A DNA stretch of 64,000 bases, from the NCBI GenBank assembly GCA_020723765.1, contig DYIF01000010.1:750-64749 (forward strand). The letters run 5' to 3'. Source of the stretch: Elusimicrobium minutum. GTDB lineage: Bacteria; Elusimicrobiota; Elusimicrobia; Elusimicrobiales; UBA9959. Each line of letters starts with the position of its first letter. The stretch's first letter is position 1. Below the pieces are notes generated by a model. That model did not search any database. It was not told where the DNA came from and saw only the letters and a list, made by a program, of their open reading frames with translations. Below are positions 1 through 64,000 of the stretch, in pieces. A program made the translations under genes and the position numbers.

Positions 1-1
1 T

Positions 2-817
2 TTTGCTTATGTAAATTCAGAAAACTGGAAGCCTTTTATACCAGATAATACGGGACATTTTGGGCATTTTGGATGGAGCGGAGTTCTTAGAGGAGCCGGC
101 GTAATATTTTTCGCATACATAGGCTTTGATGCGGTATCTACCGCTGCTCAAGAGGCTAAAAATCCTCAGAAAGATATGCCCATAGGAATAATGGCCTCTC
201 TTTTTATATGCACGATATTATACATATTGGTCGCTCTTGTTTTAACCGGAGTCGTAAAGTATGATAAATTATTGGTGCCGGATCCGATAGCGGTAGGCGT
301 AGATGCCGCAGGCGAGGGACTATTTTGGCTTAGGCCTTTTATTAAAATAGGGGCTATAGCCGGTCTTTCTTCGGTTATACTTGTATTGTTATTGGGCCAA
401 CCCAGAATATTTTTCGCTATGGCAAACGACGGGCTTTTGCCTAAAGTTTTCTCAAAAGTTCATCCGAAATTTAGAACTCCTTATATAACGACCATAGTTA
501 CAGGAGCCATCACCGCCCTTATGGGAGGACTTTTCCCGATAGGAGCTTTGGGAGAGATGGTATCGATAGGAACGCTTTTGGCTTTTACGATAGTTTCGAT
601 AAGTGTTCTGGTTTTGAGGAAAACAAACCCGGAAATACCGAGACCTTTTAAAACGCCGCTTGTTCCGTTTGTGCCTATAATGGGAGCCGCGGTTTCTTTG
701 CTTCAGATGCTTTCTCTTCCTATTCCGACCTGGATAAGATTGATAGCGTGGATGGGGATAGGAATTTTAATTTATTTCTTATACGGATATAAAAACAGTA
801 AAATAAGAAATATTTAG
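2..817 (+). CDS. Amino acid permease (APC superfamily, cationic amino acid transporter-like), 5'-partial
   Basis: Frame is open from the window start: ...GWSGVLRGAGVIFFAYIGFDAVSTAAQEAKNPQKDMPIGI...; also QPRIFFAMANDGLLP and HPKFRTP motifs; many TM helices. Confidence 0.93.
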   Translation, partial: FAYVNSENWKPFIPDNTGHFGHFGWSGVLRGAGVIFFAYIGFDAVSTAAQEAKNPQKDMPIGIMASLFICTILYILVALVLTGVVKYDKLLVPDPIAVGVDAAGEGLFWLRPFIKIGAIAGLSSVILVLLLGQPRIFFAMANDGLLPKVFSKVHPKFRTPYITTIVTGAITALMGGLFPIGALGEMVSIGTLLAFTIVSISVLVLRKTNPEIPRPFKTPLVPFVPIMGAAVSLLQMLSLPIPTWIRLIAWMGIGILIYFLYGYKNSKIRNI

Positions 818-891
818 TTTTTTAAAAAAAATCCCAAAACTATTTTACGATTTTTTTAAAATTTTATATTATTTAATTATATAATAAAAAC

Positions 892-965
892 GCCAGGGTA
901 GCTCAGCTGGTTAGAGCGGCGGTTTCGTAAACCGCAGGTCGAGGGTTCGATTCCCTTCCCTGGCT
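892..965 (+). tRNA. tRNA-Thr(CGT)
   Basis: Cloverleaf: acceptor GCCAGGG/CCCTGGC, D-arm GCTC/GAGC, anticodon stem GCGGT/ACCGC with loop TT-CGT-AA, T-arm GAGGG-TTCGATT-CCCTT; CCA not encoded. Confidence 0.96.
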
Positions 966-1187
966 TTTTTGCTAAGAAACAGCGGTAAGCTGTTTCGTGG
1001 GAATCGAAAGTCCGCAGGCCGAATTGAGCTATGCAAGAGGCCGAGGAGCGGCCCGCGAAAAAACGAGCGGTGAGCGAGTTTTATTTGCGGGAGATTCCCT
1101 TCCCTGGCTTTTTTTGCTAAGAAACAGCGACAAGCTGTTTCGCGGGAATCGAAAGTCCGCAGGCCGAATTGGGCTATGCAAAAGGCC
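949..1187 (+). repeat. tRNA-linked tandem direct repeat, period 144 bp (949-1042 repeated at 1093-1187), starting in the tRNA-Thr T-loop
   Basis: GATTCCCTTCCCTGGCTTTTTT(T)GCTAAGAAACAGCG..AAGCTGTTTCG.GGGAATCGAAAGTCCGCAGGCCGAATTG.GCTATGCAA.AGGCC occurs twice with a few substitutions. Confidence 0.95.
972..1099 (+). other. Structured non-coding element downstream of tRNA-Thr (homologous to 54258-54383)
   Basis: Hairpins 976-996, 1012-1051 and 1052-1091; closing helix GGGAATC(999-1005)/GATTCCC(1093-1099); same layout as the element after tRNA-Arg. Confidence 0.85.
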
Positions 1188-1415
1188 CAGTGGCTTTGCT
1201 TCAAAAGATTGCTTTAGACACCGTGGCAAATGCGAAGTGTTATGACACTGTAGCGGCCCGCGGTGAGAGTTGGGATTTAGTTTGTCGACGGAGTTGGTTT
1301 GCAATGCGCTTGGCGCTTTAAACTATCCCGTCGATTAGATTTGAGCGTAAAGATTTTAAAAATAATAATTTATCGGTTCTCTTTATCGGTTTGATTTTAA
1401 AGATTATGAGGTTTT

Positions 1416-3860
1416 ATGAAAAAGGAATTAAATTATAATTTTAACGATTTGCAAATTGCCGAGCCGGTTTCAATAGCAAGAAAATCTATACAATTCCTAA
1501 TCCCTTTGCTTTATCTTTTGATTTCTGTTTCTTTTTATTTAAGAACTTACGATTCGGCTCAGGTTAAAATCACACTTTTACAGATGGGGGGATTTAGCAT
1601 AATATGTTTATGGCTATCTCTGCTTTTTTTGGAAGGAAAAAAAGCGTTTAAAAAAGAAGACTTTGTTTTCCTCTCTCCTTTTTTGGCTTATCTTATTTAC
1701 ATGATTTTTTCGTTTATAAATGTTCCTTACAAACAGTGGGCCATAGACGACTTTGTAAGATATATAATTTATTCTTTCATATCCCTGATAGTTTTAAGGG
1801 AATTCGACAAAAACGCGATAGAAAAATTGACAAAATTTTTAATAATTTCCGCATGGATAGCCGTAGTATACGGTATAGTTCAGTGGATAGACGTAAATTT
1901 TTTCCCGCCGAAGGAATTGGGAGGCGGTTCGTTTGACCCTTTTATATGGAGAGGGGCTTTTGGAAATAGAATATTCTCAACTTACGGTAACCCTAATTTT
2001 TTCGCAAATTATATGGTTCTTATGCTTCCGATAATAATATCGAGATTTATTAAAACAAAATCTATCGGAATGCTGGTTCTTGCGATTCTGGATATTTTTT
2101 GCATAATAAATACTTATACCAAAGGGGCCTGGATAGGATTCGGTATATCTTCTCTTCTTTTTATTTCGATATACATATATTACTTTACCGGTTTTAATAA
2201 AAAAATAATAAGATGGATATATATTTCCTTTGTAGTTATAGGTGTTTTAATAATGCTCGGCGTCGTAAATTACGCGATGAAAACGAGCAGAACATCGGTT
2301 CCTTTTAGAGTTGCGACATGGATTTCCACATGGGAAATGATAGAAACGCATCCTTTAATAGGTAGCGGGGTCGGCTCTTTTAGACCTTTATATCCGGCAT
2401 ATAGAAGACCCATTATATTTCACTTGGAGGGCAAACATAACACTGAAACGGATCATGCGGAGAACGAACATTTGGAGCAAATTTTGGATAACGGAATAAT
2501 AGGAGCCGGAATATTTTATTGGATGATAATTTTCGTTACTATAACAGCATTAAGAGCGATAAAATTTAATGTAGAAAACAAACGAAAAGAAGAGGCTTAC
2601 GATGTTTTGGGTTATCTTGTAGCTTTTCTGGCCATGCTGATACATAATTTTACCGATGTAAGCATGAGATTCGTTTCTTCCGGGGTTTATTTGGGCCTTC
2701 TTCCGGCGGTAATAATAAACCTTTCAAGGGGACATGCCTTGTGGGAATTCCATTATATGGAAGAAGAAACTAAAACAAAAGATAAAAATCCGGAAAATAA
2801 ATCTGGGTTATTTGATAAATTAATAGGATTTTTATCCGCTGTAGTTATTATATTTGCCGGCTATAAGATATTAACGGAGTTTAAAGAAATACAGGGCGAT
2901 TTCGTAAATATGAGAAGTGGAGACCTTTTTTTATGGGTATCCTCATGGGCCGTACTTCTTTTTCTTATTGTCTATATATCGTATGTTTTTATAAAAATAA
3001 TTGTAAAGAGTTATAACCGGTATATGGCCTTCATTTTGATTATTTTTTATTTTCCGGTAAGTTATTTTCCGATTTACTACTTTTGGGGGTGGTTTAAAGC
3101 CGATGTACAGCATAATATAGCGATATATTTTTCCAAATTGGGCAATTGGGATTCGGCGCTTGGTTATTATCAAAAAGTCGTAAAAAACAATCCCACATTT
3201 ATAATGCCTTATTATTTTATGGGCAATGTTTTTACCGACAGATTTAATATGACAAAATTAAACAGGATCGATTGGGGAGATAAGGAAGGCGAACTTAGAG
3301 ACGATTTCGAAAGAGCAAAGGATATGTATGAACACGTAAGAAAGTTAGCGCCGAATTACGTTCAGATGCATCATCAAGTCGGGGTGCTTTATATGAAGAT
3401 GGCTGAGTATATGAGAGCCAACGGGAAAAACGAAGAAGCATTAAAGTATCTTGATAAAGCTATGAATAGATTTGAAATTTATCAAAACTTAGATCCGGTT
3501 TTCCCTTATAATTATTTTAGGAAAGCTCAGATATGGGTTTATAAGGGTCAGTTTAAAAAAGCCGAGGAAGAATATTTGAATTATCTTGGAGCATGGAAAT
3601 GCGATAAACACGATTTTGCGGCCGCTCAAAAAGTATACGGCGTAGACCACGAAGGAAACGGCATAAAGGAACCTTTAACATGGAAAGATATTTATCCGAA
3701 TCTTCCCGAAGTATACACCAATTTGGGTAATATTTATTTTATGATGGGAGAGTATAAAAAGTCGTACGAGAGCTATAAAAAAGCTTTAGATAAAAACCCC
3801 GACTATGAGCCCGCCAAAAAAAACATAGCCGTGGCGAAGATGAGGGGTAATATAAAGTAA
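1416..3860 (+). CDS. O-antigen ligase / O-oligosaccharyltransferase family (Wzy_C) membrane protein with C-terminal TPRs
   Basis: Multi-TM; STYGNPNFFANY, TYTKGAWIG, HPLIGSGVGSF and DHAENEHLEQILDNGIIG motifs; TPR-like C-terminus (YTNLGNIYFMMGEYKKSYESYKKAL). Confidence 0.85.
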   Translation: MKKELNYNFNDLQIAEPVSIARKSIQFLIPLLYLLISVSFYLRTYDSAQVKITLLQMGGFSIICLWLSLLFLEGKKAFKKEDFVFLSPFLAYLIYMIFSFINVPYKQWAIDDFVRYIIYSFISLIVLREFDKNAIEKLTKFLIISAWIAVVYGIVQWIDVNFFPPKELGGGSFDPFIWRGAFGNRIFSTYGNPNFFANYMVLMLPIIISRFIKTKSIGMLVLAILDIFCIINTYTKGAWIGFGISSLLFISIYIYYFTGFNKKIIRWIYISFVVIGVLIMLGVVNYAMKTSRTSVPFRVATWISTWEMIETHPLIGSGVGSFRPLYPAYRRPIIFHLEGKHNTETDHAENEHLEQILDNGIIGAGIFYWMIIFVTITALRAIKFNVENKRKEEAYDVLGYLVAFLAMLIHNFTDVSMRFVSSGVYLGLLPAVIINLSRGHALWEFHYMEEETKTKDKNPENKSGLFDKLIGFLSAVVIIFAGYKILTEFKEIQGDFVNMRSGDLFLWVSSWAVLLFLIVYISYVFIKIIVKSYNRYMAFILIIFYFPVSYFPIYYFWGWFKADVQHNIAIYFSKLGNWDSALGYYQKVVKNNPTFIMPYYFMGNVFTDRFNMTKLNRIDWGDKEGELRDDFERAKDMYEHVRKLAPNYVQMHHQVGVLYMKMAEYMRANGKNEEALKYLDKAMNRFEIYQNLDPVFPYNYFRKAQIWVYKGQFKKAEEEYLNYLGAWKCDKHDFAAAQKVYGVDHEGNGIKEPLTWKDIYPNLPEVYTNLGNIYFMMGEYKKSYESYKKALDKNPDYEPAKKNIAVAKMRGNIK

Positions 3861-3861
3861 T

Positions 3862-6402
3862 ATGAATTTTGAAGAATTTGAAAAAAGTTCTTTTATTAAA
3901 TCTTTTTTTGTTTTATCTTTCTTTTTTATTCCACTGGTTTTTTTTACAAATCTTACAAGGAATCCTTATTTTTTTCAAATAACATTTTTAAATATATTGT
4001 TAATTTCTTTTATTTTCTTTGTTTTTTATCCCGGTATTAAAAATAAAACGATAATATTGACTTCAGGCGGTTCGATTAAGCCTTTTGTTTTAATGCTTTT
4101 CGTCTTCTTTTTAACTTCGGTTCTTTCTTATATAAGACATGAAGATTTTTTTAAACCGAGCATGATAAGCGAATTCAGGCGTATATGGATATTTACCATA
4201 GTTAATTGTTTTGTTCCTTTTATGATCGCTCATTATCTTAAAAATAGTCAAGAAGATAAAGATTTAAACTATAGCCTGAGTTTTATAATACTATGGGGAG
4301 CCGCATGGTTTCTTTTTCCTTATTTTAAGTCCGATAACCTTTTTTTCGATTTTTACGGATTTCTCCTCTGGTCGGCGGGACTAATTTATTTGTTTTTGAA
4401 AACAAAAAAAATAAATATCGAGACCGTTTTAAATATAGCGATGCTTGGCGCTTTTTATGCCTCGGTATACGGAATTCTTCAGTATTTCGGCTTTGAAATA
4501 ATATGGCCTAAGGTTTTAAATCCATACGGCAGAAGAGCGGTTAGCACTTTTGGAAACCCTAACTTTATCTCTTCTTATGTTTTAATGCTTATACCGTTTG
4601 CGATTTTTTATTTTGTCAGAGCCAAAGAAATTTACGGGAAAATAATATATTTTATTTTTCTTGTTTCATATTTCGGAATGATTTTTGCAAGTCTCACTCG
4701 TTCTTCTTTAATAGGTCTTTTGGTTTCGGTTATATTTCTTTCAGTATTTAAGGATTATAGAGATTTTATCGGAATCAATTTTAAACATTTTAAAAAAATT
4801 CTATTGACCGTATTTTTTATATTGTTGTTATGGCCGGATCAGAATTTAAAGCCTTTAAGTTTCGGAGTGGCTAATAGAATATACGAAGGATTTGCAAGCA
4901 GTATTAATAAATTTTCTTTAAACGTGGAAAAAAAAGATGTTTATCCGTCTTTTCATCAAAGACTTTTAATATGGAGTTCGGGTATTCAAATGTTCAGGGA
5001 AAATCCTGTTATAGGTAAAGGATGGGGGGCTTTCGAGCTATTTTATCCTTTTTATCAAGGGTGGTTAATGAGGGTTTATCCCGCCGCAAGAGATCTCAGA
5101 ACTCACGCAAATAACGCTCATAACGAAATAATAGAGATCATTTCACAAACGGGAATTTTGGGACTGGGAGCCGCTTTGTTTTTTTTGTTTTCGCTTTTTT
5201 ATTCTTTTTTTAAAAAAATAAAAGAATATCCCTTGGAAAAAAGGATTTTCCTTTTAACCGCTTTTTCGTCGGTAGTCGGAATGATTGCAGATAACATGTT
5301 AAATGTTTCGATACATTTTGCCGTTCCCGCAATGCTTTTTTTCTTTTTATTGGGCGTCTTGTCTAAAAATTTGGGTCGGCCGGCCGAGACTTTGGAGATT
5401 AAAAAATATGGTAAATTTTTCTCGGTTTTAATATTTATTATTTCTTTTATCTTAACGGCTTTTTGGATTTCTCAATTTTTAAGGGAAATTTATTATTTTA
5501 AGGGATTTAAAGAAATGAGACAAAACGATTTTTATAATGCGATTAAAGATTTGGAGAAAGCCTATTCTTTTAATAAAAGAGAGGTTAACAATAATTACGA
5601 ATTAGCAAATGCTTATGCCAGAACCGAGGATTTGGATAAGGCGATTTTTATGTACGAAGAATCTTTAAAGACAAATGCCGGATATGATGAGATTTATTTT
5701 AATTTGGGAGTGGTTCAAAAGAAGAAAGGTCTTTTGGATAGCGCGTTTAAAAATTTCAAAACTTCCGTATGGATAAATCCATTAAACGAAAAGGGATATT
5801 ACGCCCTTGCCGAAATAGGTTTAAATAATAATAAAAATATAAAAGAGATAATAGAAATACTTGAAGACGGAGTTAAAATGCACAAATATAATTCTTATAT
5901 TTATAATCTTTTAGGTTATTGCTATGAAACTTTAAAAGATTATGAAAAAACCACCTATTATTATAAAAAGGCGGCCGAAAACGACCCTTTAAATGATACT
6001 TATTTTTTAAATTACAAACGAATCAATAAAGATCAAAAATCTAAAACCGAAGAATTTATAAATATATACAGGGATGTCAATTTTAAAAATTTATTTAACG
6101 TTCAGGAATTATATAAAAAACTTCAAAACTTGGAAAAAGAGTTTAAAGACAATCCTAAATTCGATTTCTTAATGGCCAGATATTATTTTGAAAAAGGAGA
6201 TTATCAAAAATCGATAGATTTACTTAAGAGTATAAAAGAAAGGGATCCGTATTTTTATTCGGCGGTCTATTCTCTGGGAGTTAGTTACGAAAAAATGGGG
6301 AAATATGAAGAGGCAGTAGAAATGTATGAGTATTATCTTTCTTTAAATCCAGCAAGAAACGATTTAAGAGAAAGAATTAATAAATTAAAAATAATGAAAT
6401 AA
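3862..6402 (+). CDS. O-antigen ligase / O-oligosaccharyltransferase family (Wzy_C) membrane protein with C-terminal TPRs (paralogue 2)
   Basis: STFGNPNFISSY, SLTRSSLIG, NPVIGKGWGAF and NAHNEIIEIISQTGILG motifs; multiple TPR repeats. Confidence 0.87.
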   Translation: MNFEEFEKSSFIKSFFVLSFFFIPLVFFTNLTRNPYFFQITFLNILLISFIFFVFYPGIKNKTIILTSGGSIKPFVLMLFVFFLTSVLSYIRHEDFFKPSMISEFRRIWIFTIVNCFVPFMIAHYLKNSQEDKDLNYSLSFIILWGAAWFLFPYFKSDNLFFDFYGFLLWSAGLIYLFLKTKKINIETVLNIAMLGAFYASVYGILQYFGFEIIWPKVLNPYGRRAVSTFGNPNFISSYVLMLIPFAIFYFVRAKEIYGKIIYFIFLVSYFGMIFASLTRSSLIGLLVSVIFLSVFKDYRDFIGINFKHFKKILLTVFFILLLWPDQNLKPLSFGVANRIYEGFASSINKFSLNVEKKDVYPSFHQRLLIWSSGIQMFRENPVIGKGWGAFELFYPFYQGWLMRVYPAARDLRTHANNAHNEIIEIISQTGILGLGAALFFLFSLFYSFFKKIKEYPLEKRIFLLTAFSSVVGMIADNMLNVSIHFAVPAMLFFFLLGVLSKNLGRPAETLEIKKYGKFFSVLIFIISFILTAFWISQFLREIYYFKGFKEMRQNDFYNAIKDLEKAYSFNKREVNNNYELANAYARTEDLDKAIFMYEESLKTNAGYDEIYFNLGVVQKKKGLLDSAFKNFKTSVWINPLNEKGYYALAEIGLNNNKNIKEIIEILEDGVKMHKYNSYIYNLLGYCYETLKDYEKTTYYYKKAAENDPLNDTYFLNYKRINKDQKSKTEEFINIYRDVNFKNLFNVQELYKKLQNLEKEFKDNPKFDFLMARYYFEKGDYQKSIDLLKSIKERDPYFYSAVYSLGVSYEKMGKYEEAVEMYEYYLSLNPARNDLRERINKLKIMK

Positions 6403-6428
6403 AAATTTAATATAATTTATTTAATAAT

Positions 6429-8006
6429 ATGATTATGAACAAGTTTATCGCATTTATGTTTTTGGGCTTTATCGCTTCTTTGTCATACTCTCAAGCCAAT
6501 TATTCAAGGCAAATGCAACAGGCCATAAGGCTATATCAGGAGGGGAAAAATTCCGATGCCATGGATAGATTTATGGATATACTTGTAAGCGGAACTCCGG
6601 AAGAAAAAGCGGTCGCTAACGAATATATATCTAAAATAACTCAAGGCGTTTCTCCGACGTCGTCCCAACAGAGTTCCGTAAATATAAAAACGGTAAGTGA
6701 AATTTCCGCCCCCGCCAAGGATACAAAATCGCAAGTCGAGGTGTTAAAACCGCAATCCTCATCATCGGTTTCTTCCAATGCCGCTCAAGAAACTCAAATT
6801 ACTGACCAATCTCAGATTTCAAAAAAAGTTTCCGACAAAATAAAACAAATTAGAACAGACATCTTAGTTTCTTTGTACAGGAAAAACTTCGTAAAGTTTT
6901 ATATGAACGAAGCCAACGAAAAACCTCTTTATATTCTTTTAAAAGAAGAGCAAATATTTAACGAAAACATGACTTTTAATGAGAAGTTAACCGACGATTT
7001 AAAAGCCCTCTCCGGGCTTTTGGTTTCTTTGGGAAGAGTGAGCGTAACCATAATACCTAACGGAGCGATATTGGGCAATATGAAGATTTCGAATGTAAGG
7101 AAATCTTCCATTCTTCATTCTTTTTTTACTTCGTACGGAATTTCTCCGTCAAAGATAAAATTGGATATGGTAGCAAATAATATACAGGTTTCCAAAAAAG
7201 TGGACGACTTAGAGGGAATACTTTTGATCGTTAATTACGATAAAGAACCGGATAATGTTTTGAGCGATATGTCTTCCCCTGGAGTTTATGTGTCGGCTTA
7301 TCCAGAAAAAATAGATTCTTCAAAAGACGAGGCGGCGATAGTGGAATTTGCCGTGATAATGGGGAAAAATCCTTTGGCGAGTTGGAAGCTTTTTTTGAAA
7401 AGAAAAGATAAAAGCGGAAAAACATACGAGGTTCAAAAAATTGAAGGAACCGATCCTTCTTCTTCTCAAATACTTTTTAATGGAAGAGAAAAGATTATAG
7501 GCAATCTTTATCCTCCCGGAGAATACGAGTTTTCGTTGGAGGCTTCGGATGTCAAAGGCAATAATTCCTTTGCCAAAAGATCGATCTATTTGCGATCGGA
7601 AGAAAACCCCATCCAGAAGGAAGAAGATACGTCAAAACCCAAGGTTATTTCTTCTAAACCCGTATCTTCCTCGGCCGCTTCCCCAAAAACTTCTCCAAAA
7701 ACCGAAGCCAAACAAAAATTCCAGATTTACAAGATATATTTCGAACCCGATACTTTTAATATAACAGAAAACAGCAAAATAAAGATAGAACAAATGATGG
7801 AAGAACATAAGAAAGCCAAGAAAACCATACTGCTTGTCGGATACGCTTATTCAAAAGAAAAAAAACCCAAAACTACCGCAATTAAAAGAGCCAATGCGGT
7901 TAAAAATTTTATAACAAAAAACTACAAAGTAAATCCGAAAAGCGTAATAGTTAATTATAAAGTGGTCGATATAAAAAAAGTAATAGTGGAGGCCAGTTTT
8001 AAATAA
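6429..8006 (+). CDS. Secreted protein with OmpA/MotB-like C-terminal domain and FlgD-Ig-like central domain
   Basis: Signal peptide; ILFNGRE..G.LYPPGEYEFSLEASDVKGN (FlgD-Ig-like); C-terminal IYFEPDTFNI...LLVGYAY...AIKRANAVKNFI (OmpA-like). Confidence 0.65.
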   Translation: MIMNKFIAFMFLGFIASLSYSQANYSRQMQQAIRLYQEGKNSDAMDRFMDILVSGTPEEKAVANEYISKITQGVSPTSSQQSSVNIKTVSEISAPAKDTKSQVEVLKPQSSSSVSSNAAQETQITDQSQISKKVSDKIKQIRTDILVSLYRKNFVKFYMNEANEKPLYILLKEEQIFNENMTFNEKLTDDLKALSGLLVSLGRVSVTIIPNGAILGNMKISNVRKSSILHSFFTSYGISPSKIKLDMVANNIQVSKKVDDLEGILLIVNYDKEPDNVLSDMSSPGVYVSAYPEKIDSSKDEAAIVEFAVIMGKNPLASWKLFLKRKDKSGKTYEVQKIEGTDPSSSQILFNGREKIIGNLYPPGEYEFSLEASDVKGNNSFAKRSIYLRSEENPIQKEEDTSKPKVISSKPVSSSAASPKTSPKTEAKQKFQIYKIYFEPDTFNITENSKIKIEQMMEEHKKAKKTILLVGYAYSKEKKPKTTAIKRANAVKNFITKNYKVNPKSVIVNYKVVDIKKVIVEASFK

Positions 8007-8008
8007 TT

Positions 8009-9559
8009 ATGGCGAAAAAAACAAACGAAAGCGGAATTTTAGGCATATATGTGGATGTTAGCGAAATAACTCTTTCCCTGGCTTATTTAGACAAAAACAA
8101 AATAAATATTTCAAAGGTAATTCATATTCCAACCGAGTATAAAACCGAGGGTATCATAAAACCTCTTTCTTTGAATAACGATTTTTTTTCCGACAAACAA
8201 AAATGGGTTTCTTCTTTTAAGGATATAATCAAAAAATCGGATTTTAAAACTTCCAAGGCCGTAGTATCTCTTTCTCACGATTTTTCCATTACCAGATTTT
8301 TTTCGATGCCTTTTATAGAAAGAAAATTCTGGAATAAAGCAATACCTATAGAATCAAAAAAATATATTCCCGTTTCATTTGACGAGTTGGCTTACGATTT
8401 CTACGCCTATCCTTTGGAAAACAACTCCAAGGTCGGGGTTTGTTTTTCTGTGACTCAGAAAAAAACGACCGAGTTTTTAATTCAACTTTTAAAACAAGCC
8501 GGCATAGAATTGCTGATGGCGGAACCTTCGGCGGTATCAATGATAAGATTCTTTTCAATAACTTCCGAAAATAAGGACCCTTCGGTTTTGGTTTATGTTT
8601 CCGAGGACGAAGTATATACCGCGATAGACTCTGAAAACGTTCCCGTGGTTTTTAGATACCTATCTTTTTCAAAATCTCCCGCTTTTTCGGAAAGGAAATC
8701 CTTGGATTTAAAAGGTTCCATGCTTTTTGCGCAGAGAACCCTCCCCAATGTCGATATTAATAAAATAATTTTTGCGGGTATAGGCGGAGATAAGTGGTCC
8801 GAACAGGCGGAGAAAGAAACTTCCATAAAACCGGAAATTTTAAAGATGGATGAGAAAATTAATACGGGGGATTTTAAATTTTCAACTATTATGAGCGCTT
8901 CGGCTTCGGTTAAGTATCAACGAAAAGAAAAGGTTTCGATAGATATATCCGAGGTCGAAAAAAACAAAAGGTTAAATAAAACGATTCAAAACTCAATATT
9001 TATGATAGGCGGATTTGTCGCCGGATTATTCATTCTCCTTTTCTTTATTAACTCTTTGAGAAACTATTTTATAAGAAACGAAATACTGAGCTATATGTCT
9101 AAAATGCCGGAGATATCCGAGTTTGAAGGGCTTACCACCGAACAGGCAAACGATAAGGTAGTGAAGATGAGAAAGATAAAAAATTTATTTTCAAAGATAA
9201 TAATAAAAAGAGATTACTTCGCACCCAAAATGTCGGATATGTGCGATGTGATACCGAAGGATATGTGGCTTAAAGAAATGGTTTACACAAATCCCGTTAC
9301 CATTAACAACGAAGCCAATATTAAAATAGAGTTTACCATAAACGGAGAAACTTACCTTACCGGGGAAAGCAGAACTTATTATATGGATTATTTTATGAAA
9401 GAAATTAAAAAAAGTAAGAATTTCATAATATGTAATCCCCCTTTGGGAAGCATAGATTATAACGTGAGAGACGCCGAAAATTTTAGTATGGATCCTAAAG
9501 CCAAGGCGGCTCCGGCCGTTTTTAGAATATCTTGTCATATGGATAAGAGCAAATTATGA
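8009..9559 (+). CDS. Type IV pilus alignment protein, PilM-like domain fused to TM + PilN-like domain
   Basis: ILGIYVD start, ESKKYIPVSFDELAYDF and LLKQAGIELLMAEPSAVS (PilM-like); TM near aa 330-350; DVIPKDMWLKEM (PilN-like); directly upstream of pilO. Confidence 0.75.
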   Translation: MAKKTNESGILGIYVDVSEITLSLAYLDKNKINISKVIHIPTEYKTEGIIKPLSLNNDFFSDKQKWVSSFKDIIKKSDFKTSKAVVSLSHDFSITRFFSMPFIERKFWNKAIPIESKKYIPVSFDELAYDFYAYPLENNSKVGVCFSVTQKKTTEFLIQLLKQAGIELLMAEPSAVSMIRFFSITSENKDPSVLVYVSEDEVYTAIDSENVPVVFRYLSFSKSPAFSERKSLDLKGSMLFAQRTLPNVDINKIIFAGIGGDKWSEQAEKETSIKPEILKMDEKINTGDFKFSTIMSASASVKYQRKEKVSIDISEVEKNKRLNKTIQNSIFMIGGFVAGLFILLFFINSLRNYFIRNEILSYMSKMPEISEFEGLTTEQANDKVVKMRKIKNLFSKIIIKRDYFAPKMSDMCDVIPKDMWLKEMVYTNPVTINNEANIKIEFTINGETYLTGESRTYYMDYFMKEIKKSKNFIICNPPLGSIDYNVRDAENFSMDPKAKAAPAVFRISCHMDKSKL

Positions 9560-10140
9560 ACATAAACAAAATATTTTTGGAATTTAAATCTCATATAAAA
9601 GATTTGTTTTCGGATATGCAGGCGGTATATTTGGAAAAAGGGCCGGAGCCTTTTAAAAAACCGGTTTTATACGCTCTTTCGGCCGTGGTAGTATCGTATC
9701 TTATATATTCTTCCAATACGGGAACTCTTAAAAACAATAAACTGCAACTTGAGAAAACGATTCAGTTAGCGGGTTTTTATAACGAATATGTGGATCTCAA
9801 GGCGGCTATGAAAACATACTCCAAAATGATCCCTTCGATAAAAGAGAAAGACGAATTTTTAAACTATCTTTTAAATACGACCGCGTCTAAATACGGAATA
9901 ACTTTTACCAATATAGACAGCCAGAAAGAATTGAAAGTGGATAATATGTATTTCGTATCCAAACAGGTTCAATTTTCCGCGGATTACGATACCCTGGGAA
10001 ATTTTATAAGAGAAATAGAAAATTCTCCGGTTTTTGTTGAAGTTTCGCAATTATCGGTAACTAAAAAAAATAACGAGATCGTCATAGGAAGACTGGATGT
10101 TTCGCTAAATATTTCGACCGTATTTGTGGAGAGAATATGA
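9556..10140 (+). CDS. pilO: Type IV pilus assembly protein PilO-like
   Basis: TM, coiled coil, then IPSIKEKDEFL...FSADYDTLGNFIREIENSPVFVEVSQLSV; operon position. Confidence 0.8.
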   Translation: MNINKIFLEFKSHIKDLFSDMQAVYLEKGPEPFKKPVLYALSAVVVSYLIYSSNTGTLKNNKLQLEKTIQLAGFYNEYVDLKAAMKTYSKMIPSIKEKDEFLNYLLNTTASKYGITFTNIDSQKELKVDNMYFVSKQVQFSADYDTLGNFIREIENSPVFVEVSQLSVTKKNNEIVIGRLDVSLNISTVFVERI

Positions 10141-10676
10141 AGGGTTTCGTCGCAGAGATTTTATCGGGTATAGCGTTAACCGTATTTTTTGTTTTATCTT
10201 TATCTACCGTTAATTCGAAAATAATATCCGAGGATATCGAAAAAGATTTTAGGATGAGTGTGGCCGACTCGGTTTCGACTCAAACCGTTACATCCCAGGT
10301 TGAAGTTTCTACAAATGTCGCTACGGCGGAAAAGACAAAACAAGCGACCGAGGGTAATTCTTATTTCGCTCCCAAATCCAAAAGAAATCCTTTTTTAAGT
10401 CCGCAAGAATATGAAAAAATAAGGATAATGGAAGAACAGCGTTTAGCTCAGGAAGAGTTAATAAAAAGAATGGGGACAAACGATCCCGTGGTTAAAAGAG
10501 AGGATCCAACAAAGAAATACAAACTCCAGGGGATAGTGGGGAAATATGCTATAATAAACGGAGAGATGATCGGAGAGGGCGAAAATTATAAGAAAGAAAT
10601 TATACTTGAAAAAGTTTATTCTAACTATGTTATAATAAAATATAAAGGTAAGCAGTACAGGCTTATACTTAAGTAG
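10137..10676 (+). CDS. PilP/GspC-like pilus assembly protein
   Basis: N-terminal anchor, KRNPF motif, YKLQGIV...AIINGEMIGEGE beta domain; between pilO and the secretin. Confidence 0.65.
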   Translation: MKGFVAEILSGIALTVFFVLSLSTVNSKIISEDIEKDFRMSVADSVSTQTVTSQVEVSTNVATAEKTKQATEGNSYFAPKSKRNPFLSPQEYEKIRIMEEQRLAQEELIKRMGTNDPVVKREDPTKKYKLQGIVGKYAIINGEMIGEGENYKKEIILEKVYSNYVIIKYKGKQYRLILK

Positions 10677-10684
10677 GAGGATAA

Positions 10685-12331
10685 ATGATTAGGTTTTTGA
10701 TTTTTATTTCTATTTTTATTCAATTACCTTTGTTTTCTCAACAGGACGATTTTGAGTCGGATATGGGAGGTCCGATATTGGAAGATACTACGACAAGCAG
10801 TACCAAAGATACTCAAATAAAAATACCGGCCAAAACACAGACTCCCGGCACTCCCGTTAAAGCCGACGCGGTTATAGAAGCCCCTTTATATGAAGAAGCC
10901 GAGGATATATCTCCGTTAGATAGGAAAATAGGACCTATAAGATTAAAAAGCGCTCCTCTTACAAGCTTTTTGGATATAATATCCGCCCAGTCTCAGGTTA
11001 ACTTTATAATAAGCGACGATGTCATAGGAAAACAAATTACGGTTTTCTTAAGAAGAACAACTGTTAGAGAAGCCCTTGAAATATTATTAAGGGTTAAAGG
11101 GCTTACATATCAAAGAATAGGTAAAAGTAATACTTATATAATAATGAAAAGGACATCCACTCAGCCGAACATGGTAACAAAAATATATACTCTTAATTAT
11201 ATACCCCTGATACCTTTGACAGAAAAAGAAAACGATCTTAATATCGGCGGTTCAACCGGAGGCGATTCGGGCGGGGGTAATATGCAAATGGGAGGAGGGC
11301 AACAGCAGGGCGGAGGCTCGGATACCGAAAGCGCGATAAACATAATTAAAATTTTAAGAAGCGTATTAAGCAAAAAATATGGCTCGATTGCCGTTGATCC
11401 AAGGACTAATAGCATAATAGTAACCGACATACCGGAAGTTTTTCCTCAGGTTGAGCAGATTATAGCCGAGCTTGATAAAAAAGCTCCTCAAATATTAATA
11501 GAAGCAAGAATTGTAGAAATAAATACAGATAGACTAAACGAGTTAGGAATAGAATGGGGAGGATCACGCGGAGAATTGGCCTATTATGCGGGACCCTCAA
11601 GACTAACCGACTGGCCGTTAAGACCCGGAATATTTTCCGGAGACAACTGGAAAAATTTCTTTCCCAAGTCTCCTCAGATAAACGAAGACTCTCCAAGTTC
11701 TTCGGCCGGCGGCGGTGGAGGAGAAATAGATCCCATATTTTCTACAAGCAAAACAAGTCCTCAGGGCGTTTATTACGGAGTGTTTAGCTTGGCTCAGTTG
11801 CAGGCGATATTCAGGGCTTTAATATCCAGAGGCGAAGCGAGGTATTTGGGAACCCCGAAAATTGTCGCAATGAACAACAAGACATCCGTTATAACGATAT
11901 CCAAAGAAGCGGCCGTAGCTTCTCAAACCACCGTAGTTTCGGCCGGAGGTTCGGCGGGCTCATCATCTACGGGAGTCGAGAGAAAAACCATAGGACTTAC
12001 GCTTAAGGTTACTCCTCAGGTTAATAAGGAAGGATATATAACCATGCTTGTTCAGCCCCAATATTCGGATGTGACCTCCTCGGCTATAACAATACAGGGA
12101 GTAAACGTCTTGGATCCTATAACAAGAGGGGCTCTTACGATGGTTAGAGTTAAAAACGGCCAGACCGTAGTTATAGGCGGAATGCTTTCTTCGACGGAAC
12201 AAAAAGTCGTTAAAAAAGTTCCGCTTTTCGGTTATATTCCGGTTATAGGTTGGTTTTTTACTTCGACAAGCATAAGAAGGACAAACACGGATCTGGTTAT
12301 ATTTTTGACCCCGACCATACTTGTAGATTAA
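10685..12331 (+). CDS. pilQ: Secretin (PilQ/GspD family)
   Basis: DPRTNSIIVTD...IIAELDKKAPQILIEARIVE, GLTLKVTPQVN, VKNGQTVVIGG and KVPLFGYIPVIGWFF motifs. Confidence 0.92.
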   Translation: MIRFLIFISIFIQLPLFSQQDDFESDMGGPILEDTTTSSTKDTQIKIPAKTQTPGTPVKADAVIEAPLYEEAEDISPLDRKIGPIRLKSAPLTSFLDIISAQSQVNFIISDDVIGKQITVFLRRTTVREALEILLRVKGLTYQRIGKSNTYIIMKRTSTQPNMVTKIYTLNYIPLIPLTEKENDLNIGGSTGGDSGGGNMQMGGGQQQGGGSDTESAINIIKILRSVLSKKYGSIAVDPRTNSIIVTDIPEVFPQVEQIIAELDKKAPQILIEARIVEINTDRLNELGIEWGGSRGELAYYAGPSRLTDWPLRPGIFSGDNWKNFFPKSPQINEDSPSSSAGGGGGEIDPIFSTSKTSPQGVYYGVFSLAQLQAIFRALISRGEARYLGTPKIVAMNNKTSVITISKEAAVASQTTVVSAGGSAGSSSTGVERKTIGLTLKVTPQVNKEGYITMLVQPQYSDVTSSAITIQGVNVLDPITRGALTMVRVKNGQTVVIGGMLSSTEQKVVKKVPLFGYIPVIGWFFTSTSIRRTNTDLVIFLTPTILVD

Positions 12332-12340
12332 TATAATAAA

Positions 12341-14086
12341 ATGGCAAGAAAAAGATTAGGCGAAATATTAATAGAACAAAAAATAATAGACGAAGAGAAG
12401 TTAGCTAAGGCTTTAAAGTATCAAGAGCAGAATAGATGTTTAATAGGGGAAGCTCTTATTAAATTGGGCTATGCCACGGAAGAGCAGGTCGCCATAGCTT
12501 TATCCAAGCAGTTGGGCATTCCTTACGCATCGATACAAAATCAAATATTGAAACCCGAAAAAGGTCAGGATATAGAAAAAATAATTCCGGAAAAATTCGC
12601 GAGAGACAATAAAATTATCCCTTTGTTTGTGGAAAACGGAGTTATCGCGATAGCCATGTCGGATCCCACGGATCTTATGCTTTTGGATAACATAAGAGCG
12701 ATGACCGGAATGGATGTTCAGGTATTCATATCCACAAAAGCTCAAATTCTAAAAGTTATAGACTCGTTTTATCAGATGGAAACGAGTCTTATTGATCAGG
12801 TTGTAGATACCGGCAAAGGTTCCGATAGCGACATATCGGATTCGGATGTTTTGACTCCGGACGGGAAACTGGATCTGGACAGGGTCATAATGAGTCAGTC
12901 TTCCGGGGCGCAGGCGATCAAGCTGGTTAACGCCATATTAAAACAAGCCATAGCCGAGAGAACAAGCGACATACATCTGGAAAAATACGACGAAAAAATT
13001 TCTTTAAGATTTAGAATAGACGGAGTTTTACACGAAAGAACCGCTCCGCCGAAAGAGCTTTTTGACAATATAATAGCGAGAGTGAAAATACTATCGAAAC
13101 TGAATATCGCCGAAAGAAGGCTACCTCAGGACGGAAGTTTTTCGATAAGATATCAAAACAGAACCATAGAAGTCCGTGTTGCGACATGTCCTACCGTTTT
13201 CGGCGAAAAACTTGTTATGAGATTGTTGGATAAGGGTGGAATAGAATTAAATCTTGATAAAATGGGTTTGGATCCTGAGCAGAAGGAGGATTTTTTAAAA
13301 GCCGCAAACTCTCCACACGGACTGATTCTCGTAACCGGTCCTACCGGTTCCGGTAAAACCACCACTTTAGCCGCATTGCTTACGACAATTAAAACGCCGG
13401 AGATGAATTTTTTAACTTTGGAAGATCCGGTCGAAGTAAAAATGGACGGTATAAGCCAGGTTCAGGTTAAACCGGAGATAGGTCTTACTTTTGCGGCTGG
13501 TTTAAGGTCTTTTTTGCGTATGGACCCGGATGTTATACTGGTGGGAGAAACAAGAGACAACGAGACAGCCGAGGCCTGTATAAAAGCCGCTATGACCGGT
13601 CATTTAGTTTTGTCAACATTGCACACGAATAACGCTTTGGAAGCCATACCTCGTTTAATAGATATGGGAGTGGAACCTTATCTTTTGGCTTCGACTTTGC
13701 TTTTAACCGAAGCTCAAAGACTTGTAAGAAGGCTTTGTCCGGATTGTAAACAGCCTTACAAACCTTCAAAAGAAGAACTTGATATGTTTTTAAAAGAATC
13801 TCTTTTAAGTCCGATGCCGGATCCCAATAAAATTATTTTTTACAAACCCAGGGGTTGTCAAAAATGTTTTAATATAGGATACAAAGGAAGAGTCGCCATA
13901 TATGAGACATATTTTATAACCGAAGAGATAAAAAAGATAATAAGCGATAACCCCGACATATTAAAAATAAAGGAAGTGGCAAAAAAACAGGGAACATGGG
14001 ATTTAAGGGCAAGCGGTTGGAGAAAGGTTTTGGCGGGAGTTACTTCGGTCGATGAAATGTTAGCTACAACCATAGTCGAAATGTAG
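12341..14086 (+). CDS. pilB: Type IV pilus / T2SS assembly ATPase (PilB/GspE)
   Basis: MshEN-like N-terminus RLGEILIE; Walker A GPTGSGKTTT; LRMDPDVILVGE; TGHLVLSTLH; CPDC/CQKC zinc motif. Confidence 0.95.
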   Translation: MARKRLGEILIEQKIIDEEKLAKALKYQEQNRCLIGEALIKLGYATEEQVAIALSKQLGIPYASIQNQILKPEKGQDIEKIIPEKFARDNKIIPLFVENGVIAIAMSDPTDLMLLDNIRAMTGMDVQVFISTKAQILKVIDSFYQMETSLIDQVVDTGKGSDSDISDSDVLTPDGKLDLDRVIMSQSSGAQAIKLVNAILKQAIAERTSDIHLEKYDEKISLRFRIDGVLHERTAPPKELFDNIIARVKILSKLNIAERRLPQDGSFSIRYQNRTIEVRVATCPTVFGEKLVMRLLDKGGIELNLDKMGLDPEQKEDFLKAANSPHGLILVTGPTGSGKTTTLAALLTTIKTPEMNFLTLEDPVEVKMDGISQVQVKPEIGLTFAAGLRSFLRMDPDVILVGETRDNETAEACIKAAMTGHLVLSTLHTNNALEAIPRLIDMGVEPYLLASTLLLTEAQRLVRRLCPDCKQPYKPSKEELDMFLKESLLSPMPDPNKIIFYKPRGCQKCFNIGYKGRVAIYETYFITEEIKKIISDNPDILKIKEVAKKQGTWDLRASGWRKVLAGVTSVDEMLATTIVEM

Positions 14087-14112
14087 TTTTATCTAATTTT
14101 TAGGGAGGGAGC

Positions 14113-15336
14113 GTGCCAAGGTTTATATATACGGTACAAGACTCTGAAGGAAACGTAACCACCGGTTCCATGGAAAGCGAGGATGAAGATAGTTTAGTTA
14201 CCACTCTTCAAAACAAGGGTTATTTTATACTTTCGATACAATCTGAAAAAGAAAGCGCAAAAGGACTATTTGCTTTAAAGAAAAAGGCGGGGGGAAAAGT
14301 ATCCGGAAGAGAAATAGTGTTTTTTGGTGAGCAGATTGCGACACTTGTGGCTGGCGGCGTACCTCTTGTCAGAGCACTTTCACTTCTGGCTGAAAATAGC
14401 GAAAACAAAGCTTTGCAGACTGTTCTTTTCCAGATAACGAAAGACGTATCCGCCGGTAGTACTTTACATAAAGCGCTCGAAAAACATCCAGATGTTTTCG
14501 ACGATATATGGGTTTCTCTTGTGGCCGCTGGAGAAGTTTCCGGTCAGTTGCCTTTAGTTTTAAGACAGATTACGAAGTACAAAGAAATGCAGGAAGAAAT
14601 TAAAGGAAAGATTATAACGGCCTTTGCTTATCCTACGGTGCTATTTTTAATGTCAATGGGCGTTTTGTTTTATTTCGTAATATTCATAGTTCCTGTGTTT
14701 GCTCAGATATTTAATGATTTTGGTTTAAAGCTTCCGGTAATAACTAAAATGGTTATGGGTTTTTCTTATATAATTCAAAACTACTGGTTAATGATGATAA
14801 TATCTTCGATAGCCGGTTACTGGACTTTTAAGATGTATATAAAAACCGAAGCAGGTCTTTTAACATGGAATAAGTTCCTTTTTTCCTTGCCGGGACTTGG
14901 CGGTTTTATAAAAAACATGCAATATGAAAGATGCTTAACGACGATGTCTACTCTTTTAAAAAGCGGCGTCAGCATAATAAATTCGCTTGCAGTATTGGAA
15001 AACGCTTTTAAGAAAAACCTTATAATTCAAGGAGCTTTAAAAAAAGCCAAAAACGATATAACAAGTGGTAAAGCTATATCTGAATCTTTTAAAAGGACTG
15101 GGGCTTTCCCTGCATTTGTGACTGATATGATGCTTATGGGAGAAGAATCGGGTAAGCTTCCTGATATGATAGATGTTTTGTCCGGTTATTATAAAGAGCA
15201 GATTAACCAATTTTTAAGAAGGTTTTCGGCTATAATAGACCCCATACTGATGTTGGGAATAGGTGCCATAATAGGAACGGTCGTTATGTCGGTTTATATA
15301 CCGATATTCCAGCTTTCTCAAATCAAAGGAAATTAG
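14113..15336 (+). CDS. pilC: Type IV pilus platform protein PilC/GspF
   Basis: GTG start with GGGAGG RBS; AGEVSGQL, TAFAYP, MGEESGKL and YIPIFQL motifs. Confidence 0.93.
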   Translation: MPRFIYTVQDSEGNVTTGSMESEDEDSLVTTLQNKGYFILSIQSEKESAKGLFALKKKAGGKVSGREIVFFGEQIATLVAGGVPLVRALSLLAENSENKALQTVLFQITKDVSAGSTLHKALEKHPDVFDDIWVSLVAAGEVSGQLPLVLRQITKYKEMQEEIKGKIITAFAYPTVLFLMSMGVLFYFVIFIVPVFAQIFNDFGLKLPVITKMVMGFSYIIQNYWLMMIISSIAGYWTFKMYIKTEAGLLTWNKFLFSLPGLGGFIKNMQYERCLTTMSTLLKSGVSIINSLAVLENAFKKNLIIQGALKKAKNDITSGKAISESFKRTGAFPAFVTDMMLMGEESGKLPDMIDVLSGYYKEQINQFLRRFSAIIDPILMLGIGAIIGTVVMSVYIPIFQLSQIKGN

Positions 15337-15345
15337 GGAGGATTT

Positions 15346-15804
15346 ATGAAAAAAGGTTTTACCCTTATAGAACTTTTGGTGGTGGTTTTAATATTGGGTA
15401 TTCTCGCCACCATATCCATGCCTTTATATAGAAAAACGGTGGAAACTTCAAAAGCTACTGACGCTCTTTCCATATTAAACATGATAGCAAACGCCAATAG
15501 AATGTATCAGTTAGATAACGGATCATATTCTACCGGCAATATATTATCTACTCAAGTTTTGGTTTCAAATAAGTATATAGCCGACCATCCATGGGCCAGT
15601 TATCAATGGAAATTTTGCGCGTGTAGCGATACCGCGGGTTGTGGAGCTTGTGGAGGAGCATCCTGTTCGGCTATGGGAAGAATAGCCTGCGCGTATAACA
15701 CCTCGGGGCTCGGAGCTCCGTTTAATACATGGAGGTACGAGATCTCTCCCGATGGGACATGTAACGCCTACGGAACTCAGGTTCCGCCCTGTCCTCAGCA
15801 GTAG
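15346..15804 (+). CDS. Type IV pilin (PilE/PilA-like, probable major pilin), Cys-rich
   Basis: Prepilin cleavage site KKG|FTLIELLVVVLILGILA; strong GGAGGA RBS; 8 Cys. Confidence 0.92.
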   Translation: MKKGFTLIELLVVVLILGILATISMPLYRKTVETSKATDALSILNMIANANRMYQLDNGSYSTGNILSTQVLVSNKYIADHPWASYQWKFCACSDTAGCGACGGASCSAMGRIACAYNTSGLGAPFNTWRYEISPDGTCNAYGTQVPPCPQQ

Positions 15805-15806
15805 TT

Positions 15807-16259
15807 ATGAAAAAGAGAAAAGGTTTTACATTAGTAGAGATAATAGTATCCATACTTATAAGCGCTATGGTTGCAATGTCTTCTTTTTCCATTTTCACTT
15901 CCACAATGACCAGCCAAAAAAAAGCGGACAAAAGAGAAATTTCAGCTCTTGCCATAAGAATGGTTCAGGAGCAGTTAAAGGCCTATGTTACGGCCGATAC
16001 AGCATGGACTCCCTCTCCAAACGCCAGCTGGAGATTGTGTAATCATTTGGGAGTTTGCGATACATATGCCGGCTGGGCATTGCAAGCCGGGGCTCATAAT
16101 ATAACAAATTTTTTAAACACCGATCCTTTTTTGACAAAGCTTTGCAACGGAAATGTAGCAAATTGCAGTTTTACTTATACCGTTACCGATCTGGATTGCG
16201 GATTTGGAATCGGTGCAAATGCTTGTAAACAGGTTCAGTTTAGTTTGACTTACCCGTAA
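15807..16259 (+). CDS. Minor pilin (PilV-like)
   Basis: RKG|FTLVEIIVSILI prepilin motif; position in the pilin cluster. Confidence 0.85.
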   Translation: MKKRKGFTLVEIIVSILISAMVAMSSFSIFTSTMTSQKKADKREISALAIRMVQEQLKAYVTADTAWTPSPNASWRLCNHLGVCDTYAGWALQAGAHNITNFLNTDPFLTKLCNGNVANCSFTYTVTDLDCGFGIGANACKQVQFSLTYP

Positions 16260-16262
16260 TTT

Positions 16263-16916
16263 ATGAAAAAAAATGGATTTACTTTAACAGAACTTCTTAT
16301 TTCTCTTGTCATATTTTCTTTTATGGCTGTAACTTTATCTACCGTATATGCTACTGCAAACAGATTTTTTTTCCAGCAATACAGAGAAGATATGTGGAAG
16401 AACAGGCTTACTCTTTCCATGAAATTTATAAAGAATAAACTTTCTGCTGCAACTGAAATAGAAAGACCGGCTTTGGGGGCGGAAACTAACGACCTCGCGT
16501 TTTACACAAATTTTATAAAATCTCCTCCTGGAGATACCACATACCCGGGTAATGGCTGCGCCCCGACTACGGCGGTTAGTTCTCAATGGCATTATTTTTG
16601 CGTTAACTCTAATATTTTATACTACTATACAGGAACCATAGCCGCTCCGGCCCAGTGCCCGAACGAAGCGGGAGTCGCCAACTGGATAGGAACGATATCC
16701 TGCGGCGTTACCGGCGGAGGTGTTGTGCTTTCTCAAAACATAACCATACCCGCCAATAGAACCACATATTTCGGGAGAGTCAATACTCCCTCAAATACCG
16801 TAAGGGTATCTTTAAGGATGTTATGGCAGGCAACCGGTGGATTTTCCACCATAGCTCGAAATATAGACACTTCCGACGAAACTTATGTTACGATAAATAG
16901 ACCTGCCGCATGGTAA
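16263..16916 (+). CDS. Minor pilin (PilW/GspJ-like)
   Basis: KNG|FTLTELLISLVIFS prepilin motif; larger globular domain. Confidence 0.85.
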   Translation: MKKNGFTLTELLISLVIFSFMAVTLSTVYATANRFFFQQYREDMWKNRLTLSMKFIKNKLSAATEIERPALGAETNDLAFYTNFIKSPPGDTTYPGNGCAPTTAVSSQWHYFCVNSNILYYYTGTIAAPAQCPNEAGVANWIGTISCGVTGGGVVLSQNITIPANRTTYFGRVNTPSNTVRVSLRMLWQATGGFSTIARNIDTSDETYVTINRPAAW

Positions 16917-16919
16917 GGG

Positions 16920-16948
16920 TTGAAAATATCTTTTTTCTCTGCTAAAAT
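16920..16948 (+). promoter_or_regulatory. Sigma70-type promoter TTGAAA-17-TAAAAT with extended TGn, 6 nt before ATG 16955
   Basis: TTGAAA 16920-16925, 17-nt spacer ending TGC, TAAAAT 16943-16948; no SD before the ATG. Confidence 0.65.
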
Positions 16949-16954
16949 GTCAAT

Positions 16955-17260
16955 ATGAAGTTAATTAAAAAAAGAAAAGCTTCTCTTTCCGCGACTCTTT
17001 TGTTATGCATAGCCATAATTACTATTTCCACATACGTTATGAAATGGGTTTTGGATAGACATACTATAACTACTAGATTTCACAGAAGTTCGGTGGCTAC
17101 TATGAGAACCGAAGGGATATTTTATAACAGAATATCCTGTTGTCAATACGGTTCCAATTGCCTTTCGTCGGTTGATGGAAAATCGGTGACTATAACTGGA
17201 CTTAATTGCGGTGCTTCTGCTGCTACATCAGTAACTTTTTCGATTAATGCGGACAATTAA
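16955..17260 (+). CDS. Small PilX/GspK-like minor pilin (atypical prepilin motif)
   Basis: Basic leader KKRKA, then hydrophobic helix lacking Glu5; last gene after PilV/PilW-like genes. Confidence 0.55.
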   Translation: MKLIKKRKASLSATLLLCIAIITISTYVMKWVLDRHTITTRFHRSSVATMRTEGIFYNRISCCQYGSNCLSSVDGKSVTITGLNCGASAATSVTFSINADN

Positions 17261-18078
17261 ATTTTCTTAAATTCTATTCTTTTAAAAGGCTTAAATTCCA
17301 TAGAATTTTTCTTGTTTTCGTTTATCGTTTCTTTAAGCCAGTAAAACCATTTTTTTTCAAAATCGTCGTAATCTAAAATTCTATAATTATCCCAGAAAGA
17401 TTTTTGTACTTCTTTTCCGTTTAATATATCTTCGCAGAATTTGTAAAAAATAAGTTTTTTTGATTCGAACATATACCTTACTATCCCGTAAGATTGAAGA
17501 TACCAATTAGCTATGTCGTTGTCGTTTTTAATGGAATTTAAATCGGTTTTAAAAAAAGAGTCGAATTTCATATATACGCTTTTCGGACTATACCTTAAAG
17601 CTCTGGACCACAAAGGATCCGTTTGATAAGAGATATCCTCCATATAAACCGCTATTCCTTCGTTCAACCATAAAGGAGGGTGTTTTAGTTTGGTATTAAA
17701 ATAGCTTTCGAAATAAAGATGAGTAAGCTCATGGGTTATGGTCGGAATAAAAGATTCTTTTTTTTCAGAATCGTATACCACTATCGTTTTTTTATCCACA
17801 AACGCAAGTCCCTTCGACCATTTTGGGGGGGAAAAACTTCCCTTTATATAATTTTCATAGGAAGAATAAATATATATGTTTGTTTTTTCGTTTTTCATCC
17901 ACGGAGCGAAAAAAGAAAGATTTAAATTCATTAAATTGTATATCCTTTCAAGCTCTATGGTTAGGTTGGTGATTTGCCATTTTCCTTCCGAAAATATGTT
18001 AAAATGAGCAGTTTCTGTTCTGTTCCACTGTTCTTGAGAGTTAAGATAAAATGCTATTATTAATAAGAGCTTTATCAT
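17257..18078 (-). CDS. Secreted zinc metallopeptidase (peptidase MA-like family)
   Basis: HELTH followed by PLWLNEGIA gluzincin-type motif; N-terminal signal. Confidence 0.85.
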   Translation of the reverse strand: MIKLLLIIAFYLNSQEQWNRTETAHFNIFSEGKWQITNLTIELERIYNLMNLNLSFFAPWMKNEKTNIYIYSSYENYIKGSFSPPKWSKGLAFVDKKTIVVYDSEKKESFIPTITHELTHLYFESYFNTKLKHPPLWLNEGIAVYMEDISYQTDPLWSRALRYSPKSVYMKFDSFFKTDLNSIKNDNDIANWYLQSYGIVRYMFESKKLIFYKFCEDILNGKEVQKSFWDNYRILDYDDFEKKWFYWLKETINENKKNSMEFKPFKRIEFKKI

Positions 18079-20846
18079 TTTAGATATTTTGCGGTGATAG
18101 ATTTTCCCGAAAGATGTATTTTGTCCGCTTCTCCTTGATAAATTAGATACCCTCCGTTAGGTCCTCCGTAAGGGCCTAACTCGATTATCCAGTCAGCAAA
18201 AGATATAACGTCGGTATTATGTTCTATTATTATCGCCGTGTTTCCTTTTTCGACCAGTCTGTCAACTACGTTTAAAAGTTTTTCGACATCCGCAAAATGA
18301 AGTCCGGTTGTGGGTTCGTCCAGAATATATATATTTTTGCCTTCGTTCCTTTTGGATAGCTCATAGGCTATCTTGATTCTCTGTGTTTCTCCTCCGGAAA
18401 GCGTAGTCGAGCTTTGTCCTATTTTAATGTAACCGAGTCCCACATCGCTTAATAGTTTTAATTTATTATAAATATGCGGTATGTCTTTAAAAAAACCTAA
18501 AGCTTCTTCCACGCTCATCTCAAGCACTTCGTAAATGTTTTTATCTTTATATTTGACTTCCAGCGTATCTTTATTAAATCTTTTACCGTTACATTCTTCG
18601 CATTTTATATGAACATCGGGTAAAAATTGCATTTGTATGTCTATATGACCTTCTCCTTTGCAATTTTCGCATCTTCCGCCCGTAAGATTAAAAGAAAATC
18701 TGGAAGGGGAATATCCTTTTCTTTTAGCCAGAGGAGTAATAGAAAACAAATATCTTATTTCGTCGAAAAAACCTATGTATGTTGCGGGGTTTGATCTGGA
18801 GGTTTTGCCTATCGGAGATTGATCCACCAGTATTATTCTGGAGATTTCTTTATCTAAATTTATTTTTTTAAAAGAGCCCGGTTCTTCTTTGAAAAAAGGA
18901 TTTATTTTTTTCATGAGTCCTTTATAAATTATTTCATATAGAAGAGTAGATTTCCCGGATCCCGATACACCGCATATTACCGTTACAAGACCCAGGGGTA
19001 TTTTTACGTCTATGTTTTTTAGATTAAACTGCGCCGCTCCTTTGATTTCTATAAACCCGTTTTTCGGCTTTCTTTTTTCGGTTTTTTTTACTACGGTTAA
19101 TTTTTTGGATAAATATTTTCCGGTTAGAGAGTTTTGATCTTTTAACATGTCTTCCAATTTTCCGCAAAAAACCATCTCTCCTCCGTATATGCCAGCTCCG
19201 GGTCCTAATTCTATAAGCCAATCGGCATTTTTTATCATTTTTTCGTCGTGTTCCACTATTACCAGAGTGTTATCCAGATCTCTTAAAGATTTAAGGGTTT
19301 CAATCAGTCTTTGGTTATCTAATGGATGAAGTCCTATGGTAGGCTCGTCCAGAACATAAAGCACTCCGCTTAACCGCGAGCCTAACTGAGTGGCAAGCGA
19401 TATCCTCTGGGCTTCTCCTCCAGATAATGTTTGAGAGTATCTGGATAATGTAAGATATCCAAGCCCAACATTTAATAAAAAAGTTGATCTCGATTTTATT
19501 TCTTTTAATATAAGTTTTGATATCTCTAGTTCCGTTTCTGAAAGATTTAAATTATTTATAAAATTTAGAAAATTTTCTATTGTCATATCTGAAACTTCGG
19601 CTATGTTTTTTTCGTTAATTAAAACAGATATAGCCTCTTCCTTTAGTCTTCTTCCTTTACATTGCGGACATTTTATTTCTTTCATAAATCTTGAATATAT
19701 TTCAGATTTAACAAATTCCGATTCGCTTTCCCGATATCTTCTTTTAATATTGTTTATTACTCCTTCAAATTCTCCGTCTCCGTATAAAATTATATTTTTT
19801 TCTTTTTCATTTAAGTCTTTGAATTTCTTTTTAGTGTTTATATCATATTTTTCAGATATTTTTTGTATTATATCGTAATAATAATTTCTCCAAGATGTTT
19901 TCCATCTGTTTGTCCTTGTAGTTACCGGGTTTTCCCAGCATAAAAGCGCCCCTTCCTCTATGGATTTGGAAAAATCTACAGCTAAATTTTCATCCACCTC
20001 TGTTATAAAACCTATTCCTTCGCATTTTGGGCAAGCTCCATAAGGAGAATTAAAAGAAAATAGTCTTGGTTCTATTTCGGCTATAGATATTGAACAATAA
20101 GGACAGGAGTTTTTTTGACTGTATATATTTGATTTGGTTTTGGATTTTATTTCCAGAAGATGATTTTCGTTTAAAGCCAGATCTATATCTTCCCTCAATC
20201 TTTCATATTCTTCATCAATAATCGTGAATTTATCCAGTATTAAGGATATCTCGTGTTTTTTATATCTTTCAAGTTTTGGAATCTCCGAGTAAGAGTATTC
20301 TTTTTTGTCTATTTCAAAATTTACAAACCCTTTTTTTTTGTATCTTTCAAATAATTCCTCGTAAGTTCCTATCCTTCCGGTTATAAGTGGTATTTTTATA
20401 ATTATTTTTTCTGAGTAAAACCTTTTTTTTATATCTTCGAATATTGCGTCTTTAGACCAGCTTTTAACGAGTCTTTTACATTTTGGACAGTGAGGTTTTC
20501 CTATCCTTGCAAACAATAGTCTCAAATAATCGTATATCTCGGTGACAGTTCCGACAGTTGACCTTGGATTTTTTGATGGCGAGTGTTGTTCGATGGCTAT
20601 TGAAGGGGAAAGTCCGTCTATAAGATCCACATCAGGTTTGTCCATCATTTCCAAAAATTGTCTTGCATATGCGCTTAAGCTTTCCACATATCTTCTTTGA
20701 CCCTCGGCGTATATAGTATCGAAAGCTAAAGAAGATTTTCCACTCCCGCTGAGTCCGGTTATTACGGTTATTTTATTTTTCGGTATTTCTAAATTTATGT
20801 TTTTTAGATTATGGGTTCTTGCGTCCTTTATCGTTATTTTATTCAT
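18075..20846 (-). CDS. uvrA: Excinuclease ABC subunit A
   Basis: ARTHNLKNI, GLSGSGKSSLAFDTIYAEGQRRY, two ABC domains (LSGGEAQRI, LSGGETQRI), zinc fingers. Confidence 0.98.
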   Translation of the reverse strand: MNKITIKDARTHNLKNINLEIPKNKITVITGLSGSGKSSLAFDTIYAEGQRRYVESLSAYARQFLEMMDKPDVDLIDGLSPSIAIEQHSPSKNPRSTVGTVTEIYDYLRLLFARIGKPHCPKCKRLVKSWSKDAIFEDIKKRFYSEKIIIKIPLITGRIGTYEELFERYKKKGFVNFEIDKKEYSYSEIPKLERYKKHEISLILDKFTIIDEEYERLREDIDLALNENHLLEIKSKTKSNIYSQKNSCPYCSISIAEIEPRLFSFNSPYGACPKCEGIGFITEVDENLAVDFSKSIEEGALLCWENPVTTRTNRWKTSWRNYYYDIIQKISEKYDINTKKKFKDLNEKEKNIILYGDGEFEGVINNIKRRYRESESEFVKSEIYSRFMKEIKCPQCKGRRLKEEAISVLINEKNIAEVSDMTIENFLNFINNLNLSETELEISKLILKEIKSRSTFLLNVGLGYLTLSRYSQTLSGGEAQRISLATQLGSRLSGVLYVLDEPTIGLHPLDNQRLIETLKSLRDLDNTLVIVEHDEKMIKNADWLIELGPGAGIYGGEMVFCGKLEDMLKDQNSLTGKYLSKKLTVVKKTEKRKPKNGFIEIKGAAQFNLKNIDVKIPLGLVTVICGVSGSGKSTLLYEIIYKGLMKKINPFFKEEPGSFKKINLDKEISRIILVDQSPIGKTSRSNPATYIGFFDEIRYLFSITPLAKRKGYSPSRFSFNLTGGRCENCKGEGHIDIQMQFLPDVHIKCEECNGKRFNKDTLEVKYKDKNIYEVLEMSVEEALGFFKDIPHIYNKLKLLSDVGLGYIKIGQSSTTLSGGETQRIKIAYELSKRNEGKNIYILDEPTTGLHFADVEKLLNVVDRLVEKGNTAIIIEHNTDVISFADWIIELGPYGGPNGGYLIYQGEADKIHLSGKSITAKYLK

Positions 20847-22477
20847 AAATTGGCTTTTCTTTTAACGGCATTTTCTAAATATCTGTTAAATACGGATTCA
20901 TAAATCTCATTTGATTTTTTAGGAAAGTCTTCATTATAATAAGATCCTCTGGATTCTTGCCTTAAAAGAGAGCTTTCTATTATGGCTTTGGAAACAAACG
21001 CTATATTCCTAAGTTCTATGAAATTTTTATTTGGCTTGTATTTGTTATAGTAGTAGTTTATTTCTTCAAATATCAAATTTATTTTTTTCTTAGCCTTAAT
21101 AAGCCTTTGTGTACTTCTTATGATTCCGGCGTAGTTTGTCGTAAGCGTTCTTATTTCATCCCAGTTTTGAGATATTATAACGTCTTCTTCCGATTTTTGC
21201 GTTTTAAGATAATTCCACAATATATGTTTCCCTTTTTGCGTATTTGGAATTTCTATTCTGTCGTTTTTTATTGATAAATATGCTTGATATGCAAAAACCG
21301 ATGCTTCTAAAAGAGAATTGGATGCTAATCTGTTGGCTCCGTGCAAGCCTGTATATGAGACCTCTCCAACGGCGTATAAATTTTTAATGCTTGTTTTTGA
21401 GTTTTCATCAACCTCTATTCCTCCGCAGAAAAAATGAGCAGCCGGAACTACCGGGATAGGTTCTTTTGTTATATCTATTGAATATTTTAAACATGTTTTG
21501 TATATATATGGAAATCTTTTTTTAACAAAATCTGGTGATTTAAAAGAAATATCCAGATATACGAAATCATCTCCGTTTTTTTTGAGTTCGTTTGCTATGG
21601 CTTGAGATACGATGTCCCTTGGCGCAAGTTCTTTCATTGCTGAATAATAAGACATAAATCTTTTGCCTTTTATCGTTTTTAATATGGCTCCCTCACCCCT
21701 TAAAGCCTCGGAAATTAAAAAGTTTTGAGCTTTGTGGTGATATAAACATGTAGGATGGAATTGAACAAATTCCATATTTACAAGATTCAAACCGCTTTTA
21801 TATCCTATCGCGAATCCGTCTCCAGTAGCCGTATGAGGATTTGATGTATAAAGATATGTTTTTCCAGCTCCTCCGGTGGCTATTATTATTTTAGAAGCTA
21901 AAAAAGAATTTATTATATTTGTTTTTGAGTTTAATATATAAGCTCCCAGAGCTTTGTTTTTTTCCGGTTTTGTTTTTTGAGGATGAAACTCTAATATTAA
22001 ATCTATAATTTGATGATTTTCAAATACTCTTATGTTTTTGTTTTTTCTGACTCTTTTTATCAAAGAGTCTATTATTTCTTTTCCGGTATAATCGTATCTA
22101 TGAAGAATTCTTCTAAAAGAATGCCCTCCTTCAAGCCCAAGCTCGAATTTATTTCCTGATTTATCGAATCTTACACCTAAATTTACTAATTCCTGAATTA
22201 TTAATGGCGCTTTTTTCACAGTCATTTCCACTATTTTTTTCTTGGATAATCCGCCACCGGTTTTTAAAGTGTCTTTTATATGATTTTGGAAATCATCTCT
22301 TTCATCCAGTACCGCGGCTATGCCTCCCTGGGCGTAAACCGAGTTGGATATATCTATTTTTTCTTTCGTTATAAGATTAACTTTTCCAATCTCGCTAAGT
22401 TTTATTGCGCAAAAAAGTCCTGCTATTCCGCTTCCTATCACCAGAAATTCGCTTTTATATATTTTTTTATCTTCCAT
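20843..22477 (-). CDS. nadB: L-aspartate oxidase
   Basis: GSGIAGL, SVYAQGGIAA, EGGHSFRRILH, EFVQFHPT, ISEALRGEG and GLHGANRLASNSLLE motifs. Confidence 0.95.
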   Translation of the reverse strand: MEDKKIYKSEFLVIGSGIAGLFCAIKLSEIGKVNLITKEKIDISNSVYAQGGIAAVLDERDDFQNHIKDTLKTGGGLSKKKIVEMTVKKAPLIIQELVNLGVRFDKSGNKFELGLEGGHSFRRILHRYDYTGKEIIDSLIKRVRKNKNIRVFENHQIIDLILEFHPQKTKPEKNKALGAYILNSKTNIINSFLASKIIIATGGAGKTYLYTSNPHTATGDGFAIGYKSGLNLVNMEFVQFHPTCLYHHKAQNFLISEALRGEGAILKTIKGKRFMSYYSAMKELAPRDIVSQAIANELKKNGDDFVYLDISFKSPDFVKKRFPYIYKTCLKYSIDITKEPIPVVPAAHFFCGGIEVDENSKTSIKNLYAVGEVSYTGLHGANRLASNSLLEASVFAYQAYLSIKNDRIEIPNTQKGKHILWNYLKTQKSEEDVIISQNWDEIRTLTTNYAGIIRSTQRLIKAKKKINLIFEEINYYYNKYKPNKNFIELRNIAFVSKAIIESSLLRQESRGSYYNEDFPKKSNEIYESVFNRYLENAVKRKANL

Positions 22478-22555
22478 TTATTTATAAAATATATGTATAT
22501 CCCTTTTTGGGATTATAAATATATTTTAACATTTATTGGTTGGTTTAACAGAGGA

Positions 22556-23590
22556 ATGAAAAAAAATTTAAAATTTTTGCCTTTAATAATTGCGGCTTTA
22601 ATACTTTATTTCCTTATATATCCCAATTATGAAAACATAATTAGAGTATATCACGAATCTAAGAGAACTTACCTTTTGGTTTCTATGCTTGCGGCGCTTG
22701 GAAGCTATTTTTTTATGAGCCTCTCGCTTTATGAGATGCTTAAAATAATGGGACATAAGATACCTTTTTTACAAACTTTTTCCATTACCATGATATCTAC
22801 AGCGGTTAACTATTTTTTTTCGAGCGCTGGCGCAAGCGGTTTTGCCATAAGAACCCATCTTTTAAACAAAAGAAAAGTTCCGGTAAGTATATGCATAACC
22901 ACATCTGTAGTTCTTACTGCTTTTATTTATCTTATACTCGGTTTCATAGTATTCCAAAGTTTTATTCTTCATATGATATCGATAAAGAAAATAAATTTGC
23001 AGGTGCTGGAAGGTTTTATAGGAACGCTTTTTATTTTCTTAATTCCTTTTCTGTTGACTTTGGTAATGTATAATCATAGATTTAGAAACAGATGGGCGAT
23101 AAGGATATATTACTTTATAAATTCGACGATATATCAGATAACAAAATATCAAATACCTAAAGAAGATTTTAGGGAGTTTAAAAACCAGCTTAATCACGGA
23201 GTTTCCATTTTGCATAGCAAAAGATATGAGCTTCATAAAGTTCTGTTTTACGTTTTGCTGGATTGGGTTTTAAATATTATGGTTTTATATTTTGCTTTTC
23301 TTTCTTTGGATATTAAACTATCGCTGGTTAAAATAATAATAGGATTTTCTTTCGGAATGATAATGACCGTTATTCCGATTCTTCCATCCGGACTTGGGGC
23401 CATGGAGTTCGTGATAGCTAATTTTTATTCGAATTACGGAGTTCCGATAGAATCCGCGATATTCGCAAGTCTTGTGTTTAGGGTTTGTTATTATATAATT
23501 CCGTCTCTGGTAAGTTTTATTATGTTTTACGGAATAAAAATAGCTGAACCTGAGATTAAATACGACGGAAATAAAAAGGAGGATATATGA
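22556..23590 (+). CDS. Lysylphosphatidylglycerol synthase TM / flippase-like (UPF0104) membrane protein
   Basis: Multi-TM; IPILPSGLGAMEF and ASLVFRVCYYIIP motifs; start moved from 22280 (which overlaps nadB) to MKKNLKF; exact start uncertain. Confidence 0.8.
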   Translation: MKKNLKFLPLIIAALILYFLIYPNYENIIRVYHESKRTYLLVSMLAALGSYFFMSLSLYEMLKIMGHKIPFLQTFSITMISTAVNYFFSSAGASGFAIRTHLLNKRKVPVSICITTSVVLTAFIYLILGFIVFQSFILHMISIKKINLQVLEGFIGTLFIFLIPFLLTLVMYNHRFRNRWAIRIYYFINSTIYQITKYQIPKEDFREFKNQLNHGVSILHSKRYELHKVLFYVLLDWVLNIMVLYFAFLSLDIKLSLVKIIIGFSFGMIMTVIPILPSGLGAMEFVIANFYSNYGVPIESAIFASLVFRVCYYIIPSLVSFIMFYGIKIAEPEIKYDGNKKEDI

Positions 23591-24084
23591 TCGAAAAATT
23601 CATGGGTTTTTCCCCAAGGATATCGGATTCGGCTTTTATTCATAAAACCGCGGTCATAATAGGGAACGTCGAGATAGAAGATATGGTTTCCATATGGCCT
23701 GGAGCGGTATTAAGAGGGGATGTAGAGAAGATAAAGATAGGTAAAAAGAGCAATATTCAGGATCTCTGCGTTTTTCATCCAAATAGAAATAAGCCCGTTA
23801 TACTTGGGGAAAATGTTACCGTTGGGCATTCCGCCGTAGTTCACGGTTCGGTGGTGGGAAACAATACTTTGATCGCAATGAACGCTACTGTTATAGACAG
23901 CCAGATAGGCGAAAACTGTCTTATAGGAGCTGGTTGTGTAATAACTCCAAACTCGATAATACCGCCAGGGTCTTTGGTTTTAGGAGTTCCTTTTAAAATA
24001 ATAAGACAACTTACCGATAAAGAAATAAAAGCTCTTTCCGATTCGGCTGAAGATTATTTTAAGCTTATGTCTCTCTATAAATAG
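23587..24084 (+). CDS. Gamma-carbonic anhydrase family hexapeptide-repeat protein
   Basis: SIWPGAVLRGDVEKIKIGKKSNIQD..VFH; VTVGHSAVVHG. Confidence 0.92.
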   Translation: MIEKFMGFSPRISDSAFIHKTAVIIGNVEIEDMVSIWPGAVLRGDVEKIKIGKKSNIQDLCVFHPNRNKPVILGENVTVGHSAVVHGSVVGNNTLIAMNATVIDSQIGENCLIGAGCVITPNSIIPPGSLVLGVPFKIIRQLTDKEIKALSDSAEDYFKLMSLYK

Positions 24085-24086
24085 TT

Positions 24087-24452
24087 ATGAAAAAAATATT
24101 GATAATAGAGGATAATAAACAGGGATTAGAGGTTCTAAAAGAAGTTTTGGAACATGAGGGATATTCAGTAATTTGGGCAAACGACGGTATAAACGGGCTT
24201 AGATTTGCTAAAAAGGAATTTCCGGATTTGATACTTTTAGATCTCTTGCTACCTAAGTTTAGTGGTTTCGATATATGTTTGAAGTTGGCCGAAGATGATA
24301 AAACCAGAAAAATACCGATAATAATAATATCTACTCTTGGAGAGGAAAAGTCCACTTACGAAAAACTAAGAAAATTTGAAATTATAAAATTTATGAAAAA
24401 ACCTTATAACATAGATGACCTTTTAGCCGAGATTAAAAAAACATTAAGCTGA
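24087..24452 (+). CDS. Single-domain response regulator
   Basis: KILIIED, PDLILLDLLLPKFSG (phospho-Asp), FMKKPY; no output domain. Confidence 0.92.
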   Translation: MKKILIIEDNKQGLEVLKEVLEHEGYSVIWANDGINGLRFAKKEFPDLILLDLLLPKFSGFDICLKLAEDDKTRKIPIIIISTLGEEKSTYEKLRKFEIIKFMKKPYNIDDLLAEIKKTLS

Positions 24453-24459
24453 ATTTAAA

Positions 24460-25179
24460 ATGTATCAAAAAAAAGATATAATTTTACTAATTTTTAGAAT
24501 CCTTTTTAAGCATTACTCTCATCAGGGTTGGTGGCCGATCTTTGATTTGGATAAGAATATTTCCATATATAGAAAAGGAAAATACTTGCCTGAAAAAAAA
24601 GAAATATTTGAAATATCCGTCGGAGCGATACTGACTCAAAATACTTCATGGAAAAATGCGGAGAAGGCCTTAGGAAAATTGAAAAAAAACGGGTATCTAA
24701 CCCCTTTAAAAATAATTAACTCAGAGAATGAAAATCTTTATGAAATGATAAGGTCCAGCGGTTATTTCAGACAAAAAACAGAAAAATTAAAAACATTTTC
24801 TTTGTGGTTTTTAAATAACCAAAAAGATATATTCAAAAAAGATCCTATCTATTTAAGAAATGATCTGCTTAGACTAAAAGGAGTGGGAAAAGAAACGGCT
24901 GATTCCATAGTTTTATATGCTCTTGGTGGGAAAATATTCGTAATAGATTCATACACCAGAAGAATATACTCAAGAATTACTGGCGATTGTAAAAAATATG
25001 AATACGATGATTTGAGAAAAATATTCGAAAACAATTTGCCTTCAGATTTAAGGATATATAACGAATTTCACGCGCTTATCGTAAAATTGGCTAAAGAAAT
25101 CTGTCAAAAAAGAAATCCTTTATGCGGGGAATGTCCTTTAAAAAAAATTTGTCGGTTTAAAAGGAGAAAAGATGAATAA
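24460..25179 (+). CDS. Endonuclease III-related HhH-GPD DNA glycosylase with 4Fe-4S motif
   Basis: VGAILTQNTSW, LKGVGKETADSI, FVIDSY, CQKRNPLCGECPLKKIC. Confidence 0.9.
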   Translation: MYQKKDIILLIFRILFKHYSHQGWWPIFDLDKNISIYRKGKYLPEKKEIFEISVGAILTQNTSWKNAEKALGKLKKNGYLTPLKIINSENENLYEMIRSSGYFRQKTEKLKTFSLWFLNNQKDIFKKDPIYLRNDLLRLKGVGKETADSIVLYALGGKIFVIDSYTRRIYSRITGDCKKYEYDDLRKIFENNLPSDLRIYNEFHALIVKLAKEICQKRNPLCGECPLKKICRFKRRKDE

Positions 25180-26209
25180 AGTAGAAACGAAAATAGAGAA
25201 ATATCTGGAACAAGAAAACACTAAAGCTGCAAAAAAAATACTCAAGGATATAACGAACAAATCTTATTTTTATTTTTACAAAGGCGAAATTAAAAGAATC
25301 GAAGGATTTATGAAAGAAGCCGTCGATTGTTACGAAAAAGTTTTAAACGAAAAAGATAGAGACGATATCGTTTGTTTCGACTCGCTATTAAATCTCATAT
25401 CTTTATACAGAGCGGAAGGGAATGTGGGCAAAACGGAAAATCTTATAAAAAAAGCCGAAAAAATTTCTCCGAAAGACCCGAGGTTAAAACTTGAAATCGC
25501 CATGTTTTATAGGATGAAAGGAGAATTTAAAAAAGCTCTTTTCGAATTAAACAAAATAAAATCCGGTTATCTTTTGTCAAAAGATTTTCAAGGGGTTTCA
25601 TATATAGAATGGGCGGTCGGAGGAATATACAGGCTTATGGGAGAATTTAAAAAAGCCGTAGATTCTTATGAAAAATCGGTAAAATACGCAGAAAAATCGA
25701 AAGACGATTCTTTGAAAACTTACGCTCTTTTGGGGCTTGCCGGTACTTTCAGAGTTTTCGGTAAAATAAAAAATTCTTACGAATGTTACTCAAAGGCCGG
25801 CAAGATTATTAAAAGCGACGACTATTTCGCAAAGGCTTATGTTTGTTGCGGTCTCGCTAACGCTTTAAGACAAATGGGTGAAATAAAAAAAGCTATTTTC
25901 AATTACAAAAAATCTTATAAACTTTATAAAAGAATAGGCGACAAACTGGATCTCGCTCTGGTATTATGGGGCATGGGGGAGTGCTATAAAAAACTGGGAG
26001 AGTTTGAAACAGCTTTGGAAAAATTTAAAAAGGCGGATAATTTATTTAAAAAAGGATTTGAACCGAGAGGTTTTATACTAAACAGGATATCGACTGCACA
26101 AACGCTTTATTTAATTGGAGAAAAGAAAAAAGCTAAAAGTATTTATTTTAACGCTTTAGACGAAGCCAAAAAACATAATCTTAATACTTACTTAGAGATA
26201 TTTACCTAA
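25172..26209 (+). CDS. TPR-repeat protein
   Basis: Repeated G..YR..G....A...Y helical repeats. Confidence 0.85.
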   Translation: MNKVETKIEKYLEQENTKAAKKILKDITNKSYFYFYKGEIKRIEGFMKEAVDCYEKVLNEKDRDDIVCFDSLLNLISLYRAEGNVGKTENLIKKAEKISPKDPRLKLEIAMFYRMKGEFKKALFELNKIKSGYLLSKDFQGVSYIEWAVGGIYRLMGEFKKAVDSYEKSVKYAEKSKDDSLKTYALLGLAGTFRVFGKIKNSYECYSKAGKIIKSDDYFAKAYVCCGLANALRQMGEIKKAIFNYKKSYKLYKRIGDKLDLALVLWGMGECYKKLGEFETALEKFKKADNLFKKGFEPRGFILNRISTAQTLYLIGEKKKAKSIYFNALDEAKKHNLNTYLEIFT

Positions 26210-26211
26210 AA

Positions 26212-26220
26212 TGCTAAAAT
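26212..26220 (+). promoter_or_regulatory. Extended -10 box TGCTAAAAT, 7 nt before ATG 26228
   Basis: TGn-TAAAAT; no SD between the box and the start codon. Confidence 0.5.
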
Positions 26221-26227
26221 ATAATTA

Positions 26228-26908
26228 ATGATAATCGGTTTTTTAATAGCGATTTTGTCTTTTTCGCCGCATATACTTGCGGGCGAGAAACTGGATCGTT
26301 TTTTAATGGGAAGCGTCGTCAAAAGCGAAGAATGGGAGATAGATAGGAAAAAAAACATAGAATATTTTAAAAATAATGTTTATTTTAAAAACTATTATTA
26401 TATTATGAAATCAGATTACGCCACCTACGATAGGAATAAACAAATATGGGATGTAAAAGGCAAAGTTTATTGCAAAAAAAAGTTAGACGACGGATCGTGG
26501 ATTGAAATGTTTTGCGATAGGGGAGTTTATTTGGAAAAAGACGAAAAAGCCGAACTTTTTTCTGATACCAGAGTTAAGATGATTTATTATGATTCTTTAA
26601 AAAATGAAAATTATCTTTCTTATTCCAAAAAAGCGTTAGCGGATAATAATTATAAAAAAATATTTTTTAAAGGAAACTTTGAAGTTAAACTTTCAAGCAT
26701 AACCGCTTATTCCGACGAAGCGGTTTACGACGATATGGAAAAAACTTTTATTCTTAACTCAAAACCCTCCGCATTGGGTTTTAACCAAAAATATAAGGTT
26801 TATATACAATCTGAAAAAATAAAACTAAACAAAACGGAACTTAGCATATCGGCCGAAAAAAATGTTTTTGGAGTTTTGAAACCTTTTAAAAATAAGGATA
26901 AAAAATGA
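26228..26908 (+). CDS. LptA/OstA-like periplasmic beta-jellyroll protein
   Basis: Signal peptide, repeated beta-strand pattern (MKSDYATYD, AYSDEAVYDD), directly upstream of lptB. Confidence 0.65.
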   Translation: MIIGFLIAILSFSPHILAGEKLDRFLMGSVVKSEEWEIDRKKNIEYFKNNVYFKNYYYIMKSDYATYDRNKQIWDVKGKVYCKKKLDDGSWIEMFCDRGVYLEKDEKAELFSDTRVKMIYYDSLKNENYLSYSKKALADNNYKKIFFKGNFEVKLSSITAYSDEAVYDDMEKTFILNSKPSALGFNQKYKVYIQSEKIKLNKTELSISAEKNVFGVLKPFKNKDKK

Positions 26909-27624
26909 ATTTAAGAGCCCAGAATCTTGTTAAAATCTATAACAAGAAAAAGGTTGTAAAAGGCATTTCATTAAACGTTTCTTTAGGGGAAATCGTCGGG
27001 CTTTTGGGGCCTAACGGCGCCGGCAAGTCTACTACTTTTAATATGATAATAGGATTTGTCGTTCCGGACGAAGGAAATGTTTATATAGACTCCATAAATA
27101 TAACTAAGAAACCGGTTTATATGAGAGCGAGGTTGGGGTTAGGATATCTCGCCCAGGAGCCTACCATATTCAGAGAGTTAACGGTAGAAGATAACCTGGT
27201 CGCAATACTCGAAAGAACCGTCAAAGATAAAAAAGAGATAAACTCCCGGGTGGAAATGCTTTTAAAAGAATTTAATATAGAAAGATTAAAAAAACAAAAA
27301 GCGTATACATTATCCGGAGGAGAGAAAAGAAGGCTTGAAGTGGCGAGAGTGATGATTAACAACCCCAAGATAATAATGCTCGACGAGCCTTTTGTCGGCA
27401 TAGACCCGATAACGGTAGGGGAATTAAAGAAGATAATAAAATACCTAAAAAATAAAAATATAGGAGTTTTGATAAGCGATCATAACGTCAGGGAAACTCT
27501 TTCCATAGTAGATAGGGCTTATCTGGTATATTCCGGAGAAATTTTGGTCGAAGGAAAAGCCGAAGATTTGATATCCGACCCTAAAGCGAGAGAATTTTAT
27601 TTAGGACATGACTTTAAATTATAA
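26905..27624 (+). CDS. lptB: LPS export ABC transporter ATP-binding protein
   Basis: GLLGPNGAGKSTTF, GYLAQEPTIFRELTV, LSGGEKRRLE, DEPFVGIDP, SDHNVRETL. Confidence 0.96.
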   Translation: MNLRAQNLVKIYNKKKVVKGISLNVSLGEIVGLLGPNGAGKSTTFNMIIGFVVPDEGNVYIDSINITKKPVYMRARLGLGYLAQEPTIFRELTVEDNLVAILERTVKDKKEINSRVEMLLKEFNIERLKKQKAYTLSGGEKRRLEVARVMINNPKIIMLDEPFVGIDPITVGELKKIIKYLKNKNIGVLISDHNVRETLSIVDRAYLVYSGEILVEGKAEDLISDPKAREFYLGHDFKL

Positions 27625-28135
27625 AATAATTTCTTTTAAATTGCTGGCAAATGTTTGTTTCTTCTTTTTTTTGATTTCATGCTCGGGGGAAAAAGAAGAA
27701 AAATCTTTCGAAGAAACATCGATGAAAAAATTCTTTTTAACTCATATGAAAAATAGCGAAAAAAAATGGGACCTTTACTGCTCCAGAGCGTTTTTGGACC
27801 AAAAACAAGACAAAATAAAATGCTATTCTACGGAAATATCGGTTTACTCGGATTCTGCCAAAATTTCTCAAATAAATTCAAAAACCGGGTTTGGCGAACT
27901 TTCAAAAGAATCTTTTTATTTAAAGGACGGCGTAAAAATAATCTCTTATTCTCAAGGACTTGAACTATACTGCGAAAAAGTTTATTTCGATTCGCAAAAA
28001 GAAAAGATTTATTCGGATTTGCCGACGACCGTCATAAAGAAAAAGGAAAATGTGGAAATAAAATCCATGGGTTTTGAAGCCAGATCAGACCTTTCAAACA
28101 TAAAATTTTTTAAACACACCACGAGAAAGATATAA
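27608..28135 (+). CDS. lptC: LPS export protein LptC-like
   Basis: N-terminal hydrophobic segment ending FFLISC; KKWDL, LYCEKVYFD..KEKIYSD and MGFEARSDLSNIKF patterns; adjacent to lptB. Confidence 0.7.
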   Translation: MTLNYKIISFKLLANVCFFFFLISCSGEKEEKSFEETSMKKFFLTHMKNSEKKWDLYCSRAFLDQKQDKIKCYSTEISVYSDSAKISQINSKTGFGELSKESFYLKDGVKIISYSQGLELYCEKVYFDSQKEKIYSDLPTTVIKKKENVEIKSMGFEARSDLSNIKFFKHTTRKI

Positions 28136-28146
28136 GTTTTTAGAGT

Positions 28147-29139
28147 TCAAATAATCCCTTCTTTTATCAAATCTCTTTCGTCTATTATGCCTACGACCTT
28201 TCTTTTGTCGTCTATGACTGGGATGTTGTCTATTTTTTTTGAGCTAATTATCATTGCGGCTTTTATCGCCATTTCGTTTCGGTTTATGCTTATCGGATTT
28301 TTCGTCATATGAACGGATATTTTGTCGTCGAGGGATATGGACGAAAATTTTCTTCTCAAATCCCCGTCGCTGAAATAACCGCATAATCTGTTTTTGTTAT
28401 CGACTATCGATACCGCTCCGAGTGATGAGTCGGTCATTTTATCGATGGCTTGTTTTACGGTCGCGTTTATATTTACTACGGGATTATCCTTTCCCGTCCT
28501 CATTATTTCGAAAACCTTTACATACAGAAGTTTTCCAATGTTTCCTCCGGGATGATTTTGAGCGAAATCGTTTTTATTATACCCTTTTTCTTTCATTAAG
28601 GTTAAAGCTATAGCGTCTCCGACCGCCATCATGGAAACGGCGGAAGCGGTGGGTATTATGTTGTCGGGACATGCTTCTTTTTTAGTATTGATATTTATTA
28701 CCACATCCGAAACGGAGGCCAATTTGGAGTAAGGGTTGTTTATTATCGAAATTATCTTCGCTTTTCTTTTTCCGCACATTAAAGCGAATTTTGTTATTTC
28801 CGGGGTTTGACCGGAGTTAGATAGCAAAATAACCGCGTCGTTTTCCGAAACAAGCCCGATGTCTCCGTGCATCGCTTCTACCGGATGAACGAATACCGAT
28901 TGGGTTTTGGTGGAGGTTAGCGTCGCCGATATCTTTTGAGCTATTATTCCGGATTTTCCTATTCCGCTCACTACCACTTTTCCTTTTATAGATTTCAATA
29001 AAGCTATCGTTTCGTCAAAAGATTTGCCAAGAGAATTTTTAAGCGATGTTAATGCGGAAATTTCGGTCTCTATTACTTTTTTTGCGAACTTAACGGTTTG
29101 TTTTGTCAGTCTTCTATTTGTTTTTTGGGGTGTAGCCAT
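28147..29139 (-). CDS. kdsD: Arabinose-5-phosphate isomerase (KpsF/GutQ family, SIS + CBS)
   Basis: SGIGKSGII, HPVEAMHGDIG, HPGGNIG, CBS pair; start set at MATPQK (29139) after an AAGGAG RBS. Confidence 0.93.
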   Translation of the reverse strand: MATPQKTNRRLTKQTVKFAKKVIETEISALTSLKNSLGKSFDETIALLKSIKGKVVVSGIGKSGIIAQKISATLTSTKTQSVFVHPVEAMHGDIGLVSENDAVILLSNSGQTPEITKFALMCGKRKAKIISIINNPYSKLASVSDVVININTKKEACPDNIIPTASAVSMMAVGDAIALTLMKEKGYNKNDFAQNHPGGNIGKLLYVKVFEIMRTGKDNPVVNINATVKQAIDKMTDSSLGAVSIVDNKNRLCGYFSDGDLRRKFSSISLDDKISVHMTKNPISINRNEMAIKAAMIISSKKIDNIPVIDDKRKVVGIIDERDLIKEGII

Positions 29140-29365
29140 GGGGTCATCTCCTTGGGTATTATTCTTTGGTTGTATGGAGGCGGAAGTTTGTGGAGAAAAT
29201 AGCTTGCTATAAAATAAAAAACTATTAAAGAAACATATATTATCGAAAGAGTTTTTATATGCCACTTCGTGTCGCAAAACCAGGAGGGGGGAAGAGTAAG
29301 GTCTTTTCCGCATTTTTTGCAAAATTTTAAATTCGGTTTGTTATCGAAACCGCAATCGGGGCATT

Positions 29366-29369
<4 letters not shown>
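29106..29369 (-). CDS. Small zinc-ribbon membrane protein
   Basis: MKCPDCG...KFCKKCG followed by one TM helix; GGAGG RBS at the end of kdsA. Confidence 0.8.
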
Positions 29370-32570
<3,201 letters not shown>

Positions 32571-32574
<4 letters not shown>

Positions 32575-33575
32575 TCGTTTATAACCTCTTTCAGTTCTTG
32601 CGGAGTGGCGCTTGCCGTACCTATCTTTGCGACCACCAGTCCGGCCGCGTAGTTTGCCACCATGGCGGAATGCAGTATGTTTTTGGAAGCCGCATATCCC
32701 AAAGAGAGAACCGATATTACCGTATCTCCCGCTCCCGTTACGTCGAAAACTTCTTTAGCTTTTGTTGGTATGTGAGTCGTTTTTATTTTTTGGTTTAAAT
32801 TTTCAAATACAGTCATTCCGTTTTCGCTTTGAGTTATTATTAAAGATTTCAGTTTGAGTTTTTTTACTATTTCTATGCCCAATTTTTCTATTTCAAACTG
32901 CTCCCTTTTTTCGGGTCTTCTCATTCCGGAAAAAGCCTCCATTATATTCGGAGTCATTGATGTTACCTTTTTGTAAGACATAAAATGCTCTATTTTAGGG
33001 TCTACAAATATGGGTATTTTCGCTTTTAACGACGATTCTATGGAGTACTCTATTATTTCCCTGGACAAAACTCCCTTTCCGTAATCCGAAAGAACCAAGG
33101 CGTCGATCCCTTTTTTTATAAGGTTTTTTATATTGTCTTTCATTTTTTGTTTAATTTTATTGTCGTAGTTAAATTTTGTTTCTCTGTCTATCCTGACCAC
33201 CTGCTGATGTTCGGCTATTATTCTGGTTTTTTCTATCGTTTTTTGAGATTCGTCGAATATTATATAAGAAGTGTCGATCCCTTTTTTTTCTCTCATCATC
33301 GAGGATATTTCGCTTGCCGCCGAATCGTTCCCGAGAACCGAAAGCATTACCGCTTTGCCGCCCAGATCCGATATGTTGCTTGCGACGTTGCTCGAACCTC
33401 CGAACGATATCTTTTCGGAATTTATTTCCACTACGGGAACGGGAGCTTCGGGAGATATTCTTCTTACTTTTCCGAAGATGTATTTGTCCAGTATTACATC
33501 CCCTATAATCCCTATCGTTTTATTTTTAAAATTATCGACTATTTTAATAAGTTCTTGTTTTATTAATTTATCCAT
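32571..33575 (-). CDS. rfaE1: D-glycero-beta-D-manno-heptose-7-phosphate kinase (RfaE domain I / HldA)
   Basis: GDVILDKY..G.V.RISPEAPVPV, LSDYGKG, VFDVTGAGDTV; start set at MDKLIK. Confidence 0.93.
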
Positions 33576-33581
33576 AAATAT

Positions 33582-33587
33582 ATTATA
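33582..33587 (-). promoter_or_regulatory. -10 box TATAAT, 6 nt before heptose kinase ATG (33575)
   Basis: Minus strand reads TATAAT-ATATTT-ATG; no SD. Confidence 0.5.
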
Positions 33588-33637
33588 TAATTTTTGTTCC
33601 AAACGAGTTTTTGTATTTGGTGATGTTTATTCTTTTG

Positions 33638-33643
33638 TATAAT
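33638..33643 (+). promoter_or_regulatory. -10 box TATAAT, 6 nt before waaF-like ATG (33650)
   Basis: TATAAT-CTAATT-ATG; no SD. Confidence 0.5.
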
Positions 33644-33649
33644 CTAATT

Positions 33650-35128
33650 ATGAAAATACTTATAATAAGATTTTCTTCCCTGGGCGATATAGTATTGACT
33701 TTGCCCGTTATAAAAAACATAAAATTAAACGACGAAAACTCGGAAATTTATTATCTTACCAAAAAACAATTCGGCAAGATATTATCTCGGAACAAAGATA
33801 TAAAAGAAGTGCTTGAATTTTCGTCCGTTAAAGATCTTTTCGAAATCGGGAAAAAATACGAGTTTGATTTGATAATAGATCTTCATTCCAATATTAGGAG
33901 TTTCCTTGCTTGTAAAATAATAAAAGCGCAAAAAAAGATAAAGTACGACAAGGATTCTCTTTATCGAAGGCTTTTCGTAAATTTCAGGATACTATCTCCG
34001 AAGCTTGAAAAACATGTCGTGGAAAGGTATCTTTCGGTTTTGGAAAAAACAAATTTTAAAATAATAGATAAAAAGCCGGATATAAAAAACGCCGATTTTT
34101 CCGAAAAACTCGACTCTAAACCCAGGAAGATACTTATAATACAAACCGCCTTTTTGGGCGATCTTATGCTTACTCTCCCTATGATAAAAAAAATAAAATC
34201 CGAAATTAAAGATTCTTATATTTCCATTCTCATAAGAAAAGATACTGCCAAAGCTGTCGAAGGGGTAAAAGAGATAGACGAAATAATATGCGACGAGAAA
34301 AAAGAAAGGCCTTTTTTGGCGGAGTTTAAAAGAATAATAGAACTTATTAAAAATAAGGGATTTGACATAGCCATAATTCCTCATCGTTCTCTTAGATCGG
34401 CTCTAATCGCTTTTTTTGCAAAAATTAAAATCAGGATAGGATTCGATATTAAACCTTCTTCTTTTTTCTATACTCATAGAATACCTTTCAGCTGGCTGGT
34501 ACACGACGCCGAAAGGAATTTTATGCTTTTGTCTCCTTTGATAAAAGAAGGGGGAATAGAATTCCCGGAAATGAAAGAAGCTTCTAACGGCAAATTTGGA
34601 GATATTATAAAAATAAAACCGTTGATATTGATAAATCCGTCTTCCGTTTGGGAAACTAAAAGATGGCCGGAATACAAATTCGCCTCTCTTATCGATAAAC
34701 TTTACTCGGAATATTCGGTTACTCCGGTTCTCATAGGTTCAGGAAAAGAAAAAGAATATTGCGATAAGATAAAAGAGATTGCGGGAGACGCCAAATGTTT
34801 AAATATGGCAGGAAAAACAAGCTTAGACGAGCTCGTATGGTTGATAAAAAAATCGGATATTTTAATAACCAACGATTCGGGTCCTATGCATATTGCGACT
34901 GCTTTGGGCGTTTGGGTGGTGGCTATATTCGGGCCCACCACGAGGGAATTGGGTTTTTTCCCTTATAGCGAAAAATCTATAGTTTTAGAAAAAGATCTTT
35001 TATGCAGGCCCTGCAGGCTTCACGGCTCCAGGAAATGCCCTCATTCGCATTTTCTTTGCATGAAACTAATAAAAGTCGAAGAGGTTATAAAAGCGGTTCA
35101 AAAAATTCTAAAATATAATTATGAATAA
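33650..35128 (+). CDS. waaF: LPS heptosyltransferase (GT9, WaaF-like) with an extra N-terminal GT9 domain
   Basis: MKILIIRFSSLGDIVLTLP, then a second RKILIIQTAFLGDLMLTLP; TKRWP; ITNDSGPMHIATA..VAIFGPT; CRPC..HG..C. Confidence 0.8.
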   Translation: MKILIIRFSSLGDIVLTLPVIKNIKLNDENSEIYYLTKKQFGKILSRNKDIKEVLEFSSVKDLFEIGKKYEFDLIIDLHSNIRSFLACKIIKAQKKIKYDKDSLYRRLFVNFRILSPKLEKHVVERYLSVLEKTNFKIIDKKPDIKNADFSEKLDSKPRKILIIQTAFLGDLMLTLPMIKKIKSEIKDSYISILIRKDTAKAVEGVKEIDEIICDEKKERPFLAEFKRIIELIKNKGFDIAIIPHRSLRSALIAFFAKIKIRIGFDIKPSSFFYTHRIPFSWLVHDAERNFMLLSPLIKEGGIEFPEMKEASNGKFGDIIKIKPLILINPSSVWETKRWPEYKFASLIDKLYSEYSVTPVLIGSGKEKEYCDKIKEIAGDAKCLNMAGKTSLDELVWLIKKSDILITNDSGPMHIATALGVWVVAIFGPTTRELGFFPYSEKSIVLEKDLLCRPCRLHGSRKCPHSHFLCMKLIKVEEVIKAVQKILKYNYE

Positions 35129-35930
35129 ATTGTTTTACTTCGTTCCTTTTGCCGGACTCTTATATTCTCTAAGATGGAGCTGGTGGTATAAAAATCTATC
35201 CGGCCTTAACGTTTTGGTTTATCATAAAATAGGATACCCTCCCAAAGGCACCAAATTAAAAGAATTATGGGTTACTCCGGAAAGATTTGAAAAACACATA
35301 TCCTGGCTTACCAAAAAAGGTTATAAGCTTATAGGTTTTTCGGAACTTGCCGATTATTATAAAAACAACAAACCGGTAGACGATGTGGTTTTGGTTACAT
35401 TCGACGACGGATATGAAAATAATTACAAATACGCTTATCCCATACTTAAGAAATATAACGCCAAAGGAAATATATTTGTGGTTTATAACACCATAGGCAA
35501 AGTAAACGTCTGGCATAATCCCAAAACCGAAGTGTGGATCAATATGGCCACAAAAGAAATGCTAATAGAAATGGATAAAAGCGGGGTTATGGAGTTCGGT
35601 TCTCACACTATGAATCATCCTCGACTTGCAAACATAGACATAGAAGACGCAAAGTGGGAAATATTCGAATCGAAAAAACAACTTGAAAATTTGTTCCAAA
35701 AAGAAATAATAGCATTCGCCTATCCTTACGGCAACGGCGCTTACGAGCCGGAAATAAGAAAGCTTGTCCTGGAAGCCGGTTATCTTTTCGACTTTAGTTT
35801 CAAACAGGGAAAAACATCCTGGCCGTGGGAAAGAGAGAAAAAAACTCTGGATAGATTATTTATAAAATACTCGGATTCTTGCTTCGATTTAAATTTGCAT
35901 ATTAAAAAAGGCGTTTCGAAAATATTTTAA
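35121..35930 (+). CDS. Polysaccharide deacetylase (CE4/NodB)
   Basis: VLVYHKI, VTFDDGY, FGSHTMNH, FAYPYG. Confidence 0.92.
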   Translation: MNKLFYFVPFAGLLYSLRWSWWYKNLSGLNVLVYHKIGYPPKGTKLKELWVTPERFEKHISWLTKKGYKLIGFSELADYYKNNKPVDDVVLVTFDDGYENNYKYAYPILKKYNAKGNIFVVYNTIGKVNVWHNPKTEVWINMATKEMLIEMDKSGVMEFGSHTMNHPRLANIDIEDAKWEIFESKKQLENLFQKEIIAFAYPYGNGAYEPEIRKLVLEAGYLFDFSFKQGKTSWPWEREKKTLDRLFIKYSDSCFDLNLHIKKGVSKIF

Positions 35931-37009
35931 TGAATCTTGAAAAGCTAAGAAATGAGATAAAATCTTTTTATATCGGAAAATTTTTTTTATTATTATTAAG
36001 CTTTTTATATCGATTTGCTTTTTTTATCAAAAAATCTTTTTATTCCGCCGGTATTATAAATCCAAAAAGCTTTAAAAAACCGATAATATGCGTTGGCAAT
36101 ATATCGACCGGAGGAACCGGAAAAACCACTTTTGTGATATCTCTTTCCAAGGAACTGGCAAAATCGGATATAAAAACCGCGGTAACGATGAGAGGATACA
36201 AAAGCGGATACGCTAAAAACGATGTGGCCGACTCCAAAATAGTCGGTAATTTTTTCGAAGACCAAAAAATGGCGGACGAACAAAAATTAATTTCGCTTTC
36301 TCTTAAAGATTTGGGAATTCCGGTCGTCGCTTCAAAAAACAGAAAAAAAGCGATAGAATACGCGATTGACAGATATAATCCGGATGTTTTGATAATGGAC
36401 GACGGGTTTCAAAATTTTTCGATTAAAAAAGATTTGAATATCGTAATATTGAATATAAATATGCTATACGATAAAATACTTCCTGTTGGAAACCTCAGGG
36501 AAAGCTATTTAGGATTAAAAAGAGCTAATTTTGTCATTTTAAACCATTGCGAACTTTTCGATTCGGATTATATAGAAAAAGCCTATTCGTATGTAAAAAA
36601 ATACGTAGATGAAAACAAAATAATAAAAGCGAGCTACGTCATATCCGGATTTTTGAATAACGTAACCGGAGAAAAAATAAGCCTGGAATATTTCAGGCGT
36701 AATTTTAAAGATGTGGCTTTGTTTTCCGGAATAGGAGACAATTCTCAGTTTAAAAAAATGATAGAAAAAAGCGGTTTTAAAGTTTTAAAGGTCTGGCAGT
36801 TTCCGGATCATTATAAATATTCCTACGAGGAATTAAAATCCATAAATAATCTGAGAGACGGGCTCCCATTATTGACCACATATAAAGATTCGGTAAAGTT
36901 TATGTCGAAATCTGAAGAAATATTTTCGACCGATATTTATTCGGCGGATGTTGATATTAGGTTGTCAGAAAATTCCATTATAGATTCGATTAAAAAAATA
37001 TTGAAATGA
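35930..37009 (+). CDS. lpxK: Tetraacyldisaccharide 4'-kinase
   Basis: VGNISTGGTGKT, MRGY, ADE, MDDGFQ, LPVGNLRE, FPDHY, TTYKD. Confidence 0.93.
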   Translation: MNLEKLRNEIKSFYIGKFFLLLLSFLYRFAFFIKKSFYSAGIINPKSFKKPIICVGNISTGGTGKTTFVISLSKELAKSDIKTAVTMRGYKSGYAKNDVADSKIVGNFFEDQKMADEQKLISLSLKDLGIPVVASKNRKKAIEYAIDRYNPDVLIMDDGFQNFSIKKDLNIVILNINMLYDKILPVGNLRESYLGLKRANFVILNHCELFDSDYIEKAYSYVKKYVDENKIIKASYVISGFLNNVTGEKISLEYFRRNFKDVALFSGIGDNSQFKKMIEKSGFKVLKVWQFPDHYKYSYEELKSINNLRDGLPLLTTYKDSVKFMSKSEEIFSTDIYSADVDIRLSENSIIDSIKKILK

Positions 37010-37578
37010 AAATAATATATTTAAAATCGAGAGAAAAAAAACCGGCTGTTTTTTTGGATAGAGACGGCGTTATAAACAAAGATATTCCCGGCAAATATAT
37101 AAAATCTCTTTCGGATATAAAATTATATAAAACGGCTTTAGAGGGGCTAAAAAAAATATCTTCCTGCGACAGATTCCATTTGATAATAATCACCAACCAA
37201 TCCGCCGTAGGAAGGGGGTATATAACCGAGAGAATCTCGAGAAAAATAAACGACAAAATAGTAAAAACCTTAGAAAAAGAAAAAATAAAGATTAACGCCG
37301 TTTATTACTGTCCCCATTCTCCCGTGGATAATTGCGATTGCAGAAAACCCAAGCCCGGACTTATAAAAGAAGCATTAAAAGATTATAAAATAGACCTCAA
37401 AAAGTCTTTTTTGATAGGAGATAAAAAAACCGACATGGAGCTGGCTTTAAAAACCGGAATAAAAGGCGTTTTTGTTTTAACGGGTCAGGCTAAAAATCAA
37501 ATAAAAAAACATAGGAAAATAAAAGCCGATTATGTTCTTAAAAATTTAAAAAACGCGGATAAAATAATATGCCGGTAA
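37006..37578 (+). CDS. gmhB: D,D-heptose 1,7-bisphosphate phosphatase (HAD)
   Basis: FLDRDGVIN, ITNQS, YCPHSPVDNCDCRKPKPG, IGDK. Confidence 0.92.
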   Translation: MKIIYLKSREKKPAVFLDRDGVINKDIPGKYIKSLSDIKLYKTALEGLKKISSCDRFHLIIITNQSAVGRGYITERISRKINDKIVKTLEKEKIKINAVYYCPHSPVDNCDCRKPKPGLIKEALKDYKIDLKKSFLIGDKKTDMELALKTGIKGVFVLTGQAKNQIKKHRKIKADYVLKNLKNADKIICR

Positions 37579-38345
37579 TCTTTTTAATATCTTATTTCTT
37601 TTCTTTTGTTTTTGGGGAAAATTTTTTCGATGCCTATAAATCCGTAAAAGATAAGGAAACATTTCCCTTCTATTCGCAAAAATACGAATATAATATCTAC
37701 TGGGGTTTTTTGAATGTCGGAAAAGCCGTCATAAAAGTGGAGGATGTGGTGGAAATTTCCACCAAAGTCTACGCTTACAAAATAGTATCAAACGCCGTGT
37801 CGAGTTCTTTTATAGCCAACCTATTTAAAGTAAGAGACAAAAACATAGGATATCTGGATGTCAATTTCGAGCGTTCATACGGTTATTATAAAGACATTAA
37901 CGAAGGCAAATATTCTTTAAAGGAATACACGGTTTTCGATTATGAAAATAAAAAATTTTACGGCAAAAAAATAAAAAACGGGAAAGAAAAAGAGCATTAC
38001 GGAGAACTGGAGCAAAATGTTTACGACATTCTTTCTTCTCTTTATCTATTTGTAAAATCCGAAAAAGAACCGGAAAAGGTCAAGAAAATAGATATAGTTA
38101 CCACAAAATTGTGGAAATTGGAAGTAATAAATCACGGCATGGAAAAAATTAAGATAAACTCAAAGAAAATAAAATGTTATAAACTGGAACCGAAGGTCGG
38201 AGACGACGGGATATTCATTTCAAAGAAAGGAAGAAGCCTTTATGTCTATTTGTCCGAGGATAAAAAAGTGCCGGTAATGCTGGAGGCTGAGGTTTTTATA
38301 GGAAGCGTAGTCGCTAAATTGGAAGATTACGACAAGGAAAAGTGA
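37569..38345 (+). CDS. DUF3108-like exported protein
   Basis: Signal peptide; YNIYWGFLNVGKA, YDILSSLY and KVPVMLEAEVFIGSV patterns. Confidence 0.7.
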   Translation: MPVIFLISYFFSFVFGENFFDAYKSVKDKETFPFYSQKYEYNIYWGFLNVGKAVIKVEDVVEISTKVYAYKIVSNAVSSSFIANLFKVRDKNIGYLDVNFERSYGYYKDINEGKYSLKEYTVFDYENKKFYGKKIKNGKEKEHYGELEQNVYDILSSLYLFVKSEKEPEKVKKIDIVTTKLWKLEVINHGMEKIKINSKKIKCYKLEPKVGDDGIFISKKGRSLYVYLSEDKKVPVMLEAEVFIGSVVAKLEDYDKEK

Positions 38346-38381
38346 TAAAACGCGGAGCAAAAAATATATAATATCTTTATA

Positions 38382-38903
38382 ATGAAAAGAGGGATTATAA
38401 TATTTGTCTTTTTATGGTTTGATTGCTTGGTCCTTTTTTCCGCTATGACTTCCGGTTCTTACAGAATAAATACCCTTTACCCTTACACAACTCCAAATAC
38501 GGATTACAAAGTTTCCTATTCGTATAGGCTTTTGGGCAATATTCTGCCTTTAGGCTATACCAACGCTACGGGAGCGAGAATAGGTTTATTCCCGGAAGTT
38601 TTGGGGCTATCAAGAGGCCCGGAGGCGACGGTGGAAAACGCTTACGCATTCCCCAATCCCTGTAACATAAAATACGGTTGTAACGGGATTTCTTTTACCA
38701 AATTGACTTTGAGATGCGAGATAAGGATATTTAATATCGCCGGGGAACAAGTAAGAACGATATTAAAAAATTCTAATGTTGAATCTCAGGGTTGGGATTT
38801 GAAAGATTCTAATAACAATACCGTACCGAGCGGTTTATACATATTTTACATAAAAGATGAAAACGGCAAGACCAGAAAAGGAAAACTGGTAATTATAAGA
38901 TGA
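38382..38903 (+). CDS. Small secreted protein with FlgD-Ig / T9SS-CTD-like C-terminal domain
   Basis: Signal peptide; AYAFPNP...[14 protein letters not shown]...[20 protein letters not shown]...GKLVIIR. Confidence 0.8.
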
Positions 38904-38928
38904 GATTTTTAAAATGTTTGGAGGAAAA

Positions 38929-41900
38929 ATGAGATTTTTTGTTTTGATACTTTCGGTCGTATTCTTTCCGATTAATCTTATTTCCGGCGATGTTAAAGTT
39001 AACTCCGTACCCAATCTCATAAGCTATCAGGGAAGAGTGGAAAAAGACAACGCCCCTTTAAACGGCCTTTTGCACATAAGATTTAGAATATACAAATACG
39101 AAACTGGGGGAAGCCCTGAGTGGACAAGCGACGAGTTTTTAGTCGAGGCGAGGTCGGGGATATTTTCGGTTAGTTTTCAACCGCCTTTAGACATATTTTC
39201 AAAAGGAAATTCTTTATGGCTTGAAGTTGAAATAGAAGGTGAAAAACTGAGCCCAAGAGAACCCATAAATACGGTCATATATTCTTTGATTTCGAAAAAA
39301 TTGGAAGACGGAGCATTTGTTCATTTCAGCTCTTTTACCGTAGGAACAAATCCCAATGCCATAGGACCTTCCGGCCAAAGAGCAATCATATTAAACGGCG
39401 GCATATACACCGATAGAATATGTTTTACGGATAATTCTTGCATGAGTACAAGCGGCGGTTCTTCGGCCACAAACGAGGTCTATTCTCCGGTTGATGTTTT
39501 CATAAGAGCGGATAGCGTAGGAGACGGTAACGGCGCCATAATATTTCAGACGTCGACTACCTACAAAGGAATAATTACAAACTCCGGCAATTGGGGAATA
39601 GGAACTCAAACGCCTTCCACAAGATTGCATGTAAACGGAAATTCTTTAGTATCCAACGATTTAACTGTCGGAGGAAATTTTTCTTTAACCGGAGTCTTTA
39701 ATAACGGCGTAATTAGAGGGACAAACAACGAACAGATAAGCGTAGGAGTAAACGATAATAGAATCGATTTTTTAGTTAACGGTACCACCGGAGTTACTAT
39801 AAACAACGGAAATTTGGGCATAGGATATACAAACCCTACAAGAGCTCTGGATGTAAACGGCAATATAAGAGCCGTCGATATGGATATATCCAATCTCATA
39901 GTTTCAAACGAAATTAGAAGTTTTGGGGGGAACAACCTTATAATTCAAAGAACGAATCTTTTGAATGTAGGAATAGGAACCGATACTCCGAAAGAAAAAC
40001 TTCATGTAGCGGGTACCATAATGGCTGACAGAGGCATTACCGCATCCACGGCTTCGTTTCTTTCCGATGTAAATATCCTTGGAAATCTAAACGTTACAAA
40101 CTTCGGCAAAGAAGTTAAACTATCTTCTACGACGATATTCGGAACTTTAAACGTAAAAGGCGGATTTACATTAAATAACGATAATATAGCCGCTTTAGCA
40201 TCCACCCAAACATTCTCGGCTCAAAACACTTTTACCGCCCAGATTACGGTATCTTCTCACGCCCTGATAAGCTCCAGACTGGGAGTAGGCGCGAATTCTT
40301 TTTCATATTCCGATCCTTCATATATTCAAATAGGAGAACCTAATGTCCCTTCTTCTTCTTCCACATTATACATCTCCGCCGGAGCCAATTCCCAGGGAAG
40401 GGTTAATTTTTATAGAGGCTCATCCAAAATAGGATCGATCGGAACAAACGGAAACAACATACAGATATTCTCAGGCGGTTCGGATATTTCAAAACTTTAT
40501 ATAGATTCTACCAACTTTAAAATATATAATTCCACTTTAATAATATCTCCCACCCAAAACGATTCAGCTCCCGCTTTATATGTGGACGGAAATTCGAGAG
40601 TGGGAGTGGGAACGAACGCTCCGACTCACCCTTTGACCGTATCCGGAAACATAAAAATTACCGGTTCGGGTAACGGTATCATATTTAACGACGGAACAAT
40701 ACTAAACTCAAGTTCTTCCATATCTGTAGGAGCGATATCAAACAACTCTGATGCTCTCATTCAGGCGGATGCCGATAGCAACGGAACCGGCAAAATAATA
40801 CTGAGAGTTAAAAACAACGATTCTTTGATAGTCGATAATACGGGCAAAATAGGAATAGGAACGGCAAATCCTTCCGACAAATTTCAAATAATAGGAGGCG
40901 ATGTCGTTATAGGAAACACTATAAATCCGTATTCGGGAGATAGCAAAGAAGACCTTGTAGTCGCCGGCAATATAGTGGTAGACGGCACTCTAAAACAAAG
41001 AACGGCTACGCCGGTCGAATTTACCTCGCTTTATGTTTCACAGGATGTTTATCTTTCGACCGCTACGGGTTATAAAACCGGAATAGGAACTTTGACTCCA
41101 AATTACACTTTAGACGTTAACGGGGATATAAACACTTCGGGAAACCTGCGTTTAGGAGGAACAAATATTATTACAAGCGGACGCCTTTTGCAAAATTTGA
41201 CTGGGATATCTTCATCAGGAAACATAAATTTTTCTTCTCTTACTTCATCAAGACTTGTAGCTACAGATGGCTCTAATAATCTTACAAGCTCCATAACATC
41301 GGCCAATTTAGCCTCTTCTATTACCGACGAAACAGGAACGGGTTTGGCGGTATTTAATACGGCCCCTTCTTTTAATACGAGCATAAGCGTAAGCGGATGG
41401 GGGAATTTTACTCAAGGTATTACCGCCTCAAGCGGAACCTTTACCGCTTTCGGACAATATTCCATAGCATCCTCTTCCGGAATAAACATACTAAACGGAA
41501 CGGTAAATCTAAATAACTCGGTAAGAATTAAAAATTCTTTAGATCCTATAGACAATCAAGACGCGGCGACAAAGTCATATGTGGATAATAAGTTTTTAAT
41601 AGGGGGTTCGGAACCTAATTCATGGCTTGTTACGGGCAATAACGCGGGTTCTAACAGGGTTTTAGGTACGACAAACTCTCAGTCTTTTAATATCATTTCA
41701 AACAACACTCCGAGAATAACCATAGGAGATACGGGATTGATAACATTTTTGTCCGGGGTTGGACATACGATTTTTACAAACGGAATTACCGCCTCTTCCG
41801 GAACATTTACGGGAAATTTTTATGTTGGAGGCAGCCTAAATTTAAACTCTCTAACCGCCTCGAGGCTTGTGGCGACGGACGGATCAAAGAATTTAACAAG

Positions 41901-43299
41901 CTCCATAACATCGGCCAATTTAGCCTCTTCAATTACCGACGAAACAGGAACAGGTGCGGCTGTATTTAATACGGCCCCTTCTTTTAATACGAGCATAAGC
42001 GTAAGCGGATGGGGAAACTTTACTCAAGGCATTACCGCCTCAAGCGGAACTTTTACCGCTTCCGGCGTCACACAGTATAGCATAGAAACTTCTTCTGGTA
42101 TTTTTGTAACTACCGGAACGGTAAATCTAAATAACTCCGCAAGAGTTAAAAACTCTTTGGACCCCGTAGATAATCAAGACCTCACTACCAAAAAATATGT
42201 GGATTCTTTGCTCGGAGGAGGAGGAATAGAGCCTACCGCATGGATTATCACCGGTAACTTAGCCGGTTCTAACAGGGTTTTAGGTACGACAAACTCTCAA
42301 TCTTTTAATATCATTTCAAACAACACTCCGAGAATAACCATAGGAGATACGGGATTGATAACATTTTTGTCCGGGGTCGGACATACGATTTTTACAAACG
42401 GAATTACCGCCTCAAGCGGAACCTTTACGACCGCATTGAAAGTAAACTCTTTTACGACGGCCGGTTTTGTAAAAAATAACGCTTCGGGAGTACTAAGCGG
42501 GGGCAACTCGATAGTAGCCACCGATATACCTACAAGCAATCTGGTAAACGGAACCGGAATATCGATGAGCGGGACTTTGACAAATAGAATAGTAGGTTCC
42601 GGGGATAACATCACGGTATCTCTTTCCGGCCAGGCTTTAGCTTTCCATAATTTGGCTACCAATGGTATTGTTACAAGAACCGCCGCAGATACAATAACGG
42701 CAAGAACCATAACAGCTGGCTCAACAAAGATAAGCATAGCAAACGGAGATGGAGTATCTGGAAATCCGACGATAGATGTCAATGAAGCGGCCTTAACACT
42801 TACAAATATTGGGGGAACTTTATCAGTTTCAAAAGGCGGAACAGGTGCTACGACTTTAACCGGTCTTTTAAGAGGAAACGGAACTTCCGCGATAACCGGC
42901 GGCGCTACGGTTAATTTGGGTAGCGAAGTGAGCGGAACTCTTGGGGTTTCTAATGGCGGTACAGGAAGCACTACTTATACATCAAGTCAATTCCTATGGT
43001 ATAACGGTACCAATATAGTTGCAAGCGGATATTCAAATTCAAGTTTCGCCAACGCTTCACATACTCACAACGCAAGCGATATAAATGCTGGAACTCTTCC
43101 CGTAGCACGTGGCGGGACGGGAAGTACGACATATACAAACAATCAACCAGTTATTTATAACGGAACGGCTCTAATATCTTATGCGGGTTTTAACGGGTCC
43201 TTTACCGTAGCAAATTCAACGAGTCCCACGGGGGGATGTACTCAGTTGAATTATCAGTACGGTATTTTGGCGTCTACTCAAGCCGTTGCCTGCCCTTAA
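38929..43299 (+). CDS. Large secreted fibre/adhesin-like repeat protein (~1456 aa, G/S/T/N-rich)
   Basis: GGAGG RBS before 38929; signal peptide; [11 protein letters not shown]-domain; recurrent GIGT.xP...L.V.G repeats; [18 protein letters not shown] motifs; GTL.V..GGTG repeats; HTH motif. Confidence 0.8.
41284..42413 (+). repeat. Intragenic ~612-618 bp duplication in the fibre-like gene
   Basis: Block A 41284-41448 ~ 41896-42060; block B 41647-41795 ~ 42265-42413; both near-identical, with a diverged segment between them. Confidence 0.92.
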
Positions 43300-44562
43300 T
43301 TATTTCCAGATTTCCTTTATTATTTTTTGAGTGGCGCCCTGAAGGGATTTTAACGTTTGGTTGGATTTCTCGCCTATTTCTTTAAGTTTTTTATCGTCGG
43401 ATAATATTACGCTAATTCTCGCTTTTAAGTCGTATTCGTCGGATACCACAAATCCTCCTCCGTTTTCCAAAAGTTTTTCTGCGGATTCTTTTTGACTTAA
43501 ATAATTGGGTCCAAACAAAACAGGTTTTGAAAAAACCGAAGGCTCCAATAAGTTATGCCCTCCTACTCGGTTTAGCGTTCCGCCCACAAAAGCAAGAGCC
43601 GATATCGAGTAAAAATAAAGCAACACTCCCAATTTATCCGCCAATAGTAACTCTGTATCGTATAAATCTTTAAAAGGGTCTTCGGATATTTTAGATAAAA
43701 CCGCGTATTTTATCTCAAACTTTCGAATTACATCTTCAAACTCTTTTGTTTTCTCTATGTGTCTTGGAACCAAAACATATCTTATTTCTTTTATTTGTTT
43801 TTTTAACAAAATAAGGCTTTTAATTATTTTCTCGGCTTCGTCTGGATGAACGCTTCCGAATGTTATTATTTTTTTGTCTTTAAAATCCAGTTTGTTTATT
43901 TCTTTTTCAAAAGAAAACTCGGGTGTAGTTTCTTTTAAATTGTCGTATTTGGTGTTTCCGCATAATAAAAGTTTTTTTTCTTCGACGAAATTTATAAGCA
44001 AGTCGTAGCTCTTTTTGTCTTGAGCAAAAAATCTTTCTATGTTTTTAAATGTATGTTTTATTAGAGGAGAAATAAAACGATAAAATTTAAAAGTTTTTTC
44101 GCTCATTCTCGCATTTATGTAATAAACTTTGCATTTTTTAGCCGATTCCGATATGAATATGGGCCATATTTCAGTTTCGGATATGAAAACCATACCGGGA
44201 TTTGCTTTGTTTAAAAATTTTTTTACCGTTTTTTGAATATCGAAGGGAATTAAAAAAGAATTTTCGGTTATCTTCTTTGCGCTTTCAATAGCCGTTTCGG
44301 TAAAAGTCGTTATTATTATCGGGTTTCTTGGAAACTTTTTTTTAAGCGTTTCTATCATTTCTTTTGCCGAATTTAACTCTCCCAAAGAAGCGCAATGGAA
44401 AAGAATCGTTTTTTCCTTAAACCGGGGGAGATCGGGGAAAAGTCTTTTTTTAAAAGATTTTTTCGTAAAAGACCTGGTTTTAGAAAAAAAAGAAAAAACA
44501 AAAGCAAACAAGATTCCGATATAAGAAATGGATTTATATATATTAAAAAGTAATTTTCCCAT
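43300..44562 (-). CDS. waaA: 3-deoxy-D-manno-octulosonic acid transferase
   Basis: FHCASLGE, ETEIWP, INARMS, GNTKYD, VPRHIE, FVGGTL..GGHNLLEP. Confidence 0.94.
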   Translation of the reverse strand: MGKLLFNIYKSISYIGILFAFVFSFFSKTRSFTKKSFKKRLFPDLPRFKEKTILFHCASLGELNSAKEMIETLKKKFPRNPIIITTFTETAIESAKKITENSFLIPFDIQKTVKKFLNKANPGMVFISETEIWPIFISESAKKCKVYYINARMSEKTFKFYRFISPLIKHTFKNIERFFAQDKKSYDLLINFVEEKKLLLCGNTKYDNLKETTPEFSFEKEINKLDFKDKKIITFGSVHPDEAEKIIKSLILLKKQIKEIRYVLVPRHIEKTKEFEDVIRKFEIKYAVLSKISEDPFKDLYDTELLLADKLGVLLYFYSISALAFVGGTLNRVGGHNLLEPSVFSKPVLFGPNYLSQKESAEKLLENGGGFVVSDEYDLKARISVILSDDKKLKEIGEKSNQTLKSLQGATQKIIKEIWK

Positions 44563-44569
44563 TTAGAAA

Positions 44570-45184
44570 CTATTTTTTCTTTTTAAGGCTCCAGTATACA
44601 AAAAAAAGAGCGGAATATTTGGGAACTATGACGCCGTTTTCCGATTTTATTCCTATTTTTTCAGACTGCAGTTTAGTTAAATACGAAGAAAAATCCGAGT
44701 CTAAAACTATGAAGTTTTCAAAATTGAAAGGAGAATAAACAAAATACGGAAGAGATAATTCGGAATTTTCCTTTTTCGCTTCCTCGGCTATCATATCGGT
44801 TAAAGCGCCTATTGCGGTTTTGGTATATACTTCAAGAGCCGTTTCTGATATCTTTTTCTCTTCTTCGTTTTGGCCGTTTATATGGTCTTCAATCTCTTTG
44901 GAAAGAGTAAGGCAGGATAAGGTTATGGTATTTATTTTTTTCGATTTATCTGTCGGATCGAACTCTCTGGTTTTTACGGTTTCCAGAAAATCCGATACCG
45001 AAAGGTTTAAATATATGGCGGAAAGTTTCGTTTTCGATATTGCGTTAGATATAAACTCTTTAAAGTTTTTTTCAAAATTGTCTCCTTCTCCAAACAATGA
45101 GACGGCATTTAAGCCGTTTTTTTTGGTTTTCCTTATTATATCGTAGTGGTATATAGGAACTTTGAAATTTTCTATTCTTCTCAT
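44570..45184 (-). CDS. Hypothetical protein, weak resemblance to the methionine synthase B12 activation domain
   Basis: C-terminal EKIGIKSENGVIVPKYSALF and CLTLSKEIE resemble this family; last gene before waaA in the secDF operon. Confidence 0.4.
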   Translation of the reverse strand: MRRIENFKVPIYHYDIIRKTKKNGLNAVSLFGEGDNFEKNFKEFISNAISKTKLSAIYLNLSVSDFLETVKTREFDPTDKSKKINTITLSCLTLSKEIEDHINGQNEEEKKISETALEVYTKTAIGALTDMIAEEAKKENSELSLPYFVYSPFNFENFIVLDSDFSSYLTKLQSEKIGIKSENGVIVPKYSALFFVYWSLKKKK

Positions 45185-45197
45185 AAATCGGTAAAGT

Positions 45198-46070
45198 TTA
45201 TTGTTTTTGCCATTCGTAAGCTATTGTTGTCGCTATGGCAAGTGTCGAATAAACTCCGGTTATGGAACCTACAAGCATGCAAAAAGAAAAATCCGCTATT
45301 CCCGAACCGCCGAAGAAGAATAAAATCACCAAAACCATTATTACGGTCAAGCTGGTTATTATGGTTCTCGATAAAGTTTCGTTTATGCTGGTGTTTATCA
45401 ACTCTCCGAAAGGCATTTTCGGGAATTTTTTTATATTTTCTCTCATTCTGTCGTATATAACTATGGTATCGTTTATCGAATAACCGGCTATGGTTAAAAG
45501 GGCGGCGACTATTACAAGGTCTATTTCTCTGTTCGTTAAAGACATTGCAGCTATCGCCACCATAACGTCGTGCAAAAGGCCTATTACGCCGGTAATTCCC
45601 CATACGGGATTTGTGAATCTAAAAGCGATATATACTATTATCCCGAACATAGAAAGAACTATCGCAAATATAGCTTTTTTCGCAAGTTCCTTTCCTACCA
45701 CGGGGCCCACAAAATCTCTTTTTTCTTCTTCAAACTTAACTCCGGCTTCATCCAATGCCGTTATTATCTTTTGGGCGTATTCGTTTACGTTTTCCTGACT
45801 GCCTTTTACCATTATACCGAAACTATTGTTGTCGTAGCTTCTTATCTGAGCGTCTATGGAATTATCTTTCATTATTTTCCTTATCTGTGATATGTTTTCG
45901 CCGGAGTTTACTTTCACCTGAATAAGAGTTCCGCCGGTAAAATCAAGTCCCAAATTAAGACCTTTTAAATATATTGAAATGAAACCGCTTATTATGACCA
46001 AAGCCGAAAGAGCGAAAAAATAATATCTTTTTCCGATAAAATCGATATTTGTCTTAGGTATAATTTTCAT
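45198..46070 (-). CDS. secF: Protein translocase subunit SecF
   Basis: GLNLGLDFTGGT, VGPVVG, HDV, GYSINDTIVIYDRMRE, ETLSRTIITS. Confidence 0.97.
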   Translation of the reverse strand: MKIIPKTNIDFIGKRYYFFALSALVIISGFISIYLKGLNLGLDFTGGTLIQVKVNSGENISQIRKIMKDNSIDAQIRSYDNNSFGIMVKGSQENVNEYAQKIITALDEAGVKFEEEKRDFVGPVVGKELAKKAIFAIVLSMFGIIVYIAFRFTNPVWGITGVIGLLHDVMVAIAAMSLTNREIDLVIVAALLTIAGYSINDTIVIYDRMRENIKKFPKMPFGELINTSINETLSRTIITSLTVIMVLVILFFFGGSGIADFSFCMLVGSITGVYSTLAIATTIAYEWQKQ

Positions 46071-46079
46071 AAATCCTCC

Positions 46080-47513
46080 TTATACGCTCAGCTTCTTTGG
46101 GTTTGAAGTAAGCCAGAAATCGTAGATGGTTCTGGTAACAAAAACCGATGTGAAAACGCCTATTACAAGACCTATGGTAAGGGTCGTCGCAAACCCTTTT
46201 ACCGGCCCCGAACCGAATTGAAAAAGGAATACGCTTGTAATCCATGTGGTCAGGTTAGAGTCGAATATCGCGCTCCACGCTTTTTCATACGCCGTGGAGA
46301 TGATTATGGGTATTGGTTTTTTTAAATCCAGCTCTTCCCTCATTCTCTCAAGTATTAACACGTTGGCGTCCACGGCCATCGCGAGAGACAGTATCATACC
46401 GGCTATACCGGGTAGCGTTAATGTGGCGTTAAAATACGAAAGCACCGCAAGAAGTATTATAAAGTTTAATCCTAAAGCCACATCCGCAACAAAACCGCCG
46501 CCTCTATAATAAATAATCATAAAAATAACGACCGCGATAAATCCTATCAGACTCGCTTTGACGCCCTTTGAAATTGAGTCCTGACCCAGAGTAGGTCCGA
46601 CCACTCTTTTTTCTATGATTTTTACCGGCGCGGGAAGAGCTCCGCTTCTAAGAACAAGAGCTATGTCTCTGGCCTCTTCCATAGTAAAGTTTCCTTCTAT
46701 TATCCCTTTTCCGCCGGTTATTTTTGTTTTAATTCTCGGAGCGGTATAGACCACGTCGTCTAAAACTATGGCCAAAAATCTTTCCACGTTTCTTGCCGTA
46801 AGTTCTTCGAAAAGTTTTCCGCCCTCTTTGTTAAACGAAAAAGCGATATTAGGCATTCCAAACTGGGCGTCAGTCTCGACTCTCGCGTTTTCAAGATAAG
46901 CTCCGGTAACTTCCACTTTCGATTCTAAAACATAATATTTAACATCCGAAGTTTCTCTGTCGGATTTTCCTTTGAGTATGGTAAGATTGGGTGGGAGTAT
47001 TTTTTTTATTTCCGGAGCTATATTGCCGTCTTTATCTATTGCGGGTTTGTTAAGCTTTGAAATTTCTTCCTGTATTTTTGCCGCCTGAGTGGATTCGTTT
47101 ACGAGCATAAATTTTAGTTGCGCGGTTTTTCCTATCAAAGCCTCGGCCTGTTCGGTTTTTGATATTCCCGGCAGATCAACGCTTATCCATCTATCTCCGA
47201 CCTTGGCTATAGGGGTTTCGGCTATTCCGTAGGCGTCAACTCTGTTTCTTATTATTTCTATCGCTCTTTGCATGGCGTCCGTAATTTTTTCGTTTTTATC
47301 CAATTTGTCTATCTCGAGCTCCAATAAAAGATGCGTTCCGCCTCTTAAGTCGAGCCCCAAATTAAGTATATGTTTGGGCCTTTGTTTCATCGCTTCTAAT
47401 TTTTCTCTTTCTTGCGGAGATTTGGAGTACCACTCGAATGTAAAATAAAGAGAAAACAAAGACAGCAAAATAACCGCCAATATAACAGACATTTTCCAAT
47501 GAAGGGCTTTCAT
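46080..47513 (-). CDS. secD: Protein translocase subunit SecD
   Basis: LGLDLRGG, IRNRVD, LRSGALPAP, TLPGIAG..L...MAVDANVLILERMREE, GPVKGFA. Confidence 0.97.
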   Translation of the reverse strand: MKALHWKMSVILAVILLSLFSLYFTFEWYSKSPQEREKLEAMKQRPKHILNLGLDLRGGTHLLLELEIDKLDKNEKITDAMQRAIEIIRNRVDAYGIAETPIAKVGDRWISVDLPGISKTEQAEALIGKTAQLKFMLVNESTQAAKIQEEISKLNKPAIDKDGNIAPEIKKILPPNLTILKGKSDRETSDVKYYVLESKVEVTGAYLENARVETDAQFGMPNIAFSFNKEGGKLFEELTARNVERFLAIVLDDVVYTAPRIKTKITGGKGIIEGNFTMEEARDIALVLRSGALPAPVKIIEKRVVGPTLGQDSISKGVKASLIGFIAVVIFMIIYYRGGGFVADVALGLNFIILLAVLSYFNATLTLPGIAGMILSLAMAVDANVLILERMREELDLKKPIPIIISTAYEKAWSAIFDSNLTTWITSVFLFQFGSGPVKGFATTLTIGLVIGVFTSVFVTRTIYDFWLTSNPKKLSV

Positions 47514-47526
47514 ATATGACTCCTTT

Positions 47527-47805
47527 TTATTGGTTGATATTAACCGAAGTAACCGCCGTTTTTAACGCCGTCACTTTTACGTTTTTGGATATTTCCAGCT
47601 CTATTTCGTTATCTTTTATGGATGTAATCGTTCCGATTATACCCCCGACGGTTATTACTTTGTCGCCGACTTTCAAAGAATCGAGCATCTTTTGTCGTTC
47701 TTTCATTTGTTTTTGTTGGGGTCTTATGAGAAGAAAATAAAATATGGCTATCATCAATATAAAAGGCAAAATCTGCATTATTGCCGAAGGCTGAGCAGCG
47801 TTCAT
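47527..47805 (-). CDS. yajC: Preprotein translocase subunit YajC
   Basis: FYFLLIRPQQK, LKVGDKVITVGGIIG. Confidence 0.96.
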   Translation of the reverse strand: MNAAQPSAIMQILPFILMIAIFYFLLIRPQQKQMKERQKMLDSLKVGDKVITVGGIIGTITSIKDNEIELEISKNVKVTALKTAVTSVNINQ

Positions 47806-47846
47806 AAAAAAACCTCCTGATATCTAAAAGTTACATTTATATTTTA

Positions 47847-50039
<2,193 letters not shown>

Positions 50040-50053
<14 letters not shown>

Positions 50054-51194
50054 AATAAACGTCCTCTATGTCTTTTATTTTTGAGCCCGGATAATAGAAG
50101 TTTAAAATCTTTTTATAATCCGCTCCTCTGTCAGCCATTTCCCTTGCACCGTCCTGACAAAGCCCGACTCCGTGGCCCCAACCCTTTCCGGTTATCTTAA
50201 ATCCGTTTTTCATTTTTATTATGTTCGTTATTAAAGTGCTTTTCATGTCGAAGTTTCCTACGTGGTTTCTAAAATCCTTCGCCTCAAGCTTTATATTTCC
50301 TTTGTCGGTTTTGAATAAGAGTTTAACCGCCCTACCGGATCTGTCTTTGGAATATATTTTCATATCTTTTATTTTAAGCGCGGAATGTCCGCTTGAGCTT
50401 ATAAAATTAAGTATATCGGAATTTGATACATAAACGGACCATGCGGCATGTTTTGAGTTTTTGTAATAAGGGTCTTTCACCCCTTTAAGCGGAGGAATGA
50501 TATCGCCGTTCCATACTCCGCTTGGAGTAGTTGTTTGTCCGCCGGAATTTGCGTGATAATAAGCGTAGAATATCTTGTCTTTATAAGTTAAAACCTCTCC
50601 TCTCGTCTCGTTTACCGCCGATATGATTTGCGGAGATATGTTTTCAAATCCGGTATAAACCTGATGTTTTGTCGAGTTGGTCATATCGTAATCCGCGTTT
50701 CTGTTTAACGACGCCAATGTGTATGTCCTTGAAGCCACCGCCTGGGCCTTTAAGGCTTCCATCGGCCAGCTCGTTCCCATCTCAGGTCCCAATACGCCCC
50801 ATAAGTATCTTTCTATGTCAACAAATTCTATTATTTGAATTTTGCCTTCGGAGTTTTTTATTTTAAATTTTCCTCTGTATTTTTTCCCGTTTATAATCAT
50901 ATGGCTGTTTGGATTAGAGTTTTCAAGCAAAACGGGGGAGTATAATTTTTGTAAAGATACGTATATGAAATCCGAACCTTCGGCCTTAATGTCGTAATTG
51001 GATTCTTCGACCAAAAGATATTTTTCTCCCGTTTTTTCTTCGGTTAAATAAACCTTTCCATAAGTTTTTAAGCTTATTTTTTCGGAATTGTTTTCTATGA
51101 GTATCCTGACCTCTATGCTTTTCGATATTCCGTCGGCGGAATATAAACTTTGAGACAGGATTAAAAAAAATAAACTCTTAAAAAAGATTTTCAT
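50040..51194 (-). CDS. SpoIID/LytB-domain lytic transglycosylase
   Basis: [52 protein letters not shown]. Confidence 0.92.
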
Positions 51195-52191
51195 TTTTAG
51201 AATAAGGCAATTTCAGATGTTTATAGGCTTTTTCGGTTAATACCCTTCCTCTGGGGGTTCTTTGTAAAAAACCGGATTTTATTAGATAAGGCTCTATTAC
51301 GTCGGTAATAGTATCTATTTCTTCGCTAAGAGCCACAGCGAGGTTTTCCGCCCCGACCGGCCCCCCTTTAAATTTTTCGGCTACGGTCGCAAGAAAAAAT
51401 CTGTCCGTTTTATCAAGCCCCATCTCGTCTATTTCCATAGATTCAAGCGCTTTTAGAGCTATATCTTTAGTAATTATTCCCTTTCCTTTCACATCGGCGA
51501 AATCTCTTACTCTTTTTAAAAGCCTGTTGGCTATTCTTGGAGTGCCTCTCGAGCGTTTGGCTATTTCGGCTATTCCCTCTTTTTCAGTTTTTACTTCCAG
51601 TATTTTTGCCGACCTTTCGATTATTTGAACTATTTCCTCTTCTTCGTAAAAATTTAAATTTACCGCTATTCCGAATCTATCTCTAAGCGGGGTGGTTAAT
51701 AAACCGCTTCTTGTCGTGGCTCCGATTATAGTAATTTTGGGAGTTTGTATTTTTAAAGTCGTAGCTCCCGGTCCTTTCCCGGTATTTATGAAAAAATTGA
51801 AATCCTCCATAACCGGATAAATACTTTCCTCAACCGCCACGTTGAGCCTGTGTATCTCGTCTATAAAAAGAACATCCCCATCGGAAAGTTCGGTGGTAAG
51901 CGTCGCGGCCAAATCGCCCGGTTTTGTTAAAACCGGACCGGAGGTAACCTTTATGTTAACTCCCAACTCGTTTGCTATTATATGAGCTAAAGTGGTCTTT
52001 CCCAATCCCGGAGGAGCGTAGAAAAGACAATGATCCAGCGGTTGTTTTCTCTTTTTTGAAGCTTCTATGAATATCTTCAAGTTTTCTTTTATTTTGCTCT
52101 GACCGATAAACTCTTCAAGAGACTTTGGTCGTAAAGAGTATTCGAATTTTGCTTCTTCAGAATTTTGATTTTTATCGTATATATATTCCAT
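51178..52191 (-). CDS. ruvB: Holliday junction branch migration helicase RuvB
   Basis: [46 protein letters not shown]. Confidence 0.98.
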
Positions 52192-52193
52192 AG

Positions 52194-52811
52194 TTATTTA
52201 AAAGAAGATATTTTCCTGAGCGACAATTTTATTAAATCCTCTATGGTCAGTTTATTCTCGCCTTTTTCTTCCAGTACGGAGTTTAAAGCTTCTCTGGAAT
52301 CGGAAACTTTATACCCCAAGCTTATAAGAGCGTTAAGCGCGGTTTCGTAACTTGAGCCGAAGAATTGGGATTGGTATCTTTGATTTTCGGAAGTTTCAAA
52401 TCTTTGAATTCTATCTTTTAGCGATAATATTAGTTTATCGGATGTTTTGGTCGTAAAGCCGAATAAATTTTTTAGAGTTTTCGTATCTTTTGTTTGTATG
52501 GCTTTTTTGAAGTCTTCGGGAGATTTCAATATTTTGTTCATATACTCTATCGCTTTTTTCGGTCCGGTGTTGGGTATGGAATTCATTAATAATTCGAATA
52601 TTTCCAGATGTTTTTTTTCTAAAAATCCGTAAAGATTAAATCCTTCATACATACTAAAAGAGGGGTAGATAAAAAACTCGCATACGGCCTGTCGGTTTAA
52701 CCGGGAAATTAAACCCTGGCATGTTTTGATTTTATATCCGATTCCGTTAGTCTCCAAAATTACGTAATCCTCGGATATTTCTATTATCTTTCCTTTTATA
52801 TAAGATATCAT
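52194..52811 (-). CDS. ruvA: Holliday junction branch migration protein RuvA
   Basis: [28 protein letters not shown]; between ruvC and ruvB. Confidence 0.93.
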
Positions 52812-53302
52812 AAAATATTTTTTTTCCTTAACTCAAAAAGCCTCAAATCGGTAAGAGCTATGGCTATCGCGTCGGCCACATCCGGATAGATTTTTTCCTT
52901 TATCGAAAACATCATTGCAATTACGGACTGTATCTGCTGTTTTTGCGCGTTTCCGTTGCCGGTTACGGTTTTCTTTACCACTCTCGGATTGTATTCCGAA
53001 TAAGGAATGTTGAAATTTTCAAGAGCGAGAAGTATCACTCCTCTGGAATGAGTGGTCAGAGATTGAGTTTTAATTTTATCTATAAAATAAATTTCTTCTA
53101 TGGCGGCCCTGTCCGGCGAAAACTCCTTTATTTTAGAGCCGACCGATTCGTATATTTCCTTTAGCCTTTTTGAGAGAGCCAGCTTCGAGCTGGTTTTTAT
53201 TAGCCCGAATTCTTTTAAAATTATTTTATTTTTTCCGTCTACTTCTATTAAAGCCCATCCGGTATCTTCAAGCCCCGGATCTATTCCCAGGACCTTCGTC
53301 AT
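52808..53302 (-). CDS. ruvC: Crossover junction endodeoxyribonuclease RuvC
   Basis: [35 protein letters not shown]. Confidence 0.95.
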
Positions 53303-54060
53303 TCTTTTATAAGCTTATCCAACAATTCTTTGGGTATGTCGAAGTTGGAGTAAACGTTTTTTACGTCGTCGTGATTTTCCAATTCGTCCATCATTTTAAT
53401 TATAGAGCCGGCTTTTTCTTCGTCGGTTATTTTAACTTCGTTTTTAGGCAACATCGTTACTTCCGCCGATGTGGTTTCTATCTTTTTTTCGCCGAGCTTT
53501 GTTTTTACAGATTCGAAAGATTCGGGAGAAGTAAGTATTTCATATACGTCGTTGTCTTGTTCGTTTTTTATATCCTCAGCCCCGGCTTCTATCGCCACAT
53601 TGAAAAGTTCTTCTTCGGATATATTTTCTTTTTTAACGGTTATATATCCTTTTCTTTCAAAAACCCAGCTTACGCAACCGTTTGTGCCCATATTTCCGCC
53701 GTGCCTTTCGAGTATTACCCTTAATTCGTTGAAAGTTCTGTTTTTATTGTCGGTTGTAGCCTCTATCATAACCGCAGTCCCCTGAGGTCCGTAACCTTCG
53801 TATATTACCTCTTCGTAAACCGCACCCGGAATCTGACCGGTTCCTCTCATTATCGCTCTTTTTACGTTATCAAGCGGCATATTGACTTCTTTGGCGTCGT
53901 CTATGGCTTTTCTTAGCCTCGGATTTTTATCCGGATCTCCTCCGCCCATTTTTGCTGCTATAGTTATTTCTTTTATAAGTTTTGTATATATTTTTCCTTT
54001 TTTAGCGTCGTTTGCGGCTTTTTTGTGTTTTATTCCGGCCCAGTGAGAATGTCCGCCCAT
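53299..54060 (-). CDS. yebC: YebC/PmpR family protein
   Basis: [42 protein letters not shown]. Confidence 0.96.
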
Positions 54061-54176
54061 ATATTCCTCCTATTCATAATTCAAAAACAAATATATAATA
54101 AATACATATGTAAAGAACGATCGTTTTAGTTCTTACTTAATTATTTTATAAAATATAATCCTGATTTACAAACATG

Positions 54177-54249
54177 GCCCCCTTAGCTCAAAGGATAGAG
54201 CAGCTGCCTTCGAAGCAGTTGGTTAGAGGTTCGAGTCCTCTAGGGGGCG
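54177..54249 (+). tRNA. tRNA-Arg(TCG)
   Basis: Acceptor GCCCCCT/AGGGGGC, D-arm GCTC/GAGC, anticodon stem GCTGC/GCAGT with loop CT-TCG-AA, T-arm AGAGG-TTCGAGT-CCTCT; CCA not encoded. Confidence 0.95.
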
Positions 54250-54406
54250 TGCTGGTTCTAAGAAATGCGAATAGCATTTCGCGAGGACTCGAAAGCCCGC
54301 AGCGAGCTTAATCATACAAGCGAGCGAGGGGCGGTCTGCGAAAAAATTTTCGGTGAGAAAATTTTATTTGTAGGAGAGTCCTCTAGGGGGCGTGCTGGTT
54401 CTAAGA
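54233..54406 (+). repeat. 31-bp direct repeat of the tRNA-Arg 3' end (54233-54263 = 54376-54406), period 143 bp
   Basis: GAGTCCTCTAGGGGGCGTGCTGGTTCTAAGA is present twice, identical. Confidence 0.96.
54258..54383 (+). other. Structured non-coding element downstream of tRNA-Arg (homologous to 972-1099)
   Basis: Hairpins 54262-54280, 54297-54334 and 54335-54374; closing helix GAGGACTC(54283-54290)/GAGTCCTC(54376-54383). Confidence 0.85.
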
Positions 54407-54437
54407 GATAAATATATGAAAATTCATAAGGGTGGAT

Positions 54438-54668
54438 ATGAAGTTTAATTGTAAAGAATACGGAATTTACGTTTTAGTACCCACGCTAATAACAATTTTA
54501 ATATCTATTAGATACTCATGGAGGTTTTCAAGAAAAATAACAGAGAGCTTAAACTACGAAACGGGGTTCGTATTTTCTCTGCTCATAACCTTTTTCTTTT
54601 CTTTTTTTATCGCGCCCTATTCGGTTTATTTTTATGTCTGGATAGTTTCTTTGTTGTTCGGAAATTAA
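54438..54668 (+). CDS. Small hypothetical membrane protein (2 TM)
   Basis: 76-aa ORF with two hydrophobic segments and an AAGGGTGG SD-like sequence; no recognisable family. Confidence 0.5.
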   Translation: MKFNCKEYGIYVLVPTLITILISIRYSWRFSRKITESLNYETGFVFSLLITFFFSFFIAPYSVYFYVWIVSLLFGN

Positions 54669-54680
54669 AATTCTTATTGC

Positions 54681-54709
54681 TTGCTTAATAATCAATATTA
54701 TGATAAATT
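54681..54709 (+). promoter_or_regulatory. Sigma70-type promoter TTGCTT-17-TAAATT with extended TGn, 6 nt before ATG 54716
   Basis: TTGCTT 54681-54686, TG 54701-54702, TAAATT 54704-54709; no SD. Confidence 0.5.
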
Positions 54710-54715
54710 TTATTT

Positions 54716-56725
54716 ATGAGTTTGTTTTTTTTGTTTTTTTTAAACTTAAATATTTTTTCGGCGGAATCGGTTTATAAAATTTACGATTCGGCTATAAAAA
54801 GCTGGTTTGACGGAAGGATATCCGATTCCATAGGCTCTCTGGAATATATCGTTTATAACTCCACCGACGATAATCTAACTTTAAAAGCCGGAAAAGACCT
54901 TATGGTTCTTTTAGCCGAAACAAACGAAAACTCTCTGGCAATAGCTTACATAGACAAACTCAAGGCTATAAAACAGAACGATCCTTACTTAGAATTTGAA
55001 AAATCTTTCAATCTTTTTTCTCTTAACAAATATAAAGAATCTTCTGATAATTTTGATAACGTATTCGCTACCACAAACGACGAAGATTTGATTTATTTTT
55101 CGCGGTTTGTAAAAAGCATGGTGGAGATGAATTTAAGCGGATATGAAAAATCTATGGACGAACTTCAAACCGTTTATAAAAAATATCCTTCGCTTTTAGC
55201 CCCTTCTTCTTATCTTATATCCGATATGTTTAATCGGATGGGCAAAAAATTATCTGCGTTGAACTTTATAAAAGATTCTTTGAAATACGACTCTCAAAAC
55301 GTTCAAGCGTTAATAGATCTGGCCGAGTTATACGAGGAGGTCCATTATTATCTTCCCGCATGGCAATCCTTCTATACTTTAAAAGAAATAGATTTTTCCA
55401 ATCCTTACTTTTTAAAAAAATCCGAAAAGTTAATAAAAAAAATAGAAAAAGAGCCGGACGAAATTTTTTACTGGACAAGACTCTCCTGGCCGGTTCATAA
55501 CGTCCCATTACAAAACAGGTCTTTAACCAATCCGATAAAAATATCTCTATATTCGGACGAAAAGGGAACCCCGGCTTATTTGGATTCTTTTTATTTCATA
55601 TCCAATTCGGATTTCGAGGTTTTCGATAGCGTTTTGGGCAAAACCTATTATGGAAAATCTAATATGCAGTATTCCATGGAATACGTAAAATCCAACAGAA
55701 TATTCGAATTAAGAGATAACTCCAGATCCAAACTTTATTCCACAAGAAACAATTTTGATATAAGACTAAAAGATCCTAACGGAGTTTTGTTGATAAAAAA
55801 ACCTTCGGTTTCCGAAGTCTTTTCCGGAGTAAACAAAAGCGATATGGAGATTTCAAATAAGCTTGAGGTTATAGTCTCAACCTCGGGAATGACTCTTTAC
55901 AATCAAACATATATTGATCATATAATACCTTCAATGGTCTCGGTGATAAAAGGTCCGAAAGACACTTACGAGTTTGTAAAAGCGCTTACCGTAATGGTTC
56001 GAACCTATCTTTTAAGAAAAATAAACGCTTCAAAAAATTATGTTTTGCCCGATTCCGATAAAAAGTTTTTGTTTAAAGGACTGCAATATGAAAAAGAGCA
56101 GTATGTATCCGCGCTTAAAGAGACGGCAAATCAAGTTTTGACCGACAACTCGGGTTCTTATTTGGACGTTTCATATTCTCTAAATTCGGCCGGAAAAACC
56201 TTGTCGGGAGTCGACGATAATTCGTCAAAACCGTCTTCTTTGACGCCTTTTGAGTTATTCAGATGGATAAGTTTCGATTTTTTCAAAAAACCCGCAAACT
56301 CCATACCACAAGACCAAACGCTTCTTTCCGAAATATCTTGGCTTGTATTGTTAAAACCCAAATGGATAGAAGATAGATTAAATAGAGAATATAAAATAGG
56401 TAAAATAAAAAACATATATGTTCTTAAAAGAGACGAGTTTGGAATAGTAAAATCTATAAAGGTTGAAGGAACCGCGGCCAATGCGGAAATAAACGGAGAA
56501 GATGAGATAAAAAGATTTTTGTCCGGATCCACTCTTCGCTCAAATCTATTCTATATAAGGCCGATTATGAAAGGGAAATTCCCCGAGTTCTTTATAATAA
56601 AGGGCGTTGGAACCGGAAATTTTACGGGGCTATGCGTCTACGGGGCGAATTACTTATCTAAAAATATGGGTTATAATTACAAACAACTCTTAAAACATTA
56701 TTTCCCAAACGCAGTATTAAGATGA
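54716..56725 (+). CDS. Secreted TPR protein with divergent SpoIID/LytB-like C-terminal domain
   Basis: N-terminal TPR-like helices; EFVKALTVMVRTY, LRSNLF and GVGTGNFTGLCVYGA..MGYNYKQLLKHYFP match the SpoIID fold. Confidence 0.75.
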   Translation: MSLFFLFFLNLNIFSAESVYKIYDSAIKSWFDGRISDSIGSLEYIVYNSTDDNLTLKAGKDLMVLLAETNENSLAIAYIDKLKAIKQNDPYLEFEKSFNLFSLNKYKESSDNFDNVFATTNDEDLIYFSRFVKSMVEMNLSGYEKSMDELQTVYKKYPSLLAPSSYLISDMFNRMGKKLSALNFIKDSLKYDSQNVQALIDLAELYEEVHYYLPAWQSFYTLKEIDFSNPYFLKKSEKLIKKIEKEPDEIFYWTRLSWPVHNVPLQNRSLTNPIKISLYSDEKGTPAYLDSFYFISNSDFEVFDSVLGKTYYGKSNMQYSMEYVKSNRIFELRDNSRSKLYSTRNNFDIRLKDPNGVLLIKKPSVSEVFSGVNKSDMEISNKLEVIVSTSGMTLYNQTYIDHIIPSMVSVIKGPKDTYEFVKALTVMVRTYLLRKINASKNYVLPDSDKKFLFKGLQYEKEQYVSALKETANQVLTDNSGSYLDVSYSLNSAGKTLSGVDDNSSKPSSLTPFELFRWISFDFFKKPANSIPQDQTLLSEISWLVLLKPKWIEDRLNREYKIGKIKNIYVLKRDEFGIVKSIKVEGTAANAEINGEDEIKRFLSGSTLRSNLFYIRPIMKGKFPEFFIIKGVGTGNFTGLCVYGANYLSKNMGYNYKQLLKHYFPNAVLR

Positions 56726-57846
56726 AAATAAAAATAGTTCATATAATAACCAAATTGGAGCTTGGCGGAGCTCAGGGCAATACCATATATACGGTATCCA
56801 ATCTGGATAAAGATAAATTTGATGTTACCCTTATTTGCGGAAGAGGAGGGGTGCTTGACGAAAAGACGGGAAAGATTAATGTCATTTTTATAGACGATTT
56901 GGTTAGAGAAATTTCACCATTTAAAGATATAAGAGCTTTTTTGAAAATATACAAAATTATTAAAGAAAAAAAACCGGATATAGTTCATACCCATTCTTCA
57001 AAAGCCGGGATAATAGGAAGGTTTGCCTCTTTTTTTGCGGGAGTTAAAAAGATAATACATACATATCACGGATTCGGATTCAACGATTATCAAAACATGT
57101 TTGTAAAATATTTTTATATTCTTATAGAAAAGATCTCCTGCGTTATATCCGACAGGATAATATTCGTTTCAAAAGACAATATTAAAACGGCGTTGAGATA
57201 CGGCATAGGAAAATCTATAAAATACGAGCTGATAAGAAGCGGAATAAAATTATCCGATTATTCGAATAGGAAAAACTACGAATTTATAAAAAAATTGGGA
57301 ATAGAAAAAAACAACTCCGTAATAATATCTACCGTGGCCAATCTAAAACCCCAAAAAAATCCCGAAGACTTCTACGAGGTCGCCAAAAACATAATAAACT
57401 CGGGGTATGACGTTTATTTTATATACGCCGGAGGTGGAGAAAGGCTCGAATATTTCAAAAAGAAAGCGGAACTCGATAAAATAAGTAGCAAAATTTTTTT
57501 CGTGGGATGGGTTTTAAAACCTTTCGACGTATATTCCTGTTCGGATATTTTTATCTTAACTTCTTTATGGGAAGGATTGCCGAGAAGTCTTGTGGAAGCG
57601 ATGAGCTCGGGAGTGGTTCCTGTATGCTACAAAACGGACGGAGTTAATGATATAATAATAGATGGAACAAACGGCTTTATAGTCGAGCAAAAAAACATTA
57701 AAAAAATGACGGATACAGTAAAAAAATTGATAGAAGATCCTAAACTTTTAGAGGAGATAAAAGAGAATGTGTTAAAAACCGATCTTTCCGAATTCGATAT
57801 AGATTTTATGGTTAAAAAACAAGAGGAACTTTATTTAAATTTATGA
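56722..57846 (+). CDS. Glycosyltransferase family 4
   Basis: ITKLELGGAQ, PDIVHTHSSKAG, HTYHG, SLWEGLPRSLVEAM. Confidence 0.93.
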   Translation: MKIKIVHIITKLELGGAQGNTIYTVSNLDKDKFDVTLICGRGGVLDEKTGKINVIFIDDLVREISPFKDIRAFLKIYKIIKEKKPDIVHTHSSKAGIIGRFASFFAGVKKIIHTYHGFGFNDYQNMFVKYFYILIEKISCVISDRIIFVSKDNIKTALRYGIGKSIKYELIRSGIKLSDYSNRKNYEFIKKLGIEKNNSVIISTVANLKPQKNPEDFYEVAKNIINSGYDVYFIYAGGGERLEYFKKKAELDKISSKIFFVGWVLKPFDVYSCSDIFILTSLWEGLPRSLVEAMSSGVVPVCYKTDGVNDIIIDGTNGFIVEQKNIKKMTDTVKKLIEDPKLLEEIKENVLKTDLSEFDIDFMVKKQEELYLNL

Positions 57847-58769
57847 GTAAAATATCCGTAATAGTTCCGGTCTACGACGAAGAAGAAAATATAAGCCCGC
57901 TTTATTCGGAAATTGTTAGCCGGTTGAACGAATTTGAGCTCGTATTCGTAGACGACGGAAGCAAAGACAAAAGCTGGGATAAAATAAAAGAAATAGCTTT
58001 AAAAGATAAAAGAGTAAAGGCGATAAGATTTACCAGAAACTTCGGCCAGACTCAGGCTATTAAAGCTGGGATTAAAAACTCAACCGGCGAAGTAATAGTT
58101 ATTTTAGATTCTGACCTTCAAAACGATCCCGCCGATATACCGAAACTTATGGCGGAGCTTGAAAAGGGCTACGACCTGGTAAGCGGGTGGAGGAAAAAAA
58201 GAAACGACCCTTTTTTTACCAGAGTTTTGCCTTCTAAAATTGCGAACAAAATAATTTCTTTTTCAACCGGAGTCTATCTTCACGACTACGGATGCAGTTT
58301 GAAGGCTTATAAAAGGGAGATTATAGAAAAAATAGACCTTTACGGCGAAATGCACAGGTTTATACCGGCGCTGTGCAGTTATGTCGGGGCGAAGATATCC
58401 GAAGTAGAGGTAAACCACAGACCGAGAATAAAAGGAAAGTCCAAGTATGGAATGATAAGGATATTTAAAGTCATTCTGGACCTTTTGACAGTTAAGTTTA
58501 TGGGTAACTTTATGACCAAGCCCATATACTTTTTCGGCATTTTTTCATTCGGTCTTATCTCGATTTCTTCTTTGTTTTTTTTGATTACCCTCTACAATAA
58601 ATGGTATAATCATATATTTGTGAAGGACCAGCCGCTTTTTTTGGTCGCAATATTTCTTTCGCTGGCGGGCCTTCAGCTCGGATTGATAGGCGTAATAGCC
58701 GAGATGCTTACGAGGATCTACTATTCGAGCGAAAAGAGAGATTATTATATAAAAGAAAAGATTTTATGA
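57843..58769 (+). CDS. Glycosyltransferase family 2 (polyprenol-phosphate glycosyltransferase, ArnC/GtrB-like)
   Basis: ISVIVPVYDEEEN, VDDGSKD, RNFGQ, DSDLQNDP, HRFIP; two C-terminal TM helices. Confidence 0.93.
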   Translation: MSKISVIVPVYDEEENISPLYSEIVSRLNEFELVFVDDGSKDKSWDKIKEIALKDKRVKAIRFTRNFGQTQAIKAGIKNSTGEVIVILDSDLQNDPADIPKLMAELEKGYDLVSGWRKKRNDPFFTRVLPSKIANKIISFSTGVYLHDYGCSLKAYKREIIEKIDLYGEMHRFIPALCSYVGAKISEVEVNHRPRIKGKSKYGMIRIFKVILDLLTVKFMGNFMTKPIYFFGIFSFGLISISSLFFLITLYNKWYNHIFVKDQPLFLVAIFLSLAGLQLGLIGVIAEMLTRIYYSSEKRDYYIKEKIL

Positions 58770-59173
58770 ACAAAAATGTTTTTGAGTACGACATAAAAAA
58801 GATAAAAAGAGACGGAGGGCTGACCGAAAACTACGACTCGGACATAGGCTTGTTTTCTGATTGTTTAAGCCCTATAACTTCGCTTAGCCGAATAAACATA
58901 TCCGTGGAATTTTACTTAAACGAAAACTCAGTTTTATTAACCGGCAAAGTAGATGCAAAAGCGAAAACCGTATGCTCAAGATGCGGAAAAGAAATGGAAA
59001 TAGATATGAGCGAAGAGTTCGAAGAAACTTACGAAGCCGAAGAGACCGTAAACATAAAACCTCTGATAGACGAGGCTTTGACATTATCGGAACCGTTGAA
59101 ATCAGTATGTCAAAACGACTGTTCTCAAAGGCAAGTGGAAAATTTCGAATTAAAAAGATTTAAAATAAAATAA
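58766..59173 (+). CDS. YceD/DUF177 family protein
   Basis: CSRC and L..P....C..DC motifs; directly upstream of rpmF. Confidence 0.85.
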   Translation: MNKNVFEYDIKKIKRDGGLTENYDSDIGLFSDCLSPITSLSRINISVEFYLNENSVLLTGKVDAKAKTVCSRCGKEMEIDMSEEFEETYEAEETVNIKPLIDEALTLSEPLKSVCQNDCSQRQVENFELKRFKIK

Positions 59174-59184
59174 GGAGAAACACT

Positions 59185-59394
59185 ATGCCAAATCCAAAAA
59201 GAAAACATACCAGATCCAGAAGAGACTTAAGAAGATATCAGGCATGGAAATTGGACCTTGTAAACCTTTCCGCCTGTCCTAACTGCGGAGCTTTGAAAAA
59301 ACCGCATATAGCCTGTCCTTCCTGCGGATACTATAAAGGCAAAGTCGCCGTGGTAAAAAAAGAGAAAACAAAAAAACAAGAAGAGAACAAATAA
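59185..59394 (+). CDS. rpmF: 50S ribosomal protein L32
   Basis: MPNPKRKHTRSRRDLRR, CPNCG..KKPHIACPSCGYYKG. Confidence 0.97.
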   Translation: MPNPKRKHTRSRRDLRRYQAWKLDLVNLSACPNCGALKKPHIACPSCGYYKGKVAVVKKEKTKKQEENK

Positions 59395-59412
59395 CATATT
59401 AAAACCGCGATT

Positions 59413-60462
59413 ATGAAATTGTGTTTAGACGCTCACGGCGGAGATTTCGGGTTAAGGCCAAATATAGAAGCGGCTATAAAAGCCGTTTCGGAGCTTGGGG
59501 TCGGGATTGTTCTTGTAGGAAGAGAAAAAGAAATAAGAGAAGAGTTTAGAAGATTGGGTCAAAACGAAATTCCAAAATCCATAGAAATACTCGACTGTAA
59601 AGACATAATAGATATGGGAAAGGAACCGGTTGAAGAGTGCAAATCTAAACCCGAATCTTCCATAATGGTTGGTTGCGAACTGGTAGGCGACAAAAAAGCC
59701 GACGCTTTCGTTTCGGCCGGCAATTCGGGAGCCATTATGGTATCCTCTCTTCTTAAAATAGGAAGGATAAAAGGAGTGGCAAGACCCGCTATAACCGTTC
59801 CTTTCCCTACCGAAAACGGTTTTTCTCTTTTACTGGACGCCGGAGCCAATATGGACTCCAAACCTTATCATCTTTTGCAGTTTGCCATAATGGGGTCAAT
59901 ATATATGAAAAATGTCGCGGGGATATCCAACCCCAAGGTGGGAATTTTATCCATAGGAGAAGAAGAAACCAAAGGAAATTCCTTAGTAATAGAAACAATA
60001 CCTTTACTTAAAAATTGCAAACTGATCAATTACTACGGTCCGGTAGAAGGTAGAGATATCCCTTATAATTTATGCGACGTGGTGGTAACGGATGGATTTA
60101 CCGGAAACGTAGTTTTAAAATTATCCGAAGGTCTTTCAAAATTTCTTTTCAAAGAAATAAAAAACGGAATATCTAAAAGCTTTATATATAAATTGGGAGC
60201 TTTGATGATGAAAGGAGTTTTTTCCGAAATAAGGAAAAAAACCAACCCAGACGAATTCGGAGGGGCTCCGCTTTTAGGCATAGACGGAGTGGTGATAGTA
60301 AGCCACGGAAAGTCTTCATCTTACGCCATATTCAACGCCCTTAAAAACGCTAAAAAACTGGTTTTGGAAAATATAATAGAAAAAATGAGAACCGAAATAG
60401 AACAAAGCATGGATAGCGTCAAATCTAACGCAGTAAACGGAGAAGTAAATGAAAGAGTTTGA
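59413..60462 (+). CDS. plsX: Phosphate acyltransferase PlsX
   Basis: LDAHGGDFG, VSAGNSGA, LLDAGAN, IGEEETKGN, DGFTGNVVLK, GGAPLLG, SHGKS. Confidence 0.96.
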   Translation: MKLCLDAHGGDFGLRPNIEAAIKAVSELGVGIVLVGREKEIREEFRRLGQNEIPKSIEILDCKDIIDMGKEPVEECKSKPESSIMVGCELVGDKKADAFVSAGNSGAIMVSSLLKIGRIKGVARPAITVPFPTENGFSLLLDAGANMDSKPYHLLQFAIMGSIYMKNVAGISNPKVGILSIGEEETKGNSLVIETIPLLKNCKLINYYGPVEGRDIPYNLCDVVVTDGFTGNVVLKLSEGLSKFLFKEIKNGISKSFIYKLGALMMKGVFSEIRKKTNPDEFGGAPLLGIDGVVIVSHGKSSSYAIFNALKNAKKLVLENIIEKMRTEIEQSMDSVKSNAVNGEVNERV

Positions 60463-61192
60463 AAACAAAGTCGTTTTAATAACGGGATCCGCGGAGGGAA
60501 TAGGAAAGACGATAGCCGAGGTTTTCGCCGAAAACGGAGCAAATCTGGTTTTAACGGATATCTCTTCGAATATAGAATCGGTGGCATCAAAAATAGCCGT
60601 AGATTTCGGAATTAAAACTTTAGGAATTATTCAAAACGTTTCATCCGAGGAAGATTGCAAAAAAGCGATAGACGAGACGATTAAAAAATTCGGACAAATA
60701 GACGTACTTATTAATAATGCGGGCATTACCAGAGACGGCCTTTCGATTAAGATGAAAGAAAAAGATTTCGAGGATGTGATATCGGTCAACCTTAAAGGTC
60801 CTTTTCTTATGTGCAAACACGCTTTTATTCATATGTCTTCAAAGAGATATGGAAAGATTATAAACATATCTTCCGTGGTAGGACAGACCGGTCAGGCCGG
60901 GCAGGCAAATTACTCCGCTTCAAAAGCCGGGCTTATAGGGCTTACAAAATCTTTGGCGAGAGAATTTTCAAAAAGGAACATTAACGTAAACGCCATAGCC
61001 CCGGGATTTATAACCACAAAGATGACCGAAAAACTCGAAGAAAAAGTTAAGGAATCTATAATTTCTCAAATACCGCTAAACAGATTCGGTTCACCGGCGG
61101 ATGTGGCGAACGTCGCGTTATTTTTAGCTTCGGATAAAAGCTCATATATAACCGGCCAGGTGATATCCGTAAACGGCGGATTATATATGTAA
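60449..61192 (+). CDS. fabG: 3-oxoacyl-ACP reductase
   Basis: TGSAEGIG, NNAGITRD, GQANYSASKAG, NAIAPGFI, YITGQVISVNGG. Confidence 0.95.
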   Translation: MKEFENKVVLITGSAEGIGKTIAEVFAENGANLVLTDISSNIESVASKIAVDFGIKTLGIIQNVSSEEDCKKAIDETIKKFGQIDVLINNAGITRDGLSIKMKEKDFEDVISVNLKGPFLMCKHAFIHMSSKRYGKIINISSVVGQTGQAGQANYSASKAGLIGLTKSLAREFSKRNINVNAIAPGFITTKMTEKLEEKVKESIISQIPLNRFGSPADVANVALFLASDKSSYITGQVISVNGGLYM

Positions 61193-61260
61193 CATAATAA
61201 TCATATTGTTTTTTTGTATTTTTTGATATAATATAAAATAATCTAAAACGGAGGAAAACG

Positions 61261-61512
61261 ATGGCAATGACAAGAGAAAATGTAGCGGAAGAAATAAAAA
61301 AATTAATATCGGAGTCTCTTTCTACCGATATAAACGAAATAAAAGAAGATTCTAAATTTGTAGACGACTTAGGGGCGGACTCTCTCGATATAGTAGAATT
61401 GGTTATGTCTATGGAAAATAAATTCGATATAGAAATACCGGATGAAGACGCGCAAAAAATAAAAACCGTAGGCGAAGCTATAGATTACATATCGAACAGA
61501 GTTTCGAAGTAA
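61261..61512 (+). CDS. acpP: Acyl carrier protein
   Basis: DDLGADSLDIVELVM..E.KFDIEIPDEDA; GGAGG RBS. Confidence 0.97.
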   Translation: MAMTRENVAEEIKKLISESLSTDINEIKEDSKFVDDLGADSLDIVELVMSMENKFDIEIPDEDAQKIKTVGEAIDYISNRVSK

Positions 61513-61515
61513 TTG

Positions 61516-62202
61516 ATGTTTTTTAATAACCATAAAGAATTAGAAGATAAAATAGGGTATTCTTTTAAAGATAAAAAACTTCTCGACAAAGCCTTAACTC
61601 ACAAATCTTATTCCGTTGAAAGAAAAATGATTTATCACAACGAGAGATTGGAGTTTTTGGGAGACAGCGTTGTCGGACTTATAGTCTCGGAGCATCTTTT
61701 AAAAAAATATCTCGATAAAGACGAAGGGTTTCTTTCGAAGATGAAATCGTATATAGTCTCGTCAAAAAATCTTCACAGATGGGCAAAAATAATAGAGCTT
61801 GACAAATATATAAAACTTTCAAAAGCCGAAACTCTTATGGGCGGGAAATCCAAACAGCAAATTCTCGCAAACGCTTTCGAGGCGGTTATCGGAGCGATGT
61901 ATATGGACGGGGGCTTCGAAAACGCCAAAAAATTCATATCGGGACTTCTTGAGGCAAACCACTACGCTCCGATACTTGATTATAAATCTCATATTCAGGA
62001 ATACTCTCAAAAGAAATACAAAACGCTTCCTCATTATAAACTTATCTCTCAAACCGGACCCGACCATAAAAAAAACTTTGTAGTAGCTCTTTATCTTAAC
62101 AATCAATATATATGCGAAGGAGAAGGCCAGAGCAAAAAAGAAGCGGAACAAAACGCCGCTAAAAAAGCCGCGGAAAAACTCCACATAAACAACATAAAAT
62201 AA
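61516..62202 (+). CDS. rnc: Ribonuclease III
   Basis: ALTHKS, HNERLEFLGDSV, ANAFEAVIGAMYMDGG, dsRBD GPDH...SKKEAEQ. Confidence 0.96.
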   Translation: MFFNNHKELEDKIGYSFKDKKLLDKALTHKSYSVERKMIYHNERLEFLGDSVVGLIVSEHLLKKYLDKDEGFLSKMKSYIVSSKNLHRWAKIIELDKYIKLSKAETLMGGKSKQQILANAFEAVIGAMYMDGGFENAKKFISGLLEANHYAPILDYKSHIQEYSQKKYKTLPHYKLISQTGPDHKKNFVVALYLNNQYICEGEGQSKKEAEQNAAKKAAEKLHINNIK

Positions 62203-62220
62203 TACTTTTCGGAGGATTCT

Positions 62221-63435
62221 ATGCTTTTCAATTTTAACGAAACCCACGAGGAAATAATCAAGCTTTCAAAGGATTTCGCAAACGGCATACTAAAACCTTT
62301 ATCCGAAGAATACGACGACAGGGAAGAGTTTCCTCTGTCTTTGTTAGAAGAGTATAAAAAGTCGGGCTTTTATTCCATTTTATATCCCGAAGAATACGGG
62401 GGGATAAACGCCGGTCTTACGGGATTGTGTTTATGCATAGAAGAGCTTTCGAAGGTAGACGGCTCTTTAGCTCTTCCTCCTGCGACTTCCGCTCTCGGAG
62501 CAATTCCGATGATACTATACGCAAACGAAGAACAAAGAAAAAAATATTTTCCGTTACTTGCTTCTGGAGAAAAACTTGCGGCTTTCGCTTTAACCGAACC
62601 CGAGGCGGGCTCGGACGCCACATCTATAACCACCCAAGCCAAAAAAGAAGGAGATTATTACCTAATAAACGGAATGAAACATTTCTGCTCTTCGGGAAAC
62701 ATATCGGACATTTACATAATATTCGCAAAAACCGCTCCGGAAAAAGGAGCCAGAGGAATAAGTTGTTTTGCGATAGACAAAAACGCCGAGGGATTTAAGA
62801 TAGGCAAGAAAGAAAAAAAATTGGGAATAAAATCCAATCCCACGACCGAAATATTTCTCGAAAACGTAAGGGTTTCAAAAAACGATATGATAGGACCGGA
62901 AGGGTTCGGGCTTTTCGTTTTGCAGGAAACCTTCGATTATTCAAGGCCCGGAGTCGCCGCGCAGGCCATAGGCATAGCCGAAGGAGCTCTGGAAATAACG
63001 GTAAAATATTTAAAACAAAGAAAACAATTCGGCCAAAGCATAATATCCTTTCAGGCGGTATCGCATAAAATCGCGGAGCTTGCAACAAAATTGGAAGCGG
63101 CAAAATCTTTTCTTTACCTGATAGTATCGAGAATGGACGAGTCCTATACGCAGGCGTTTGAAAACGCGATAAAAAATCAGAAACCTTTAAGAGAGGAATT
63201 AAAAAAAATATCAAAAGAAAGATGGACCAAATACTCCGCTATGATAAAGCTTTACGCCTCGGACATCGCTTTCGATATAACTCAGGAATGCGTAAATCTA
63301 TGCGGGGGAATGGGTTATATGAGAAGCTTTGGAGTGGAAAAATTTATGCGAGACGCAAAGGTTACGCAGATATACGAGGGTTCCAATAACATACAAAAAA
63401 ACGAAATAGCGCTTCAAATTTCAAAAGAATACTGA
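62221..63435 (+). CDS. Acyl-CoA dehydrogenase
   Basis: PEEYGG, AFALTEPEAGSD, RKQFGQ, GGMGY, RDAKVTQIYEGSNNIQ. Confidence 0.94.
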   Translation: MLFNFNETHEEIIKLSKDFANGILKPLSEEYDDREEFPLSLLEEYKKSGFYSILYPEEYGGINAGLTGLCLCIEELSKVDGSLALPPATSALGAIPMILYANEEQRKKYFPLLASGEKLAAFALTEPEAGSDATSITTQAKKEGDYYLINGMKHFCSSGNISDIYIIFAKTAPEKGARGISCFAIDKNAEGFKIGKKEKKLGIKSNPTTEIFLENVRVSKNDMIGPEGFGLFVLQETFDYSRPGVAAQAIGIAEGALEITVKYLKQRKQFGQSIISFQAVSHKIAELATKLEAAKSFLYLIVSRMDESYTQAFENAIKNQKPLREELKKISKERWTKYSAMIKLYASDIAFDITQECVNLCGGMGYMRSFGVEKFMRDAKVTQIYEGSNNIQKNEIALQISKEY

Positions 63436-64000
63436 TGAAACTATGCGCAAAATGCCAAAAAAACTCCGTTTTCGAGTCGAAAGAAACCGCTTTATGCAAG
63501 GGACATTTTAACGAATACATATTCGGAAAAGCCTCTAAAGTTTTAAAAAAATACGCCGACAAAAAATCTAAAATTCTTTTAGCTTTATCCGGCGGAAAGG
63601 ATTCGGTTTGTTGTTTTTATATTCTTTCAAGATTGGGCTATGATTTTACGCCGGTTTATCTGGATTTCAATTTTAATGAAAAAAACTTAAGATTTATTAA
63701 AAAACTTTCGGATAAATTTAAAAAGGAAATAATTATTTTAAAATCTTCAGATTACGGGATAGAGATAAAAAAAATAATGGATAAAAAATCGGGATCCAAC
63801 CCGTGCGTCATATGTTCTACCGCAAGAAGATATATATTAAACGACTATGGGGTTAAAAACAATTTCGAAATGATATCTACGGGACATAATCTTACCGACG
63901 CCATAAATCAAGCGCTAAATAACATGAAAAACAATTTTCTTTTGGGTTTTAAAAATATAACTCCTTTTTTAAAACCTCAAAAAGAAAAAAAACTTTTAGG
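63435..64000 (+). CDS. TtuA/TtcA-like tRNA thiolation PP-loop ATPase, 3'-partial (not in the ORF track)
   Basis: Own translation: MKLCAKC...LCKGHF (zinc finger), LALSGGKDS (PP-loop), PCVICSTARRY, STGHNLTD; frame runs off the window end. Confidence 0.85.
   Translation, partial: MKLCAKCQKNSVFESKETALCKGHFNEYIFGKASKVLKKYADKKSKILLALSGGKDSVCCFYILSRLGYDFTPVYLDFNFNEKNLRFIKKLSDKFKKEIIILKSSDYGIEIKKIMDKKSGSNPCVICSTARRYILNDYGVKNNFEMISTGHNLTDAINQALNNMKNNFLLGFKNITPFLKPQKEKKLL

What the first reader, a model, noticed from the sequence alone, without database searches (positions are those of the whole stretch)
54230..54383. Each element carries a segment that exactly complements its own host tRNA's T-loop
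Seen: in the Arg element GAGGACTCGAA (54283-54293) is the exact reverse complement of tRNA-Arg TTCGAGTCCTC (54230-54240, 11 bp). At the homologous position in the Thr element GGGAATCGAA (999-1008, again at 1144-1153) is the exact reverse complement of tRNA-Thr TTCGATTCCC (946-955, 10 bp). The segment changes with the host tRNA while the scaffold around it is conserved. It can pair either with the real tRNA T-loop/T-stem (10-11 bp, disrupting the T-arm) or with the downstream duplicate (7-8 bp, closing a multi-branch junction), giving two mutually exclusive folds. Inference: it could be a target-specifying guide for insertion, an inverted recombinase site created during integration, or a co-transcriptional switch controlling pre-tRNA folding and 3' processing.
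Basis: partly seen in the sequence, partly recalled or inferred. Interest (0 to 1): 0.85.

Follow-up and report, generated by a model that had tools for sequence, protein, structure and literature searches.

The report
Small repeats mirroring host tRNA T-loops
Many tRNA genes, and the tmRNA gene, of this Elusimicrobiota bacterium are followed by a small folded repeat that carries a short stretch exactly complementary to that gene's own T-loop, which looks like a built-in address label of a previously undescribed mobile element.

Summary
The window comes from a 2.1-Mb Elusimicrobiota genome. That genome holds 30 complete units (22 short, 8 long), which lie behind 19 tRNA genes and the tmRNA gene. 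Each unit has five parts in order: a short trailer, a variable hairpin, a 10-12-nt segment complementary to T-loop/T-stem positions 54-64 of the adjacent gene, a conserved three-way-junction body, and an exact copy of tRNA positions 57-73.

- **Segment match in this genome:** at least 10 nt in 18 of 20 tRNA-proximal units, against 6% of non-cognate pairings.
- **Segment match in relatives:** at least 10 nt in 38 of 48 units.
- **tmRNA case:** the unusual T-loop start TGC is mirrored by GCA in two species, although those bases lie outside the downstream copy.
- **Fold:** strongly supported by covariation and specific to the tRNA-sense strand.
- **Distribution:** patchy, 0-33 matches per genome. 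The Thr array in the window is absent from three relatives.
- **Known families:** no Rfam family matches. IS110, reverse transcriptase, Cas1 and RAYT genes do not track the element.

My best reading (about 0.5) is a non-autonomous mobile element that finds T-loops by base pairing. The enzyme that moves it is unknown.

The parts
54177..54249 (+). tRNA-Arg(TCG), the host gene. The T-loop starts at 54230 (T54). Positions 57-73 are 54233-54249.
   Evidence: ARAGORN; Rfam tRNA model, 69.8 bits; sequence
54230..54240 (+). T-loop plus 3' T-stem (positions 54-64), TTCGAGTCCTC. This is the sequence mirrored by the element.
   Evidence: Inverted repeat I1
54250..54261 (+). Trailer with the semi-conserved TGCT..CTAAG motif, shared by units behind different tRNAs.
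   Evidence: Downstream sequences of all tRNAs
54262..54280 (+). Hairpin 1 (GAAATGC-GAATA-GCATTTC). Its sequence is variable but its hairpin form is conserved. The same hairpin types recur behind unrelated tRNAs.
   Evidence: predicted in the minimum-free-energy fold
54283..54293 (+). Complementary ('guide') segment GAGGACTCGAA, the reverse complement of tRNA positions 54-64.
   Evidence: I1, 11 nt, 100%; k=11, best non-cognate 10
54294..54375 (+). Conserved body: junction GAAAG, helix P2, variable hairpin P3, junction CGAGG, and long hairpin P4 ending ..TTTATTTGTAGGA.
   Evidence: Alignments A2/A3; RNAalifold; covariation
54376..54392 (+). Exact 17-nt copy of tRNA-Arg positions 57-73. Its first 8 nt pair with the guide segment to close the three-way junction.
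   Evidence: Direct repeat D1; 17/17 identity; helix 1
54393..54406 (+). Second copy of the trailer (TGCTGGTTCTAAGA), which then diverges. It is either a remnant of a further unit or part of the duplication.
   Evidence: D1 extends to 54409 at 97%
892..965 (+). tRNA-Thr(CGT), the host gene. T54 is at 946. Positions 57-73 are 949-965.
966..1092 (+). Short (S) unit 1: trailer, hairpin 1 (976-996), guide GGGAATCGAA (999-1008), and body to 1092.
1093..1109 (+). Exact copy of tRNA-Thr positions 57-73.
   Evidence: D2; 17/17
1110..1270 (+). Unit 2, of the long (L) type with the extra domain of about 63 nt. It has a trailer, hairpin 1, guide at 1144-1153, and a body that is truncated (no P4 end and no further tRNA copy). 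The end coordinate is approximate.
   Evidence: D1, D9; L-insert match at C3:1958-1986, which is window 1209-1237

Best explanation
**What it is.** These are copies of a family of small, non-autonomous mobile elements of Elusimicrobiota that home to the 3' part of tRNA and tmRNA genes. The short form is about 125 nt and the long form about 190 nt. Each insertion is bounded by a direct duplication that begins exactly at T-loop position 57 and runs at least to the discriminator (17 nt).

**What the complementary segment does (inferred).** Just 3' of a variable hairpin the element carries a 10-12-nt segment complementary to positions 54-64 of the host gene's sense strand. In some lineages a second segment 5' of the hairpin is complementary to the acceptor 3' strand. 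I read this segment as the target-matching guide. It pairs across the future junction in an intact T-loop. A change of one or two bases in it retargets the element to another tRNA.

**After insertion.** The same segment pairs with the duplicated copy and closes a conserved three-way junction. Where the acceptor complement is present, the result is a tRNA acceptor/T-arm-like minihelix.

**Shown:** the anatomy, the match to the host gene, the fold and its strand, the patchy distribution and the recent gains.

**Inferred:** that the pairing directs insertion, that the folded molecule is RNA rather than single-stranded DNA, and that the catalyst is supplied in trans. No catalyst was identified.
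For: 1. **Match to the host gene.** It holds in 23 of 27 units (at least 10 nt) in the own genome and 38 of 48 in relatives, against 6-7.5% for non-cognate pairs. It follows T-loop variants: TTCAAAT with ATTTGAA, TTCAATT with AATTGAA, TTCGAGT with ACTCGAA.

2. **tmRNA.** Its T-loop begins TGC, not TTC, and the segment ends GCA, not GAA. This is so in G000 (TGCGAAT / ATTCGCA) and in G001 (TGCAAAT / ATTTGCA), whose units differ in hairpin 1 and P3. G002 has an empty site. Positions 54-56 are not in the downstream copy, so this covariation needs pairing with, or copying of, the intact T-loop.

3. **Recent spread.**
   - The element gives 30, 7 and 33 model matches in the three species of the genus. 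It was found in 25 of 61 related genomes and 31 of 151 sampled across the phylum.
   - The tRNA-Thr(CGT) site is empty in G001, G002 and G010.
   - The bodies at Glu(TTC) and Leu(CAG) are 100% identical but have different hairpin 1.
   - Thr(CGT) and Leu(CAA) units are 95% identical, and the guide differs only at the base that pairs with T-loop position 59.
   - Arg(TCG) and Arg(CCT) units are 95% identical with unrelated hairpin 1.

4. **Exact duplication.** The 17-nt copy of positions 57-73 is exact in 20 of 27 units. This includes the tmRNA, whose acceptor sequence is unique, so the copy is most simply derived from the target.

5. **Not conserved as a function.** At tRNA-Arg(TCG) the guide is interrupted in G002 and replaced in G001 by other inserts.

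6. **Copy number fits guide length.** Lineages that also have the acceptor complement, and so a longer and more specific match, have 1-4 copies. The genus without it has up to 33. This last point is a correlation only.
Against: - **No mobilising enzyme was found.** G000 (98% complete) has no IS110 DEDD domain, RVT_1, resolvase or TnpB zinc-ribbon hit. Its only tyrosine recombinases look like XerC and XerD.
- **Candidate enzymes do not track the element.** This holds for RAYT-like genes, Cas1, IS110 and reverse transcriptase.
- **No insertion event or empty/filled pair with alignable flanks was seen.** The boundaries therefore remain ambiguous within the repeat. The element could carry its own positions 57-73 and integrate at 56/57, or it could insert at 73/74 with a target duplication.
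- **Arrays can grow by unequal crossing-over.** The Lys(CTT) array units share the same interruption of about 50 nt in the tRNA copy.
- **The fold could serve an RNA function unrelated to mobility.** It is strongly conserved and strand-specific, with two conserved G-U pairs.
- **Some units mismatch their tRNA.** Examples are two Gln units, one Ser, one His and Arg(TCT).
- **An alternative route to matching exists.** Correction after insertion, by gene conversion or mismatch repair between the inverted repeats, could also produce the match.
Confidence: 0.5

Rival explanations
1. The element is a cis-acting RNA switch. It is co-transcribed with the tRNA. Its segment either invades the T-arm (10-12 bp) or pairs with the downstream copy (7-8 bp), and this controls folding, 3' processing or quality control of the precursor.
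For: - No promoter-like site was found on the sense strand inside the element, while a promoter-like site lies just upstream of tRNA-Thr. In the own genus no terminator separates tRNA and element.
- The fold is specific to the tRNA-sense strand and has conserved G-U pairs.
- Both pairings are available.
- The GCA/TGC covariation at the tmRNA also fits a requirement to pair with the real T-loop in RNA.
Against: - The element is dispensable and patchy: 36 of 61 relatives have no match, and sister species have empty Thr(CGT) and tmRNA sites.
- The segment is destroyed by nested inserts at orthologous Arg(TCG) loci.
- In the second family of the order an intrinsic-terminator-like hairpin with a T run lies between the tRNA and the element.
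- Tandem and decayed copies are hard to reconcile with a tuned regulator.
- It does not explain how the matching copy and complement arise at about 20 different genes.
Confidence: 0.15
2. The unit is a gene for a tRNA-like non-coding RNA. The acceptor complement, hairpin 1, the T complement, the body and positions 57-73 fold into an acceptor/T-arm minihelix with the neighbour's identity. RNase P and RNase Z cut it out, and it serves a function of its own, such as a decoy, a tag or a handle for a protein.
For: - In several lineages a second segment 5' of hairpin 1 complements the acceptor 3' strand. It is a full 7 nt in 3 rows and 5-6 nt in 4 more of the 34 tRNA rows printed from 31 loci.
- In L052 it is the true complement (C) where the tRNA itself has a U-G pair.
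- The minimum-free-energy fold of that unit is an 8-bp acceptor-like stem, hairpin 1, an 8-bp T-like stem and the three-way junction, with z = -7.1.
- Guide RNAs that mimic a tRNA 5' half direct tRNase Z (PMC9141469, PMC2691602; listing and abstract starts only).
Against: - The acceptor complement is missing in the window's genus and weak in most rows.
- The acceptor parts of downstream copies decay (Asp 16/17, third Leu(CAG) unit 4/17).
- No expression data exist.
- This reading does not explain patchiness, arrays or nested inserts any better than mobility does. It is compatible with the mobile reading rather than exclusive of it.
Confidence: 0.12
3. The units are att-site modules or relics of conventional integrative elements that use a tyrosine recombinase (host XerC/XerD or a phage integrase in trans). 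The tRNA 3' copy is the usual attL/attR repeat. The complementary segment forms a folded single-stranded att site, as in integron attC or CTX phage, or is a by-product.
For: - Direct repeats of a tRNA 3' part starting in the T-loop are what T-loop-targeting integrases leave behind (established knowledge, recalled).
- tRNA-Ser genes that carry the element are also used by a restriction-modification islet in G000 and by a prophage with an integrase in record G185.
- The G000 genome has XerC- and XerD-like genes.
- The strand-specific fold would suit a folded single-strand site.
Against: - No integrase lies next to any unit. Of the 30 best-hit loci from the relatives search, 27 held at least one tRNA gene within about 1.5 kb of the hit, and the units have no cargo.
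- The viral-contig hits are host DNA beside a prophage, not an autonomous form.
- An element that brings its own positions 57-73 would make chimeric tRNAs at each new target, yet about 20 different genes carry perfect copies.
- Protein-recognised core sites would not vary with each tRNA.
Confidence: 0.13

Closest known systems
IS110/IS1111 elements with bridge (seek) RNA (recalled, not from a call)
   Same: A structured non-coding RNA encoded in the element carries short segments complementary to the target. The target is therefore specified by base pairing and can be changed by a few substitutions.
   Different: No DEDD/IS110 recombinase was found in G000 or G002, the two highest-copy genomes. 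It was found in only 4 of the 24 element-bearing relatives. There is no Rfam match. Here one segment matches both the target and the element's own flank, there are no two internal loops, and there is a 17-nt or longer duplication.
IS200/IS605 and REP/RAYT single-strand elements (recalled)
   Same: They are strand-specific, with a subterminal hairpin and an adjacent short guide that base-pairs with the cleavage or target site. Non-autonomous hairpin repeats are mobilised in trans by a single-copy HUH Y1 enzyme. G000 has one RAYT-like gene.
   Different: The guide here is 10-12 nt, not 4. A conserved three-way-junction body is present and a target duplication is present. RAYT homologues do not track the element: they occur in many genomes without it and were not found in 14 of the 24 element-bearing genomes.
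Internal guide sequence of group I introns and EBS/IBS of group II introns (recalled)
   Same: A conserved RNA scaffold has a short segment that covaries with the flanking host sequence. The segment here could align TTC (5' side) and positions 57-64 (3' side) just as an internal guide aligns two exons.
   Different: No Rfam intron match was found, even at E up to 10. The body is only about 85 nt. The tRNA is already intact upstream, so no splicing is needed. No reverse transcriptase was found in the genus.
Casposons and CRISPR spacer integration (PMC5137440, passages read)
   Same: Integration occurs next to a tRNA gene. The T-psi-C-loop sequence is part of the target, and there is a long (15-bp) target duplication that overlaps the tRNA 3' end. 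Addition is polar, at one end.
   Different: The duplication here is 17 nt and lies wholly inside the tRNA (positions 57-73). The element is about 125 nt, has no terminal inverted repeats and carries a target complement. Cas1 was found in only 12 of the 24 element-bearing genomes.
Integron attC sites and CTX-phage folded att sites (recalled)
   Same: These are small, strand-specific, folded recombination sites. Arrays build up at one attachment point, and host or trans-acting tyrosine recombinases act on them.
   Different: There is no IntI. The paired arms here vary with the target instead of being a fixed protein-binding box. There is no cargo in the units seen.
tRNA-targeting genomic islands and prophages (recalled)
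   Same: A direct repeat of the tRNA 3' part starts in the T-loop, and repeated use of the same tRNA gene is seen.
   Different: About 20 different tRNA genes plus the tmRNA gene are used in one genome. There is no integrase, and an internal reverse complement of the target is present.

Membership tests
IS110/IS1111 (bridge-RNA elements) | DEDD (RuvC-like) recombinase, PF01548, encoded in the element or at least in the genome | tested here: not met
   There was no hit in G000. Across 61 relatives, 11 genomes had a hit, but among the 24 credible element-bearing genomes only G001, G022, G028 and G029 did. G000 and G002 had none, and family f2 had 0 of 22.
IS110/IS1111 (bridge-RNA elements) | RNA with separate target-binding and donor-binding loops | tested here: not met
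   The consensus fold is a three-way junction closed by the guide paired to the tRNA copy. There are no two guide-bearing internal loops.
IS200/IS605 - REP/RAYT | HUH Y1 transposase that co-occurs with the repeats | tested here: not met
   G000 has one RAYT-like gene (NF047646, 54 bits, below the cut-off of 80). Homologues occur in 30 of 36 genomes of family f1, including ones without the element. They were not found in G010, G014 or the f2 genera g14 and g17, which have the element.
IS200/IS605 - REP/RAYT | Hairpin with an adjacent guide that pairs with the cleavage site; strand-specific; no target duplication | tested here: inconclusive
   A hairpin with an adjacent complementary segment and strand specificity are present. 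However, a 17-nt or longer direct repeat flanks the unit.
Group I / group II introns | Match to the intron covariance models; catalytic core | tested here: not met
   At the gathering threshold only the two tRNA matches were found. The only other matches up to E = 10 were weak, and none was to an intron family.
Group II introns / retroelements | Reverse transcriptase (PF00078) | tested here: not met
   There was no hit in G000, none in the 3 genomes of the genus, and hits in 4 of the 24 element-bearing genomes.
Casposon / Cas1-mediated integration | Cas1-family integrase co-occurring with the element | tested here: not met
   G000 has two Cas1 genes. Only 12 of the 24 element-bearing genomes have a Cas1 hit; for example G010, G014 and G023 do not.
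Tyrosine-recombinase integrative elements | Integrase gene in or beside the element | tested here: not met
   G000 has only two PF00589 hits, with best matches to XerC (328 bits) and XerD (324 bits). Both are just under the equivalog cut-offs but over the Xer subfamily cut-off, and neither is near a unit. Neighbours of the window's units are ordinary genes.
Tyrosine-recombinase integrative elements | Direct repeat of the tRNA 3' part at both ends | tested here: met
   A 17/17 copy of positions 57-73 is present in 20 of 27 units.
Any Rfam family | Score at or above the family's gathering threshold | tested here: not met
   Only the tRNA family matched in the window.

The most novel reading that the evidence does not exclude
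A programmable, base-pair-guided insertion system whose address label is a 10-20-nt complement of the tRNA 3' region, carried on a structured RNA (or folded strand) of about 100 nt. It would be moved by a still unidentified factor, host- or phage-encoded, that belongs to none of the known RNA-guided recombinase or transposase families. The tRNA-like minihelix it forms after insertion would recruit tRNA-processing enzymes to define the ends of the guide RNA.
Probability: 0.25. Interest if true: 0.92.

Novelty: categorically new. Interest (0 to 1): 0.8.

Why it matters
If the complementary segment really specifies the insertion site, this would be a compact, naturally reprogrammable targeting module of about 100 nt, aimed at one of the most conserved sequences in biology. 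No recognisable recombinase of the known RNA-guided kinds accompanies it. That points to an undiscovered enzyme, or to an unexpected use of host tRNA or DNA machinery.

The family also supplies a natural series of retargeting events. One- or two-base changes in the guide go with new tRNA hosts, including the tmRNA. This makes the hypothesis directly testable.

Even under the rival readings, it is an undescribed structured RNA family with strong covariation support. It sits behind about 20 of the 45 predicted tRNA genes and the tmRNA gene of one bacterium, so it would bear on tRNA gene expression, on genome assembly breaks and on tRNA-gene annotation in Elusimicrobiota.

Tried and rejected
**Rfam.** At the gathering threshold over the window, and at E up to 10 over both loci, Rfam gave only tRNA and weak chance hits such as YrlA and a plastid UTR.

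**Candidate enzymes.** These were tested and dropped as not tracking the element:
- IS110
- reverse transcriptase
- TnpB zinc ribbon
- serine recombinase
- RAYT
- Cas1
- tyrosine recombinases, which turned out to be XerC/XerD-like

**Cargo idea.** At G000 C32 a 2.2-kb stretch lies between tRNA-Ser(CGA) and a unit. It holds a DNA methyltransferase-like ORF and a 274-aa partner ORF. I named these from motifs in the translation and did not scan them against Pfam. A decayed second tRNA-Ser 3' remnant lies about 90 nt before hairpin 1. I therefore read this as a separate islet that integrated later, not as cargo of the element.

**Viral contigs.** Three pattern scans gave 7 loci. The model confirmed 4 good hits (E < 1e-5) in 3 records, none with an intact tRNA. 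Record G185 is a provirus with an integrase at its far end. The unit follows a 12-nt tRNA-Ser 3' end, which I read as the prophage's att repeat, so the element there is host DNA beside the prophage. L099-L101 are weak hits and L099 lies in coding sequence. L055 (G017) is a false positive inside coding sequence.

**Plasmid and phage collections.** No match was found.

**Sequencing runs.** No RNA holder is listed. Contigs of 4 DNA runs laid on window 53700-55200 break at the repeat, and no joint across the element was listed. This gave no empty-site variant and no evidence either way.

**Empty versus filled sites.** Comparison with sister species worked for presence or absence. The flanks were too diverged to fix the exact boundaries.

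**Literature.** Five completed full-text searches found no description of such elements. A sixth located the casposon papers. One search timed out. The MITE survey PMC11602168 mentions tRNA only in its reference list. Supplementary files were not opened.

**Correction.** The correct count is 22 S and 8 L.
Full report
**What is in the window**

ARAGORN and Rfam find two tRNA genes: tRNA-Thr(CGT) at 892-965 and tRNA-Arg(TCG) at 54177-54249. Both are followed by the same kind of sequence. Behind tRNA-Arg the parts are:
- a 12-nt trailer (54250-54261)
- a hairpin (54262-54280)
- the segment GAGGACTCGAA (54283-54293)
- an 82-nt conserved body (54294-54375)
- an exact 17-nt copy of the tRNA's last 17 bases (54376-54392)

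In tRNA numbering the segment is the reverse complement of positions 54-64. The copy is positions 57-73, so it starts directly after T-loop TTC and ends at the discriminator.

The Thr locus has one short unit (966-1092 plus copy 1093-1109). A second unit of a longer type follows, and its 3' part is truncated. The neighbouring genes are ordinary: amino-acid permease, two Wzy_C+TPR proteins, YebC, RuvC, a SpoIID-like protein and a glycosyltransferase. None is a recombinase.

**It is a family, and the observation generalises**

The window is part of a 2.1-Mb genome of 32 contigs, 98% complete. Record titles of near relatives place it in Elusimicrobiota. A BLAST of the Arg element finds 32 places at E < 1e-3.

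A motif search finds 30 complete units, 22 short and 8 long. Twenty-seven of them have a tRNA gene or the tmRNA gene upstream on the same contig, covering 19 tRNA genes and the tmRNA. The other three are two units at the end of contig C29 and one orphan on C31. The genome has 45 ARAGORN tRNA calls.

Among the 27 units with an upstream gene, the segment in front of the conserved GAAAG is a contiguous complement, anchored at T54, of at least 9 nt in 25 and at least 10 nt in 23. Among the 20 units that directly follow the gene it is at least 10 nt in 18. The same segments paired with other tRNAs of the genome reach 10 nt in 6% of 1157 cases.

The segment follows each T-loop variant: TTCAAAT, TTCAATT, TTCAAGT, TTCGATT, TTCGAGT and TTCGAAT. 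The downstream copy equals positions 57-73 at 17 of 17 bases in 20 of 27 units. The other seven are accounted for as follows:
- one is cut by a contig end
- one has a single change (Asp)
- one is decayed (third Leu(CAG) unit)
- two are interrupted by a further insert of about 50 nt (Lys array)
- one carries a tRNA-Met-type copy (last Lys unit)
- one is the orphan

**Structure**

An alignment of 21 short units folds as a three-way junction. The segment pairs with the first 7-8 nt of the downstream copy to form the closing helix. Next come junction GAAAG, a 3-4-bp helix P2, a variable hairpin P3 and junction CGAGG. Last is a long hairpin P4 whose end abuts the copy.

A covariance model built on this alignment was used to collect 57 matches from 39 loci of other genomes. 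On that alignment:
- 94% of cells are standard pairs, against 72% after shuffling and 30-50% when partners are slid
- 25 of 29 pairs show changes on both sides
- no shuffle out of 500 reaches any of the five measures

That alignment was fitted to the model, which favours the structure somewhat. Even so, the margin is large.

Two P4 pairs are conserved G-U (40 and 36 of 55 sequences). The folded strand is therefore the tRNA-sense strand. This points to RNA, or possibly a folded single DNA strand.

Hairpin 1 varies in sequence but is always a hairpin, and the same hairpin types recur behind unrelated tRNAs. The long units differ by one extra domain of about 63 nt, inserted at the CGAGG junction and found nowhere else in the genome.

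**Distribution**

The model finds the family in:
- 25 of 61 related genomes (9 of 19 genera, two families of the order). One of the 25 (G017) is a false positive on inspection.
- 31 of 151 genomes sampled across the phylum (10 of 63 genera, 7 families)

The three species of the window's genus give 30, 7 and 33 model matches. Elsewhere the figure is 1-7.

Of the 30 best-hit loci, 27 have at least one tRNA gene within about 1.5 kb of the hit. The other three are two at contig ends and the false positive. Across 48 units from these other genomes the segment matches its tRNA over at least 10 nt in 38, against 7.5% of 2106 non-cognate pairings.

In the second family of the order, and in other families of the phylum, an intrinsic-terminator-like hairpin lies between the tRNA and the element. 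Often a second segment, 5' of hairpin 1, complements the acceptor 3' strand. It is a full 7 nt in 3 rows and 5-6 nt in 4 more of the 34 tRNA rows printed from 31 loci. In those cases the element is antisense to the whole last 20 nt or so of the tRNA, split by hairpin 1 exactly at the T-stem/acceptor junction.

One such unit (L052) folds into an 8-bp acceptor-like stem, hairpin 1, an 8-bp T-like stem and the junction, with z = -7.1. There the acceptor complement has C where the tRNA's own 5' strand has U opposite G. It is therefore a complement of the 3' strand, not a copy of the 5' strand.

**Evidence for mobility**

- The tRNA-Thr(CGT) gene, next to the same Wzy/TPR gene, has no element in G001, G002 or G010.
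- The tmRNA gene has an element in G000 and G001 but not in G002.
- The tRNA-Arg(TCG) site is occupied in all three species of the genus and in genus g13, and empty in G010. In G002 two tandem copies of a related small element sit inside the complementary segment. In G001 a long REP-like hairpin replaces it.
- Pairs of units at different tRNAs are nearly identical:
  - Glu(TTC) and Leu(CAG): body 100% identical, same segment, different hairpin 1.
  - Thr(CGT) and Leu(CAA): body 95% identical, the segment differs at one base, the one opposite T-loop position 59.
  - Arg(TCG) and Arg(CCT): body 95% identical, unrelated hairpin 1, and the segment changed at the base opposite position 57.
- Contigs of the assembly, and of four other metagenome runs, break at the repeat.

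**The most telling detail**

The last three bases of the segment (GAA) pair with T54-T55-C56. These lie upstream of the duplication and are absent from the downstream copy, which is preceded by GGA, ACC and similar. The tmRNA T-loop begins TGC, and the segment there ends GCA:
- G000: TGCGAAT with ATTCGCA, copy GAAT...
- G001: TGCAAAT with ATTTGCA, copy AAAT...

The two units differ in hairpin 1, P2 and P3. So the segment matches the uninterrupted T-loop across the junction. Keeping the closing helix alone would not require this. Either the pairing with the intact site matters (at insertion, or in the transcript), or the segment is copied or corrected from the real T-loop.

**How it most likely works**

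I commit, at about 0.5, to a non-autonomous mobile element whose complementary segment is the target-matching part. It pairs with the sense strand of a T-loop, and insertion leaves positions 57-73 on both sides.

The 17-nt repeat makes the insertion point ambiguous. The element could bring its own 57-73 and enter at 56/57. Alternatively it could enter at 73/74, the tRNA 3' processing site, with a 17-nt target duplication. I prefer the second. About 20 different genes, including the tmRNA with its unique acceptor sequence, have perfect copies on both sides, and an imported 3' end would make chimeric tRNAs at every new target.

Retargeting then needs only one or two substitutions in the segment, because T-loops are so alike. 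The near-identical pairs show exactly such changes. Lineages with the added acceptor complement, and so a longer match, have few copies. The genus without it has many. This is suggestive only.

After insertion the segment pairs with the copy and closes the junction. With the acceptor complement this makes a tRNA-like minihelix that RNase P and RNase Z could cut. That last point is an inference from established tRNA-processing rules and from the guide-RNA work listed, of which I saw only the listing.

**What is missing**

The catalyst has not been identified. G000 has no IS110, reverse-transcriptase, resolvase or TnpB hit. Its two tyrosine recombinases look like XerC and XerD.

None of four candidate families tracks the element among the 24 credible carriers:
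- RAYT-like homologues: present in 30 of 36 genomes of family f1, including non-carriers, and not found in 14 carriers
- Cas1: 12 of 24
- IS110: 4 of 24, none in G000 or G002
- reverse transcriptase: 4 of 24, none in the genus

The enzyme may be a host housekeeping protein. It may be a family I did not test. It may also be encoded on a phage or plasmid missing from these assemblies.

Arrays need not record repeated insertion. The Lys(CTT) array units share the same interruption of the copy, which indicates unequal crossing-over. Correction of the segment after insertion, by conversion between the inverted repeats, remains possible.

**Rivals**

- **Cis-acting pre-tRNA switch (0.15).** It fits co-transcription and the two alternative pairings. 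It fits poorly with the patchiness, the terminator between tRNA and element in other lineages, and the destroyed segments at orthologous loci.
- **tRNA-like RNA gene (0.12).** It fits the minihelix fold, but the acceptor complement is absent in this genus. This reading is compatible with mobility.
- **Conventional integrase or Xer att module, or its relic (0.13).** It fits the direct repeat. It does not fit the lack of any integrase next to a unit, the twenty-odd targets, or paired arms that change with the target.

**Comparison with what is known**

The element works most like elements that read their target by base pairing:
- IS110 bridge RNA
- the 4-nt guides beside IS200/IS605 hairpins
- the internal guide of group I introns
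- EBS/IBS of group II introns

In the geometry of its target duplication it resembles casposons. The Aciduliprofundum casposon uses the T-psi-C-loop region of tRNA-Pro plus a 15-bp duplicated segment as its target (PMC5137440, passages read). It fails the defining tests of each of these families (see the membership table) and matches no Rfam family. Five completed full-text searches found no description of it. Apart from PMC5137440, the comparisons with these systems rest on my own recall.

**Verdict**

I rate it as lying outside the known kinds of element. The caveat is that identifying its enzyme might yet attach it to a known superfamily.

Noticed in passing
L082 (G002 tRNA-Arg(TCG) locus), also L033 and L059: A second, related small element of about 125 nt (GAACAGCC ... 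GCGTGAC) sits inside the complementary segment of the first type, once as two tandem copies. It has its own hairpin and a segment (GCTGTTC or GCAGTCC) that covaries with a sequence at its own left end rather than with a tRNA. It looks like a parasite of the first element.
   Followed up: partly
L083 and L035 (G001): A long imperfect hairpin of about 75 nt (CCGCC...GTAGGCGG) replaces or splits the complementary segment. G001 has 4 RAYT-like matches, so this may be a REP-type repeat.
   Followed up: no
G000 C4:22047-22121 (tRNA-Ala CGC) and about 160 nt downstream: A different repeat behind tRNA-Ala ends with a near-copy of the tRNA's last 15 nt or so plus trailer. It contains CGAACCC, which is complementary to the 5' side of the T-arm (GGGTTCG). 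This may be a second tRNA-end-duplicating family.
   Followed up: no
G000 C4, C12, C29, C31: A 26-nt motif (TTCTACTTCGCTAAAGCTTCGTAGAA) occurs 4 times, each time directly after a tRNA 3' end or a copy of one.
   Followed up: partly
G000 C10:25766-25858 (tRNA-Ser GCT) downstream; C15 downstream of tRNA-Leu(GAG): A tandem repeat of about 72 nt follows tRNA-Ser(GCT) and runs into a stretch of N. Another N stretch follows tRNA-Leu(GAG). These are masked or withheld sequence, so further units there cannot be seen.
   Followed up: no
L092 = G000 C32:10600-14000: A 2.2-kb islet lies between tRNA-Ser(CGA) and an element unit. It holds an HTH fragment, a 268-aa methyltransferase-like ORF and a 274-aa partner ORF, all named from motifs in the translation only. 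A decayed tRNA-Ser 3' remnant marks its far end. It looks like a restriction-modification islet that integrated later into the same tRNA.
   Followed up: partly
G185 (provirus record), L107:1-16000: Two units lie in inverted orientation 8.7 kb apart. Each follows a 12-nt tRNA-Ser 3' end, one of them right after an NrdD C-terminal fragment. Between them are MuF_C, WYL/WCX and GTPase genes. An integrase lies at the other end of the 47-kb record.
   Followed up: partly
G000 C26:24380-25572 and C26:3200-3700: The last unit of the tRNA-Lys(CTT) array ends with a copy of the tRNA-Met 3' part plus about 190 nt of the Met locus flank. This points to ectopic recombination between units at two loci 21 kb apart on the same contig.
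   Followed up: partly
G000 C8:22346-22438 and C31:27801-27894: Two ARAGORN calls (tRNA-Lys of 93 nt and tRNA-Phe of 94 nt) lack a normal T-loop and are probably false.
   Followed up: no
window 1416-3860 and 3862-6402: Two adjacent paralogous genes each combine an O-antigen-ligase (Wzy_C) domain with C-terminal TPR repeats.
   Followed up: no
G000 C21:48386-48745: ARAGORN reads the tmRNA tag as ANSYEMAWANA. The T-loop starts TGC instead of TTC in all three species of the genus.
   Followed up: partly
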